Source of the DNA: Candidatus Nealsonbacteria bacterium
GTDB taxonomy: Bacteria; Patescibacteriota; Minisyncoccia; Minisyncoccales; PWPS01
Assembly: GCA_003551435.1 (NCBI GenBank)
Contig: PUMQ01000006.1
Coordinates: 1 to 51,208 of the forward strand
Length of the DNA: 51,208 nucleotides
Direction of reading: 5' to 3'
Position numbers and translations under genes: made by a program. The notes beneath the pieces were generated by a model. The model saw only the letters and a list, made by a program, of their open reading frames with translations, ran no database searches and was not told where the DNA came from. This document shows positions 1 through 51,208 of this stretch, in pieces (the stretch's first letter is position 1; the number at the start of each line of letters is the position of its first letter).

Positions 1-103
1 GAATTCCCGCCATAAAACGAAAAACAGCAAAAACACCCAGTACGAAAAGAATTCTTTTTCTTAGGTCCGGAAGCTGAAATATTTTGATAATTTTTTCAAA
101 CAT
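1..103 (-). CDS. secY: Preprotein translocase SecY, N-terminal fragment (runs off window)
   Basis: Manual translation MFEKIIKIFQLPDLRKRILFVLGVFAVFRFMAGI; canonical position after rplO. Confidence 0.93.
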   Translation of the reverse strand, partial: MFEKIIKIFQLPDLRKRILFVLGVFAVFRFMAGI

Positions 104-113
104 GTAAATTGAT

Positions 114-572
114 TTATGCCCTATGGCCTTTATCAACGGTTACTGGCAATTGGCCTATCTTCCCTCCCGCTTTCTCCACTTTTTCTCTTGCTTTTGCCGA
201 AATAAGGCATCCCTTTATATGGAATTTTTTTTCTGTCTCTCCTTTTCCCAAAATTTTAATGGGAAGCTTTTTGCTTTTGGAAATTAATCCCTTTTCCGCC
301 AAAGTTTTAGGGCTTACCTCCAACCCGTCTTCAAACACTTTATCCAAAGTAGAAAGATTAACAACAAAAAACTTTCTAATGGGGGAAAACTTGTATCCTC
401 TCTTTTTCGGATACCGTTTTACGAGCTCTCTTATCAAAGGTTTCATCTTTGCTCCGGCGCGAGCCTTCTGTCCTTTTACACCCTTTCCAGAGTAAGTACC
501 TCTTTTTCCTCCCCTGCCTATGCGCTTTTTGCTCTTTATTTTGGTTTTTGGTTTTATTTCGTGAATCTGCAT
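114..572 (-). CDS. rplO: 50S ribosomal protein uL15
   Basis: RIGRGGKRGTYSGKGVKGQKARAG motif; likely start MQIHEIKP at 572. Confidence 0.97.
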   Translation of the reverse strand: MQIHEIKPKTKIKSKKRIGRGGKRGTYSGKGVKGQKARAGAKMKPLIRELVKRYPKKRGYKFSPIRKFFVVNLSTLDKVFEDGLEVSPKTLAEKGLISKSKKLPIKILGKGETEKKFHIKGCLISAKAREKVEKAGGKIGQLPVTVDKGHRA

Positions 573-573
573 C

Positions 574-1104
574 TTATTTTTCTCCTTCTGCTTCACTTTT
601 CTTTGTTTTTGCAGATGGAGTCTTTTCCCTTTCTTTTTTCTTTTCTTCTTCTTTGGTCCGCAACTTCTGTAAGGCCTTTATGGTGGCTTTGGCGTTGTTC
701 GGCTTGTTTCGGGTGTTCCCCAATATTTTGCCCGAAATATTGGATATTCCCGCCATAGAACAGATTGCTCTCACCGTTCCTCCGGCCACTATTCCTCTTC
801 CCTCGGATTGCGGCTTTAGAAGAATTTCTGCCGCGCCAAACTTCGCTCGTACTTCGTAGGGAATAGTACCTCCTTGGGTGGTGGGAACCTTAACTACCGC
901 CTTCTGCGCTTTTTTTGTCGCTTTTTCAATGGACTGTTGGACATCATGCCCCTTGGCGCTCCCTATCCCCACCTTTCCTTTTTTATCGCCGACAACAACA
1001 AGAGTACGGAAGCGCAAACGCCTCCCTCCCGCCGTCATTCTCTCTACCCTGCTTATATCAAGAACCTCATTTTCAAATTCTTTTTTTATCTCTTCTTTTG
1101 GCAT
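574..1104 (-). CDS. rpsE: 30S ribosomal protein uS5
   Basis: GGRRLRFRTLVVVGDKKGKVG and GIVAGG motifs; start taken at MPKEE to avoid overlapping rplR. Confidence 0.97.
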   Translation of the reverse strand: MPKEEIKKEFENEVLDISRVERMTAGGRRLRFRTLVVVGDKKGKVGIGSAKGHDVQQSIEKATKKAQKAVVKVPTTQGGTIPYEVRAKFGAAEILLKPQSEGRGIVAGGTVRAICSMAGISNISGKILGNTRNKPNNAKATIKALQKLRTKEEEKKKEREKTPSAKTKKSEAEGEK

Positions 1105-1120
1105 ATTAGCGTATAAAGAT

Positions 1121-1489
1121 TTAAAATTCCAATCCCTCTTTACGGGCACCCTCGGCCACCGCTTTTACTCGGCCGTGATAACGGTACCCTCCGCGATCAA
1201 AAACAACTGTTTTAATTTTTTTCTCCTTCGCCTTTTTGGCGATTCTGTTTCCCACTTCAAATGCCTTTTCCGTTTTACTTTTCTCCCCGGTACTTTTCTT
1301 CTTCCCGCTTTCCTTTTTACGGTCATCTTCCGCCAGAATAGTCACCCCTCTTTTATCATCAACAAGCTGGGCGTAAATATGATTAAGGGAACGGAAAACA
1401 TGCAACCGCGGCCTATCGGCAGTGCCAAAAATCTTTTTTCTCACTCTTTTGTGTCTTCTTTTAGTTTTTTCTTTTTTATTCTCCAGCAT
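1121..1489 (-). CDS. rplR: 50S ribosomal protein uL18
   Basis: [30 protein letters not shown]. Confidence 0.98.
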
Positions 1490-1501
1490 ATCACTTAATC
1501 T

Positions 1502-2041
1502 TTATTTTCCCGCCGTCTTTTTCCCTTCTTTAAGGACAACTTCTTCATCTTTATACCTTATTCCTTTTCCTTTGTAGGGCTCGGGCGGGCGTATTTTCCT
1601 TATTTCCGCGGCAACCCTGTGCACCAGGTCTTTTTTAATACCAGACACAGTGATTATATCCTTGTTTACCGAAAAATTCACTCCCTCTCTTTTCTCTACC
1701 TCAACCGGATGGGAAAACCCAACCCTGAGCACCAGCTTGTCATCTTTCATCTCCGCACGATAACCCACTCCTTTTATTTGCAAATCTTTTGCATATCCTT
1801 TGCTCACTCCCTCTATCAGATTATTAACCAAAGCTCTTACCGTTCCCCAGAGAGCTTTGCTCATTTTTGTTTCTTTCTCTTGAGAAACCAAAACCTCGCC
1901 GTCACTTACCTTAACTCCCACTTCCGGAGGAATATCTAAAGAAAGCTCCCCTTTCGGTCCTTTCGCAATTACCTTTCCTTTTTCAACCTTCACTTCCACT
2001 CCTTCCGGAATTTCAATTGGTTTTTTCCCTATCCTAGACAT
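1502..2041 (-). CDS. rplF: 50S ribosomal protein uL6
   Basis: MSRIGKKPI, RPPEPYKGKGIRY. Confidence 0.99.
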   Translation of the reverse strand: MSRIGKKPIEIPEGVEVKVEKGKVIAKGPKGELSLDIPPEVGVKVSDGEVLVSQEKETKMSKALWGTVRALVNNLIEGVSKGYAKDLQIKGVGYRAEMKDDKLVLRVGFSHPVEVEKREGVNFSVNKDIITVSGIKKDLVHRVAAEIRKIRPPEPYKGKGIRYKDEEVVLKEGKKTAGK

Positions 2042-2048
2042 AATTAAT

Positions 2049-2100
2049 TGACTAATGACTTATGACTTATGACTCATGACCTATGACTACCCCCAGTCAT
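2049..2100. repeat. Heptamer tandem array (TGACTWA-like x6) plus short inverted copy
   Basis: TGACTAA TGACTTA TGACTTA TGACTCA TGACCTA TGACTAC cccc AGTCAT between rpsH and rplF. Confidence 0.92.
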
Positions 2101-2110
2101 TGTTCGTTTT

Positions 2111-2503
2111 TTACCATACTTCGCAAAGCATCTCTCCTCCCAAGCCTTTTTCTCTCGCTTCCTTGTCCGTTACTACTCCTTTAGGAGTGGAAATAACGGA
2201 AACCCCACGCCCGCCTTTGACTTTTCTCATCTCTTTGCTTTTGTTGTATATTCTCTGTCCTGGAGAAGAAATTCTTTTAATCTCCGTAATTACCGGCTCT
2301 CCGTTGCTCTCGTAATTCAAAGTCACGGAAAAAAAAGTATTTTTGTTCTTTTTTTTCACTGTTTTTCCTAAAAACCCTTCTCTCTCCAAACAGCGGGCAA
2401 TTTCATATTTAATTGATGAAAAGGGAATATCAACAGTACTCTTGCCCACAGCCTGCGCATTCCTGATTCTGTTTAACATGTCTGCTATTGGATCGGTATA
2501 CAT
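2111..2503 (-). CDS. rpsH: 30S ribosomal protein uS8
   Basis: TDPIADMLNRIRNA, ISTPKGV, GGEMLCEVW. Confidence 0.99.
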   Translation of the reverse strand: MYTDPIADMLNRIRNAQAVGKSTVDIPFSSIKYEIARCLEREGFLGKTVKKKNKNTFFSVTLNYESNGEPVITEIKRISSPGQRIYNKSKEMRKVKGGRGVSVISTPKGVVTDKEAREKGLGGEMLCEVW

Positions 2504-2543
2504 TTTAAAATAAATTTTAGGTTTAAAATTTCAGATTGATTTT

Positions 2544-2729
2544 TTACCAGCTTGATTTTTTTATTCCCGGAATTTCTCCTTTATTTGCCATTTCACGGAA
2601 ACATATTCTGCAAAGTCCGAACTTCCTCAAAACGCTCCTTGCACGTCCGCACTTAAAACACCTCCGCACCGTCCGGGTATTAAATTTGGGTTTTTGAGCT
2701 GATTTTTCAATTTTTGCCTTTCTGGCCAT
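2544..2729 (-). CDS. rpsN: 30S ribosomal protein uS14, zinc-binding type
   Basis: 61 aa with CFKC and [15 protein letters not shown]. Confidence 0.98.
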
Positions 2730-2750
2730 AGTTTTTGGAAATTTTTTGTT

Positions 2751-3320
2751 TTACTCAGGCTTCTCTTCTTTTTCAAAAGGAATGCCCAATTCCCTTAAAA
2801 GGGTTATTCCCTGTTCTTTTTCCTTTGCGGAAGTGACTATGGTTATCTCCATTCCAAAAAAGAAATCTGTTTCGTCCGCGGATATCTCCGGAAATACCAG
2901 CTGTTCTTCAACGCCTATCGTCAAGTTTCCCTTGCCATCTACCGAGGAAAGCGAAATGCCCTGAAAATCCCTGATTCTGGGAAAAACTATTTTGGTAAGT
3001 CTTTCTAAAAAATCATACATCTTTTTTCCACGGAGAGTGACTCTTAATCCGACAGGCATTCCTTCTCTCAGACTAAAACCGGAAATTGATTTTTTGGCCG
3101 GCCTTTCCTGAGGACGTTGTCCGGTAATAAGAGACAGGTCTTGGGAAACCTTTTTTAACACCTCTTGTTTTCTTGCGGTATCTTTCGTAATCCACTTTCC
3201 CACACCTACGTTAACCACAACCTTGGTTACCCGAGGGCACTCCAAAACGCTTTTTAACCCCATTTCTTTTTTAAGTTTGGGTACAATCTCTTTATTGTAC
3301 TTCTCTTTCAGGTCGGACAT
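2751..3320 (-). CDS. rplE: 50S ribosomal protein uL5
   Basis: KVVVNVGVG, ITGQRP, VTLRG, PRIRDFQG. Confidence 0.99.
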   Translation of the reverse strand: MSDLKEKYNKEIVPKLKKEMGLKSVLECPRVTKVVVNVGVGKWITKDTARKQEVLKKVSQDLSLITGQRPQERPAKKSISGFSLREGMPVGLRVTLRGKKMYDFLERLTKIVFPRIRDFQGISLSSVDGKGNLTIGVEEQLVFPEISADETDFFFGMEITIVTSAKEKEQGITLLRELGIPFEKEEKPE

Positions 3321-3631
3321 TATACTCTTTGATTACACTTTTTACAAACTCTCTCTCCGTTTTCTTTGCCGATACGGGTTCCCTTGCCACACTTCGGGCA
3401 GATAAGCTTAACGTTAGAAACAGAAATGGCGGCAGGAAATTCGACAATCTGCCCCGTTTTCTTTCCTTTCTGCTGTTGTCTTTGTTTTTCCGGAGAGACG
3501 TGCTTTTTTAAAAGATTGACTCCCTCAACGGAGATCTTTCTTTCTTGGGGAAAGATGTGCAAAACCTTCCCCTTTTTCCCACGGTCTTTTCCGGCAATAA
3601 TTAAAACGGTGTCTCCTTTTTTAATACGCAT
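3320..3631 (-). CDS. rplX: 50S ribosomal protein uL24
   Basis: KOW motif IKKGDTVLIIAGKDRGKKG. Confidence 0.98.
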   Translation of the reverse strand: MRIKKGDTVLIIAGKDRGKKGKVLHIFPQERKISVEGVNLLKKHVSPEKQRQQQKGKKTGQIVEFPAAISVSNVKLICPKCGKGTRIGKENGERVCKKCNQRV

Positions 3632-3634
3632 AAT

Positions 3635-4006
3635 TTATACCACCTCCTTGGACATGGTGGTTATTTCTTTAAATCCCTTTTCGGCTAACTCCCGCGGAAC
3701 AGGGCCAAAAACTCTGCTTCCTTTGGGCCTTTTTGTTTTTCCGTCCAGAACAGCCGCCGCATTTTCATCAAAGCGGATATAGGTTCCGTCTTTTCTCCGG
3801 TAGTTGTACTTCTGGCGTACAATTACCGCTCGCACTATGTCATGCTTTTTAACAACTTTCCGGGGCTCGGATTTTTTCACCGAAGCGACCACAATATCCC
3901 CTATTCTCGCGTAGCGCCTTCTGGTCCCTCCGAGAATACGGAAACACTGGACTACCTTCGCGCCCGTGTTGTCGGCAATTTTTAAAACTGTCTCTGTTTG
4001 AATCAT
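3635..4006 (-). CDS. rplN: 50S ribosomal protein uL14
   Basis: MIQTETVLKIADNTGAK, IRFDENAA, RVFGPV. Confidence 0.99.
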   Translation of the reverse strand: MIQTETVLKIADNTGAKVVQCFRILGGTRRRYARIGDIVVASVKKSEPRKVVKKHDIVRAVIVRQKYNYRRKDGTYIRFDENAAAVLDGKTKRPKGSRVFGPVPRELAEKGFKEITTMSKEVV

Positions 4007-4077
4007 AATATTTTTGCTTCCTGGAGGGGGCTGTAAGATACAAATAATAAAAAGGTATCTTGTATCTTGATTGTCCT

Positions 4078-4338
4078 CTACTGTTTGGCGCCTTGTGTTT
4101 TATTTTTTGTATCTTGTTCCACAACTCTCCACTTCTTGTGCCTGCTTATCGGCCTGCACTCCTCAATAACCACCTCGTCTCCTTTTTTGCACTCTCCTTT
4201 CTCGTCATGGGCCTTATATTTTTTGTGCACCTTGTATCTCTTCTTATACCGGGGATGTTTTTTAATCCTTTCCACTTCCACTACTACCGTTTTGCTCATT
4301 TTATCGGAAACCACTGTCCCTTTTAATTTATTTTTCAT
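4078..4338 (-). CDS. rpsQ: 30S ribosomal protein uS17
   Basis: [28 protein letters not shown]. Confidence 0.98.
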
Positions 4339-4525
4339 GTTTCTCTTTTTCTTTTAAAATGGTTTTGATTCTTGCAATGTCTTTACGCAAATTTGCCGCC
4401 TCTTTGGTGTTTTTTGATTTGGTATTCGCCTCTCCAAACCGAATATCCCGCAATCTTTTTATCTTTTCGGAAAGCATCTTTGCGGATTCTTTTTCACTTT
4501 TTTTTCTTATCTCTCCGGATTTCAT
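4328..4525 (-). CDS. rpmC: 50S ribosomal protein uL29
   Basis: [12 protein letters not shown]; position between rplP and rpsQ. Confidence 0.94.
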
Positions 4526-4530
4526 GATTT

Positions 4531-4935
4531 CTATTTTTTAACGAATTTTGTTTTGACCGGCAACTTGTCTCCCGCCTTTCTCAGGGCATCTTTGGCTTTT
4601 TCCTCGGGTATGCCTTCAAGTTCGAAAAGAACTCTTCCTTTCTTCACAGGAGCTGCATAGTGGTCAACGCTTCCCTTTCCTCCTCCCATGGGAACTTCCT
4701 GTCCCTTGCGGGTAATCGGCCTATCGGGAAAAATTCTTATCCACATCTTCCCCCCTTTTCTCAAGTAGCGGATTATTACTCTCCGGGCAGCCTCTATCTG
4801 CCTGGCGGATATAATGCCGTTTGCTTCCGTTTTAAGGCCGTAACTTCCGAAGTTAACGAAAGCGCCTTTCATCGCCACTCCCTTAATTCTTCCTTTGCGG
4901 TGTTTTCTGTGTTTTACTTTTTTGGGAAATAACAT
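4531..4935 (-). CDS. rplP: 50S ribosomal protein uL16
   Basis: RQIEAAR, WIRIFPDRP, MGGGKG. Confidence 0.99.
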   Translation of the reverse strand: MLFPKKVKHRKHRKGRIKGVAMKGAFVNFGSYGLKTEANGIISARQIEAARRVIIRYLRKGGKMWIRIFPDRPITRKGQEVPMGGGKGSVDHYAAPVKKGRVLFELEGIPEEKAKDALRKAGDKLPVKTKFVKK

Positions 4936-4969
4936 GGTTTTCTCGGATTATCCCTTTTACTATTGCCGC

Positions 4970-5620
4970 TTAATCAAACTTCTCTCCTTTGTAAATAAAG
5001 ACTTTTACCCCGATTGCTCCGAAGGGGCATCTTGCCATCTCAAACCCGTAGTCAATATCTCCGCGCAGGGTTTCTCTTTTAAGCTGCCCTTGCTGAAAAT
5101 ATTCGCTTCTTGCTATCTCTATCCCGTTAAGCCTTCCGCTAACCTGGATTCTGACCCCTTTAACCTCTTTGTGCATGGAAATTTTGTGCAGTGCTTGTTT
5201 TACCACCTTTCTGTAGGGAAGCCTTCTTTCAAGCTGTCTGGCGATGTCTTGGGCAGCCAGTGTGGCGGAAAGCCAAGGGTCTTTCACTTCTCTTATTTCC
5301 AGCCGTACTTTCTTTTTCTCGCTTTTGGAAATCCGATTAACTTCTTTTTCCAGTTTTTCTTTCAAAGTTTTTACTCCTTCTCCTCCTCTTCCTATGATTA
5401 GGCCCGGCCTTGCACTGTAAACTATCACTCCCACCTCGTCCATTGAGCGCTCAATCTCTATTTTCTCAACTCCCATTTCGCGTAAAAGACTGCGCAAAAG
5501 CCTTCTTATAGCGTAATCTTCCTTAAGGAAAGAGGAGAAGTTTTTTTCATAAAAACCCTTGGAGTCCCACCCTTTGGTTATGCCAATACGGAAAATTTTT
5601 GGATGTACTTTGTGTGTCAT
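4970..5620 (-). CDS. rpsC: 30S ribosomal protein uS3
   Basis: KVHPKIFRIG, RPGLIIGRGG, SGRLNGIEIAR. Confidence 0.99.
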   Translation of the reverse strand: MTHKVHPKIFRIGITKGWDSKGFYEKNFSSFLKEDYAIRRLLRSLLREMGVEKIEIERSMDEVGVIVYSARPGLIIGRGGEGVKTLKEKLEKEVNRISKSEKKKVRLEIREVKDPWLSATLAAQDIARQLERRLPYRKVVKQALHKISMHKEVKGVRIQVSGRLNGIEIARSEYFQQGQLKRETLRGDIDYGFEMARCPFGAIGVKVFIYKGEKFD

Positions 5621-6141
5621 ATTGATTTTCTTCTAAATATTTGTGTTTTTCCCGGTACCGGCTTCTTATCCACGCGAGAAGATTTTCCTTCATCAGACTC
5701 TCCGGCACGTTTTTCTTTTGCCTTGGAAGAAACTTCCTCTTTTGGCTTTTCTGTTTGGTAAACTTTCTTTATCTTTTCTTTTTTTCCTTTTTTGCGGACA
5801 TCTCCTCCTTCTCTTTCTTCTAAAACAATGGAGACATGAGAAGTTTTCTTCTGTATGGGAGCCACGGCTCCCCGAGCACGCGGCCTGAATCTCTTAATAA
5901 TCGGCCCTCCGTCAACTCTCATTTCGGAGACATAAAGGTTTTCTTTTTTGAGCCCGAAATTGTTTTCTGCATTGGCAACAGCGGATTTTAGAAGCTTTAA
6001 AACCGGGTCCGCGGAACGTTTAATCGTAAACTGAAGAACTTTCTCCGCATCACTGACCGAACGGCCGCGCACAAGATCGGCTACCAAACGAACCTTCCTT
6101 GGCGAAATTCTCAAATAATTCAGTTTTGCTTCAATTGTCAT
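5617..6141 (-). CDS. rplV: 50S ribosomal protein uL22 with charged C-terminal extension
   Basis: RISPRKVRLVADLVRG, SAVANA, PRARG, TSH. Confidence 0.98.
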   Translation of the reverse strand: MTIEAKLNYLRISPRKVRLVADLVRGRSVSDAEKVLQFTIKRSADPVLKLLKSAVANAENNFGLKKENLYVSEMRVDGGPIIKRFRPRARGAVAPIQKKTSHVSIVLEEREGGDVRKKGKKEKIKKVYQTEKPKEEVSSKAKEKRAGESDEGKSSRVDKKPVPGKTQIFRRKSI

Positions 6142-6167
6142 ACTTTATTGGCAACTTCCGTTATTTT

Positions 6168-6455
6168 TTATTTCTTCTTTTCCTGTTCTCTTTGCATTTT
6201 TCCCCCGTGCCTGACGAACTTCTTTGACGGCGAAAACTCTCCCAGAAGATGGCCAACCATCTCTTCGGTCACGTAAACCTTTATATGCTCCTTTCCGTTA
6301 TAAACACCGAATGTGTACCCTATCATCTCGGGAGTAATGGTTGCTTTTCTTGACCATGTCTTAACAACCGTTTTTTTATCTCCCGGCTTTAAGTTCTCTA
6401 CCTTTTTCAGCAGTTTTTCGTCAATATAGGGCCCTTTTTTTGAACTTCGTGCCAT
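6168..6455 (-). CDS. rpsS: 30S ribosomal protein uS19
   Basis: [24 protein letters not shown]. Confidence 0.99.
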
Positions 6456-6476
6456 AATACAAACCTTTATTTTTAT

Positions 6477-7256
6477 TTATTTCTTGCCTTTTCTTTTCTT
6501 GGTTGCTCTCTTTATAATATACCTGTCGGTATGCTTTCTTTTTCGGGTGCGGACTCCTCTCGCCTTTTTCCCCCAAGGTGTTTTCGGAGAAGGCATGCCG
6601 ATCGGCGCCCTTCCTTCTCCTCCTCCGTGCGGGTGATCCACCGGATTCATAGCCGATCCCCGGACAACCGGTCTTCTTCCCATTTTTCTTGCAGTTCCTG
6701 CTTTTTTAATTTTCCGGTAGCGGTGTTCCGGATTGGATACTTCTCCCACGGTAGCAAAACAGTCGCTTCTAACCTTTCTTACCTCCCTTGAAGGCATCTT
6801 AAGATGGGTCATTTTCCCCTCGTGAGCGAGAATAAGCGCTCCCAGTCCGGCACTGCGAACCAGCTTGCCCTTTCCCTCCGGATAAAGGCTAACATTGTTT
6901 ACCATGGTACCCACCGGAATATTTTTAAGGCGCATTCTGTTCCCGGGCTTAATCGCCGCCTTCTCAGCGGTAATAATCTCGTCCCCTTCTTTTAATCCCT
7001 GGGGAGCAAGGATATATTTTACATCTCCGTTTTCGTATTTCACAAAAGCGATATCAGCCGTTCTGTTCGGATCATACTCAATGCTGGAAATCTTCCCTTT
7101 AACATCCACTGGTTCCTGTCCAAAGTTAACCCTTCTGTAAAGGCGCTTAACGCCTCCACCCCTGTGCCTTACCGTAATCTTCCCTTGGCTGGATCTTCCT
7201 CCGGTTTTTTTAAGAGGAGTGATTAGCTTTTTCCTTTTTTTTGCTTTTAAATTCAT
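6477..7256 (-). CDS. rplB: 50S ribosomal protein uL2 (short N-terminus)
   Basis: ITVRHRGGG, EYDPNR, MNPVDHPHGGGEG. Confidence 0.99.
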   Translation of the reverse strand: MNLKAKKRKKLITPLKKTGGRSSQGKITVRHRGGGVKRLYRRVNFGQEPVDVKGKISSIEYDPNRTADIAFVKYENGDVKYILAPQGLKEGDEIITAEKAAIKPGNRMRLKNIPVGTMVNNVSLYPEGKGKLVRSAGLGALILAHEGKMTHLKMPSREVRKVRSDCFATVGEVSNPEHRYRKIKKAGTARKMGRRPVVRGSAMNPVDHPHGGGEGRAPIGMPSPKTPWGKKARGVRTRKRKHTDRYIIKRATKKRKGKK

Positions 7257-7258
7257 TT

Positions 7259-7582
7259 TTACGCGGAAAGATCAATTGTTTGGCCTTTTTTAATCTTTAC
7301 AATCGCTTTTTTATACCCTTTTGTTTTCCCTTCCGTTCTTCCTACTCTCCTTTTCTTGGGCGGAACCTTTATTATCCTTACTTTTTCCACATTCACCTTA
7401 TACTTTTTTTCCGTCTCTTCTTTAATATCTTTTTTATTGGCGCCGTCTTTCACTTTAAAAACGTAAAACCCGCTCTCGGGCAAGGCGGTGGCTTTCTCAC
7501 TGATATGCGGCTTTTCTAAAGCGTGTTTTTCGGACATCTCCTTTAAATCGGTTTCTTTGATTTTCTCCTTTTTCTTTTCCAT
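7259..7582 (-). CDS. rplW: 50S ribosomal protein uL23
   Basis: PHISEKA, YVFKV, GYKKAIV. Confidence 0.96.
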   Translation of the reverse strand: MEKKKEKIKETDLKEMSEKHALEKPHISEKATALPESGFYVFKVKDGANKKDIKEETEKKYKVNVEKVRIIKVPPKKRRVGRTEGKTKGYKKAIVKIKKGQTIDLSA

Positions 7583-7585
7583 AGT

Positions 7586-8212
7586 TTACTGATTAAAGCT
7601 CTGCTTGATGGTTTCCACCGACTTTTTGGGCAAAATAATCCATTTATAAGATAAAATATCCAGCACATTAAGGTCTTTTGCCTGGATAGTGCCGACATCT
7701 TCCATGTTTCGCGTGGCCAGAATTGCGTTCCTGTCAATCTCCGGAAGTACGATCAACGTTCTTTTGTCACAAGGCATTTTTTCCAAGAACCCTTTCATCT
7801 CCTTGGTTTTCGGCTCCTTTACTTTTAAGTCGGAAAGAAAAAGCGCTAAATTCTCCTTCGTTTTGGCAGAAAGAACCATAAAAAGAGCCTTTCTTTTCGC
7901 TTTTTTATTAATCTTTTTTTTGTAATTTCTCTCGTTTCTCGGGCCGAAAGTGACGCCTCCTCCTTTCCATATCGGTGAGCGCCTGGACCCGTGCCTGGCT
8001 CTTCCGGTCCCTTTTTGCCTCCACGGTTTTCTGCCTCCTCCTCTTACTTCGCTGCGATCTTTGGTATGCGCCGTGTTTTGGCGCCTATTGCTCATCTGTG
8101 CACGCGCTACCTGGTAAATCAAATCTTCATTCACTTCCAGACCGAAAACTTCCTCAGGAAGACTGATCTCTCCTTCTTTCTTCCCTTCCATATTGTACAA
8201 ATCAGCCTTCAT
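7586..8212 (-). CDS. rplD: 50S ribosomal protein uL4
   Basis: RGGGRKPWRQKGTGRARHGS, GGGVTFGP. Confidence 0.99.
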   Translation of the reverse strand: MKADLYNMEGKKEGEISLPEEVFGLEVNEDLIYQVARAQMSNRRQNTAHTKDRSEVRGGGRKPWRQKGTGRARHGSRRSPIWKGGGVTFGPRNERNYKKKINKKAKRKALFMVLSAKTKENLALFLSDLKVKEPKTKEMKGFLEKMPCDKRTLIVLPEIDRNAILATRNMEDVGTIQAKDLNVLDILSYKWIILPKKSVETIKQSFNQ

Positions 8213-8799
8213 ATTTTTTCTACCGTCACGGCTCCTCCGTTTTTACCCGGAACGGCCCCTTTCACGGCAATAATATTTTTTTCCGGATTAACATCCACTA
8301 CTTTTAAATTTCTGACGGTCACCTTGTCAGTCCCCATCCTTCCGGGCATTTTCTTTCCTTTCATCACTCTTTGGGGAAACATAGAGCCGATAGAACCCCC
8401 TCTTCTTTCTGTGTCTTTCGTTCCGTGGGAAGCGTCCGATCCGGAAAAACCCCATCTTTTTACTACTCCGGCGAACCCTTTCCCCTTTGATACTCCTCTT
8501 ACTTTAACCTTGTCACCAACAGAAAAGATACTTGTCGAAACTTCATCTCCCGGAGAAACATCAAACTTACCCCTGACTTCTTTTACAAACCGGTAAGGCT
8601 TCTTTGACTGAGATTTTCCCGTCTTTTCCTTTTTCAATTTAAGAAAACCGAGTTGTACCGCATTGTAACCGTCGGTTTCTTCGTTCTTTACTTGAGTTAC
8701 TACACACGGTCCGGTCTCAATTAAAGTCACGGGAGCCGCTTTCCCTTCCTTGTCGTAAACCTGGGACATTCCCAATTTTTTTCCGATAATAAACTTCAT
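8209..8799 (-). CDS. rplC: 50S ribosomal protein uL3
   Basis: GKKLGM, DGYNAVQLG, SKGKGFAGVVKR, KKMPGRMG. Confidence 0.99.
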   Translation of the reverse strand: MKFIIGKKLGMSQVYDKEGKAAPVTLIETGPCVVTQVKNEETDGYNAVQLGFLKLKKEKTGKSQSKKPYRFVKEVRGKFDVSPGDEVSTSIFSVGDKVKVRGVSKGKGFAGVVKRWGFSGSDASHGTKDTERRGGSIGSMFPQRVMKGKKMPGRMGTDKVTVRNLKVVDVNPEKNIIAVKGAVPGKNGGAVTVEKI

Positions 8800-9016
8800 T
8801 CCACTGCCGGTCGCCGTTGTAAAGCTTACAAGGCGCCAACTGTTATCTTTTTAATCTGTAAAATGGTGCTTTCAATGAAAAACCGGGCGCTTGCCCAGTC
8901 TTCAAGGCAACGAAAAATTAACTGATAACTAACATCCGAAAATAACCGATAAAATGCGCATGAATAAATTCCGAATGCCGACGGCCGACACTCTAACAGA
9001 GAGAGTATTCCGCCGT
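8800..9016 (-). promoter_or_regulatory. Structured rpsJ-rplC spacer with terminator-like hairpin and a long hairpin next to the rplC start
   Basis: Hairpins read by eye at 8981-9016, 8878-8899 (ACUGGGC-aagc-GCCCGGU-UUUU) and 8806-8840. Confidence 0.55.
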
Positions 9017-9358
9017 TTACATCTTTATCTCGATATTAACTCCTGCAGGCAGTGTCAAATTTCTTAACGCGTCAAGAACCTTCGCTCCGGGATTAAGAAT
9101 CTCAATAATTCTCTTGTGTATTCGAACCTCGTACTGTTCTTTCGATTTGTTATGCACGAAAGACGAACGGGTAACAGTATACTTCTTTATTTCCGTCGGG
9201 AGCGGGGTAGGGCCCAACACTTCACTGCCATACCTGAGCGCCGTATCAATAATCTGTCCCGCGCTGGTATCAATTACTTTGTGATCGTAAGCGCGCAGCT
9301 TTATCCTGATCTTGGATTTCAACCCCTCTTTGGTCTCGGTTGCTTTCTTTTTAGCCAT
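9017..9358 (-). CDS. rpsJ: 30S ribosomal protein uS10
   Basis: IRIKLRAYDH, GPTPLPT, EQYEVRIHKR. Confidence 0.98.
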   Translation of the reverse strand: MAKKKATETKEGLKSKIRIKLRAYDHKVIDTSAGQIIDTALRYGSEVLGPTPLPTEIKKYTVTRSSFVHNKSKEQYEVRIHKRIIEILNPGAKVLDALRNLTLPAGVNIEIKM

Positions 9359-9420
9359 CTGTTAACTTTGAAAAACTAACTAATACCGAAAGTTTCGTAC
9401 AAACCCCGGATTTCCGAAAG

Positions 9421-10617
9421 TTACTTAAGAATTTTGGTTACTACTCCCGCACCAACAGTCTTTCCTCCCTCGCGGATGGCAAATCTCATTTTTTCTTCAA
9501 GCGCGACGGGTGCGATAAGCTTTACTGTCAAATTGGCCGTATCTCCGGGCATTACCATCTCCGTCCCTTCGGGAAGATCTACCTCACCGGTAACATCGGT
9601 TGTTCTTACGTAGAACTGGGGCTTGTACCCTTTAAAAAACGGGGTATGCCTTCCTCCTTCTTCCTTGCCCAGAATATAGACTTCCGCTTCAAATTCGGTA
9701 TGGGGAGTGATGGAACCCGGTTTCGCCAATACCTGACCTCTTTCTATGTCATCTTTTTTTGTTCCGCGGAGAAGAATTCCCGCATTGTCTCCCGCCTCAC
9801 CAACGTCAAGGCTTTTGTTAAACATCTCAACGCTCACCACGGTGGTTTTTGTTGTGTCTCTCAATCCTACAATCTCCACTTCTTCTCCCGATTTAACAAC
9901 CCCTCTTTCAATTCTTCCGGTAGCAACGGTTCCCCTTCCTTCAATTGAAAAGACATCTTCCACCGCCATAAGAAACGGCTTGTCCTTGTCTCTTTCCGGT
10001 TCGGGAATATAGCTGTCCATCGCCTCTAAAAGCTCCATAACGGGCTTTAAAGATTCATCGTCGGCAGAGTTGGCCTCCAGGGCTTTTAATGCCGATCCTT
10101 TAACAATGGGGATTTCATCGCCGGGGAAATCGTACTTGTTCAAAAGTTCTCTTACTTCGGATTCTACAAGGTCAATCATCTCCTTGTCATCAACCAAGTC
10201 AACTTTATTTAGAAAAACAACAAGCGAAGGAAGACCTACTTGCCTGGCAAGCAGAATGTGCTCTCTTGTTTGGGGCATAGGTCCGTCAGTCGCAGAAACA
10301 ACAAGAATCGCTCCGTCCATCTGAGCCGCTCCGGTAATCATGTTTTTAACATAGTCAGCGTGTCCGGGACAGTCAATGTGTGCGTAGTGCCTTTTTTCCG
10401 TCTCGTACTCCCTGTGAGAAATAGAAATGGTAAGACCTCTCGCTTTTTCTTCGGGAGCGGAGTCTATTTCTTCAACACTCGTTTTCTTTCCGATAAGCCC
10501 TTTTAAGTGAAGGGTGTTTATCATAGCCGCTGTCAGGGTTGTTTTTCCGTGGTCGACATGACCAACGGTTCCCACGTTAAGGTGCGGCTTCCCTCTTTCA
10601 AATTTTTCTTTAGCCAT
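9421..10617 (-). CDS. tuf: Elongation factor Tu
   Basis: [35 protein letters not shown]. Confidence 0.99.
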
Positions 10618-10627
10618 ATTTTTTTAT

Positions 10628-10820
10628 CCCGTACCGCTGCTTTTAGCTCGGCGCCGGGTAGTTATTAACTTTTACTTGTCTTCAAAATTTTGTCATAACG
10701 TTGTAGTGAAAATTCATTATTTCCGTCCGGCAAGAAAAACAAAGCTTCGCCTTGCTAAACGAAATTTTACAACGAATTTCTACTGCATTGTATGATATAA
10801 TATTTTTTAAAAAAAGTCCA
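10628..10820 (-). promoter_or_regulatory. Internal tuf promoter and structured 5' leader
   Basis: TGGACT-N17-TATCAT (10820-10792); long G-U-rich hairpin 10703-10783; second hairpin 10628-10658. Confidence 0.6.
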
Positions 10821-10827
10821 ATACGAA

Positions 10828-10915
10828 CTGGCGCCTGGCACTTAACATCTGATAACTAACACTTAATATCTGACTGTTAAATTAAGCTGTCAGTTGTTAG
10901 GTGCCAAGTGCCAGG
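10828..10915. repeat. Palindromic degenerate heptamer array after the fusA stop
   Basis: CTGGCGC CTGGCAC TTAACAT CTGATAA CTAACAC TTAATAT CTGACTG, then inverted TGTCAGT TGTTAGG TGCCAAG TGCCAGG. Confidence 0.85.
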
Positions 10916-10917
10916 AT

Positions 10918-13035
10918 TCAGGAACCTTTGTTAATAATTTCCTGCGCGATATTATAAGGAACCTCCTTATAACTGTCAAACTCCATGGAATAATTCCCTC
11001 TTCCCTTGGTAAGTGAACGCAAATTTGTCACATAACCGAACATCTCGGCAAGCGGAACCTTGGCGCGAATAATTTTCTGTGCTCTCTTCCCTTTCGTTTC
11101 CTCGGTAGAGTGCACTTCTCCCCTTCTTGAGGAAATATCTCCCATTACATCCCCCAAGTATTCGGGGGGAATAACCGCCTCTACACTCATTATCGGCTCT
11201 AGTATAACCGGGTCAGCATTTTTATATGCTTCTTTAAATCCGATAGACCCCGCTATTTTAAAAGCCATTTTTGAAGAGTCAACCTCGTGGAAAGATCCGT
11301 CAAAAAGAGAAGCTTTTACATTAACAATCGGATACCCGGCCAAAACTCCCTCATCCATTACTTCCTCAATGCCTTTTTCTACCGCGGGGATAAACTCTTG
11401 AGGGATAACCCCTCCTTTTATCTCATCAACAAATTCCAGTCTTTGCCCTTCTTCAGGAGAAAGAGGCTCTATTCTCAGTTTTACATGGCCATACTGCCCC
11501 CTTCCTCCGCTTTGCTTGATATACTTTCCTTCCGCTTCCGCCGGCTTTCTAATAGCTTCTTTGTAAGCTACCTGAGGCTGGCCGGCTTGCGCTTCAACTT
11601 TAAACTCTCTCTTCATCCTGTCGATGATGATATCCAGATGAAGCTCTCCCATGCCCGAAATAATAGTTTCTCCGGTTTCTACGTCTCCCGTTGTTCTGAA
11701 AGTGGGATCTTCTTCCGCCAATTTCCGAAGAGCAATGCCCATCTTTTCTTGATCTTCCTTTGTTTTTGGCTCTACCCTTATAGAAACTACCGGCTCCGGG
11801 AAAGCGATATCTTCCAAAACAACCGGTCTATTTTCATCACAAAGAGTGTGCCCGGTGGAAGTCTCCTTGAGCCCTACTGCTGCTACGATGTCGCCTGTAT
11901 ATATGTTCTTCAGCTCTTCGCGTTGATCCGAGTGCATACGGAGAATTCGGCTGATGCGCTCTTTTTTGCCCGTGTTGGCGTTAAGAACATAAGACCCTCC
12001 AGAAAGTTTTCCTGAATATACACGCATAAAAGTCAAACTTCCCACGTAAGCATCGTTTGCAAGCTTAAAAGCAAGAGCGGTAAATGACTCCTCGTCATCG
12101 GCCTTTAGCTTTATAGGATCTTGGCTCTTCGGATCTCTTCCTTCGGTTTCTAAAAGATCGGTAGGGGCCGGAAGATAGTGGCAAACAGCATCAAGAACCG
12201 GCTGGACTCCTTTGTTTTTTAACGCAGAACCGCAAAAAACAGGTATTATTTTATAGGCTAGAACCGCTTTTCTTAAAACCTCCCTTATCTCCTCTTCTTT
12301 TATTTCCATTCCTTGAGTATATTTTTCAAAAAGGTTTTCGTCCTCGGTAACTATTTTTTCAAGTGTTTCGTTTCTCCATTTTTCCACTTTTTCTTTCATC
12401 TCTTCCGGAACTTCCTCTTCTTTAACAGTTTCTCCGAAATCTCCCTCAAAGCGAATCATTTTTCTTCCCATAAGGTCAATTACCCCTTTAAAATTTTCTT
12501 CTTCTCCGGCCGGAATCTGCATCACCGCAAGGTCAGTGGTTAATTTTTCTTTTATAGAATCAATGGCATCTTCAAAAGAAGCGCCTGTCCGATCCATCTT
12601 ATTGATAAAACAAATACGCGGAACACGGTACTTATCCGCCTGCCTCCAAACCGTTTCCGATTGGGGCTCTACACCGGCAACTCCGTCAAAAACAACCACT
12701 GCCCCGTCCAGTACGCGCATTGATCTTTGCACTTCCGCGGTAAAGTCAATATGCCCGGGAGTGTCAATGATATTTATCCTGTACTCGTTTTCCTTTTTTT
12801 TCTCTTCTCCCAAGGGAACCCAAAAGCAGGTAGTTGCCGCAGAAGTAATAGTAATTCCTCTCTCTTTTTCCTGTTCCATCCAATCCATTACCGACATCCC
12901 TTCGTGAGTTTCCCCTATCTTGTGGGAAATCCCGGCATAAAAAAGAATCCGTTCGGTAACGGTTGTTTTGCCCGCATCAATGTGAGCAATAATCCCTATA
13001 TTCCTATATCTGTCTAATGGATATTCTCTGGCCAT
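10918..13035 (-). CDS. fusA: Elongation factor G
   Basis: [34 protein letters not shown]. Confidence 0.99.
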
Positions 13036-13042
13036 AATACTT

Positions 13043-13522
13043 TTACTTTGCCAAATAGGCGAAGGCCTTGTTCGCCTTTGCCATCTTGTGCATATTTTCT
13101 TTCTTTTTCACCGCCCCTCCTTCGTTTTTAAAAGCGCTTACCAGCTCCTCGCAAAGCTTTTCGTGCATCGGTTTTCCTTTTTTTTCTCTTGCCGCCCCTG
13201 CAATCCAGCGCATAGACAAGCTAAGCGACCGTTTTTTGTTGACTTTCATCGGCACCTGGTAAGTTGCTCCTCCCACTCTTTTTGAGCGCACTTCCATGGA
13301 AGGAGCGACATTGTCAATTGCTTTTTCAAATACTTCAAGAGGTTCTTTTTTTTCTTTCTTTTTTATATTTTCAAACGCGTTGTAAACCACTTTCCTGGCC
13401 GTATCTTTTTTTCCTTTACGCATCACGTGATTGATAAACTTGGAAACCATCACGCTGTTATAAACCGGGTCCGGAGTAATCGGTTGCACTTTGTATTTCT
13501 TTTTTCCGGTTTCTTCAAACAT
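13043..13522 (-). CDS. rpsG: 30S ribosomal protein uS7
   Basis: [21 protein letters not shown]. Confidence 0.99.
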
Positions 13523-13528
13523 AAGAAT

Positions 13529-13601
13529 TAACTTATAATCTATGGCCTATGACTTCCTTGATAAACGGTTATTAGTCATTAGTCATTTGTCATTTGTTAT
13601 T
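13529..13601. repeat. Palindromic heptamer array between rpsL and rpsG
   Basis: TAACTTA TAATCTA TGGCCTA TGACTTC, spacer, GGTTATT AGTCATT AGTCATT TGTCATT TGTTATT. Confidence 0.85.
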
Positions 13602-14007
13602 TCCCCTTCTTTGTTCCGTACTTGCTGCGCGACGTTTTTCTGTCGTCCACTCCCGTAGCATCCAGCGCTCCACGCACCACATGATAACGGACTCCAGGAA
13701 GGTCTTTAACCCTCCCTCCTCTTATAAGGACCACCGAGTGTTCTTGGAGTTTGTGTCCTATTCCGGGAATGTAGGCTGTCACCTCCGCTCCGTTGGAAAC
13801 TCTAACTCTGGCCACCTTACGAAGCGCAGAGTTCGGCTTCTTGGGAGTAACGGTTGTTACTTTAATACAGACTCCTCTCTTGAAAGGAGAGGGATAGGCC
13901 GACTTTCTGTTTCTCACGCTATTAAAACCATAGGAAAGAGCAGGAGATTTGTCTTTTCTCTTTACCTTTTTTCTTCCTTTTTTTATAAGCTGATTAATCG
14001 TCGGCAT
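13597..14007 (-). CDS. rpsL: 30S ribosomal protein uS12
   Basis: [29 protein letters not shown]. Confidence 0.99.
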
Positions 14008-14100
14008 AATACGGTATAAATACTCTAACAAAGCTTGTTTACCAGTCCCCGAAAATAAAAAAACCCATAAGGCCGGGGCTCTGTAAACCTCTGCCCTGTT

Positions 14101-14128
14101 ATACTACACAAAAAAAACAAAAAGTCAA
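14101..14128 (-). promoter_or_regulatory. Sigma70-type promoter of the str/S10 cluster
   Basis: TTGACT-N16-TAGTAT about 95 nt upstream of rpsL. Confidence 0.6.
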
Positions 14129-14194
14129 CAAACCCGCATTAAATCACTCAAAGGCTGATTAGAAGCTGCAGAAATCGGGCTTTCTATTAACCGT

Positions 14195-14839
14195 TTATAG
14201 AAAAGCAATAAACTCCCCTAAGGGCAACCCGGTAATAGGATAAAAAAGAAGGCCTATTACGAAAAAAAGAAAGAGAAAGATATAGGGCGCAAAGAAAATA
14301 ATGGCGAAAATAAGGATAAAAAGTCCGTACTGAGCGAAAAACACTTTCGCCTTTTCCGCAAAAGAGGGAAAAAAGGTAAAGAGAACATGAGACCCGTCAA
14401 GCGGAGGAATGGGCAGGAGATTGAAAACCGCCAGAAGAAGATTTATAAAAACAACTGCCGCAAAAGCGAAGAAAAGAGACTCGTTTTCCCTTATAACCGG
14501 CACAAACCGAATAAGCAATCCGAAAAATATAGCCAGAGCAATATTGGATCCCGGACCGGCCAGAGCAACTTTCATCTGATCGTACTTTCCTCTCAGATTA
14601 AAAGGGTTTATGGGAACGGGTTTTGCTCCTCCGATAATAAAGTTGCCCGGGAGAATAATCATAATAAGGGGCAGAAGAATGGTGAAAAAGGGGTCAACAT
14701 GAGGAATGGGATTGAGCGTTAACCGGCCCATATTCTTTGCCGTAGGGTCTCCCAGGGCGTAGGCAGCATAGCCGTGCGCATACTCGTGAAGTATGGCCGA
14801 GAAAATAAGAATAATGACGATAAATATCCACGTATCCAT
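14195..14839 (-). CDS. Site-2 protease (peptidase M50)
   Basis: HEYAH zinc motif, GDPTA, ALAGP, NLLPIPPLDG; start MDTWIF lies just after a TTGCCC-N17-TATCAT promoter. Confidence 0.93.
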   Translation of the reverse strand: MDTWIFIVIILIFSAILHEYAHGYAAYALGDPTAKNMGRLTLNPIPHVDPFFTILLPLIMIILPGNFIIGGAKPVPINPFNLRGKYDQMKVALAGPGSNIALAIFFGLLIRFVPVIRENESLFFAFAAVVFINLLLAVFNLLPIPPLDGSHVLFTFFPSFAEKAKVFFAQYGLFILIFAIIFFAPYIFLFLFFVIGLLFYPITGLPLGEFIAFL

Positions 14840-14881
14840 ATGTCCCGTATGATAACAGATTTCCGCCATAAGGGCAAATTG

Positions 14882-14909
14882 TTGAAAATTTTTTTGTTTC
14901 CTGTATAAT
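14882..14909 (+). promoter_or_regulatory. Promoter of rpmB-tRNA-Pro, back-to-back with the M50 promoter
   Basis: TTGAAA-N16-TATAAT. Confidence 0.65.
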
Positions 14910-14941
14910 GAAGCGCATTACAAAATAAGACAGTCAAAAAA

Positions 14942-15163
14942 ATGCCAAGAGAATGCCAAATTTGCGGAAAGACATCGGTAATGGAAAGCGCTCGGAAAAA
15001 GCTGATGTCAAGATATAACCCAACTCCCAAAAAGAGAAAGCGCCCCAACATCCAAAAAGCGCATATCCCTGCGGGCATCAAAAAGAAAAACTTTAAGGAG
15101 CACGCTGGACAAAAAGTGCTTGCCTGCACGAAGTGCATTAAAACATTGGGGAAAGACAAGTAA
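14942..15163 (+). CDS. rpmB: 50S ribosomal protein bL28
   Basis: MPRECQICGK, KRPNIQ, ACTKCIKT. Confidence 0.88.
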   Translation: MPRECQICGKTSVMESARKKLMSRYNPTPKKRKRPNIQKAHIPAGIKKKNFKEHAGQKVLACTKCIKTLGKDK

Positions 15164-15164
15164 A

Positions 15165-15238
15165 CGGGCCGTGGCCTAGAGGCTTAGGGCGCACGCATGG
15201 GGTGCGTGAGATCGTGGGTTCAAATCCCGCCGGCCCGA
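15165..15238 (+). tRNA. tRNA-Pro(GGG), CCA not encoded
   Basis: Acceptor CGGGCCG/CGGCCCG-A; anticodon arm CACGC-ATGGGGT-GCGTG; T-loop GGTTCAAATCC. Confidence 0.95.
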
Positions 15239-15256
15239 CAATTGCTTTAAAACAAA

Positions 15257-16273
15257 ATGGCTAATCTCTTTTACGCGACAATCGTTATGCTTTTGGGTTC
15301 GGGGTTCTTCTCTGCTACCGAAGCTGCTTTTTTCAGCATGCCTTTAAATAAGGCAAAAATAGCCACTAACCAAAAAAAGAAAGGGGCGGAATATCTTTTG
15401 AAAATAAAAAAAGATATGCGCCCCACCATCACTGTTCTTGTTGTTTTCACCAACATTTTCAATATCGCCGGAAGTATTTTTGTAGGAACCATGGCAGCGG
15501 AGATTTTCGGAAGTGCCAAAATAGGCATCTTTTCTGCCGTCCTTACTTTTTTGGTAATAATTTTCGCTGAAATCATTCCCAAAAGTATCGGTGAGACATT
15601 CGCTTTCCCTATAAGCATCTTTTTGGCAAAGCCGTTTTTTTATCTCACAAAAATATTCACCCCTCTTATTCGTCTCATAGAGTTTTTTACCAGTCCCCTA
15701 CCAAAGAAAAGAAAAACCGTTTCCGAGGAAGAGATTCGGACTTTAAGTAATATAGGTTTTCTGGAAGGAGTTATTGAAAAGGATGAAAAAGAAATGATTC
15801 ACCGAGTTTTTCTTTTAAACGATCTTGAAACAAGAGATATAATGACTCCCCGAACCGTGGTTACCGCTTTTGAGGGAAGCAAAAAACTGAAAGATTTAGA
15901 AAATGAAATATACTCTCTCTCCCACTCCCGGATCCCGATATACAAAGATAACCTGGATAACATAATCGGCATTTGCCACCAAAGAGATCTTCTCATTTCC
16001 TTTTCCCGGGGAGAGAAAGAAAAAACCGTTTCGGAGTTGGCAAACAGAGAAGTAATCAGAGTTCGAGAAAATAAAAAAATCGATACTTTGATACCGATCT
16101 TTCGCAAAACAAGGTGCCATTTGGCGATAGTTGTGGACGAGTTTGGAGGAACTTCGGGAGTAATTAGTTTAGAAGACGTTTTAGAGCAGATAATAGGCAG
16201 CGTGGTTGATGAAACAGACAGGACAGAAAGCCTAAGAGAGAAAGCCAAAACAGAATTAAACGATAAAAAATAA
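15257..16273 (+). CDS. CNNM/DUF21 + CBS-pair membrane protein (CorB/hemolysin family)
   Basis: SGFFSATEAAF, FAEIIPK, DIMTPR, HSRIPIY, VVDEFGGTSG. Confidence 0.93.
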   Translation: MANLFYATIVMLLGSGFFSATEAAFFSMPLNKAKIATNQKKKGAEYLLKIKKDMRPTITVLVVFTNIFNIAGSIFVGTMAAEIFGSAKIGIFSAVLTFLVIIFAEIIPKSIGETFAFPISIFLAKPFFYLTKIFTPLIRLIEFFTSPLPKKRKTVSEEEIRTLSNIGFLEGVIEKDEKEMIHRVFLLNDLETRDIMTPRTVVTAFEGSKKLKDLENEIYSLSHSRIPIYKDNLDNIIGICHQRDLLISFSRGEKEKTVSELANREVIRVRENKKIDTLIPIFRKTRCHLAIVVDEFGGTSGVISLEDVLEQIIGSVVDETDRTESLREKAKTELNDKK

Positions 16274-16276
16274 TTA

Positions 16277-17242
16277 TTATTTATCCTTTTTCTCCTCTTT
16301 TACTCCGGCCCACTTCTTAATTCCCTCCCACAGAACCGACCCTACCCCACGAAGCAAAAACCATATGCCAAAAATCGCCAAAGAAAGCCATCCCTTTACT
16401 CCCACCTTTTCTTTTTTCCTGCCTTCTATGCCTTTGTCCATCTCTTTTTCCGCTCTTTTTACTTGCTTTTCTGTCGGTATAAAGACGTCTTTTATTTTTC
16501 CTTCTACCTCTTTTTCTTCCCACCTTGCCCCTTCCTTTTGAAGTTTCTCTACCCTCTCTCTTCTCTTTTTTTCTATCTCTTTGTTTCTTTCAACACCCTT
16601 CTCTCTTACTGCCCAATCAAATAAATCAAGGCACGTTTCTTTTTGCAGCTCCTTTATTATTCTTTTCTCCTTCTTTTCAAACTCTTTTTGCCGCTCTTCC
16701 AACTCTTTCTGCTCTTCCAGGCTCTTATCGCTCCACGGGATATTGCCTACTTCTTCGGCTTTGTCTTTCGCTTCATTTTTTTTATCTTCAAGTTCTTTCT
16801 TTTTTTCGGCAATTGTTTCTCCGAGCTTTTCCATCATCTTTTTAAAATCTTCTTTTTCCTCCCCCTCCGTTTCCGCGTCAATAGCTTTTTCAAAAGAAAA
16901 CTCTTTCTCCGATTCTTTTACCCTTTGCTGAATTCTCTCCAGCTCTACCTGCTCTTCCCAGTTTCTTTTTTCCCCCTTTTTAAGAAGATCTTCTTCTCTT
17001 TTTTTGGAGTCCTTAAACTCTTTAAGGGCTTTTTCTCCCAGCGCTCTCTGTGCCTCTTTTTTTTTATCTTCAGAGGTCTCGGTATTTTCAATTTCCCCGA
17101 GAAGCTCTTTTCTGCTTTTCTCCTCGGGCTCTTCCTTTTCTTTCTCAGAGGATTTTTCAGCCCCCTCTTCTGTTAGAGATTTTCCCTTTTCCCAATCTTT
17201 AATTCTCTCTTCTCCCAATTTCTTTTCCGGATTATTCGTCAT
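16277..17242 (-). CDS. Hypothetical E/K-rich coiled-coil protein with C-terminal hydrophobic/amphipathic anchor
   Basis: Highly charged body ending GWLSLAIFGIWFLLRGVGSVLWEGIKKW; start uncertain (17242 or 17275). Confidence 0.75.
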   Translation of the reverse strand: MTNNPEKKLGEERIKDWEKGKSLTEEGAEKSSEKEKEEPEEKSRKELLGEIENTETSEDKKKEAQRALGEKALKEFKDSKKREEDLLKKGEKRNWEEQVELERIQQRVKESEKEFSFEKAIDAETEGEEKEDFKKMMEKLGETIAEKKKELEDKKNEAKDKAEEVGNIPWSDKSLEEQKELEERQKEFEKKEKRIIKELQKETCLDLFDWAVREKGVERNKEIEKKRRERVEKLQKEGARWEEKEVEGKIKDVFIPTEKQVKRAEKEMDKGIEGRKKEKVGVKGWLSLAIFGIWFLLRGVGSVLWEGIKKWAGVKEEKKDK

Positions 17243-17468
17243 CTTCTTTGCCAGCGGTTTTTTTATACTCTTCAATTTTCCTTACCGCCTCTATCTCTTC
17301 TCTGTCTAAAAGATAAATGTCTTCCATAGTCACGAACAACTCCCTTCTTTCTTCTTCGTTCATCTCGGGAATTTTCTCAATAAGCGCTTTCTTGTCTTCC
17401 TCGGATATCTTAACGCTGTTTACAAGGCTTTTTAAAGTTTTGTCGGCAAAAAGGTCGTTTTTTTTCAT
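17232..17468 (-). CDS. Small helical hypothetical protein
   Basis: 78-aa ATG ORF in the operon direction, packed tightly between its neighbours. Confidence 0.7.
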   Translation of the reverse strand: MKKNDLFADKTLKSLVNSVKISEEDKKALIEKIPEMNEEERRELFVTMEDIYLLDREEIEAVRKIEEYKKTAGKEDDE

Positions 17469-17475
17469 AAAATTT

Positions 17476-18999
17476 TTAGCTTAAAAATTTATCCATTTTT
17501 TTAAGTATTTCAAAAACAAACCTTACAGCATTCGGCTTCTTTTCCTTTTTTTTCTTGTAAGAATCAGTTGATACCTTTAAATCTTCTTTTATATACTTGT
17601 CCACTTCTTTGTTGCCCGTGCTTGGAAGAACAATGTGATTTGCAAGCTCGTTCCATATTGTTTCCGTATCCTCTTTAAGTTTTCCGGTTAACTCTCCTTC
17701 TATTTGCCCAATGCTCTCTAGAATTTTCGATAAATCAAACCCGTCGGCTTCTTTATAAATTTCTCTGATGTTTTTAATCTCTTCCTTGCTTTTTCCAGCT
17801 TTTTTCGCTTGGCCCTCCCAGTAGTCGTCCATTTTCTCCTTTCTTATTCTGTTGCAAGTTTCTCTTACCTGTGCTTCTGTCAGTTTAACCACCTTTTTTA
17901 ACTCACTTTCCATTCTTTTTCGGTATTCTTCATCCCACTCTTTTCCCAGCTTTTCGTCCATTCTCTTTTTAATCTCTTCTTTAAATCTTTCTTTTTCTTT
18001 TTCTGTAAATTCGTCAAGCTCATATGGCTTCAAAGAACGCTCTCCCAGCCTCGCTCTTTTGTAAAAAAGGCCTGTTTCTACTCTAATATCCGAAAAAGAG
18101 TATTTTCTCAAAAGAGCTATTATGTCCCTGTTTTCCGCCTCTCTTCCTATCTTACGGAAACTTTCCTTTATATTCTCCAATTGCTTGTTTTTAAAATCAT
18201 TTATTCCGCTATACTCTCTTTTCCTGTTATCGGAAAGCTTTTCCCACTCTCTTTGAAAAATCTCTTCTTCAAGCTCTTTTCTTCCCTCGCCTTCCAGTTT
18301 CTTTTTTCGGCTACCTGTCTTTTCTTTTTCTATGTAGTCATCTTTACTCCCGAGTCCCTCTTCCACCTCCTTTGTTATGTCCTTGGCAGAGAGCTTTTCT
18401 CCCATTTCTTTTAGCGCTTTAAAAACATCTTCTTTTTCTTTTTCTTTCGCTTCCCTTTTCCCTGCGTCCATCCCTTCTTGATTGCTCGCTTTCTTTTGGT
18501 CGTCCCTCTCTATTTCCTTATTTACCATCTCATATTTTTTCCTAAAATAGTCGTAAAGAAGGAAGGAAGTTTCCACTTTCATCTCCCCGGGATCAAGACA
18601 TCCTCTTATCTCTCCTAAATCAATGATTTTTTCATACTCTTTTCTGAAATTTTCGTTTTCTTCCAGCAGCTCGTTTTTTCGTTTGGGGTTCCGGACAAAA
18701 AAATCCTTAACATAGCTCGCCTTTGCTTCTAAATTAACACCTCGTCCGACTCCTTGCATTTTTTCGTCTCCTTCCAGCTTATCGTACAACTTTCCATAAA
18801 GATGGCTTAATCTTTCGCTCATCTCCTCTCCGAGAATTCTTTCTCCGGTTTCAACCGTCTCTTCGCTCGGCCTTAGTTTCTCTGCCAAGTTTTCTCCTTC
18901 TCCGAAGCTGTCTTCCTCTCCTTTTTCAAATTTATCAACCGCTTCTACTCCGGAGCTATATCTGGAATCAATATTTTCTCCTCTCTTTTCTGTTGACAT
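17476..18999 (-). CDS. Hypothetical charged alpha-helical protein (507 aa)
   Basis: Long E/K-rich ORF with no recognisable motif; GTATT-ATG start context. Confidence 0.8.
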   Translation of the reverse strand: MSTEKRGENIDSRYSSGVEAVDKFEKGEEDSFGEGENLAEKLRPSEETVETGERILGEEMSERLSHLYGKLYDKLEGDEKMQGVGRGVNLEAKASYVKDFFVRNPKRKNELLEENENFRKEYEKIIDLGEIRGCLDPGEMKVETSFLLYDYFRKKYEMVNKEIERDDQKKASNQEGMDAGKREAKEKEKEDVFKALKEMGEKLSAKDITKEVEEGLGSKDDYIEKEKTGSRKKKLEGEGRKELEEEIFQREWEKLSDNRKREYSGINDFKNKQLENIKESFRKIGREAENRDIIALLRKYSFSDIRVETGLFYKRARLGERSLKPYELDEFTEKEKERFKEEIKKRMDEKLGKEWDEEYRKRMESELKKVVKLTEAQVRETCNRIRKEKMDDYWEGQAKKAGKSKEEIKNIREIYKEADGFDLSKILESIGQIEGELTGKLKEDTETIWNELANHIVLPSTGNKEVDKYIKEDLKVSTDSYKKKKEKKPNAVRFVFEILKKMDKFLS

Positions 19000-19081
19000 A
19001 ATACGATATTAAAAGTTACTTAATAAGCTTAATTTATCGACATCTTGTCTATTTATAAAATACATTTTTCAAATTGTAAAG

Positions 19082-21529
19082 CTATCCTCCCAGTTTTGCC
19101 CTCTCCATAATTTCCGCTTCCACAATCTCTCTCGGCCTTCCGTATCTCATTTTGGAAACTTCTCGCGCCCTTTTTGCCATTTCCTCGTCCCCTTCGGCCG
19201 CCTTCAGGGCGGCTACTTTAAAGGGAGAGGTAATTTTATTATTGGCCATCATCTTTAAAATATACTGGAAGTTGTCAATGTTCCCCAGGTCAAACTTGGA
19301 AAACTCCGGCTCAAACTGCTTTTCTAAAAACTCAGCGTCCGTAGGCCCTATTCTGAAAGAAGCCATCGTCCCCACGTTTCCGATAACCGCATTTTTTATC
19401 TCTTCCTTTAGTTGGGGTATATACTGGTGGGCAATGGTCAGATTGAGCCTGTACTTACGCGCTTCGGAAAGTATAGTGGCGATACTGTCGGTGGTAAAGT
19501 TTTGGAATTCATCTACGTAAAGATAAAAGTCTTGCCTCTCTTCTTGAAGCATTCTGGCGCGCCTCAAGGCGGCAACCTGCATCTTGGAAACCAAAACAAG
19601 ACCTAGAAGAGAGCTATTTATTTCCCCGGTAAGCCCCTTGGAAAGGTTTGCCAGGAATATCTTTTTCTCGTCCATTATTTTTTCCAAATTAAATCCTGAC
19701 TTTTGCTGTCCCACGATGTTTCTCATCATCTCATCGGAAACAAACCTCCCAATTTTAGAAACCACGTACCCGAGCATGTCCGACCTTGTCTGCCCGGTTG
19801 TTTGCTGCCACTCTTTAAGCCAGAAGTTCCTTACCACCGGGTCGGAAACCTTCTTTAACTGTTCTTCCATAAACCGGTTGTCGGTAAAAATGCGGGGTAT
19901 CTCCACAATGGTCCCCGGATTGTCTTTGTCGGCGGCAATGGCCGCCATTGCATTCCGCATATAGTACTCAAACATCGGCCCGATGAACTCCGCCAGAAAA
20001 AGGTGGGAGAAAATGGTCACCATCTCGGAAATGGCAAAGTCTCTCTGCTCGGGAGTCTGCCACTCGAGCATATTAAGTCCGCACGGCCTTTCCCTGTCGA
20101 ACGGTTCAAAAAGAACCACGTCGTCTATTCTTTCTTTGGGAATGTTTTTCAGGGTGTCTTCAACAAGTTCCCCGTGAGGATCTATTACTCCCACTCCCTC
20201 TCCTCTTTCTATATCCTGGCGAATCATCTCCCGCATAAGATTGGTCTTACCCACACCGGTCTGTCCGATGATATAAAAGTGTCTCCTTCTGTCGTCCCGG
20301 GAAGCAAAATGGATTTTTTTCCTTTCACCCCGGTAAACCGCTTCTCCAAGAAGAACGGAACCCGTTTCCGGAAGCTCCGAAGGAGGAGGGGCTTCTTTTG
20401 CCTTAACCCACTTTATATTAGGGCTTTCCGTATGAGACAGCGGAAGATGATAAATGCTCGTCATTTCGGCAGTATTTAAAATAGAAACCTGTTCTTTCCT
20501 GAAATCGCGAAAGCTGAAATCGTAAATCATTTTTTTTAGCGCCCTCTTCCTTACTCTCCTGGCATTAAAACCATTAAGGCCGGATGTAAGCTGGGAAAAA
20601 CTTCCCTCCAAGTTTTGCAGTATCTCTTCGGATCTTTTTTTATCCCCGGCCACACCGACAAGACGGATATTAACATCAAAGGCGGGCTTTTTTATTTTCG
20701 TTCTTATAAGCTCAATTGTCGTTTCATCAACACGCGACTCCTTTTGTCCTTCCTTTTCTTTTTTATCCTTAGAAAAGAAAACATCGGCTAATTCTCGAAA
20801 AATCTTTTTAAGGGGCCCTGCCATTACGTAAGAAATCGCCTCTTCCAGCCTTTTCTCATCGCTTATGATTTTAGACAGAAGTTTTTCTCCTTTTTTCCTT
20901 ATGCTAAAAGAGGTGGGCCTTATTACCATCTGCACAGCCGCTCCCTCGTCGGCATTTATCCCGCTTACCGAGTTAACAATGGCCTCCAGCGGATCTCTTC
21001 CGAGTTCTTCATATGTATTTACCGGTATAAAGAAAGTGTTTTTTTGAGTTAAGTAAGAGGCGGAAACCTCTCCTCCGGGTTCAAAAATAGTGTAGTCACT
21101 GGGTACTTTTTCAATAACCGCCCCCGAATAAATCCCTTGAACATACTTATTGAGTGAATTTTCGTAACTTGTGGGAACGGCAATATAAAAAGAGATATCT
21201 CCTTGACCAATTTCCGAGGCAATTTCTAAAACCACCCTCGGTGTGCCGTAAAAAAACTTTTTAAAAAAATTGTCTCCCCTGCCAAGAGAGAGGAAGTTGG
21301 AATAAAACTGTTCCATTTTAGAAACAGCTCTCCTCTCTTCTTCCTTCTGATCCACTCTCTCCTTGCCTATATTTTCGTATCGCGGCATTCTCACCAAAAA
21401 AAGAGACATATCCAAGCTTCTCTCCAGAGTGTTTTTTCTTTTTTTCCGGATTATCAGGAAAAAAAGCAGAAGAATCAAAACAAAAACGCCGGAAAAAATC
21501 AGTGTAGTAATGTTTACGGGAATGTACAT
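19082..21529 (-). CDS. Membrane-anchored TraD/VirD4/HerA-like P-loop ATPase
   Basis: N-terminal TM; Walker A GQTGVGKT; VIDPHGE; Walker B LYVDEFQNF; SEARKY..AHQ; alternative TTG start at 21562. Confidence 0.9.
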   Translation of the reverse strand: MYIPVNITTLIFSGVFVLILLLFFLIIRKKRKNTLERSLDMSLFLVRMPRYENIGKERVDQKEEERRAVSKMEQFYSNFLSLGRGDNFFKKFFYGTPRVVLEIASEIGQGDISFYIAVPTSYENSLNKYVQGIYSGAVIEKVPSDYTIFEPGGEVSASYLTQKNTFFIPVNTYEELGRDPLEAIVNSVSGINADEGAAVQMVIRPTSFSIRKKGEKLLSKIISDEKRLEEAISYVMAGPLKKIFRELADVFFSKDKKEKEGQKESRVDETTIELIRTKIKKPAFDVNIRLVGVAGDKKRSEEILQNLEGSFSQLTSGLNGFNARRVRKRALKKMIYDFSFRDFRKEQVSILNTAEMTSIYHLPLSHTESPNIKWVKAKEAPPPSELPETGSVLLGEAVYRGERKKIHFASRDDRRRHFYIIGQTGVGKTNLMREMIRQDIERGEGVGVIDPHGELVEDTLKNIPKERIDDVVLFEPFDRERPCGLNMLEWQTPEQRDFAISEMVTIFSHLFLAEFIGPMFEYYMRNAMAAIAADKDNPGTIVEIPRIFTDNRFMEEQLKKVSDPVVRNFWLKEWQQTTGQTRSDMLGYVVSKIGRFVSDEMMRNIVGQQKSGFNLEKIMDEKKIFLANLSKGLTGEINSSLLGLVLVSKMQVAALRRARMLQEERQDFYLYVDEFQNFTTDSIATILSEARKYRLNLTIAHQYIPQLKEEIKNAVIGNVGTMASFRIGPTDAEFLEKQFEPEFSKFDLGNIDNFQYILKMMANNKITSPFKVAALKAAEGDEEMAKRAREVSKMRYGRPREIVEAEIMERAKLGG

Positions 21530-21558
21530 TTTTTTATCTTCTAAAGAAATATTCCGAA

Positions 21559-21927
21559 TCAACCGGATAAAAATCTTTTATAAGCGGCATCTTTCGCCAA
21601 AACATCGTGGTAAATATCAAGCAGAAAAGGATTGTTCTGCTTGCGCGCTTCTTTTATTGAACGTTCAAGGCCCTTTGTTTCCGCCAAAGCCAGAAGCTCC
21701 TTTATTTTTCCTTTGATAAGCAGTTTTTTTTCCTCCTCCTCTTTTTTCAAGTTATCTTTATCTTTCCGAGGAACAGAAAAACTGGGCGGAGAGGGCTCTT
21801 TTTTTTCTTCTTTTTTTTCCACGAGGATTTCACTTTTTTCCGTTTCTACCCCTTTCTCTTTGTACCACTCACTGATTATCTCTTTGCTTATCTCCTCTTT
21901 TTCCATTTTTTTTAAATCTTCGGACAT
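21559..21927 (-). CDS. Hypothetical protein directly upstream of the ATPase
   Basis: Charged N-terminus and helical C-terminal domain (KGLERSI...NPFLLDIYHDVL); TATAAT upstream. Confidence 0.75.
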   Translation of the reverse strand: MSEDLKKMEKEEISKEIISEWYKEKGVETEKSEILVEKKEEKKEPSPPSFSVPRKDKDNLKKEEEEKKLLIKGKIKELLALAETKGLERSIKEARKQNNPFLLDIYHDVLAKDAAYKRFLSG

Positions 21928-21987
21928 GTTTTGGCAATCTAGTTTATTTGTGTATTATAAAGGCAAAACCGATAAAAAACAACCATT

Positions 21988-22012
21988 AAAAAGCCCGGGT
22001 GCGCAACCGGGC
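21988..22012 (-). terminator. Intrinsic terminator after ybaB
   Basis: GCCCGG-N8-CCGGGC followed by a U tract. Confidence 0.7.
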
Positions 22013-22083
22013 ATTAGAAATTTAACTTACAAGATTTCCGCACTTGCGAGGCTTGGTATCGCAAACCCGTAAATCAAAATAAA

Positions 22084-22329
22084 TTATCGCATGGACTGCA
22101 TCTTTTGGGCGATGCTCATCTGTATCTTGCGCATCGCTCCGTTTAGGCATTTTTTGAGCGCCTCTTCCTGTTCTTCTTTGGAAATAGCAGGGTTTAGTTC
22201 TATTTTTACAATTTCCAGTTTTCCGTTGACCACTGCCCTCACTCCGTTTTCTTTTTCCTCTACGGTTTCTTTTTCCAGTTCGCTCTGCAACTTGTAAAGC
22301 TCCTTTGCTTGTTTTAATTGATTAAACAT
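22084..22329 (-). CDS. ybaB: YbaB/EbfC nucleoid-associated protein (short form)
   Basis: LKQAKELYKLQSEL, GVRAVVNGKLEIVKIELNP, CLNGAMRK. Confidence 0.85.
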   Translation of the reverse strand: MFNQLKQAKELYKLQSELEKETVEEKENGVRAVVNGKLEIVKIELNPAISKEEQEEALKKCLNGAMRKIQMSIAQKMQSMR

Positions 22330-22340
22330 AACATTAGATA

Positions 22341-22366
22341 AAAAAACTGCCTCAAGAGAGGTAGTC
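22341..22366 (-). terminator. Intrinsic terminator of the 6S-like RNA
   Basis: GACUACCUC-ucuu-GAGGCAGUU plus U tract. Confidence 0.8.
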
Positions 22367-22372
22367 TTTAAC

Positions 22373-22503
22373 GCCCGCCCGTTGTTTTCAGAGAAATCTG
22401 AGAATTAAACTAGGTGGGTGCCTCAGTCACAACCCACGGGCTGTGAATCATATATGGCTCCCTTAAGTAAACAATTCAGATTTTTGATCTTAACGGGCAG
22501 GCA
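22373..22503 (-). ncRNA. ssrS: Compact 6S RNA candidate
   Basis: Closing stem GCCUGCCCGUU/AACGGGCGGGC; 6S-type GGGAGCC...GGCACCCACCU motifs; own promoter and terminator. Confidence 0.72.
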
Positions 22504-22509
22504 ACTACC

Positions 22510-22538
22510 AGCTTATACTCTTTTAAGGATGGTGTCAA
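22510..22538 (-). promoter_or_regulatory. Promoter of the 6S-like RNA
   Basis: TTGACA-N17-TAAGCT. Confidence 0.75.
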
Positions 22539-22542
22539 CCCT

Positions 22543-23610
22543 TTAAATTTTTAAAATGTCCGTAAGTTGTTTGATAAAAGAAACCACCACTGGAGGAGCC
22601 AGTAAGCTGTGGCTTTCCTTCCCATTGTCGTCTTTTATCGTCCAGGGAACCTCCTCTATCTCCACCTCTTCTTCTTTGTTTAAACGGTACTTGTACTCCG
22701 GAGTAAGCTCGTACTTTGCAAAATACTCATCGGCTTTTTCTACCGGAATAGAGTTTCTTAAAAGAATTTTGGGTATCCCGTGGAGACTAAAGGCTTGCCT
22801 GATAAGTTTCTCATCCATATCCAGCCTTTCTTTTATGGGTTCCACTCCTCTTTCATCCCCTTCTTTGCGCTCCATCTTTTCCTCCGTGCAGCCGGGGGCA
22901 TCGCAGATAAGATAAAACTCTTCTTTTTCTTTGTCATAACCTATCTTGGAGGTAGGAAGAAGTTTTAGGTTTCTGGAAGTGTTGCATTTCGGGCATACCC
23001 GGCGCCATTTTATTCGTTCGTCAATTACTTGTTCGGGAACGTCAATCAAGGCAAAAAAATCGTCGTCATCGCGGTAGCCGATAAGATCCCGAAAAAAGAG
23101 GGAATAAGATATTTGGTCCATATCCCGCGGAAAGCCGTCTATGAAAATAACTTTTCTTTCTCTTCTGCTAATCTCTCTTTTCACGAGAGTAAGAATAAAG
23201 TCGGTAGGAAGAAGTTTGGTAGTGCTCCTTCCTTCCAAAATGCTTATCACTTCTTCAAGAGGATTCCATCCGCGATAATTTTTTTCCAAAAAAGAAAGGA
23301 GTTCTTTTCTTTTGTTTTCGTCTTTAATTTCTTCGTCCACCCCTCTTACCATGTCCCCGATAGAAAAGTGGTCTATTTTTTCCGGGTCAATCACTTCGGC
23401 GAGCATCTTGGAGTAAGTTCCTTTCCCGGAACTTTTTTTACCAAGCAGGTAGACGATAAAAGCGTTATTTTCAAGATATTTCCTTATTTTCTTTATCTCT
23501 TCCCCCGCTTTAAAGAAAAAATACTCCTCCCTTTCTTTCGGGTCGGAGAGATTAAACTCGCGATCATCTTTTTTTTTGGTTCCAAAAATCGGAAATTCTA
23601 TGTCTTTCAT
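22543..23610 (-). CDS. Enlarged adenylate kinase/NMP-kinase family protein
   Basis: P-loop GKKSSGKGT, HFSIGDMVR, IDGFPR, zinc LID CPKC...CDAPGC. Confidence 0.85.
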   Translation of the reverse strand: MKDIEFPIFGTKKKDDREFNLSDPKEREEYFFFKAGEEIKKIRKYLENNAFIVYLLGKKSSGKGTYSKMLAEVIDPEKIDHFSIGDMVRGVDEEIKDENKRKELLSFLEKNYRGWNPLEEVISILEGRSTTKLLPTDFILTLVKREISRRERKVIFIDGFPRDMDQISYSLFFRDLIGYRDDDDFFALIDVPEQVIDERIKWRRVCPKCNTSRNLKLLPTSKIGYDKEKEEFYLICDAPGCTEEKMERKEGDERGVEPIKERLDMDEKLIRQAFSLHGIPKILLRNSIPVEKADEYFAKYELTPEYKYRLNKEEEVEIEEVPWTIKDDNGKESHSLLAPPVVVSFIKQLTDILKI

Positions 23611-23695
23611 ATCTTAAAAATTTATTTTGTAATAACTTTACTCTCTGGCAAGTTTTTTGCCCGGACAAACGCATCTCAAAATTCTTCTTAAGAGA

Positions 23696-24397
23696 TTACT
23701 CTTTTTTGCCTTCAATATTCTTTTTAATAATTTCGAGAGCTTCTTCGGGAGTATCCACCAGAGTGAAAATATCCAGGTTTTCTCCTTTGATTGCCTGATA
23801 TTTGTAACAGAGTGAATCTCTCATCCAAGAAAAAAGAGGAGCCCAGTAATCTTCTCCAACGGCAATCACCGGAGCCCCTCCGGGGATTTTTTTCGTTTGA
23901 ATAAGGGTAATCGTTTCAAAAAATTCGTCAAGCGTTCCGAAACCGCCCGGGAAAAAAACATATCCGGAAGAAGAGAAAGAAAGCATTACTTTACGAGTGA
24001 AAAAATAGTAAAAGCCAATAGATTTGCGCAAATATTTGTTCGCCCTCTCTCCTTCCTCAAACTGAATGTTGATGCCCACGGAATTTCCCCCTTCCTCATA
24101 CGCTCCCTTGTTTGCCGCTTCCATTATTCCTGGCCCTCCCCCGGTAACAACGGCAAAATCTTCCTTTGCAAGAAGCTGCCCCAAACGAAGCGCTTTCTGA
24201 TAATGAGGGCTGTCTTCTTTAAAGGAGCTTGACCCGAAGATGGTGACCGACTTTTTAAAATCGGCAACAAACTGAAATCCTTCCACAAACTCCGCCATTA
24301 TCCTGAAGATTCTCCAGCCGTAAGTTTCACGAAAATCTTCCGCTGCCGGAGGAAGATCCATATCCGGGACTTTTGAGAGATCAATTTTTTTGTTCAT
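23696..24397 (-). CDS. LOG family nucleotide phosphoribohydrolase (TIGR00730-like)
   Basis: TGGGPGIMEAANKGA, FFTRKVM, PGGFGTLDE. Confidence 0.94.
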   Translation of the reverse strand: MNKKIDLSKVPDMDLPPAAEDFRETYGWRIFRIMAEFVEGFQFVADFKKSVTIFGSSSFKEDSPHYQKALRLGQLLAKEDFAVVTGGGPGIMEAANKGAYEEGGNSVGINIQFEEGERANKYLRKSIGFYYFFTRKVMLSFSSSGYVFFPGGFGTLDEFFETITLIQTKKIPGGAPVIAVGEDYWAPLFSWMRDSLCYKYQAIKGENLDIFTLVDTPEEALEIIKKNIEGKKE

Positions 24398-24415
24398 ATT
24401 TTTTGAAATATATCT

Positions 24416-24874
24416 TTACTGCTCTTTTTTCCTTCTCTTTTCTCTTATAAACCTGTTTTCCAAAGAGGTGACCCCGTGAAAAACAAAAAGCGTGATAAGG
24501 GCGGCAGAAAGTGCTAAAAGATAAAGCTGCATTCCCACCGCCGCACCGACGGCGGCCGCAATCCAAAGCCCCGCCGCAGTGGTAAGGCCTTCTACCGCAA
24601 ATGCTCTTTTTATAATAAGCCCTCCTCCGATAAAGCCGACTCCCAGCACCACCGCCGCCAAAACACGGGAAGGATCAAAACTTAATTCTTCTCCCTTAAA
24701 GTCATAAAAAGCCCTATATCCTAAAACAATAAAAAGGGCCGCTCCCAAGGAGACCAAAGAGTGGGTTTTTATCCCCGCCGGTTTGCTTTTGTACTCTCTC
24801 TCTAACCCGATGCACGCTCCCAAAAAAGCCGCTAAAAGAAGTTGTAAAAAAGTAGTAACTATTGTCAGATCCAT
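24416..24874 (-). CDS. MgtC/SapB family membrane protein
   Basis: IGLERE, AGIKTH, DPSR, GVGFIGGG, GLTTAA. Confidence 0.94.
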   Translation of the reverse strand: MDLTIVTTFLQLLLAAFLGACIGLEREYKSKPAGIKTHSLVSLGAALFIVLGYRAFYDFKGEELSFDPSRVLAAVVLGVGFIGGGLIIKRAFAVEGLTTAAGLWIAAAVGAAVGMQLYLLALSAALITLFVFHGVTSLENRFIREKRRKKEQ

Positions 24875-24942
24875 TTTTTGATAATCCTTTGTTTTTGTGC
24901 TTCCTTTATTATAGAGTATTTTTCTTTCTTGGCAACAAAAAG

Positions 24943-25818
24943 TTATTTTTTTGGCGAGGAGATATTGAAAACTATATCTCCGTGCAGATCGGTACGTTTT
25001 ATTTTAACGCCGTGTTCTTCTAACTTTTCCAGAGTTTCCCTGTGCGGGTGACCAAAACGGTTCCCTTCTCCCGCCATGATTACCGCTACCTCCGGGAAAA
25101 CAGCTTCTAAAAATTCTTCTGACGTAGAGGTTCTCGATCCGTGGTGGCCTACCTTGAGAACATCCGAATTAAGCAAGAGAAAATCGCAATCCGCCTTTTC
25201 TTTTCTGCGGCACTCTTCTTTGTAAGAAATAATTTCCTTTTCTTGGTCGGCATAAGCATCCCCTGTAAAAAGAAAACTGTAATCTTCCCTGAAAACAAAG
25301 CGGGAAACAATAGAAACGGTATTAAGGTCGTCTACATGCTCTCCCTGAAAGTCTTCCGCCGGATATAAAATGTCAAGATAAAAGTCGTTTGCCGATATTC
25401 TCTGCCCTGCCTGCGCTTTTCGGTAACCCGTCTCTTCAATTTTTCTTGACCACTCTCTGGCTACCGCTGTCTCTCCCAAAACCCCCGTGCAGAGCACCTC
25501 TTTTACTCGGTAGCGGTCCAAAATTTCAATAAGGCCCGAAACATGGTCACTGTGGGGATGGGTCAAGATAACAAGATCAATTGTGTTGTAAAAAAAGGGC
25601 ATTTCACGCCCCAGCTTTTCCAAAACTTTGTTCCCCGGCCCCCCGTCTATCAAAATATGGTGCTTCCGGGGAGTTCTTATAAGAATCGCATCCCCTTGCC
25701 CTACGTCAAAAAAGACAACTCTCAGCTTTTCATCGCGAAGATAAAAAAGAAAACTCCACGAGAAAAAGTTGAAGATAACAAGCAGTCCCAAGAGAATCGC
25801 CACCTCCTTTACCTTCAT
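24943..25818 (-). CDS. ComEC/Rec2-type metallo-beta-lactamase domain protein with N-terminal TM
   Basis: FFDVGQGDA, LIDGG, THPHSDH, FTGD, LKVGHHGS, FGHPH. Confidence 0.92.
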   Translation of the reverse strand: MKVKEVAILLGLLVIFNFFSWSFLFYLRDEKLRVVFFDVGQGDAILIRTPRKHHILIDGGPGNKVLEKLGREMPFFYNTIDLVILTHPHSDHVSGLIEILDRYRVKEVLCTGVLGETAVAREWSRKIEETGYRKAQAGQRISANDFYLDILYPAEDFQGEHVDDLNTVSIVSRFVFREDYSFLFTGDAYADQEKEIISYKEECRRKEKADCDFLLLNSDVLKVGHHGSRTSTSEEFLEAVFPEVAVIMAGEGNRFGHPHRETLEKLEEHGVKIKRTDLHGDIVFNISSPKK

Positions 25819-25831
25819 AACCGAAAACCTC

Positions 25832-25861
25832 AAAACCACCAAGAAGTGTTCCTTGGTGGTT
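25832..25861 (-). terminator. Terminator after the zinc-ribbon gene
   Basis: AACCACCAAG/CTTGGTGGTT inverted repeat with U tail. Confidence 0.75.
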
Positions 25862-25879
25862 CTGAAAAGTTATAAAAAG

Positions 25880-26038
25880 TTAGGCCTTTCCGAGAATTCT
25901 AAACATCTTTGTTCCGCAAGAAGGGCACTGCCCTGACATTGCTCTCCTCTTCGCTCCCCCTTTTCCTTTCATTTCTACCTCTTTAGCGTCTTTCATTTCT
26001 TTTTTCGCTTTACATTTTACACAATATCCTTCCGTCAT
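25880..26038 (-). CDS. 52-aa zinc-ribbon protein (DUF5679-like), absent from the ORF track
   Basis: Manual translation MTEGYCVKCKAKKEMKDAKEVEMKGKGGAKRRAMSGQCPSCGTKMFRILGKA; two CxxC pairs; flanked by a promoter and a terminator. Confidence 0.9.
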   Translation of the reverse strand: MTEGYCVKCKAKKEMKDAKEVEMKGKGGAKRRAMSGQCPSCGTKMFRILGKA

Positions 26039-26152
26039 AATACTTTAGGCCTATAACTTGTGGTTGCCGAGCCACTTTCTGGCCGAGCTATAAACCCACC
26101 CGTTATTAGCCGTTTGTTACTTGTTATTTTCTACGACCTTTATTTCTCCTTC

Positions 26153-26181
26153 ATTATACCGAAAAAAAGCGGATAAAACAA
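26153..26181 (-). promoter_or_regulatory. Promoter of the zinc-ribbon gene
   Basis: TTGTTT-N17-TATAAT. Confidence 0.65.
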
Positions 26182-26204
26182 GCCCAAGGGCTTAAAAAAA
26201 GCTT

Positions 26205-27338
26205 TTAGACAATTTTTCTTTCCGTTTCTTTAATCGCTTCTTCTACCAAGTGTTCTTTTTTGATCTTTTCTTCTTCTCTTTCTGCCTGCAAAATGCTTCC
26301 TCCCGTTTCCGGACTTGCGGGGACAAACCTTATACAACAATCTTCCTCGGGAAGAATGGAAATTTCATACGTCTTCAAGTCTTTCGCCTCCTTTATTATC
26401 TCTTCCTTATCATACCCGATAAGGGGCCTGAAGACCGGTACTCCCGCCGTGTTTTCGGTGACAGCCATGTTTTTTGCTGTTTGTGAAGCAACCTGCCCCA
26501 AACTTTCTCCCGTTATAATCGCTTCTGCCTTTTCCTTTTTTGCAATCTCCGAAGCAATTCTTACCATAAAGCGCCTGTACAGGAGAACTCTTGTTTTTTC
26601 TTGCGTGCTTAGAACTATTTCTTTCTGTATCCGGTTAAAAGGAACAAGGTAAAGCACTGTTTTTCCTTGAAAAGAAGAAAGGATTTTCGCTATTCTTTTT
26701 ACTTTTTCAATAGACTGTTTGGAAGTTGCCGGATAGGCGTGGAAGTGGACAAAGATGTTTTTTACCCCTCTTTTTATCATACGGAAAGAAGCAACCGGAG
26801 AATCAATCCCTCCGGAAAGAAGAGAAACCGCTTTCCCGCCCGTACCAACAGGAAGGCCTCCAATCCCTTTTATTTTTTCAAAATAAACAAAAGCTCTTTC
26901 CTTTGCAATCTCTATAAAAAAAGTAATCTCCGGCAGGGAAAGATCAACCTTTTTCCCCGTTTTTTTCCGTATCGCTTCCCCCAAATCGGCGGCTACCTCG
27001 TTGGAGGCAGGAGAAAAGGACTTATCCCCCCTTTTTACTGTAACCCGAAAAGTATTGAATTTTTTCTTCTTAGCAAGAGAAACAACTTTTCTTCTTATCT
27101 CCTCTAAAGAAGGGAGAACTGCCTCGGCGGAGAAAAAATAGGCTATTCCGGGTATTTTTTCTATCTTCTCCTGAGCAGCTTTCCCTGTTTTAGAAACAAC
27201 AATCATCCCTCGGGGAGACGATACTTCCGCCCCGGGAAGAGTTTCCTTGATATTGGCAACGAGCTGCTCTTCAAAAAAACGACGGTTTTTCCCCTTAAGC
27301 CCCACTTCTCCGTAATGGCAAACCAAGTATTTTTTCAT
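26205..27338 (-). CDS. thiI: tRNA 4-thiouridine synthase ThiI (short form, no rhodanese domain)
   Basis: HYGEVGLKGKNR, THUMP region, PP-loop SGGIDS, GESLGQVASQT, EDCC. Confidence 0.96.
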   Translation of the reverse strand: MKKYLVCHYGEVGLKGKNRRFFEEQLVANIKETLPGAEVSSPRGMIVVSKTGKAAQEKIEKIPGIAYFFSAEAVLPSLEEIRRKVVSLAKKKKFNTFRVTVKRGDKSFSPASNEVAADLGEAIRKKTGKKVDLSLPEITFFIEIAKERAFVYFEKIKGIGGLPVGTGGKAVSLLSGGIDSPVASFRMIKRGVKNIFVHFHAYPATSKQSIEKVKRIAKILSSFQGKTVLYLVPFNRIQKEIVLSTQEKTRVLLYRRFMVRIASEIAKKEKAEAIITGESLGQVASQTAKNMAVTENTAGVPVFRPLIGYDKEEIIKEAKDLKTYEISILPEEDCCIRFVPASPETGGSILQAEREEEKIKKEHLVEEAIKETERKIV

Positions 27339-27535
27339 TTCCTTCTCTTATTTAAATCCGTGATAATTTTTTCTTTATCAAGGCCGTACATATCGGCAAC
27401 CTCCCCTATTTTAAGAAATTCTATCTCCACGGAAGCCATAGGGCAAGACAAACAAGGAACCCCGTGTTTTTCAAGCACTTTTCTTCCGTGTTCATTTTCC
27501 AGTATCTCTTTTAATGTTGTTTTTTCGTTAAACAC
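27335..27535 (-). CDS. DUF1858-like small CxxC protein
   Basis: TLKEIL...VLEKHGVPCLSCPMASVE...YGLD; 4-nt overlap with thiI. Confidence 0.78.
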   Translation of the reverse strand: MFNEKTTLKEILENEHGRKVLEKHGVPCLSCPMASVEIEFLKIGEVADMYGLDKEKIITDLNKRRK

Positions 27536-27556
27536 GGTGTAAAAATTTTTAATTTT

Positions 27557-28624
27557 TTATTTTATTATTCCTCCCCCAACAAGTTCTTCTCCTTTATAAA
27601 AAACTGCCGACTGACCGGGCGTAATTGCCCGCTGAGGGGAAGAAAAAATAATTTTCCCCTTTTCTACTACTGCCGTTCGCGCCTTACTTTTGTACCTGAT
27701 TTGCACTTTTGCCTTGAAGGGAAAAGATACCTTCCTCAAAAAATTCCCTTTACCGTAAAATACCTCCTTGGAGAAAAGGTCTTTTTCGTTTTTCGTTACC
27801 ACTAAAATATTTTCTTTTATATTTTTTCTTAATACGTAATAAGGGCCGTGAGAAAGGCCTATTTTTTTTCTCTGCCCTTGCGTGTAATAAAAAAGTCCTT
27901 CGTGGTTTCCTATTACATTCCCTTTTGTATCGACAATTTTCCCCGGAGAAGAAGAAATATTTTTTCCTAAAAAATCAAAAACGTTTTTTTCTATAAAACA
28001 AACCTCCTGGGACTCTTTCTCTTTAGCAGTCGGAAGACTATACTTTTCCGCCATTTTTCGCACTTCTTCTTTTTTAAAATCTCCCAGAGGAAAAATTATT
28101 TTAGGCAGCCACTCTTTTTTAAGATTCCAAAGAAAATACGACTGATCTTTTTCTCTGTCTTTCCCTCTGTAAATAACTCTCTCATCGGATGCTCGCAAGC
28201 TCTCTTTCGGAAGAACGTTTCGGATTTCCCGGCAAAGCCGGACATAGTGTCCAGTAGCGACATAGTCGGCTTCCAGAGTATTAAGCTTTTCCATTAAAAA
28301 ATTAAACTTTACTTCTCTGTTACAGACAACGCACGGATTAGGAGTAATGCCTTTTTTGTAGCTTTCTGTAAAGTAGTTGACCACTTTCTCTTTAAACTCA
28401 TCTTTTAGGTCAAGTATTTCAAAAGGAACGTCCAGCTCAGAGCAGACCTTTTGCGCCCTTTCTTGTGCTTGAGATTTACCGCTCCCGCCTTTTTCTTTCC
28501 AAAGATTCATAAAAACCCCTACCGGAGAAAATCCCTTTTCTTTAAGTAAAAAAAGAGCTACCGAGGAATCCACTCCCCCGGAAATTCCTACCACAACCTT
28601 TCTATTTTCTTTTTTCGTAGTCAT
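27557..28624 (-). CDS. mnmA: tRNA 2-thiouridylase MnmA (CxxC type)
   Basis: SGGVDS, TPNPCVVCN, ATGHY, KDQSYFL, ESQEVCF, YTQGQRK, ITPGQ. Confidence 0.97.
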   Translation of the reverse strand: MTTKKENRKVVVGISGGVDSSVALFLLKEKGFSPVGVFMNLWKEKGGSGKSQAQERAQKVCSELDVPFEILDLKDEFKEKVVNYFTESYKKGITPNPCVVCNREVKFNFLMEKLNTLEADYVATGHYVRLCREIRNVLPKESLRASDERVIYRGKDREKDQSYFLWNLKKEWLPKIIFPLGDFKKEEVRKMAEKYSLPTAKEKESQEVCFIEKNVFDFLGKNISSSPGKIVDTKGNVIGNHEGLFYYTQGQRKKIGLSHGPYYVLRKNIKENILVVTKNEKDLFSKEVFYGKGNFLRKVSFPFKAKVQIRYKSKARTAVVEKGKIIFSSPQRAITPGQSAVFYKGEELVGGGIIK

Positions 28625-28976
28625 TCACCGCTTTTTTAAGCCCCTCAATGGCCAGAGAAGAGCAGTGCACTTTGACCGCCGGAAGTTTTTTAAGCTCTTT
28701 TACCATCTCTTCTTCGGTTATGGAAAGCGCCTCTTTGGGTGTTTTTCCGATAATCATTTCACAAATCACATCGGAAGTGGCAATCGCCGCCGCACACCCC
28801 AGCGTTCGAAAAGAAGCATCAATAATTTTTCCTTCTTTTACTTTAATAAAAACCTCCATCTGGTCTCCACACCGGGGGTTCCCCGCCTTTCCTATACCGC
28901 TGGCATCTTTCATCTCCCCGAAATGTTTTGGGTTTAAAAATCTGTCTATTACTTCTTTTGTGTAGTAGTTTTTCAT
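28602..28976 (-). CDS. iscU: Fe-S cluster scaffold, IscU/NifU-N type
   Basis: GNPRCGD, GCAAAIA, KVHCS; start MKNYYT overlaps the iscS stop. Confidence 0.95.
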   Translation of the reverse strand: MKNYYTKEVIDRFLNPKHFGEMKDASGIGKAGNPRCGDQMEVFIKVKEGKIIDASFRTLGCAAAIATSDVICEMIIGKTPKEALSITEEEMVKELKKLPAVKVHCSSLAIEGLKKAVNDYEKRK

Positions 28977-30118
28977 TTTCCTGATATTTTTCTTAACCTT
29001 TCCACTATCGGAGGAAGTTTTTCCAGAAAATAATCCACCTCTTCTTCTGTTGTGTATCTCCCCAGGGTAATACGCAAAGACCCGTGTGCTCTCTCTCGGG
29101 AAAGGCCGATAGAAAGGAGGACGTGTGACGGAGAAAGAGAGTTTGACGCGCAAGCAGAGCCGGTGGAAACGGCTATTTTTTCGTTATCAAGAGCCATCAT
29201 CAAACTTTCTCCCTCAGCTCCTTCAACGGTAATATTTACGTTATTGGGAAGCCTTCTTTCCCTTTCCCCGTTAAGTTTTGTCTCGGGAATTTCTTTTAAA
29301 ACAAAATCAATAATTCTGTCACGTAACTTTTTTGTTTCTTCCGAATCATTTTTCTTAATCTCTTCTAAGGCAAATCCGAGCCCAGCGAAAGCGAAAACAT
29401 TTTCCGTTCCCGGGTAAAAGCCTTTTTCCTGAGAGGCCCCGAAAAGAATAGGCGACATGGGGGTTTTTTCTCTCACATAGAGCGCGGCCGCCCCTTTCGG
29501 TCCGTATATTTTGTGTCCGCTCATCGTGAGAAGATCTACTTTCAATTTATCAACCTTGCACGGCAAGTAATTTACCGCTTGAACAGCGTCGGTATGAAAG
29601 ATAATTTTATTTCTCCTTTTCTCGTTTTCCTTTTCAATTATTTTCCCGATTTTGCCTATGGGCTGGATTGTCCCTATCTCACTATTGGCATAGCCGATAG
29701 AAACAAGCACCGTGTTTTCTTTTATCGCTTTTTTTACATCCTCTTCTTTTATTACCCCCTCTTTATAAACAGGGAGATAAGTTACCTCCGCCGAAGAGTT
29801 TTTTAACGGCTCAATCACTGCCTTGTGTTCAATAGCGGAAGTCACTACGTGCGGTTTTTCTTTTTTTTGGAGAGCTCCCTGAATCGCTACGTTATTTGCT
29901 ACCGTAGCCGAGGGCATAAAAATAATTTCCCTTTCTTTTGCTCCAAAAAACCTAGCTACACTCTCTCTTGCTCTGTCTAAAGCAAAAACAGCCTCCTGCC
30001 CAAAGGCATGCAAAGAAGAAGGGTTTCCAAACTTCTCCTCTAAAAAGGGAGTAATTTTTTCTGCAACCCCTTTGTCAACCGGCGTAGTTGCCGCATAATC
30101 AAAATATATTTTTTCCAT
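28973..30118 (-). CDS. iscS: Cysteine desulfurase, group I
   Basis: YFDYAATT, HTDAVQ, SGHK, STGSAC; true start MEKIYFD. Confidence 0.96.
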   Translation of the reverse strand: MEKIYFDYAATTPVDKGVAEKITPFLEEKFGNPSSLHAFGQEAVFALDRARESVARFFGAKEREIIFMPSATVANNVAIQGALQKKEKPHVVTSAIEHKAVIEPLKNSSAEVTYLPVYKEGVIKEEDVKKAIKENTVLVSIGYANSEIGTIQPIGKIGKIIEKENEKRRNKIIFHTDAVQAVNYLPCKVDKLKVDLLTMSGHKIYGPKGAAALYVREKTPMSPILFGASQEKGFYPGTENVFAFAGLGFALEEIKKNDSEETKKLRDRIIDFVLKEIPETKLNGERERRLPNNVNITVEGAEGESLMMALDNEKIAVSTGSACASNSLSPSHVLLSIGLSRERAHGSLRITLGRYTTEEEVDYFLEKLPPIVERLRKISGK

Positions 30119-30166
30119 ATTTTTTACTCTCTCATATCCATCTCCGGGACAGACATGGAAAAACAG

Positions 30167-30250
30167 TGCCGGGGGCGGGGCTCGAACCCGCAAGGACTTG
30201 CGTCCACAGCATTTTGAGTGCTGCGTGTTTTCCAATTTCACCACCCCGGC
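30167..30250 (-). tRNA. tRNA-Leu(CAA), CCA not encoded
   Basis: GCCGGGG/CCCCGGC-A acceptor; CAGCA-CTCAAAA-TGCTG; long variable arm; GGTTCGAGCCC. Confidence 0.96.
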
Positions 30251-30263
30251 TTTAAGCCTCAAT

Positions 30264-30292
30264 ATTCTACCTAAAATTCCTTCTCTTGTAAA
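30264..30292 (-). promoter_or_regulatory. Promoter of the tRNA-Leu/thiolation operon
   Basis: TTTACA-N17-TAGAAT. Confidence 0.7.
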
Positions 30293-30317
30293 TCTTCACT
30301 GCCGGTAGAAGTATGTT

Positions 30318-30343
30318 AAAAGCCCGGCAATAAAGCACCGGGC
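30318..30343 (-). terminator. Terminator closing the micro-protein module
   Basis: GCCCGG...CCGGGC followed by UUUU. Confidence 0.7.
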
Positions 30344-30372
30344 CTTTGGGTATTAGTACAACAAATTCTTGC

Positions 30373-30573
30373 TTACTCGTACTGGTTATAGAAATGCGTA
30401 TCCGGGAGACTTCTCGGCATATCTTGCAGCTCTTGCAGTTCCATTTTTACTTTTTCAAGGCGATTCCTGCATCCTCTTATCTCGTATTCATCGCCGTTTT
30501 CTTCTGCTTTTTCAAGCTTTTTTTGGCACAGTAACAGCTTTTCCTGGACGGAGCCTACGTCGTCATTCCTCAT
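30373..30573 (-). CDS. Small helical-hairpin hypothetical protein (paralog 2)
   Basis: MRNDD... 66 aa (or 78 aa from 30609); shares KK[IL]E and G[DE]EY-x8-LEK[LV]K with the upstream ORF. Confidence 0.68.
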   Translation of the reverse strand: MRNDDVGSVQEKLLLCQKKLEKAEENGDEYEIRGCRNRLEKVKMELQELQDMPRSLPDTHFYNQYE

Positions 30574-30601
30574 CCTTTCACCCCTTTCGCAAGTTTTGGT
30601 A

Positions 30602-30808
30602 TCAAGCATCCGGAAAAAATTCGGGAAAACTTTCCTTTAATTTTCTTTCTTGTGACTTGAGTTTTTCTAAATCTATCTCTATGCTTTGCAACAAGTACTC
30701 TTCGCCTGCATTTTTTACTTCTTTATTTTTTAAAGATTTTTTCTTCTTTGCCAACTCCTCTATCTTTTTGCGAGTGCAGGCAATATCTTCTTTGATTACT
30801 TCGTCCAT
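30602..30808 (-). CDS. Small helical-hairpin hypothetical protein (paralog 1)
   Basis: 68 aa with coiled-coil periodicity; AGGGAG upstream of ATG. Confidence 0.72.
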   Translation of the reverse strand: MDEVIKEDIACTRKKIEELAKKKKSLKNKEVKNAGEEYLLQSIEIDLEKLKSQERKLKESFPEFFPDA

Positions 30809-30973
30809 TTTTTATCTCTCCCTTGTTGTACTTTTATAAAAAGAACTAGCTCCTTTTCTTGGTCCCGGAGGAAAAGCGAAAATTACCGAAAGCGCTTTGA
30901 AAGGGTATCGCGCCTTTAAAAAGGTAACGCCCACTTTTCTCTCCAGGCCCGAAGAAAAATCCTCGGGTCTGAA

Positions 30974-31092
30974 GAAAAAAATCCCTTTTTTGAGAAAGGG
31001 AGGTTATGTTAAAGGTAAAAAGCAAACCTCCCTCCCTAAGAAGGGACGAGAATAAGAAGCGCTGCTTTTTTAAAAATTTTTCTCATAATCAT
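30974..31092 (-). promoter_or_regulatory. Candidate translation-coupled transcription attenuator
   Basis: 18-codon leader ORF (31036-31092) plus mutually exclusive 1:2, 2:3 and 3:4+U7 hairpins. Confidence 0.6.
31036..31092 (-). CDS. Putative leader peptide MIMRKIFKKAALLILVPS
   Basis: Starts about 8 nt after the predicted TSS; stop codon lies inside attenuator segment 2. Confidence 0.5.
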   Translation of the reverse strand: MIMRKIFKKAALLILVPS

Positions 31093-31106
31093 TCCGCGAT
31101 TGTCGT

Positions 31107-31134
31107 ATTATATATATTTTTATAATTTTGTCAA
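31107..31134 (-). promoter_or_regulatory. Consensus sigma70 promoter
   Basis: TTGACA-N16-TATAAT. Confidence 0.8.
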
Positions 31135-31158
31135 ATAAAAAGCCTTTTCTTTGGAAAA

Positions 31159-31692
31159 TTACCGGCGAGAGTTCTTTTTACCAATGATTTTGAAAATTTC
31201 ACTAATTACAATGCCTCCAAAAATTCCCACTAAAGCGCCGGCAAAAACGTCAAGCGGCCAGTGCATTCCCGTAATCACCCGGGAAACGCCAGCTATAAAA
31301 GACAAGGCAAATAAAGCGGTTCCGGGCTTTCTGTAATGGAAATAAACAACAGTAGAAAGAGCAAAAAGAAAAGCGATGTGCCCGGAAGGAAAAGAAAGGC
31401 TCTCCTTGTAGGGAAGCAAAAGATTCACGTTTTCCAGCACTTCAAAAGGGCGCAGACGGGGAAAGAAGTGCCTAAGAGGCCAAACCAAAGCATACCGGGC
31501 AAAAAATCCCGCTAAGATAACTTCTCCCGAAAAGAGACCGTATTTTTTCAAATTGCGCAAAGGGAGATAAGCAAAAGGAATAATAAAAAGATAGGGGGTG
31601 ATCTGGGCGAAAAAGAAAAAGAGAAAATCAAGGAAAAAATAATTTCCCGAGAGACTGTTTAGAAAAAGAAAAAGTGATTGCTCAATATTCAT
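31159..31692 (-). CDS. PAP2 family phosphatase (BcrC-like undecaprenyl-PP phosphatase candidate)
   Basis: RLRP, SFPSGH, SRVITGMHWPLDV; ATGA overlap with folD. Confidence 0.92.
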   Translation of the reverse strand: MNIEQSLFLFLNSLSGNYFFLDFLFFFFAQITPYLFIIPFAYLPLRNLKKYGLFSGEVILAGFFARYALVWPLRHFFPRLRPFEVLENVNLLLPYKESLSFPSGHIAFLFALSTVVYFHYRKPGTALFALSFIAGVSRVITGMHWPLDVFAGALVGIFGGIVISEIFKIIGKKNSRR

Positions 31693-32501
31693 TTTGCCAA
31701 ATTGAAAAGATTGGATGCCAAGCAATAAATAGTTAAAGGTCCCACTCCTCCGGGAACAGGAGACAGTATCCCCGCTTTTTTTTCTACGCTTTCTATATCT
31801 ACATCTCCCTTAAGTTTTCCGGAAGCAATGCTTGTCCCCGCATCGATTACTACCGCCCCTTCTTTTATCATGCTTCCTTTGACAAGTTCCGGGACTCCCG
31901 CTCCGGAAACAACAATGTCCGCTTGCTTTGTGTAATAAGCTGCATTTTCCGTATAACGGTTAAGAAGAACAACCGTCGCTCCTTTGTGGGCAAAGAAAAC
32001 CATTAAAGGTTTTCCCACCAAGTCTCCCGATCCGATAAGCGCTACTGTTTTCCCCTTACGCGACACCCCGTATTCTTTAAGAATTATTTCAACCGCTCCT
32101 GCAACCGGTGGAAGATTTTCAAAAGCACCCGAATAAAACTTTCCGCAAGAAAAAGAAGTAAGCGTATCGGCATCTTTCTCGAAGGGAACAGCGTTTAGTA
32201 TCTCTCTTTTGTCAAATTTTTCGGGAAGAGGAAGTTGGATAACTATCCCCTTTTCGGTAAAACGGTTAATTTCTTTTTTAAGGTCTTCCGCGGAAACTTC
32301 TTCCGGAAAGCGGTAAAAAGAAACGGGGATACCGTTTCTTTCCAAGGTTTTCTTTTTGGCGTTTACATAAATATCGGAAACCGGATTTTCTCCAACTTGC
32401 ACTACCGCCAAAGAGAGAGAGGCATTCCCTCTCCTTATTTTCTCCCGAAGTTCTGTAAAATTCTCCTCCGCCAGCTTTTTCCCGTCAACAATTTTGGCCA
32501 T
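31689..32501 (-). CDS. folD: Methylene-THF dehydrogenase/cyclohydrolase FolD (divergent)
   Basis: IVDGK, QLPLP, LVGKP, VIDAG, GDVD, PVPGGVGP. Confidence 0.93.
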   Translation of the reverse strand: MAKIVDGKKLAEENFTELREKIRRGNASLSLAVVQVGENPVSDIYVNAKKKTLERNGIPVSFYRFPEEVSAEDLKKEINRFTEKGIVIQLPLPEKFDKREILNAVPFEKDADTLTSFSCGKFYSGAFENLPPVAGAVEIILKEYGVSRKGKTVALIGSGDLVGKPLMVFFAHKGATVVLLNRYTENAAYYTKQADIVVSGAGVPELVKGSMIKEGAVVIDAGTSIASGKLKGDVDIESVEKKAGILSPVPGGVGPLTIYCLASNLFNLAK

Positions 32502-32517
32502 GCTTTGTGTTTTTTAT

Positions 32518-33774
32518 TTAGGGAATGGGAAATCTTCGGCAAAGATTTTTCACTTTTCCTCTTATCTCCGAGACAGTTTTCTTGTCCCTTTTTTTGATAA
32601 CTTGGGTGATAAAGTCCGCTATTCTTTCCATCTCCTTTTCCTTCATCTTCCTTGTGGTTACCGCAGGAGTTCCCAACCTTATACCGGAAGGGGAAAAAGG
32701 AGGATTCGGGTCAAAGGGAACTGTGTTTTTATTAACCGTTATTCCGGCTTTGTCTAAAAGCTCTTGAGCGTCTTTTCCGGAAATTCCTTTGTCGCGCAAA
32801 TCAACTACCATCAGGTGGTTGTCCGTTCCCCCGGTTACCAAACGAAACCCTTTCTTTACAAGAGAATTGGCCAACGTTTTGCTGTTTTTAATAATCTGGT
32901 GTCCGTATTTTTGAAAGTTTTTCCCAGAAGCTTCTTTTAGGCAAACGGCTACTCCGGCTATCTGGTGTTCATGCGGGCCGGCTTGAGTTCCCGGAAAAAC
33001 GGCTCTGTCAACCTTCTCAATCAAATTTTTGTCTTTTTTAAGACCCTCCTTTGTAACCATAATAATCCCTCCCCTGGGACCTCTTAGAGTTTTGTGGGTA
33101 GTGGTAGTTATAAGATGTGCGTAAGGAACCGGACTAGGATGGTCTCCCGAAATAATAAGGCCTGCGATGTGTGCAATGTCGGCAACAAGATACGCTCCCG
33201 CCAGGTCGGCAACTTTTCTGAATTTTTTCCACTCAAGAACACGGGGATAGGCACTGGTGCTCGCCCAAATAAGCTTGGGTTTTTCTTTTTTTGCAATTTT
33301 CTCCATTTCTTTAAAATCAACTCTCCCCGTTTTCTTATCTACTCCGTAAGAAAGCGCCTTGTAATACCTTCCTGAAAAATTAACACTTGTTCCGTGGGTT
33401 AGGTGCCCTCCCACAGAAAGATCCATTCCCAGCGCTTTTTCACCGGGCTTTAAAACGGCAAAGTAAGCCGCATGATTTGCCGGCGAACCCGAGTAGGGCT
33501 GCACGTTGGCATGAGGAACGTTAAAAAGTTTTCTCGCCCTCTCTTGGCACAAGATTTCTACCATATCAATAAACTCGTTTCCTCCGTAATATCTTTTCTT
33601 GGGATAGCCTTCCGAATACTTGTCATTAAAAATTGTGGCCAACCCCTCAAGTGCCGCCGGAGAGGTGTGGTTTTCCGAGGGAATCATTTCCAAAGTATCC
33701 TCTCTCCTTTTTCTTTCCTTAAAAAGAATGTTGTAAACCTCTCTGTCTTTTTTCTTCAAATTTTTATAGTTCAT
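32518..33774 (-). CDS. glyA: Serine hydroxymethyltransferase
   Basis: SEN, KYSEGYP..RYYGG, GGHLTHG, TTTTHKTLRGPRGG. Confidence 0.99.
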   Translation of the reverse strand: MNYKNLKKKDREVYNILFKERKRREDTLEMIPSENHTSPAALEGLATIFNDKYSEGYPKKRYYGGNEFIDMVEILCQERARKLFNVPHANVQPYSGSPANHAAYFAVLKPGEKALGMDLSVGGHLTHGTSVNFSGRYYKALSYGVDKKTGRVDFKEMEKIAKKEKPKLIWASTSAYPRVLEWKKFRKVADLAGAYLVADIAHIAGLIISGDHPSPVPYAHLITTTTHKTLRGPRGGIIMVTKEGLKKDKNLIEKVDRAVFPGTQAGPHEHQIAGVAVCLKEASGKNFQKYGHQIIKNSKTLANSLVKKGFRLVTGGTDNHLMVVDLRDKGISGKDAQELLDKAGITVNKNTVPFDPNPPFSPSGIRLGTPAVTTRKMKEKEMERIADFITQVIKKRDKKTVSEIRGKVKNLCRRFPIP

Positions 33775-34687
33775 GTTTTTTTTCGAGTTCTTTATACTTC
33801 TCCAGGGCCAGTTTTACTGCTCCCTCCGCCGGATCTTTTTTAAGTAAAATTTGTTTTCCTTCGGGGACAATCTTTTTTGTTTCTTTTTTAAAGCAAGAAA
33901 GAAAAACTTTTGAATTAAACATTCCCCCCGTTAAAACAACCGGAAAGCTCTCTTGAAAATTAAGTTTTTCTACCACCGCCTTTAAGGAAAGAACTGCCTC
34001 TTTTGCCCCTTTTTCTAAAATGGAAATCGCCACCTTGTCTTTCCGGTCTCCCGCTTTTCCTACGGCTATTGATATAAAGGGAACCGATTCCATAAACTTT
34101 CCGTAAACTCTTTTATTAAGCTCTTCTGATGTTTTTATTTTCCACTCTCTAAAAAGAATATCGGAGATTTTTGTTTTTTCTCCTCTCCCATCCAAGCTCT
34201 TCTGGATGGCTCTGTATCCCTCTATTCCCGTATAAAAAGCGGCTCCCTCGTCGGCAAGATACCCCCATCCGCTTGCCTTCTCTTCACGTCCTCTCTTCCA
34301 TCCTCGGGCAACGGCTCCTGTTCCGCAAATTAACACCACTCCGTCTTTTTTATCGGTTCCCGCCCGAAAGGCAGAAAGCTGGTCACTGACTACAAAAACT
34401 TCTCCCTTAAGCCCTTTCTCCCTCAACTTTTTTACAAACTCTTCTTTTCTGTCTTTGTGCTCTTCTTCTACCGCCGCCAGAGCAATACAATAAACGGAAA
34501 CCTCTTTCCCTTTTGATATCTTCCGAATCAGCCGAAAAACATTTTCCGCCGCAACCTCAATTCCCACATTCCGCCAGCTTGAAGAGCCGTTTTTTTCTTT
34601 TCCAAGGACAGTCCCTTTTTTGTCGGCAAGAACAGCCACCGTTTTTGTCCCTCCTCCGTCAACGCCTATAAAGCATGTTTCATTCAT
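33764..34687 (-). CDS. BadF/BadG/BcrA/BcrD-family sugar kinase (GlcNAc/MurNAc kinase-like)
   Basis: GVDGGGTKT, ICGTG, GWGYLADEG, LTGG. Confidence 0.88.
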   Translation of the reverse strand: MNETCFIGVDGGGTKTVAVLADKKGTVLGKEKNGSSSWRNVGIEVAAENVFRLIRKISKGKEVSVYCIALAAVEEEHKDRKEEFVKKLREKGLKGEVFVVSDQLSAFRAGTDKKDGVVLICGTGAVARGWKRGREEKASGWGYLADEGAAFYTGIEGYRAIQKSLDGRGEKTKISDILFREWKIKTSEELNKRVYGKFMESVPFISIAVGKAGDRKDKVAISILEKGAKEAVLSLKAVVEKLNFQESFPVVLTGGMFNSKVFLSCFKKETKKIVPEGKQILLKKDPAEGAVKLALEKYKELEKKHEL

Positions 34688-35882
34688 ATTTTGTGTTTTC
34701 TTCTAAGTTCTCTCTGACCAAGGTATGAGGGTAAATAGTACTCCCATCGGCAATCATCACTCCCGGCATTACGGAAACGTTAGGTCCTATCTTCACTCTA
34801 TTTCCGATAACGCTTCCCATCTTTTTTCTTCCGGTGCTTATCTTTTTCCCTTTTACTTTAGCCCATATAGCGTCTCCCCCGAAAAGAAAGTCAATAAGAA
34901 CCACTCCGGCGCCGACAAGGCAGTTTTCTCCAATAACCGAGTGGCCGATAAAAGCGTAATGAGGGATCCGAGTGCCCGAAAAAATAACGGACTCCTGGAC
35001 TTCCGTCCCGGCTCCTACAAAACAGTTGTCATGAATAGAAGAAGGTCCTTTGATATATGTGTTTGGTCCGATTATGGTATTTTTCCCGATATAAACGGGC
35101 CCCTCTATAACGCTTCCCTTTTTGATAACACTCCCTTCTTCAATTATCAGTTTTCCTTCCACAAAAACGCCTTTTTCAACCTTTCCCTTTCTTCTTGCTT
35201 TGTACATTCCTAAAACTTCTCTCGCCCCCTCAAGAATACTCCACGGATAAGTAATCGGTAGCCAATTTTCCGCCCTTGCAAGATAAAGGGTATTTCTCTC
35301 TTTGATATAATATTTTAAAAAGTCTATTATCTCGTACTCTCCTCTGGAAGATTTCCCAATATCCTTCTCAAAAAAAGATTTATTAAGATAATAACAACCC
35401 ACGTTTATAAGGTTGCTTACTTCCTTCTCCGGTTTCTCCACTATTTCTCTTACAACCCCATTTTCCGCGGAAATCTGCCCGTATCCGGAAGGGTCTTTCA
35501 CCTCCTTTGCCAAAATGGAGGGATTTTTCTTGAGGCATCTTTTTATATCTTCCCGAAGGTAAAGGTCATCTCCGTTTAAAATCAAAAATCTCTCTCCCAA
35601 AAAAGGGAGAGCGACTCTGGCAGCGTGTCCTGTCCCGAGCTGTTCTTCCTGCCTAACATATCTTATCTTCATTCCGGAAAAGCTATCTCCTATCTTTTCT
35701 CTTATAACGCCGTCTTTGTATCCCACCACAATAATTACTTCTTCCACGAGGCCGGAGAGTTCCCTTAAGTTGTGTTCAATTAGGGTTTCCCCCAAAAGGC
35801 GAATAGCCGGCTTGGGCCTTCCCAAAGTAAGGGGCCTTAATCTTGTTCCCCACCCGGCAGATAGAATAACCGCTTTTATCAT
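34680..35882 (-). CDS. Bifunctional sugar-1-phosphate nucleotidyltransferase/acetyltransferase (archaeal GlmU-like)
   Basis: ILSAGWGTRLRPLT..PKP, QEEQLGTGHA, NGD, VEKP, SRGEYE, C-terminal hexapeptide repeats. Confidence 0.88.
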   Translation of the reverse strand: MIKAVILSAGWGTRLRPLTLGRPKPAIRLLGETLIEHNLRELSGLVEEVIIVVGYKDGVIREKIGDSFSGMKIRYVRQEEQLGTGHAARVALPFLGERFLILNGDDLYLREDIKRCLKKNPSILAKEVKDPSGYGQISAENGVVREIVEKPEKEVSNLINVGCYYLNKSFFEKDIGKSSRGEYEIIDFLKYYIKERNTLYLARAENWLPITYPWSILEGAREVLGMYKARRKGKVEKGVFVEGKLIIEEGSVIKKGSVIEGPVYIGKNTIIGPNTYIKGPSSIHDNCFVGAGTEVQESVIFSGTRIPHYAFIGHSVIGENCLVGAGVVLIDFLFGGDAIWAKVKGKKISTGRKKMGSVIGNRVKIGPNVSVMPGVMIADGSTIYPHTLVRENLEENTKYE

Positions 35883-35922
35883 ATTTTTGAACCAGTTTTA
35901 AACGTCAGGTATTGGTTGCTTT

Positions 35923-36732
35923 CTATTTGCTTTTCTCCAGTATCTTTTCCGTGTCAACAAAAAAAGATTTTTCAAGCTGCTTGTCAAAACCCTCTTTTTC
36001 TTTTTTATAAAAAATACCCAAAGGAATTCTTTCTCCGTTATTGTAGTCCCACTCTTGCGCTTTTTCTTTCGCCTCCGCAAGCGGAAGAAATTCCTTTTCC
36101 ATCTCATACGCTCTTTCGTTATAAATTTCCATTGTACTGTACCACGCCACGCAAGGTTGGAGTATTTCTATAAAAGAAAATCCGGGGTGCCTCATCCCCT
36201 CTAAGATTATTCTCTCCAAATGCTCGGGCTTGCCCGCAAAGCTTCTAGCAACAAAAGTAGCTCCAACAGAGAGCATCACCTCCAAAGGATTAAGCGCTTC
36301 TTCCTTTTTCCCTTTCGGAGTAGTGGTGCTGACAAACCCTTTGGGGCTTGTAAGAGTGGGCTGGTTTACCGTCAGAGCAAATACACGGTTGTCGTGCACA
36401 AGAACGGTAATGTCCGAGTTTCTTTTAGCGGCATGGAGAAGATGGGAAATTCCCTCGTTATAAGTATCCCCGTCACCCACACAACACACCACCTGCAGAT
36501 CGCCGTTTCCCATTTTAACTCCTTCGGCTACCGGAATAGCCCTTCCATGCAGGGCATAAACACTGTTTATGTTCAGATAATCGGCCATTTTCCCATGGCA
36601 TCCGATTCCGGTCACCAGGACAGTCCTGTTTTTATCCGTTTTGTTTATCGCTTCCCCGAGCGCCCTTTGTATGCCGAAATTTCCGCACCCGGGACACCAT
36701 GTGTTTTTTGTCGGTAAAATTAAGTTGTTCAT
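35923..36732 (-). CDS. 2-oxoacid:ferredoxin oxidoreductase beta subunit
   Basis: WCPGCG, GIGC, LHGRA, GDGD TPP motif, LQPC. Confidence 0.94.
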   Translation of the reverse strand: MNNLILPTKNTWCPGCGNFGIQRALGEAINKTDKNRTVLVTGIGCHGKMADYLNINSVYALHGRAIPVAEGVKMGNGDLQVVCCVGDGDTYNEGISHLLHAAKRNSDITVLVHDNRVFALTVNQPTLTSPKGFVSTTTPKGKKEEALNPLEVMLSVGATFVARSFAGKPEHLERIILEGMRHPGFSFIEILQPCVAWYSTMEIYNERAYEMEKEFLPLAEAKEKAQEWDYNNGERIPLGIFYKKEKEGFDKQLEKSFFVDTEKILEKSK

Positions 36733-36756
36733 ATTTTCAAACTTAAATTAATCTAT

Positions 36757-36791
36757 TGTCAAATGTCAACTGTCAATCGTCAAATGTTAGC
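36757..36791. repeat. Heptamer array (TGTCAAN) between OFOR subunits
   Basis: TGTCAAA TGTCAAC TGTCAAT CGTCAAA TGTTAGC; includes the alpha-subunit stop codon. Confidence 0.85.
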
Positions 36792-38423
36792 TTTTATTCT
36801 CTTTCTCAGTTCCTCCACACTAAAGGGTCTCCCATCATACTTTAATATCCTTTCTGACACTTTTATTCCGTATTCTTTTAAAACCCTTGAAAGCTGTCCT
36901 GTAGCGTTAGTTTCTGCCACGATAATCTTTTTCACTCCGGATAGCGCCTTTTTCATCTTTTTTTCAGGAAAAGGCTGAAGGATAATCGGTTGGACCAATC
37001 TAACATCCAAATCTTTTACCGCCCGCAAGGCGACTCCTTTGGTAGATCCCCAAAATACTACTGCCATGGGACCCTCTCCTTGAACATTGACCGATTCCAT
37101 GTCTTCCACCTCTTCTTTAAGTTTTTCATACTTGCGCATTCTTTTTTCCTGCATTTTTTTTACCGCTTCGGCATCCTCGGTGGCTACTCCCTTCTTGTCA
37201 TGCTCATAGCCGGTAGCTTTCACCACCGCTCCTCCTCCGGGAAAAGCAAGGGGAGAGATATCTTCTCTGTCGTATCGGTTATAACCTCCGTTCATCTCTC
37301 CTTGGATGGCCTCTTCTTTTTCTTTCCTAAAGCTTTTGTCAAAGCTGTAGGTGTTTTCCGACAACTCTTTGTCAAGAAGTACAATAGCCGGCAATTGGTA
37401 TTTCCAAGCCATATTCAAGGCTTTTCCGGAAAAGTAATAAGTTTCGTTTACATCTCCCGGGGCAACAACAAAACGCGTCATATCTCCGTGTCCCGCATTT
37501 AAAGCAAAAAGAAGATCTCCCTGTCCCTGGTAGGTGGGAACTCCGGTTGCCGGACCGGCTCTTTGGCTTAGAGAAATAACAAGAGGAATTTCCGACTGAG
37601 CAGAAAAGCTGACTCCTTCGGTCATTAAAGCAAATCCTCCCCCGGAGGTTCCTACCATTGTTCTTTTTCCGGCATAAGCCGACCCAAGCGCCATATTGAC
37701 TGTTGCTATCTCGTTTTCCGGCTGAAAGGTTCTCACCCCCTCAATTTGGGAAAGAAACTGCAGAATTCCGGTAGAGGGAGTCATTGGATAAGCAAAGTAG
37801 TTTTCCAGCCCTGCATTTATCGCCCCCAAAGCCGCCGCCTGGTTTCCCGAAAGAAGAGGAGCCGGTTCTTCCCCTGTTTCTTTTATCTCCTTGATTCTCC
37901 TAAAGCTTCTAAAGGCGATCTCGGCCACTTTCAAGTTTTTTTCCGTTGCTATGGGAAGCTCTTTTTCCAGCACCTCTCTTACCTTTTTCCACTCCATGCC
38001 TACCGCTCTTGAAAAGGCGGCAACAAGACCCGTGTTTTTCATAATGGGAATTCCTTCGGCCTTTTCTACAATCTTGCCCAAGGGTATTCCCGCTATTTCC
38101 ACCTTTTCTTCTTCCGAAAAGTTGTTTTTTATCACATCCGAATCGTACATTAAAACGCCTCCTTTTTTTAATTTTTCTTTGTGCTTTGAAATTGCTTCCT
38201 TGTTTAAGGCCAAAAGAAAGTCAATTTTTTCCTTTATAGCGTCACTTTCTTTTTTTGAAACGGAGATTTGGGAAAAGTTGTGCCCTCCTTTAATCACCGA
38301 CTCGTAATCTTCGTGGATAAAAACTCTAAACCCGTAAGCGTTAAAAAGCTTGGCGATTAAAAGACCCGCCTTCTTAGATCCTTCTCCGGCGGCGCCGGCT
38401 ATTATTATTTGGGTTTCGCTCAT
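36780..38423 (-). CDS. 2-oxoacid:ferredoxin oxidoreductase alpha subunit (gamma-alpha fusion)
   Basis: GAAGEG, IKGGHN, AYPMTPS, ENEI, TSGGGFALM, QRAGPATG. Confidence 0.94.
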   Translation of the reverse strand: MSETQIIIAGAAGEGSKKAGLLIAKLFNAYGFRVFIHEDYESVIKGGHNFSQISVSKKESDAIKEKIDFLLALNKEAISKHKEKLKKGGVLMYDSDVIKNNFSEEEKVEIAGIPLGKIVEKAEGIPIMKNTGLVAAFSRAVGMEWKKVREVLEKELPIATEKNLKVAEIAFRSFRRIKEIKETGEEPAPLLSGNQAAALGAINAGLENYFAYPMTPSTGILQFLSQIEGVRTFQPENEIATVNMALGSAYAGKRTMVGTSGGGFALMTEGVSFSAQSEIPLVISLSQRAGPATGVPTYQGQGDLLFALNAGHGDMTRFVVAPGDVNETYYFSGKALNMAWKYQLPAIVLLDKELSENTYSFDKSFRKEKEEAIQGEMNGGYNRYDREDISPLAFPGGGAVVKATGYEHDKKGVATEDAEAVKKMQEKRMRKYEKLKEEVEDMESVNVQGEGPMAVVFWGSTKGVALRAVKDLDVRLVQPIILQPFPEKKMKKALSGVKKIIVAETNATGQLSRVLKEYGIKVSERILKYDGRPFSVEELRKRIKANI

Positions 38424-38427
38424 ATTT

Positions 38428-40842
38428 TTATACGACAAAATTAATTAGCTTGTCTTTTAAAAAGATTATCTTTTTAATTTTTTCCTCTTTGGTCCACTTT
38501 TTCACCTTTTTACTTTGGAGAGCTTTCTTTTTTACATCCTTTTCGTCTGCCCCGGCAGGCATTTTCAACGTATCTCTCGCTTTTCCGTTTATCTGTACAA
38601 CCACCGTCACCTCTTCTTCTTTGGCCAGCTCTTTATCAAACTTCGGCCAGGGTTGTTTGAGAACTGATGGCTCGCCTCCTATTTTCTCCCAAAGCTCTTC
38701 TGCAAAATGAGGAGCGAAAGGAGCCAGAAGTTTTATAAAATCGGAAAAAATTCCCTTCGGAACTTCTTCTAGTTTTTTCATTTCGTTGTTTAAAATCATC
38801 AGGCTGCTTATAGCCGTGTTAAACTTGAAGCTTTCCAGATCCTCTGTAACTTTTTTAATCGTTTTGTGAAGAAGGGTTTTTATTTCCCGGGAGGGTTCTT
38901 GTTTCCCCGTTTTCTTTGCCGTTTCCCCCACCTTTTCCAAAAATCTTTTCATCCCGTTTACCCCGTCTTCGCTCCAAGAAACCCTGTCTTCAAAACCTCC
39001 CAAAAACATCTCATAAAGGCGAAGCACGTCCGCACCGTCTCTTTTTATTACCTCATCAGGGGAGATAACGTTTCCCTTGGATTTGGACATCTTTATTCCC
39101 CCTTCGCCCATGATAAGCCCCTGGTTTTTAAGTTCTAAAAAAGGTTCTTTTGTAAAAACAACTCCTATGTCATATAAAAATTTATGCCAAAAACGGGCAT
39201 AAAGCAAGTGCAACACAGCGTGTTCCGCTCCTCCTACATACAGATCAACCGGAAGCCATTTCTTAAAACTTTCTTTGTAAAGAGAGGCCGGAAAATTTAG
39301 ACTCTTTGAGTCTCCCTTCATAATAAAAGCAAGGTAGTACCAGCAAGAACCGGCCCACTGGGGCATAGTGTTTGTTTCCCTCTTTCCTTTTCCTTTACAC
39401 TTCGGGCATTCCGTATTAACAAAGCTCTCTATTCCGGCAAGAGGAGACTCTCCCGTACCGGTGGGTTCGTACCGCTCAGTTTCGGGAAGATCCAAGGGAA
39501 GATCTTTTTCTTCAAGAGGAACAATTCCGCACTCCTTGCAGTGAACAAGAGGTATCGGTTCTCCCCAGTATCTTTGCCTTGAAAAAACCCAGTCTCCGAG
39601 CTTGTAGTTGACCGCTCTCTTTCCTTTTTTTTCTTTCTCCAACTCCTCTAAAACCTTCTCTCTTCCTTCCTCCGAGCTCATTCCGGAAAACTTTCCTGAA
39701 TTCACCATCTTTCCTTCTCCGGTAAACGGAATTTCTCCTCCTTCTATAACTTTCCTTACTTCAAGCCCGTGTTTTTCTGCCATTTCGTAGTCTCTTTCAT
39801 CATGGGCGGGAACAGACATAATGCTTCCTTTCCCGTAAAATCCGAGTACGTAATCGGCCACCCACACAGGTATCTCTTCCTTGTTTGCAGGATTTACCGC
39901 CTTTATTCCTTTTATTTCCACCCCCGTTTTCTCTTTCGCCAAATCCGTTCTTTCCAGTTCCGATTTTTTTCTCGCCTCTTTAATATATTTTTCTATCTCC
40001 TTTTTATTTTCCACCTCAACTTCTCCTTCCATTATCTTTTTAACCAAAAAGTGCTCCGGGGCAAGAACCAAAAAGGTGGCACCAAAAAGGGTGTCTGTCC
40101 TTGTAGTAAATACTTCCACCGTAAATGGGGTACGGGAAACCGAGAATCTGATTACCGCCCCTTCCGACCTCCCTATCCAGTTTCTTTGCATCTCCTTTAT
40201 CGGCTCGGGCCAGTTGAGCTCTTCTAAATCCTCAAGCAGCCTGTCCGCATAAGCGGTTATCTTTAAAACCCACTGCCTTATGTCCTTTTTCTCCACCTTA
40301 GCGCTGCACCTGTCACAAAGCCCGTTTACCACTTCTTCGTTAGCAAGCCCCGTTTTGCAAGAAGGACACCAGTTAATAGGCCTTGTGTCTTCATAGGCCA
40401 ACCCTTTTTTAAAAAGTTGAAGAAATATCCACTGAGTCCATTTGTAATACTCCTTGTCGGTAGTGTTTATCTCTCTCTCCCAGTCGTAAGAAAAACCTAT
40501 TGATTTTAGCTGTTTCTTGAAATGCTTTATGTTCTCTTCTACCGTATTTTTCGGATGGATTCCCGTTTTTATGGCATAGTTCTCCGCCGGCAAACCGAAA
40601 GCATCCCAGCCCATGGGATGCAACACGTTATAGCCCTTCATTCTTTTAAAATGGGAAAACGTGTCAGTAGCTACATAACCTCTGGGATGGCCTACGTGCA
40701 AACCCTCCCCCGAAGGATAAGGAAACATGTCAAGGCAGTAGAATTTGGGCTTCTTTGAGTCTTTCTCCGTTTTAAACACTTTTTCTTTTTCCCAATAGTC
40801 CTGCCACTTTTTTTCAATTTTACTTGGACTGTATCTTTCCAT
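38428..40842 (-). CDS. leuS: Leucine-tRNA ligase
   Basis: MFPYPSG..LHVGH, GWDAFGLPAEN, SRQRYWG, KMSKS. Confidence 0.99.
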   Translation of the reverse strand: MERYSPSKIEKKWQDYWEKEKVFKTEKDSKKPKFYCLDMFPYPSGEGLHVGHPRGYVATDTFSHFKRMKGYNVLHPMGWDAFGLPAENYAIKTGIHPKNTVEENIKHFKKQLKSIGFSYDWEREINTTDKEYYKWTQWIFLQLFKKGLAYEDTRPINWCPSCKTGLANEEVVNGLCDRCSAKVEKKDIRQWVLKITAYADRLLEDLEELNWPEPIKEMQRNWIGRSEGAVIRFSVSRTPFTVEVFTTRTDTLFGATFLVLAPEHFLVKKIMEGEVEVENKKEIEKYIKEARKKSELERTDLAKEKTGVEIKGIKAVNPANKEEIPVWVADYVLGFYGKGSIMSVPAHDERDYEMAEKHGLEVRKVIEGGEIPFTGEGKMVNSGKFSGMSSEEGREKVLEELEKEKKGKRAVNYKLGDWVFSRQRYWGEPIPLVHCKECGIVPLEEKDLPLDLPETERYEPTGTGESPLAGIESFVNTECPKCKGKGKRETNTMPQWAGSCWYYLAFIMKGDSKSLNFPASLYKESFKKWLPVDLYVGGAEHAVLHLLYARFWHKFLYDIGVVFTKEPFLELKNQGLIMGEGGIKMSKSKGNVISPDEVIKRDGADVLRLYEMFLGGFEDRVSWSEDGVNGMKRFLEKVGETAKKTGKQEPSREIKTLLHKTIKKVTEDLESFKFNTAISSLMILNNEMKKLEEVPKGIFSDFIKLLAPFAPHFAEELWEKIGGEPSVLKQPWPKFDKELAKEEEVTVVVQINGKARDTLKMPAGADEKDVKKKALQSKKVKKWTKEEKIKKIIFLKDKLINFVV

Positions 40843-40849
40843 AAGGGTC

Positions 40850-40878
40850 ATTTTACAAAGAAAACCCTTTTATTGCAA
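40850..40878 (-). promoter_or_regulatory. leuS promoter, predicting a leaderless mRNA
   Basis: TTGCAA-N17-TAAAAT, then 7 nt to the ATG at 40842. Confidence 0.65.
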
Positions 40879-40911
40879 ATTTCTTCGAGAGAACCCTCAA
40901 GCATTTTTTGG

Positions 40912-41655
40912 CTAAAGTTTAAATAGATTTACTGCGTTTCGCGTCGTAACTTTTGCCACCTCTTTTACGCTTATTCTTTTTATCCTTGCTATCTCTTTGG
41001 CAATATATTTTACAAATAAAGGTTCGTTGCGCTCTGTTTTTGCTTCGGGCGGAGTTAAAAACGGACAATCAGTTTCAAGGAGTATTCTTTCTAACGGTGT
41101 TTCTCTTATCTCTTTTTCTAAATTCATTTTGAAAATAATTCCGTTAAACCCGATATAAAAGCCCATTTCTAAATACTCTTTCAGTTCCTTTTCTCCTCCC
41201 GTAAAGCAATGAATCACTCCTTTCGACGTAGAATTTGAAATTAATTCTATGAGTTCTTCGTGTGCCTTTCGGCAGTGCAAAATAAGCGGTAAACCGCTCT
41301 TTTCTGCCAGTTGTATGTGTTTTAAAAAAACCTGTCTTTGTTTTTCCATGTTTTTCCCTTGGAGGTCCAGCCCTGTTTCTCCGATAGCAACAACAACAGA
41401 GCTTCTTGCCAAATTTTCGTATTCAGGCAACAGGTTTTCAAAATCCTCTTTTTCCACGTAAAGCGGGTGCAAGCCAATAGAAGAGTAAACTCCCTTCTTA
41501 TGTTTCTTAGAGATTTCTGCCACTTTTTTGCTCTCGTTAATATCCGTTCCTACATTGATCATAAAAACTCCTTCCTCTAAAGAGTTTCTTATGACTTTTT
41601 CTCTGTCCTTGTCGTAGTCTTTAAAGTTTAGATGCGCGTGCGTATCAAAAAGCAT
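40912..41655 (-). CDS. tatD: TatD family DNase
   Basis: DTHAHL, GLHP, AIGETGLD, HCR, HCF, LLETDCP. Confidence 0.96.
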   Translation of the reverse strand: MLFDTHAHLNFKDYDKDREKVIRNSLEEGVFMINVGTDINESKKVAEISKKHKKGVYSSIGLHPLYVEKEDFENLLPEYENLARSSVVVAIGETGLDLQGKNMEKQRQVFLKHIQLAEKSGLPLILHCRKAHEELIELISNSTSKGVIHCFTGGEKELKEYLEMGFYIGFNGIIFKMNLEKEIRETPLERILLETDCPFLTPPEAKTERNEPLFVKYIAKEIARIKRISVKEVAKVTTRNAVNLFKL

Positions 41656-41687
41656 AGGGTCGTTATTGTTTAGGGCGCCCTTTTGTG

Positions 41688-43595
41688 TTACATCCGGCTT
41701 TGCACCTCTTCCCACCTTTCTTCTATGTCCTTTTTTAGCTCTTCATTTTCCATTTTACACGCCAAACCGGCCGCCGCTCTGTAAGAATGCTCAAGGCGCG
41801 GCTCTAAATTTATAAATTCCTCAATAATTTCAATTGCTTTTTCAAAATTGCCTCTTCCAACTTCCACTTCCGCCAAAAAGTACAAGGGCCGGGGATTCCT
41901 GGGACTTATAGCGCTTGCCTTTAGCAGAGCTTTTTCCGCCTCCTCAATGTTTCCTTGCGCGGCAAAGTAGCGCGCTTTCTCCATCACTATTAAAAAGTCA
42001 TTGGAAGGGCTTTCTTCTCTCAACTCTTCGGCAAAAAAATCAATCACTTCTTTTCTTTCTTCTTTGCTAACCCAAAATGCACGTTCAAGATAATAGCGCG
42101 CGCTTCTTGATAAAACATACCTCGCATTGCCTCTGTCAAAATCAGAGAGGTTTATAACAGCCCTGCTAACTTTAATTCTCATTTCCGGGTCTTCCTCCAC
42201 AAGTGCCCACGTTAAAAAATAATTCGCCCTTATCGGCTTGTAAAATCCGTTGCAGATAAGAAATCCGCTCAAAACCGCGACTACTGCCATTATCAAGGGC
42301 AGCTTAAGTCTTCCGCATATTTGCGGTTTTATTTCTTTACTATGAGAATAAAAATTGACAAACCCGAAAAATAAAAAGAGCATAATCATGCTACTATAAG
42401 TGTCATACACCGTGAGTTGCTGGGCAAAGTAGGCAGTAATCATGGCCGTAAAAACCGCCGGAGCGTAAAATCCAACCCTTTTCTTTCTATAACTTCTCCA
42501 GAGCAAAACCAAGCTCCCCATGATAAGAGACAAGTGGGCCAGAAGCCCCATAATTCCGGTAGAGGCAAGTTTTTCGTATATTACGTTGTGCGGATCTCTG
42601 CTCCAAATTCCCGGCCTGTCAGAGCCACTGCTTACCAAAAGCTCCGCATCGTAGTGCCTGAAAAATACATGCTGAAAGCTGTTAAGCCCCCACCCTAAAA
42701 TAGGTCTTTCTCTAAATCCTTTCACGGACTGCTCCCAGAAAATATAGCGCATACCGCTGCTTGCTTCGTGAAATCCGGTCCGCAGACTGCTTTCCGCTCT
42801 TCCCAAAGGCCCTTCAAAGAGTCCTCCTCTTACCGGGTGAAATACCAAAAACGAGGCAAAAACAACCAAAGAAACACTGATCCCTAAAACAGCTTTTCCT
42901 ATCTTGCGGATGTTTTCTTTTTCCGCTTTAAAAGCAAGCCACAGCAAAAAAAAGAGAGCCAGTCCTCCTAAAGATCCCGCCAAAGCGGCCATGGAATTAA
43001 AAAAGTACATTAAGGCAATCATCGGCACCGCCCCTCCAAGATAAATCCACTCCTTTTTTTTAAAGGCCAAATAAACGGCAAGAAATACGGTGAAAATAAG
43101 GTAGGTTCCCATAAAAGAAGTGTTTCCCATAAGAGACCCTCTTCTGGGAAATTCCAAGACTTCAAAAATCTGCAGATACCCTACAAGGGTGACAATAAGC
43201 CCTACTCCTACACAAAAAGAAAAGAGCTTTTCCCACTCTCTTTGATTTTGAATTACGCAAGACAAGACAAGAAAAAACCCGATAAGACACAAATAAAGAA
43301 GCAGACCGTTCATATCTCTCGCCCCGCCCCAAAAAGAATCCGCCATATCAAAGCTAAAGACGGTAGACAAAGCCAAAACTCCGGCATATATTCCGGCTAT
43401 AATAACCATGGGCCCGTACCTAAAAGTTCCGCCTTTAAATAAAAAATAAGCAAACAAAAAGAAGATAATTCCTGCCAAAAGGAAAAATATTGCCGCCTTA
43501 GAGCCAGCCTCCGTATACCCTACAATCCCGGGCAAATAAAAAAGCGGAATGAGAAAAACCACATAGATCAATTTTCGGAGTATATTACGAACCAT
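41688..43595 (-). CDS. O-antigen ligase-like (Wzy_C) polytopic protein with C-terminal TPRs; probable pilin oligosaccharyltransferase
   Basis: Multiple TMs, GSLMGN, RPILGWG, DPHN..E..ASTGIMG, TPR-like helices at the C-terminus. Confidence 0.82.
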   Translation of the reverse strand: MVRNILRKLIYVVFLIPLFYLPGIVGYTEAGSKAAIFFLLAGIIFFLFAYFLFKGGTFRYGPMVIIAGIYAGVLALSTVFSFDMADSFWGGARDMNGLLLYLCLIGFFLVLSCVIQNQREWEKLFSFCVGVGLIVTLVGYLQIFEVLEFPRRGSLMGNTSFMGTYLIFTVFLAVYLAFKKKEWIYLGGAVPMIALMYFFNSMAALAGSLGGLALFFLLWLAFKAEKENIRKIGKAVLGISVSLVVFASFLVFHPVRGGLFEGPLGRAESSLRTGFHEASSGMRYIFWEQSVKGFRERPILGWGLNSFQHVFFRHYDAELLVSSGSDRPGIWSRDPHNVIYEKLASTGIMGLLAHLSLIMGSLVLLWRSYRKKRVGFYAPAVFTAMITAYFAQQLTVYDTYSSMIMLFLFFGFVNFYSHSKEIKPQICGRLKLPLIMAVVAVLSGFLICNGFYKPIRANYFLTWALVEEDPEMRIKVSRAVINLSDFDRGNARYVLSRSARYYLERAFWVSKEERKEVIDFFAEELREESPSNDFLIVMEKARYFAAQGNIEEAEKALLKASAISPRNPRPLYFLAEVEVGRGNFEKAIEIIEEFINLEPRLEHSYRAAAGLACKMENEELKKDIEERWEEVQSRM

Positions 43596-43640
43596 TATAT
43601 ATTTGTTTTATACACTCTCCTGCTTTTCGCTTTATTTTAC

Positions 43641-43677
43641 AAAAAACCGGGAAAAGACACAATCTTTCCCCGATTTT
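43641..43677 (-). terminator. Terminator after the major pilin
   Basis: AAAAUCGGGGAAAGA-uugug-UCUUUUCCCGGUUUUUU. Confidence 0.75.
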
Positions 43678-43746
43678 GTTTTGCTTTTAAAATTAAACTC
43701 CCGACACCAATTGCGTCAAAAAATTACCCAACAGGTCTGCAAAATT

Positions 43747-44127
43747 CTAAAAAGTAATTACCAGGCAACCATCTTCACCTAAATCCTCCGCTCCGGCATA
43801 GTTAACACAAGGAGTTGTCTCTGTAACCACCACGCGTCCCCCCGGCTCGGTAAAAGTAAATGTGTAACCTCCTCCGAGCGGATGATTCGGTTCACTAATA
43901 GCAAGGTCATCAAAATCCTCCGGATTTTCCGCATGATCCACTACATAACTGTAAGCGGAAGTCGAGATTGCACTCATTTGAGATCTTATGGTCGCATCTC
44001 TTGCTCTGTCGAGCTGTTCTCCCGGAGCAATGGCCACAATAATAGCGGCAGCGAGAATAGCGACAATGGCAATAACTATAAGAAGCTCAATGAGCGTAAA
44101 ACCCCCTTCTTTATTTTTCACGTGCAT
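43747..44127 (-). CDS. Type IV pilin (probable major pilin)
   Basis: Class III signal G|FTLIELLIV; C-terminal Cys pair; own promoter and terminator. Confidence 0.92.
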   Translation of the reverse strand: MHVKNKEGGFTLIELLIVIAIVAILAAAIIVAIAPGEQLDRARDATIRSQMSAISTSAYSYVVDHAENPEDFDDLAISEPNHPLGGGYTFTFTEPGGRVVVTETTPCVNYAGAEDLGEDGCLVITF

Positions 44128-44190
44128 AATACTTTGCAAATTTTTTAATACGTTTAACTAATAAACATTATAATCGACCTGTATTTCCTC

Positions 44191-44219
44191 ATTCTATTTA
44201 ACTTTTTAATTTTAGTCAA
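44191..44219 (-). promoter_or_regulatory. Pilin promoter
   Basis: TTGACT-N17-TAGAAT. Confidence 0.75.
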
Positions 44220-44246
44220 GAGAATGGGCCATTATTTTTCCTTTAA

Positions 44247-44747
44247 CTAATAAAGCCTTCCTTCCGGATACCACTCGCTTTCTTCTGCCGGCGGCCTTAT
44301 TCTTAATCTGGTAACCCCGCCCGATTCTTCCGGCTTAAGCTGATAAAAAGTCCTAAGATGAGGGTCCGCCGGAGGACTTTCTCCCAAACCAACCGCCACA
44401 GAGCAGTCCGAGTTAAACTCATACCAGTCTCCGGTTGCTATAACCGTGCACCCGGTACAATCTCCTTCGGTAAAAAAATCTTCTATGGAAGCGCATTTAT
44501 CATCTTCGGCCACCGTCATATGAAAAGCGGTTCCTACAGACACCATGTGGGAAGCTCTTGTTGATTCTCTTGCAAGAAGTAGTCTCTCCCCCGGGGTGAT
44601 AATAACTATTACCGCCGCCGCCAAAATAGAAATGATACCGATAACTATCAAAAGCTCAATTAACGTAAAGCCCTTCCTGGTAATTTCTTTATCAAAATCA
44701 GCAAGCTTTTCCTTGTCTTTTTTATTATTTTTTCCCGCTATTCTCAT
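44247..44747 (-). CDS. Type IV pilin (long leader, four Cys)
   Basis: RKG|FTLIELLIV; N-terminal helix paralogous to the neighbouring pilin (PGE..ARES/DAT). Confidence 0.9.
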   Translation of the reverse strand: MRIAGKNNKKDKEKLADFDKEITRKGFTLIELLIVIGIISILAAAVIVIITPGERLLLARESTRASHMVSVGTAFHMTVAEDDKCASIEDFFTEGDCTGCTVIATGDWYEFNSDCSVAVGLGESPPADPHLRTFYQLKPEESGGVTRLRIRPPAEESEWYPEGRLY

Positions 44748-44791
44748 AGTTTTCCAACCCGTCTTCCTCCCATTCTAGCGGATTGCCCCTT

Positions 44792-47700
44792 TTAGTCAAC
44801 AATGTAGAGAACAGTGTAAGCGTAATATAAGGAAAGGACAAGGGCGGCAAGCCCCAAAATGGCAAGCCCTACTGCCAAATAACGCACCGTCTTTTTCCTT
44901 TCCTGGTGATATCTTTTCTCTCTCTTTTTTACCTCTTCGGGAAGGAAGTTAAATCCGGAATCAATGGGGTCTTTTTCCATTGCTCTTAGGGCGAGTCCTA
45001 TTGCGTTGGTATAAATGAGAGCTTCTTTTTTGTCCAAGGCTTCCGGAGCTTTTATCTTCTTTAACGGATCACCAATCTCTATTCTTTCTCCCAGCTTATC
45101 TTTAAAGTAGTCCAAAATACCGGGCATTAAAGACGAACCTCCGGCAAGAGTTATACTGCCCACTTCGCTCCCAAACTCTCGCGTATAATAATTTTCAGCA
45201 TCTTTTATTTCCTTTGTTATTTTTTCCAGCGACTCAAGAAGCGGCTTCCTTACTTCTCCTCGTAACCCGCTTAGTTTTTTCTTTTCCTCTGCTTCCTCTT
45301 TTTTAATACCCATTGTTTTGGCAATTTTCTCCGTGAAGTAAGCTCCGCCGAAAGGAATGCTCACGGAAAGCAAAAGTACTTTGTTGTAGAAAACACTAAG
45401 AATGGTAGTGCGGGCGCCAATATCCACAATCATCTCACTTTTATTTTCTCCTTTTTCTTCCACCCTTGCTTCATCTTTTTCTTTCTTTTTTTTCTTTTTC
45501 TTGGGGCTTTCTTTCCTGCCCTCGGAAAGAAGAGCTCTTCCGAGCGAGGCTCCTTCTAAATCCAAAACAATGGGATCAACGTCCAAAGAAGAGAGAAACT
45601 CAACGTACTCTTCTACTGCCTTTTTTTGCACAGCGACACACAGCACCCCTTTTTCTTTTTCTCCCGGAAGAAGAATAGTGTGGTAGTTGAAATACAACTC
45701 TTCCATAGGAGCGGGGATATTAGTTTGTATTTTTTCCGTCACTTTCTTTTTAATATCCTCGTCCTCTTTAATTTTAAACTGTTGGATAAATACTTTTGAT
45801 TCGGGCAAGCTCACTATTCCCTTTATTCTCGCTCCTTTTTCGCTTTCCAAGGGCTTGGGTTTTGTCTTCTTAAAGGCCTCCGTAAGAACGTTTTTTAACT
45901 TTTCTTTTTCTCTTATTTTCCCATGGTAAACAACTCCCTCTTCAAGAACTACGCGTCCGAAAGAATTTACCGCTCCTTTCTTTCCAAACGAAAAGAGCTC
46001 AACCGAATAGTCACTTATGTCCATCGCCGTCAGCAAAGGATCTTTAAGGAAGAAATCCTTGCTTGGCTTAAGAGAAAACGGCTTTTTGGGAGCTTTTTGC
46101 GGAGCTTTTTTCTTTTTTTCTTCCAAAGGTTCCTCTTTCTCTTTTTCCTTTTCCACAAAAGACTTCTCTTCTCTTTCCAGGGGAGGTTTTTTATAGAGCG
46201 ACTGGTAGGTATAAACCTCGTCTTTCTTTCTCCTTTTTGCCGGGCCCCATTTTTCTATCCTTTCTATTTTGCTCCTCAGGCCCTTCTCCCTGTCTGTTAG
46301 CTCGTTATACTTTTTGTTTACCTCTTCAACTTCTTTTTCCACCTCGCTAAATCTTTTCTCCCACTTTTCCTCGGTTTCTTCTTTTATGAGCCGCCTTAAC
46401 TCCTCCTCCATTTCCTTTTTTCTTCTCTTTATTTCTTCTTTCTCCTCGTCGTTTGACGCCGTCTTTTCTTTTTCTTCAAGTTTTTTCTTTTCTTCCTCAA
46501 TGGCTTCTTCCTTCTTTTTGATTTTTTCAAGATGTTTTTCCTTTTCTTCTTCCGCTTTTCTTTGCGCTTCTTCTCGTACTTTCGCCAGTCTTTCTCTCTC
46601 TGCCACAATCCTTTCTATTTCCTTGGAAAGCTCTTCTTTGGACGGCTCACTCGCTCTCTCCCTTATTATTTCTCGTACCACCGTCTGCGGAGCGGGTTGT
46701 GCTGTTTCTTTCCTTTCCTCTGTTTCCACAATATTTTCTCCAAGCTTTTTTTCAAATTTCATTCTTTCTTCTTCAAGCTCTTCAAACTGTTCCCTGAGCC
46801 GCGCTACCTCCTGCAAGTTGCCTTCATCTTCTTCTTCCTTTATTCTTTTCTCCATCTCCCTCCTTTTTTCCAAGGCATCTTGTATTTTTTCTTCCACTTC
46901 TTTTCTTTCTTTATAGATGTCCTTTGTGTCGGTAGCCGGAACTTCTTCTTCCCCTCCCCTTCCTTCCTTTTCGTTTATTTTTCCAAGATACTCGGCAGCT
47001 CTCTCATTTAGAGGCCTTCCTTTCACCGCTCCGAAAAAAGACTTTTCATCATCCGGTTTGTAGCCATCTCTTATTCTTTCAAAACGCGCTCTCGCTTCTC
47101 CGTAATTTCCGGCAAAAAAACTATTTTCCGCCCTTTTAAAAAGGGCTTCCGCTTCACTGTGCTCAAGCTTTATTTCTTTTTCCTCTTCTTTTTTAGTATC
47201 ATAGGGCGCCCTGTAGTGTTCTTCTTTGGGAGCTTCTCTTACTTCCTCTCTTCTTTCGCGAGGCGCCTCCACCTCTCTTAATCTTTCTTTTTCTTTTCTT
47301 ATGCTTTGGCGGACTGATCCGAGCCGGTCTCTTTCATCGTCATACCTTTCTTCTGACATTCTCTCTCTTTTTTTTGCTTCTCCCTGTTCCTCCAATTCTT
47401 TTTCTTTTTGTGCCAGCTTTTCGTACTCTTTCTTTACCCTTTCTTTTATAATGTCAATTTGCTTTTTTTCCTCGGCAAGTTTCTCTTCAACCGCTTTCTC
47501 CACGCTTTCGTCGCTTACCTTCTCCCTCCCGGCCACTTTTGCTTCCATCTCTTTTTCCTTTCTGGCTACCTCTTCTTTTAGAGAGGAGATTTCTTCTTTG
47601 TTGCTTTTTATAATACTAAGGAGGTCGTCCATCTTCTTTTTTAGCTCCTCATCTTCCCTTCCGTCTTTTTTCTCCTCTTTTACCTCCTCTTTTTTCACTT

Positions 47701-48325
47701 CTTCTTGTCTATCTTCTCTGGTCTGTTTGTCCTCCGAAGCCTTCATAAAGGAAGAGTCCTGTCGAAGGGTTTTTCCTCTCTTTTTTTCGATTGCAATTTC
47801 TTTTTTTAGAGCAGGAATTCTTTGCTTTGCTTTTTTGACGTAAACATCAATCTTTTTTATTCTTACTCCGTTCCTTTTTCTCCTCTGCCTTATCTTCTCG
47901 GTTATTATTTTTTCCAAGCTTCTCTTTTTTTTCTCCAGGCTTCTTATTTCATCCTCCACTTCCCACTTCTTGTTCTCTACTTGTCTTCTTTCTTCTTCGG
48001 CTCTCCATCTCTTTTTTTCTATCTCCCTCTTTCTCGCAGGTTCTTTTTCCTTTCTTTCTTCTTCTTCTATTTTTTTCTTTTGCGCTTTTATGCGCGAATC
48101 CTTCTCTTCAAAAAAAGCCACTCTTTTTCTGAGAGCTTTCCCTTTTTTTAGAATAAGAGATCTTTTTTTCTTAAGTTCGTTTTCCCTGCTTGAGAGTTTC
48201 TTCAGGTTTTTTTCTCTCAGCTTCTTTTCTTCAATCGCTTTTTGCAACCCCCTCCTTAATCCTTGCAACTTTTCTTGCAATTCTCTTGTGTCAGTTGAGT
48301 TATTTTGTTTTTTAAATCCCTCCAT
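44792..48325 (-). CDS. pilM: Giant coiled-coil/PilM fusion with PilN-like motif and C-terminal TM
   Basis: Actin-like motifs MDISDYS, IVDIGARTT, IPFGG, LAGGSS, AIGLALR from about aa 760; FNFLP plus TM at the end. Confidence 0.85.
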   Translation of the reverse strand: MEGFKKQNNSTDTRELQEKLQGLRRGLQKAIEEKKLREKNLKKLSSRENELKKKRSLILKKGKALRKRVAFFEEKDSRIKAQKKKIEEEERKEKEPARKREIEKKRWRAEEERRQVENKKWEVEDEIRSLEKKKRSLEKIITEKIRQRRKRNGVRIKKIDVYVKKAKQRIPALKKEIAIEKKRGKTLRQDSSFMKASEDKQTREDRQEEVKKEEVKEEKKDGREDEELKKKMDDLLSIIKSNKEEISSLKEEVARKEKEMEAKVAGREKVSDESVEKAVEEKLAEEKKQIDIIKERVKKEYEKLAQKEKELEEQGEAKKRERMSEERYDDERDRLGSVRQSIRKEKERLREVEAPRERREEVREAPKEEHYRAPYDTKKEEEKEIKLEHSEAEALFKRAENSFFAGNYGEARARFERIRDGYKPDDEKSFFGAVKGRPLNERAAEYLGKINEKEGRGGEEEVPATDTKDIYKERKEVEEKIQDALEKRREMEKRIKEEEDEGNLQEVARLREQFEELEEERMKFEKKLGENIVETEERKETAQPAPQTVVREIIRERASEPSKEELSKEIERIVAERERLAKVREEAQRKAEEEKEKHLEKIKKKEEAIEEEKKKLEEKEKTASNDEEKEEIKRRKKEMEEELRRLIKEETEEKWEKRFSEVEKEVEEVNKKYNELTDREKGLRSKIERIEKWGPAKRRKKDEVYTYQSLYKKPPLEREEKSFVEKEKEKEEPLEEKKKKAPQKAPKKPFSLKPSKDFFLKDPLLTAMDISDYSVELFSFGKKGAVNSFGRVVLEEGVVYHGKIREKEKLKNVLTEAFKKTKPKPLESEKGARIKGIVSLPESKVFIQQFKIKEDEDIKKKVTEKIQTNIPAPMEELYFNYHTILLPGEKEKGVLCVAVQKKAVEEYVEFLSSLDVDPIVLDLEGASLGRALLSEGRKESPKKKKKKKEKDEARVEEKGENKSEMIVDIGARTTILSVFYNKVLLLSVSIPFGGAYFTEKIAKTMGIKKEEAEEKKKLSGLRGEVRKPLLESLEKITKEIKDAENYYTREFGSEVGSITLAGGSSLMPGILDYFKDKLGERIEIGDPLKKIKAPEALDKKEALIYTNAIGLALRAMEKDPIDSGFNFLPEEVKKREKRYHQERKKTVRYLAVGLAILGLAALVLSLYYAYTVLYIVD

Positions 48326-48352
48326 TTTTAAGTGGTATAAGGTTAGTGAACG

Positions 48353-49399
48353 TTAAATTCCGGTTGTGATCTGATACACCGGCAAAACTATAGCGCTGGC
48401 AATAAAGGCGACAACAAGTCCGATAAAGATAAGTAAAATCGGCTCTATCACAGTAGGAAGTCTTCTTGTTTTTTCGGTTACTCTGCCCCCGAAAAAGTTG
48501 GCTAAATAAGAAAGGGCTTCGCTGTATGACCCGGAAGACTCTCCTGTGGTAACCACGCTTATAAACACCTCCGGGTAAAGTTGCGGGTGGGAGTTAAGCG
48601 CTTGGGAAAGGCTTGTCCCTTTTTCCACTTTCTCAATCACCGCCCCGAGAGATTTGGCATACTGGCTGTTTGTCACTGATTCGGAAACAATTGCTAGCGT
48701 TTGTCTTAAAGGAAGCCCGCTTTTAAAAAGGATGGCCATAAGTTGAGAGATGATGGTCAGCTGGTACTCTCGGTTCAAACTCCCGAAAACAGGAAGTTTG
48801 AGCATTATCCTGTCAATTACTCTTTTAACGGCCGTTACTTTTAAAAGAAGGAAGAAAAGAATGAGAAAAGCAAACAACCCGCCGAAAAAATAGAGGCCGT
48901 AGTTTTGCATCAAGTTGGAAAACCAGAGGAGAATTAAAGTTGTAATGGGAAGTTCTACATCAAGCCCTTCAAAAACCGTGGTTAGTTGTGGAAGAACAAA
49001 AACGGAAAGCCCTCCCCCGAGTATAGCGGCGAAAATAACGATTATCTTAGGATAAAGAGTGGCCGAACTCATCTCTTTTTTCAAAGTATTTTGCCTTTCA
49101 ATCCAGTCGCCAAGAAACTCAAGGTTCTCGTCAAGCGTTCCGCTCTCCTCTCCGGCGCGAATAAAGCTTATAAAAACGTTGTCAAAGTTCTTGTCTTCCT
49201 CAAACACTTGGTGGATAGGCGTTCCTTGTTCCGTTCTTTCTCTTGCTTTAATAAGCACTTTTTTAAGAGACGGATTCCGTGCCTGCTCGGCAAGAAGATT
49301 GAAGGACTCATTTATCGGATGCCCGCTTCTGATAAGAAGGGAGAGGTTCCTTACAAAGTCAACCTTCTGCTGGATTGGTATCTGTTCTAAAATAGCCAT
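48353..49399 (-). CDS. pilC: Type IV pilus platform protein PilC (GspF family)
   Basis: FVRNLSLLIRSG, AGEESGTL, LYP, TGESSG, IEP, LPVY. Confidence 0.95.
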   Translation of the reverse strand: MAILEQIPIQQKVDFVRNLSLLIRSGHPINESFNLLAEQARNPSLKKVLIKARERTEQGTPIHQVFEEDKNFDNVFISFIRAGEESGTLDENLEFLGDWIERQNTLKKEMSSATLYPKIIVIFAAILGGGLSVFVLPQLTTVFEGLDVELPITTLILLWFSNLMQNYGLYFFGGLFAFLILFFLLLKVTAVKRVIDRIMLKLPVFGSLNREYQLTIISQLMAILFKSGLPLRQTLAIVSESVTNSQYAKSLGAVIEKVEKGTSLSQALNSHPQLYPEVFISVVTTGESSGSYSEALSYLANFFGGRVTEKTRRLPTVIEPILLIFIGLVVAFIASAIVLPVYQITTGI

Positions 49400-49411
49400 A
49401 ATATCACAAAA

Positions 49412-49789
49412 CTAACTAACGATTTCTTTTATTCTTTCTAGAAAATCAGAAAAATTGGTTTCCGACTTAATAAAGTAGTCCTTGGCTCCCAGCCTTCTCC
49501 CTTCTTCTATGTCTATATCTTGCTTAAGGTTAGAAAGAATAATAACCGGCACTTCCACAATCATTCCGCTTTCGTTCATCTCTTCTAAAATATCAAATCC
49601 GCTCCTCATGGGAAGCAAAATGTCCAAAATAACAAGATCCGGGTTTTCGTTGACTATCTTGTTCATTCCCTCTACCCCGCTTGTCGCTTCAATAAAGTTA
49701 AAGCCCTCTCTTTCCAGCTTGTCCCGGTAAAGATTTCTCAAGAAAGAGTCATCTTCAATCATTAAAATTGTTTTTTTCCTTTCATCCAT
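49412..49789 (-). CDS. Single-domain response regulator
   Basis: IEDD, LD.LLP phosphoacceptor Asp, ILS, K; no output domain. Confidence 0.95.
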   Translation of the reverse strand: MDERKKTILMIEDDSFLRNLYRDKLEREGFNFIEATSGVEGMNKIVNENPDLVILDILLPMRSGFDILEEMNESGMIVEVPVIILSNLKQDIDIEEGRRLGAKDYFIKSETNFSDFLERIKEIVS

Positions 49790-49794
49790 GTTTT

Positions 49795-50523
49795 TTAACT
49801 TTCAATATTTTCTTTTTTCAAAGGAAGAGTAAAGTAAAAAGTTGCTCCCCCTTCTTTGTTATTTTCCACCCACGTTTTCCCTCCGCAGTCCTCTATAATC
49901 ACCTTGCTTATATAAAGCCCTAATCCGAGACTGTTTGGATCTATCTCTATCGCTCTTTTTGTCCGGTAAAACTTTTCAAATATTTTTTCTTTTTCTTTCT
50001 CGGGAACTCCCGTCCCGCTGTCTTTGATAGAGACAATCGCTTCATTCTCCTTCTTTTCAATCTTTACTTCCACTTTTCCCTCCCCTTCCTTTTTATATTT
50101 TATAGCATTAACAAGAAAAGCGTCTATCACATTCTGTATCTTATCCGGGTCGGTAACAACAGAAAGGGACCTTTCTCCGGTGGCAAGAGATATTTTGGCA
50201 TTTGACGCCCGAGCTAAGAAAACGCTTTTTCCCACCGCTTCATCTGCCGCCAGTACAATATCTACCGGCTCTTTTTTTATCTCGTACCTTCCCTCTTCTA
50301 TTTCCACCACGCAAATAAGGTTGGTTACGATGTGGTTTACTTCTTCCGCACTCTCCAGGCAAATTTTCAAGTACTTTTTCTGCTTCTCGCTGAGTTCTCC
50401 CAAGTCTCCGGAAAAAAGGGCGTCAAGGTACCCCCTCAGGATATAGACAGGATTCCTCATGTGATGGACAACCGCCGAAAAAGAATCAACTCCTTTTTTT
50501 TCTTTGTTTTTATTATCACTCAT
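49795..50523 (-). CDS. Sensor-less cytoplasmic histidine kinase
   Basis: H box HHMRNP at about aa 19, NAIKY, DSGTG, FEKFYR, GLGL. Confidence 0.92.
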
Positions 50524-51208
50524 GTTTTTGCCGTCTTTCTTACTTCGGAAATAGTGGTTATTCCAAGAAGCGCCTTCTGAATACCGTCATAAACCATGGG
50601 GGTCATCCCTTCTTCTACCGCCTTTTTCCTTAAAACGTCAGAAGAACTCTTTTCGTTTATAAGTTCCCTTAGTTTTTCTGTCACTTCCAAAACCTCAAAA
50701 ACAGATGTTCTTCCTTCATATCCCGTGTCTTCGCAAAGATCACACCCCCGCCCGCGGAAAAAACGGACCTGCCTTATGTCTTCCTTGCCGGATATCACTT
50801 TTACCATTTCCGTAAAGTGCTTGTCCTCGGAGATTTCAGCTGCTTCTTCTTCACTTAAAAAGTAGCTCTCTCTGCACGACTCGCATATTTTGTGAACCAG
50901 CCTTTGGGCGATAGAGACATTTACCGCCGAAGCAATAAGAAACGGCTCTACCCCCATTTCCAAAAGGCGGGGGAAAGCGGTAGCCGCATCATTGGCATGC
51001 ATAGTAGAGAGAACCAAATGCCCTGTCATGGCAGCATCCACCGCCATATCCACCGTCTCGCTGTCCCGAATCTCACCTACCATAATAATGTCCGGGTCTT
51101 GCCTTACAATAGAGCGCAGTCCAGTAGCGAAAGTGAGTTCTTTTTTCGGATTTACCTGCGCTTGCTGTACTCCGTCCACATTGTACTCCACCGGATCTTC
51201 AATAGTCA
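50520..51208 (-). CDS. pilB: Type IV pilus assembly ATPase PilB/GspE, C-terminal fragment
   Basis: [34 protein letters not shown], CxxC pairs, GYEGR. Confidence 0.96.

Follow-up and report, generated by a model that had tools for sequence, protein, structure and literature searches.

A leader region on the minus strand of the window (the whole 51,208-nt stretch of DNA analysed here) is on balance probably a trp/leu/ilv-type transcription attenuator, governed by the ribosome through a leader peptide with a near-leaderless start, that controls one or two orphan coiled-coil ORFs. The parts of this reading are established at the level of sequence: a promoter, a conserved short ORF, three alternative helices, a U run, and a covarying RNA beyond it that has no promoter of its own. 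From these we infer translation of the ORF, termination at the hairpin, and read-through caused by a stalled ribosome. The comparative evidence from the homologous leader sequences is decisive for an arrangement that exceeds chance.

The leader lies downstream of a glyA-folD-PAP2 operon, whose PAP2 stop codon is at 31159, and begins with a sigma-70-type promoter, TTGACA-16-TATAAT, at 31107..31134 (minus strand, read from 31134 to 31107). This promoter matches the consensus at 12/12 positions, is the only perfect one among five promoter-like sites in 29500-32500 (shuffles, 3.7 +/- 2.5), and has a TTGACA-type equivalent in the same position in 11/11 homologous leaders. The leader follows the same PAP2-family gene in 9/28 genomes of the family, with covariance-model scores of 28-79 bits, and two further distinct leaders from metagenomes bring the total to 11; loci L117, L109 and L099 duplicate G007, G009 and L071 and were left out of the count. 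All searches used the single-sequence covariance model R1, which limits their reach beyond the family; with this model and stricter filters, the element was not found in 147 genomes of the order's other families. Weak matches in G015 (16.7 bits) and G012 (16.2 bits) have no promoter, ORF or hairpin layout and were rejected, as was L138 (32 bits), a metagenome locus that consists of a tandem repeat and has no ORF.

The leader ORF, MIMRKIFKKAALLILVPS, has 18 codons followed by TAG and occupies 31036..31092 on the minus strand (ATG at 31092, TAG at 31038-31036). A short ORF of 14-18 codons lies directly 3' of the promoter in 11/11 leaders, and its lengths of 14, 15, 16 and 18 codons indicate indels in multiples of three. 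The frame is open in all 11, the remaining two frames in 3/11 and 2/11. The final nine codons have a coding-like substitution pattern with mostly third-position changes: among the four closest leaders, codons 8-16 have 2/2/6 variable sites at codon positions 1/2/3, and their pairwise differences comprise 14 synonymous and 15 non-synonymous changes. Codons 2-7 of the same leaders have 6/6/6 variable sites and 4 synonymous vs 30 non-synonymous differences, and the two other frames give 7 vs 56 and 4 vs 56. The peptides end in the pattern K-x-K-L-[LIF]-[LIV]-[VI]-x-P-x. Leu, Ile, Val and Phe predominate at codons -3 to -7, with three to seven per leader, and Pro stands at -2 in 10/11 leaders and at -1 in one.

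The distance from the -10 hexamer to the ATG is 6-9 nt in 10/11 leaders and 14 nt in the window, and none of the 11 has a Shine-Dalgarno sequence before the ORF. An ATG this close to the -10 box, with no Shine-Dalgarno sequence, suggests that the leader ORF has a near-leaderless start close to the expected transcript start. Elsewhere in the genome, a survey of 137 promoter-like sites, made with no formal control, finds six ORFs of at least 60 codons that begin 6-11 nt after a good -10 element, suggesting that leaderless starts are usable in this organism.

Four minus-strand segments in and after the ORF can form three alternative helices. Segment 1 (31040..31070) is internal to the ORF and contains AAAAAGCA, CUUCUU and UCCCUUC, while the Shine-Dalgarno-like segment 2 (31017..31037) starts within the stop codon with AGGGAGGGAGGUU and continues with UGCUUUUU. 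Segment 3 (30993..31005) is AACCUCCCUUUCU, and segment 4 (30975..30988) is AAAGGGA plus U7, which a terminator scan identifies as the 3' arm and U tract of an intrinsic-terminator-like hairpin. Segments 1 and 2 pair in a core of 7 pairs, UCCCUUC (31046-31040) with GGAGGGA, and a larger 1:2 hairpin of -20.0 kcal/mol adds AAAAAGCA (31070-31063, in the ORF) with UGCUUUUU (31024-31017). The antiterminator is formed by segments 2 and 3, AGGGAGGGAGGUU (31037-31025) with AACCUCCCUUUCU (31005-30993), over 13 pairs including 2 G-U at -18.7 kcal/mol. In the terminator, segment 3 instead pairs with segment 4, UCCCUUU (31001-30995) with AAAGGGA (30988-30982), at -7.3 kcal/mol, and the U7 follows at 30981-30975. 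The sequence GG(G)AGG lies 0-6 nt beyond the stop codon in 11/11 leaders. The consensus promoter, the leader ORF, the 1:2 pairing, the 13-bp 2:3 pairing and the trp/ilv-like logic of four segments had all been claimed in the preliminary description and are present, the four-segment logic being conserved in 11/11 leaders. The larger 1:2 hairpin had been missed, and the terminator it described exists with a loop of 6 nt (CUCAAA) rather than 5.

The helices are predicted throughout the set. In 9/9 genomes the 1:2 hairpin has -15.6 to -22.6 kcal/mol, the 2:3 helix -12.1 to -18.7 kcal/mol, and the 3:4 hairpin with its U run -6.0 to -9.2 kcal/mol, and folding of both metagenome leaders predicts the same three helices and the U run. 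Each terminator has a short stem of 6-8 pairs, after which the window has U7 and the remaining leaders have similar U-rich tracts that are in some cases interrupted. Duplexes between ORF and loop average -10.5 kcal/mol with their own partner vs -6.9 with the partners of other genomes, and the ORF-to-loop complementarity is above that of shuffles in 5/9 genomes (p <= 0.02). The 137-nt leader fold has a mild excess of stability (z = -1.95, 7/200 shuffles equally stable), and the 298-nt entire leader a clear one (z = -4.22, 0/200 shuffles as stable).

Covariation across the 11 distinct leaders is well above the shuffled expectation, with 91.3% of cells paired (shuffles 76.1 +/- 1.0) and two-sided changes in 38/60 pairs (shuffles 20.5 +/- 2.6), each value reached by 0/500 shuffles; the alignments behind these counts were fitted to a model derived from the fold of the window itself. 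Two-sided changes occur in 8 pairs of helix 1. Covariation lends no support to the 3:4 helix, in which 81.4% of cells are paired, the same as in shuffles; 329/500 shuffles do as well. Conserved leader codons and covarying stems had been proposed earlier as a check on the attenuator; the ORF and the helices are conserved in 11/11 leaders, the 3:4 helix without covarying.

Past the terminator, the minus strand encodes a module of two hairpins, which begins 7 nt past the U run in the window. Hairpin 2 (30948..30967), CCCGAGG...CUUCGGG, directly follows the U tract and has 8 pairs, of which 6 are changed on both sides, with 94.3% of cells paired. Hairpin 3 (30864..30947) is long and irregular, with the apical loop AUACCCUUU; its shape is seen in the individual folds of 8 genomes, and its helices 3-6 have 24/30 pairs changed on both sides, or 30/38 for helices 2-6 of the two hairpins together. 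Directly 3' of it is a single-stranded ACCA (30860..30863), invariant in 10/10 leaders having hairpin 3, and the leader comparison also identifies a conserved Shine-Dalgarno-like AAGGAG(G) at 30850..30855 with no start codon after it. The promoter scan found no promoter-like site between the U run and the start of the downstream ORF. Covarying hairpins without their own promoter imply that read-through past the terminator must occur. G010 lacks both hairpins and retains the 5' module alone (promoter, ORF, segments 1-4 and U run), which points to the 5' module as the conserved core. The two-hairpin and ACCA module, like the near-leaderless start, had been overlooked in the preliminary description.

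As an RNA motif, the covarying hairpin with its invariant ACCA has no known counterpart. Bacterial RNase P recognises hairpin substrates with a 3' RCCA end, such as tRNA acceptor ends and precursor 4.5S RNA, and hairpin 3 may resemble these, in that its 3' strand is followed by single-stranded ACCA and its 5' strand starts right after another helix. Unlike those substrates, it has no cloverleaf or T loop and no Rfam match related to tRNA, tmRNA, SRP or RNase P. CCA is encoded in about 10/45 tRNA genes of this genome. At the gathering score, Rfam 15 matches only two tRNAs in the window and only tRNAs at seven homologous loci and the C14 locus (see below), and a permissive scan of 30500-31400 gave a top sub-threshold match of 27 bits, to a microRNA model with a cut-off of 66. 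A known RNA family was ruled out on these grounds, the remaining matches being far sub-threshold microRNA-like hairpins. The combination of ORF and ACCA, and the failure to detect an SRP RNA, also prompted comparison with tmRNA, SRP and 6S RNA, which were rejected because the element is in 9/28 family genomes and hairpin 3 is absent in G010. The tmRNA lies on another contig, as does the RNase P RNA. The apical loop is not of the GNRA/SRP domain IV kind; SRP RNA was undetectable across the family, and the SRP protein partners were undetected in this genome.

In the proposed mechanism, transcription would begin a few bases before the ATG, and the 14-18-codon ORF would be read without a Shine-Dalgarno sequence by near-leaderless initiation. 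On RNA free of ribosomes, segment 1 would pair with segment 2 (GGGAGG and the following bases), segment 3 (CCUCCC) would then pair with segment 4 (AAGGGA) ahead of the U run, and transcription would stop; an alternative nested fold, with 1:4 around 2:3, would have the same end point at the U run. Once a ribosome had reached the stop codon, it would mask segment 2, which begins inside or right after the stop, and the 3:4 terminator would re-form. To cover segment 1 and leave segment 2 free, a ribosome would have to be held some 3-6 codons short of the stop, at Leu, Ile, Val or Phe. The freed segment 2 would pair with segment 3, leaving segment 4 single-stranded, and RNA polymerase would read through into the two-hairpin and ACCA module and the mRNA for one or two small orphan coiled-coil proteins.

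The effect of a ribosome was modelled by equilibrium folding of the 11 leaders with a ribosome footprint. The mean predicted pairing probability of segment 4 is 0.87 on ribosome-free RNA and 0.94 when the stop codon occupies the A site. In 6/11 leaders the probability drops to <=0.25 when the A site holds one of codons -3 to -6, which are mostly Leu, Ile, Val or Phe. Release is partial in 2/11 (G010, 0.42, and M132, 0.45) and does not occur in 3/11 (G007, 0.71, M071, 0.71, and G009, 0.92), because in these three the 2:3 and 3:4 helices overlap by 3-4 bases only. The equilibrium modelling clearly supports the switch in 6/11 leaders only.

The first putatively regulated gene is a 68-aa coiled-coil ORF at 30602..30824 (minus strand, including the Shine-Dalgarno sequence AAGGGAGAG at 30824-30816), and the second is probably a 78-aa coiled-coil ORF at 30373..30609 on the same strand. 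The 68-aa ORF belongs to no Pfam or NCBIfam family and has no homologue among 5.8 billion proteins. The 78-aa ORF has no family at the curated cut-offs of Pfam and NCBIfam and shows weak similarity to its 68-aa neighbour (E = 4e-4), and the downstream ORFs are weakly alike between genomes. Searches of Pfam, NCBIfam, the ESM Atlas and the 5.8 billion proteins gave nothing usable on function, and family and homology searches found no link of the targets to any amino acid. The preliminary description had called the downstream genes non-biosynthetic, which agrees with their being orphan coiled-coil ORFs. Its premise that bacteria of the CPR generally lack amino-acid biosynthesis fits this 0.6-Mb assembly, in which at least two markers of the branched-chain pathway, IlvD and LeuB/Iso_dh, are absent. 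A second locus in the same genome (C14) has a like layout, with a Lys-rich short ORF before a DHDPS-family gene; in relatives, the C14 leader gave only short promoter-like matches.

The earlier proposal of branched-chain aminoacyl-tRNA sensing is possible, but the homologue MVQNPRKAKLIVPS has only one Leu, one Ile and one Val codon, and the CUU/CUC and CCU codons of the ORF also pair with the GGGAGG segment. Hydrophobic codons constrained by this pairing may make the Leu/Ile/Val run a by-product of the RNA structure. Within the attenuator reading, a shortage of Leu/Ile/Val-tRNA as the specific cause of stalling is a tentative and somewhat doubtful suggestion, and the remaining weight falls on a general slowing of elongation or on peptide- or drug-dependent arrest. 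A link to the neighbouring tRNA-Leu(CAA) was rejected, as this gene is on the opposite strand in 5/7 loci and reads UUG, where the leader has CUU/CUC.

The strength of covariation in hairpins 2 and 3, rather than in the attenuator helices, together with the invariant ACCA and an ORF without a Shine-Dalgarno sequence, also suits a structured cis-acting leader or processing RNA whose short ORF has no regulatory role. Hairpin 1 and the U run would then be a constitutively leaky terminator or a mere structural domain, and hairpin 2, hairpin 3 and ACCA could be, for example, a protein-binding site, an RNase P-type processing site or a translational operator; the ACCCUU of the apical loop and the conserved AAGGAGG hint at Shine-Dalgarno/anti-Shine-Dalgarno-like contacts. 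This account is somewhat unlikely, since G010 keeps the 5' module without these hairpins, the frame, length class and third-position pattern of the ORF are conserved, and the stop codon always adjoins segment 2. The constraint on the final nine residues at the amino-acid level, and termination as the predicted default state, would fit a small RNA gene for a functional micropeptide, spanning about 125 nt between promoter and U run and closed by the terminator, with read-through incidental. Precedents for a leader peptide with a function of its own and for a small RNA derived from an attenuator come from the reports on peTrpL/rnTrpL. Such a gene is improbable here, because the N-terminal half is unconstrained, peptides of 14-18 residues with 3-7 hydrophobic ones are too short for a membrane span, and neither the three competing helices that overlap the end of the ORF nor the promoterless covarying RNA past the U run would be explained.

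The same constraint, concentrated within the part of the peptide that would lie in the exit tunnel, could instead reflect an arrest leader, in which the nascent C-terminus (..L-I-V-P-x-stop) stalls the ribosome at or near the stop when a small molecule or a compound that binds the tunnel is present, and does not respond to aminoacyl-tRNA supply. The stalling signal may be a peptide, a metabolite or a drug. Like the leaders here, known arrest leaders carry Pro close to the stop codon and short motifs that are hydrophobic and beta-branched. The Pro codon is, however, always CCU and part of the CCCUU pairing segment, so that its conservation is explained by the RNA, and a ribosome placed at codons -2 to 0 in the footprint model masks segment 2 and favours termination over read-through. 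The downstream genes, moreover, are neither resistance nor transport genes, and we regard an arrest leader as quite unlikely. A macrolide-type +x+ stall motif was rejected, being found in only 5/11 peptides and at a site where termination is the modelled outcome. The hairpin and U run may also end transcripts of the glyA-folD-PAP2 operon, given that the hairpin is the first terminator after the PAP2 stop codon and that the ORF would be untranslated on a transcript coming from upstream, which should end there. That this is their main role, with the promoter-like site and ORF arising by chance in an AT-rich spacer, is very improbable: the promoter is perfect and conserved in every leader, the distance from the -10 to the ATG is maintained, and in the 16 element-free relatives whose region downstream of PAP2 was read, other genes directly follow PAP2. 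Termination of the operon does not, in any case, compete with the attenuator reading, and the two roles can coexist.

The attenuator reading places this leader beside the enterobacterial attenuators (trp, his, pheA, thr, leu, ilvGMEDA and ilvBN), of which the leu and ilv leaders carry hydrophobic Leu/Ile/Val codons at the stall position. It shares with them a promoter-proximal ORF (about 14-30 codons), mutually exclusive 1:2, 2:3 and 3:4 pairings with a U run after 3:4, and, judging from the geometry, a stop codon placed where a terminating ribosome would mask segment 2. The Leu/Ile/Val codons of the leaders described here would likewise lie at a stall-competent position. Unlike the enterobacterial leaders, those described here have no Shine-Dalgarno sequence and an ATG 6-9 nt after the -10, have 3-7 branched-chain codons and no long runs, precede orphan coiled-coil ORFs in a genome without the IlvD and LeuB markers, and continue past the terminator into a covarying two-hairpin and ACCA module. 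Targets that synthesise, charge or take up the sensed amino acid are absent here; they are a trait of the amino-acid-operon subclass, not of the mechanism. The preliminary description had called this the best candidate for an undescribed system; it would be an undescribed member of a class whose mechanism is itself known.

Other leaders are instructive for the targets and the terminated product. As reported for the antibiotic-responsive bmrCD and mef/mel leaders of Firmicutes, translation of a short ORF decides terminator read-through before non-biosynthetic genes (PMC4191407, PMC4335068). They share with the present leader a short upstream ORF and an intrinsic terminator before genes unrelated to amino-acid synthesis, and differ, as far as those reports describe them, in their transporter or resistance targets and in their leader peptides. 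In Sinorhizobium, rnTrpL/peTrpL is described as an attenuator-derived small RNA with a functional leader peptide (PMC7298713, PMC7968998). The terminated product here would similarly be a small RNA of about 125 nt with a 14-18-codon ORF and could act in trans, its leader having a different amino-acid context from the one in these reports.

The attenuator and the RNA motif beyond it could also be the two stages of one device, although we consider this a long shot. A leaderless arrest peptide would report the state of translation, that is, free ribosomes, elongation capacity or a tunnel-binding compound, and read-through would then release the tRNA-acceptor-like ACCA hairpin. All four switching segments are Shine-Dalgarno- or anti-Shine-Dalgarno-like, so that free 30S subunits could bind them directly. 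The ACCA hairpin might be cut out by RNase P or mimic an uncharged tRNA, and the coiled-coil proteins that it accompanies would be fast-evolving and ribosome-associated.

Leader-peptide attenuation is usually taught for the amino-acid biosynthetic operons of free-living bacteria, and a limited literature search found nothing linking it with Patescibacteria. The attenuator proposed here would place this logic in a 0.6-Mb genome, with a near-leaderless ORF, and in control of small orphan proteins only. If this is correct, it would offer a compact 110-nt and comparatively well-sampled switch for study in vitro. Ultra-small bacteria that depend on a host or community would then read their nutritional or translational state by translation-coupled RNA switches, and the orphan coiled-coil proteins would belong to that response.

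The PAP2-family gene ends at 31159 on the minus strand and is followed on that strand by a TTGACA-16-TATAAT promoter (31134-31107), which matches the consensus at 12 of 12 positions, as the preliminary description had noted. The leader ORF, MIMRKIFKKAALLILVPS*, runs from an ATG at 31092 to a TAG at 31038-31036 (minus strand), and reading this strand gives no Shine-Dalgarno sequence upstream of it. Three competing pairings follow: segment 1 with segment 2 (UCCCUUC with GGAGGGA, 7 pairs), segment 2 with segment 3 (AGGGAGGGAGGUU with AACCUCCCUUUCU, 13 pairs, -18.7 kcal/mol), and segment 3 with segment 4 (UCCCUUU with AAAGGGA, -7.3 kcal/mol), the last preceding U7 at 30981-30975. The ORF and all the pairings originally named are present in the window, with two amendments. 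The terminator loop has 6 nt rather than 5, and the extent of the 1:2 pairing had been understated, because the ORF-internal AAAAAGCA also pairs with UGCUUUUU just 3' of segment 2; the full 1:2 hairpin folds at -20.0 kcal/mol. The 137-nt leader alone is only mildly more stable than its shuffles (z = -1.95), and for the full 298 nt to the next start codon z is -4.22, with none of 200 shuffles equally stable. The element matches no family in an Rfam search and is present once in its own genome (599 kb, 21 contigs).

A DNA search of 60 relatives gave extended matches in five genomes, in all of which the element follows the same PAP2-family gene and has the promoter, the short ORF and the same hairpins. 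R1, a covariance model derived from the window's sequence and fold alone, finds the element in nine of 28 family genomes at 28-79 bits. These are seven of 14 in the window's genus (its own genome counted) and both of those in a second genus; two weaker matches were discarded after inspection. The 16 family genomes with the PAP2 gene and without the element have other genes directly after it. R1, as a single-sequence model run with stricter filters, matched nothing in 147 genomes from other families of the order. Scanning metagenome contigs for the pattern gave 78 stretches. After screening with the model and inspection, four distinct true homologues remained, two new and two duplicating known genomes; one homologue appears under two loci, L071 and L099, and was counted once. 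The distinct leaders total 11.

In an alignment of these leaders, fitted to the window-derived model and so biased towards structure, the modelled structure has 91.3% of its cells paired; shuffles give 76.1 +/- 1.0, and slid partners no more than 59.7%. Both sides have changed at 38 of 60 pairs, compared with 20.5 +/- 2.6 in shuffles, and none of 500 shuffles reached either observed value. Both the slid controls and the abundance of double changes speak for a genuine signal, most of all in hairpins 2 and 3, which lie beyond the U run. Conserved leader codons and covarying stems had been proposed as a check; the ORF is conserved, and the structure as a whole covaries. Considered by itself, the 3:4 helix fits every sequence (81.4% of cells paired) but has no covariation to support it.

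An ATG lies 6-9 nt downstream of the -10 hexamer in ten of the 11 leaders, and 14 nt downstream of it in the window. This spacing suggests a leaderless start for the short ORF, with a predicted 5' untranslated region of about 0-3 nt. The ORF is 14, 15, 16 or 18 codons long, with its end 0-6 nt upstream of GG(G)AGG; the alternative frames are open in just three and two of the 11 leaders. The peptides conform to x(4-5)-[RK]-K-x-x-L-[LIFVP]-[ILV]-...-P-x-stop. Among the four closest leaders, variable sites in the last nine codons number 2, 2 and 6 at codon positions 1, 2 and 3, and pairwise differences there are 14 synonymous to 15 non-synonymous. Codons 2-7 show no such restraint (6, 6 and 6 sites; 4 synonymous to 30 non-synonymous), and the corresponding figures in the other frames are 7 to 56 and 4 to 56. 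A translated ORF of which the distal codons alone are important would be predicted to give this pattern, seen here in a small sample where pairing constrains some of the bases. Elsewhere in the genome (contigs C3, C4, C8, C11, C15 and C17), six ORFs of at least 60 codons, two of them longer than 500, start 6-11 nt after a good -10 hexamer; these counts, made without a formal control, suggest that the organism has leaderless mRNAs.

The three alternative helices are predicted in all nine genomes that carry the element, at -15.6 to -22.6 (1:2), -12.1 to -18.7 (2:3) and -6.0 to -9.2 kcal/mol (3:4), and a U run follows the 3:4 helix in each. The ORF interior is complementary to bases past segment 2, with a mean duplex energy of -10.5 kcal/mol for its own partner against -6.9 kcal/mol for partners from other genomes, and exceeds shuffles at p <= 0.02 in five of the nine. 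The ribosome was modelled as a 28-nt unpaired footprint in equilibrium folding. Averaged over the nine genome leaders, segment 4 has a pairing probability of 0.87 when no ribosome is placed and 0.94 when the A site is on the stop codon. Placing the A site at codons -3 to -6, which are mostly Leu, Ile, Val or Phe, lowers it to 0.25 or below in six of 11 leaders, partially in two and not at all in three. In the leaders without release, 2:3 and 3:4 overlap by just 3-4 bases and can coexist at equilibrium, so that segment 4 stays paired.

Hairpin 2 (30967-30948, minus strand) begins 7 bases past the U run, and the long hairpin 3 (30947-30864, minus strand) lies immediately 3' of it. A single-stranded ACCA (30863-30860, minus strand) is invariant in the 10 leaders that have hairpin 3, and is followed by a conserved AAGGAG(G) with no start codon after it. 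Across the 11 leaders, 30 of 38 pairs in helices 2-6 have changed on both sides. Hairpin 3 with ACCA is reminiscent of the stem-then-RCCA arrangement of tRNA acceptor ends and RNase P hairpin substrates; only about 10 of 45 tRNA genes in the genome encode CCA. Its apical loop has the motif A(A/U)ACC(C)UU in eight of 10 leaders and is complementary to Shine-Dalgarno-like segments (AAGGG-type) within the same leader. Between the U run and the next start codon there is no promoter-like site, so the conserved downstream RNA can arise solely by read-through of the U run. This need for read-through is the strongest indirect argument that termination there would be conditional. One family genome, G010, keeps the promoter, ORF, segments 1-4 and U run and lacks hairpins 2 and 3; the two modules are thus separable, with the attenuator part as the core.

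Upstream of the leader are glyA, folD and the PAP2-family (undecaprenyl-diphosphatase-like) gene, and downstream are one or two small, highly charged coiled-coil ORFs (68 and 78 aa in the window, 58-127 aa in the six of the other eight genomes that were readable). These match no family, in keeping with the earlier statement that the downstream genes are not biosynthetic. The 68-aa ORF has no homologue among 5.8 billion proteins, and the coiled-coil ORFs of different genomes are only weakly alike. The next gene, tRNA-Leu(CAA), is on the opposite strand in five of seven loci checked, which would confine the regulated unit to the coiled-coil ORF(s) and exclude iscR-iscS-iscU beyond. In the family's second genus (loci L049-L056), a conserved palindrome, ATAATACCGAGTAGATnACTCGGT, lies 3' of PAP2 and in several genomes precedes an Rrf2/IscR-type gene, named from its translated sequence; it looks like an operator site. 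Neither IlvD nor Iso_dh/LeuB family genes were found in the window's own genome, which has a RelA/SpoT homologue.

We give a little better than an even chance to the element being a leader-peptide transcription attenuator. Termination would be the default state, occurring also when translation proceeds smoothly to the stop codon, and a ribosome held 3-6 codons ahead of the stop would cause read-through. The preliminary description had proposed a sensor of branched-chain aminoacyl-tRNA shortage or ribosome stalling. A shortage of Leu/Ile/Val-tRNA would agree with where the codons lie, what they encode and the auxotrophy, but one leader has a single Leu, Ile and Val codon each, and these codons are also required for pairing with GGGAGG. 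The observations are matched just as well by a general slowing of elongation or by an arrest that depends on a peptide or a drug. A structured leader in which the ORF is irrelevant would share the covarying helices and has the retained ORF and its distal codons to account for; we consider it unlikely. The shared peptide pattern would suit a small RNA encoding a functional micropeptide or an arrest-peptide sensor, and both are improbable to a like degree. A plain terminator of the upstream operon is compatible with the attenuator reading; as an account of its own it is very improbable.

As an attenuator, the window leader would follow the same logic as those of trp, leu and ilv, and sequence features support its membership in this mechanistic class, although no cognate biosynthetic operon accompanies it. 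It differs from them in a near-leaderless ORF, few regulatory codons, orphan targets, appended covarying RNA with ACCA, and a host genome of 0.6 Mb. A literature search on Patescibacteria with leader peptide and attenuation gave nothing pertinent among the matches listed.

The signal recognition particle (SRP) pathway was not detected across the window's own genome and 60 relatives from its order. The genome has no small or large SRP RNA, no Ffh M domain, neither SRP54-type GTPase (Ffh, FtsY) and, in six frames, no DTAGR motif of these GTPases; the sole D[TS]AGR match, DSAGR, lies within an unrelated ORF. None of the 28 family genomes yields an SRP RNA. The GTPase domain exceeds the cut-off in only three of 61 genomes (window's own included), with one strong match, in a genome 68% complete. 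The controls were positive in 12-14 of 14 reference genomes (seven of 14 for the large SRP RNA model), and nothing pertinent to this observation was among the literature matches listed.

The leader layout was sought genome-wide as a promoter with an ATG 4-15 nt beyond it, opening an ORF of 6-35 codons, and a hairpin plus T run after that. Just two loci have it: the window leader and L057, on the minus strand of contig C14 at about 10640-10870. The C14 promoter, TTGACA-16-TACCAT, is followed after 9 nt by the ATG of MSLTNQKTKKEKKGLLRGRG, which has five Lys in seven consecutive codons. At the ORF end GGGGAAGAGGUU can pair with AAUCUCUUUCCCC, which can alternatively pair with AAAGAGAU, followed by U7; the leader has a 2:3 and 3:4 helix pair and a U7 run, with a further hairpin. 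R1 scores it weakly (18 bits), the footprint model gives a shallow dip only, to 0.53, at the Lys cluster, and DNA similarity shows no conservation among family relatives. Upstream of this leader (about 10880-11000, minus strand), another TTGACA promoter-like site precedes a GC-rich structured stretch ending in a hairpin and T run, which may be a small RNA. The C14 leader lies upstream of a DHDPS-family gene (Pfam PF00701, E = 3.5e-21) and of a MurB-like gene, named from its translated N-terminus. This second leader hints at the use of codon-specific leader peptides in this organism without proving it.
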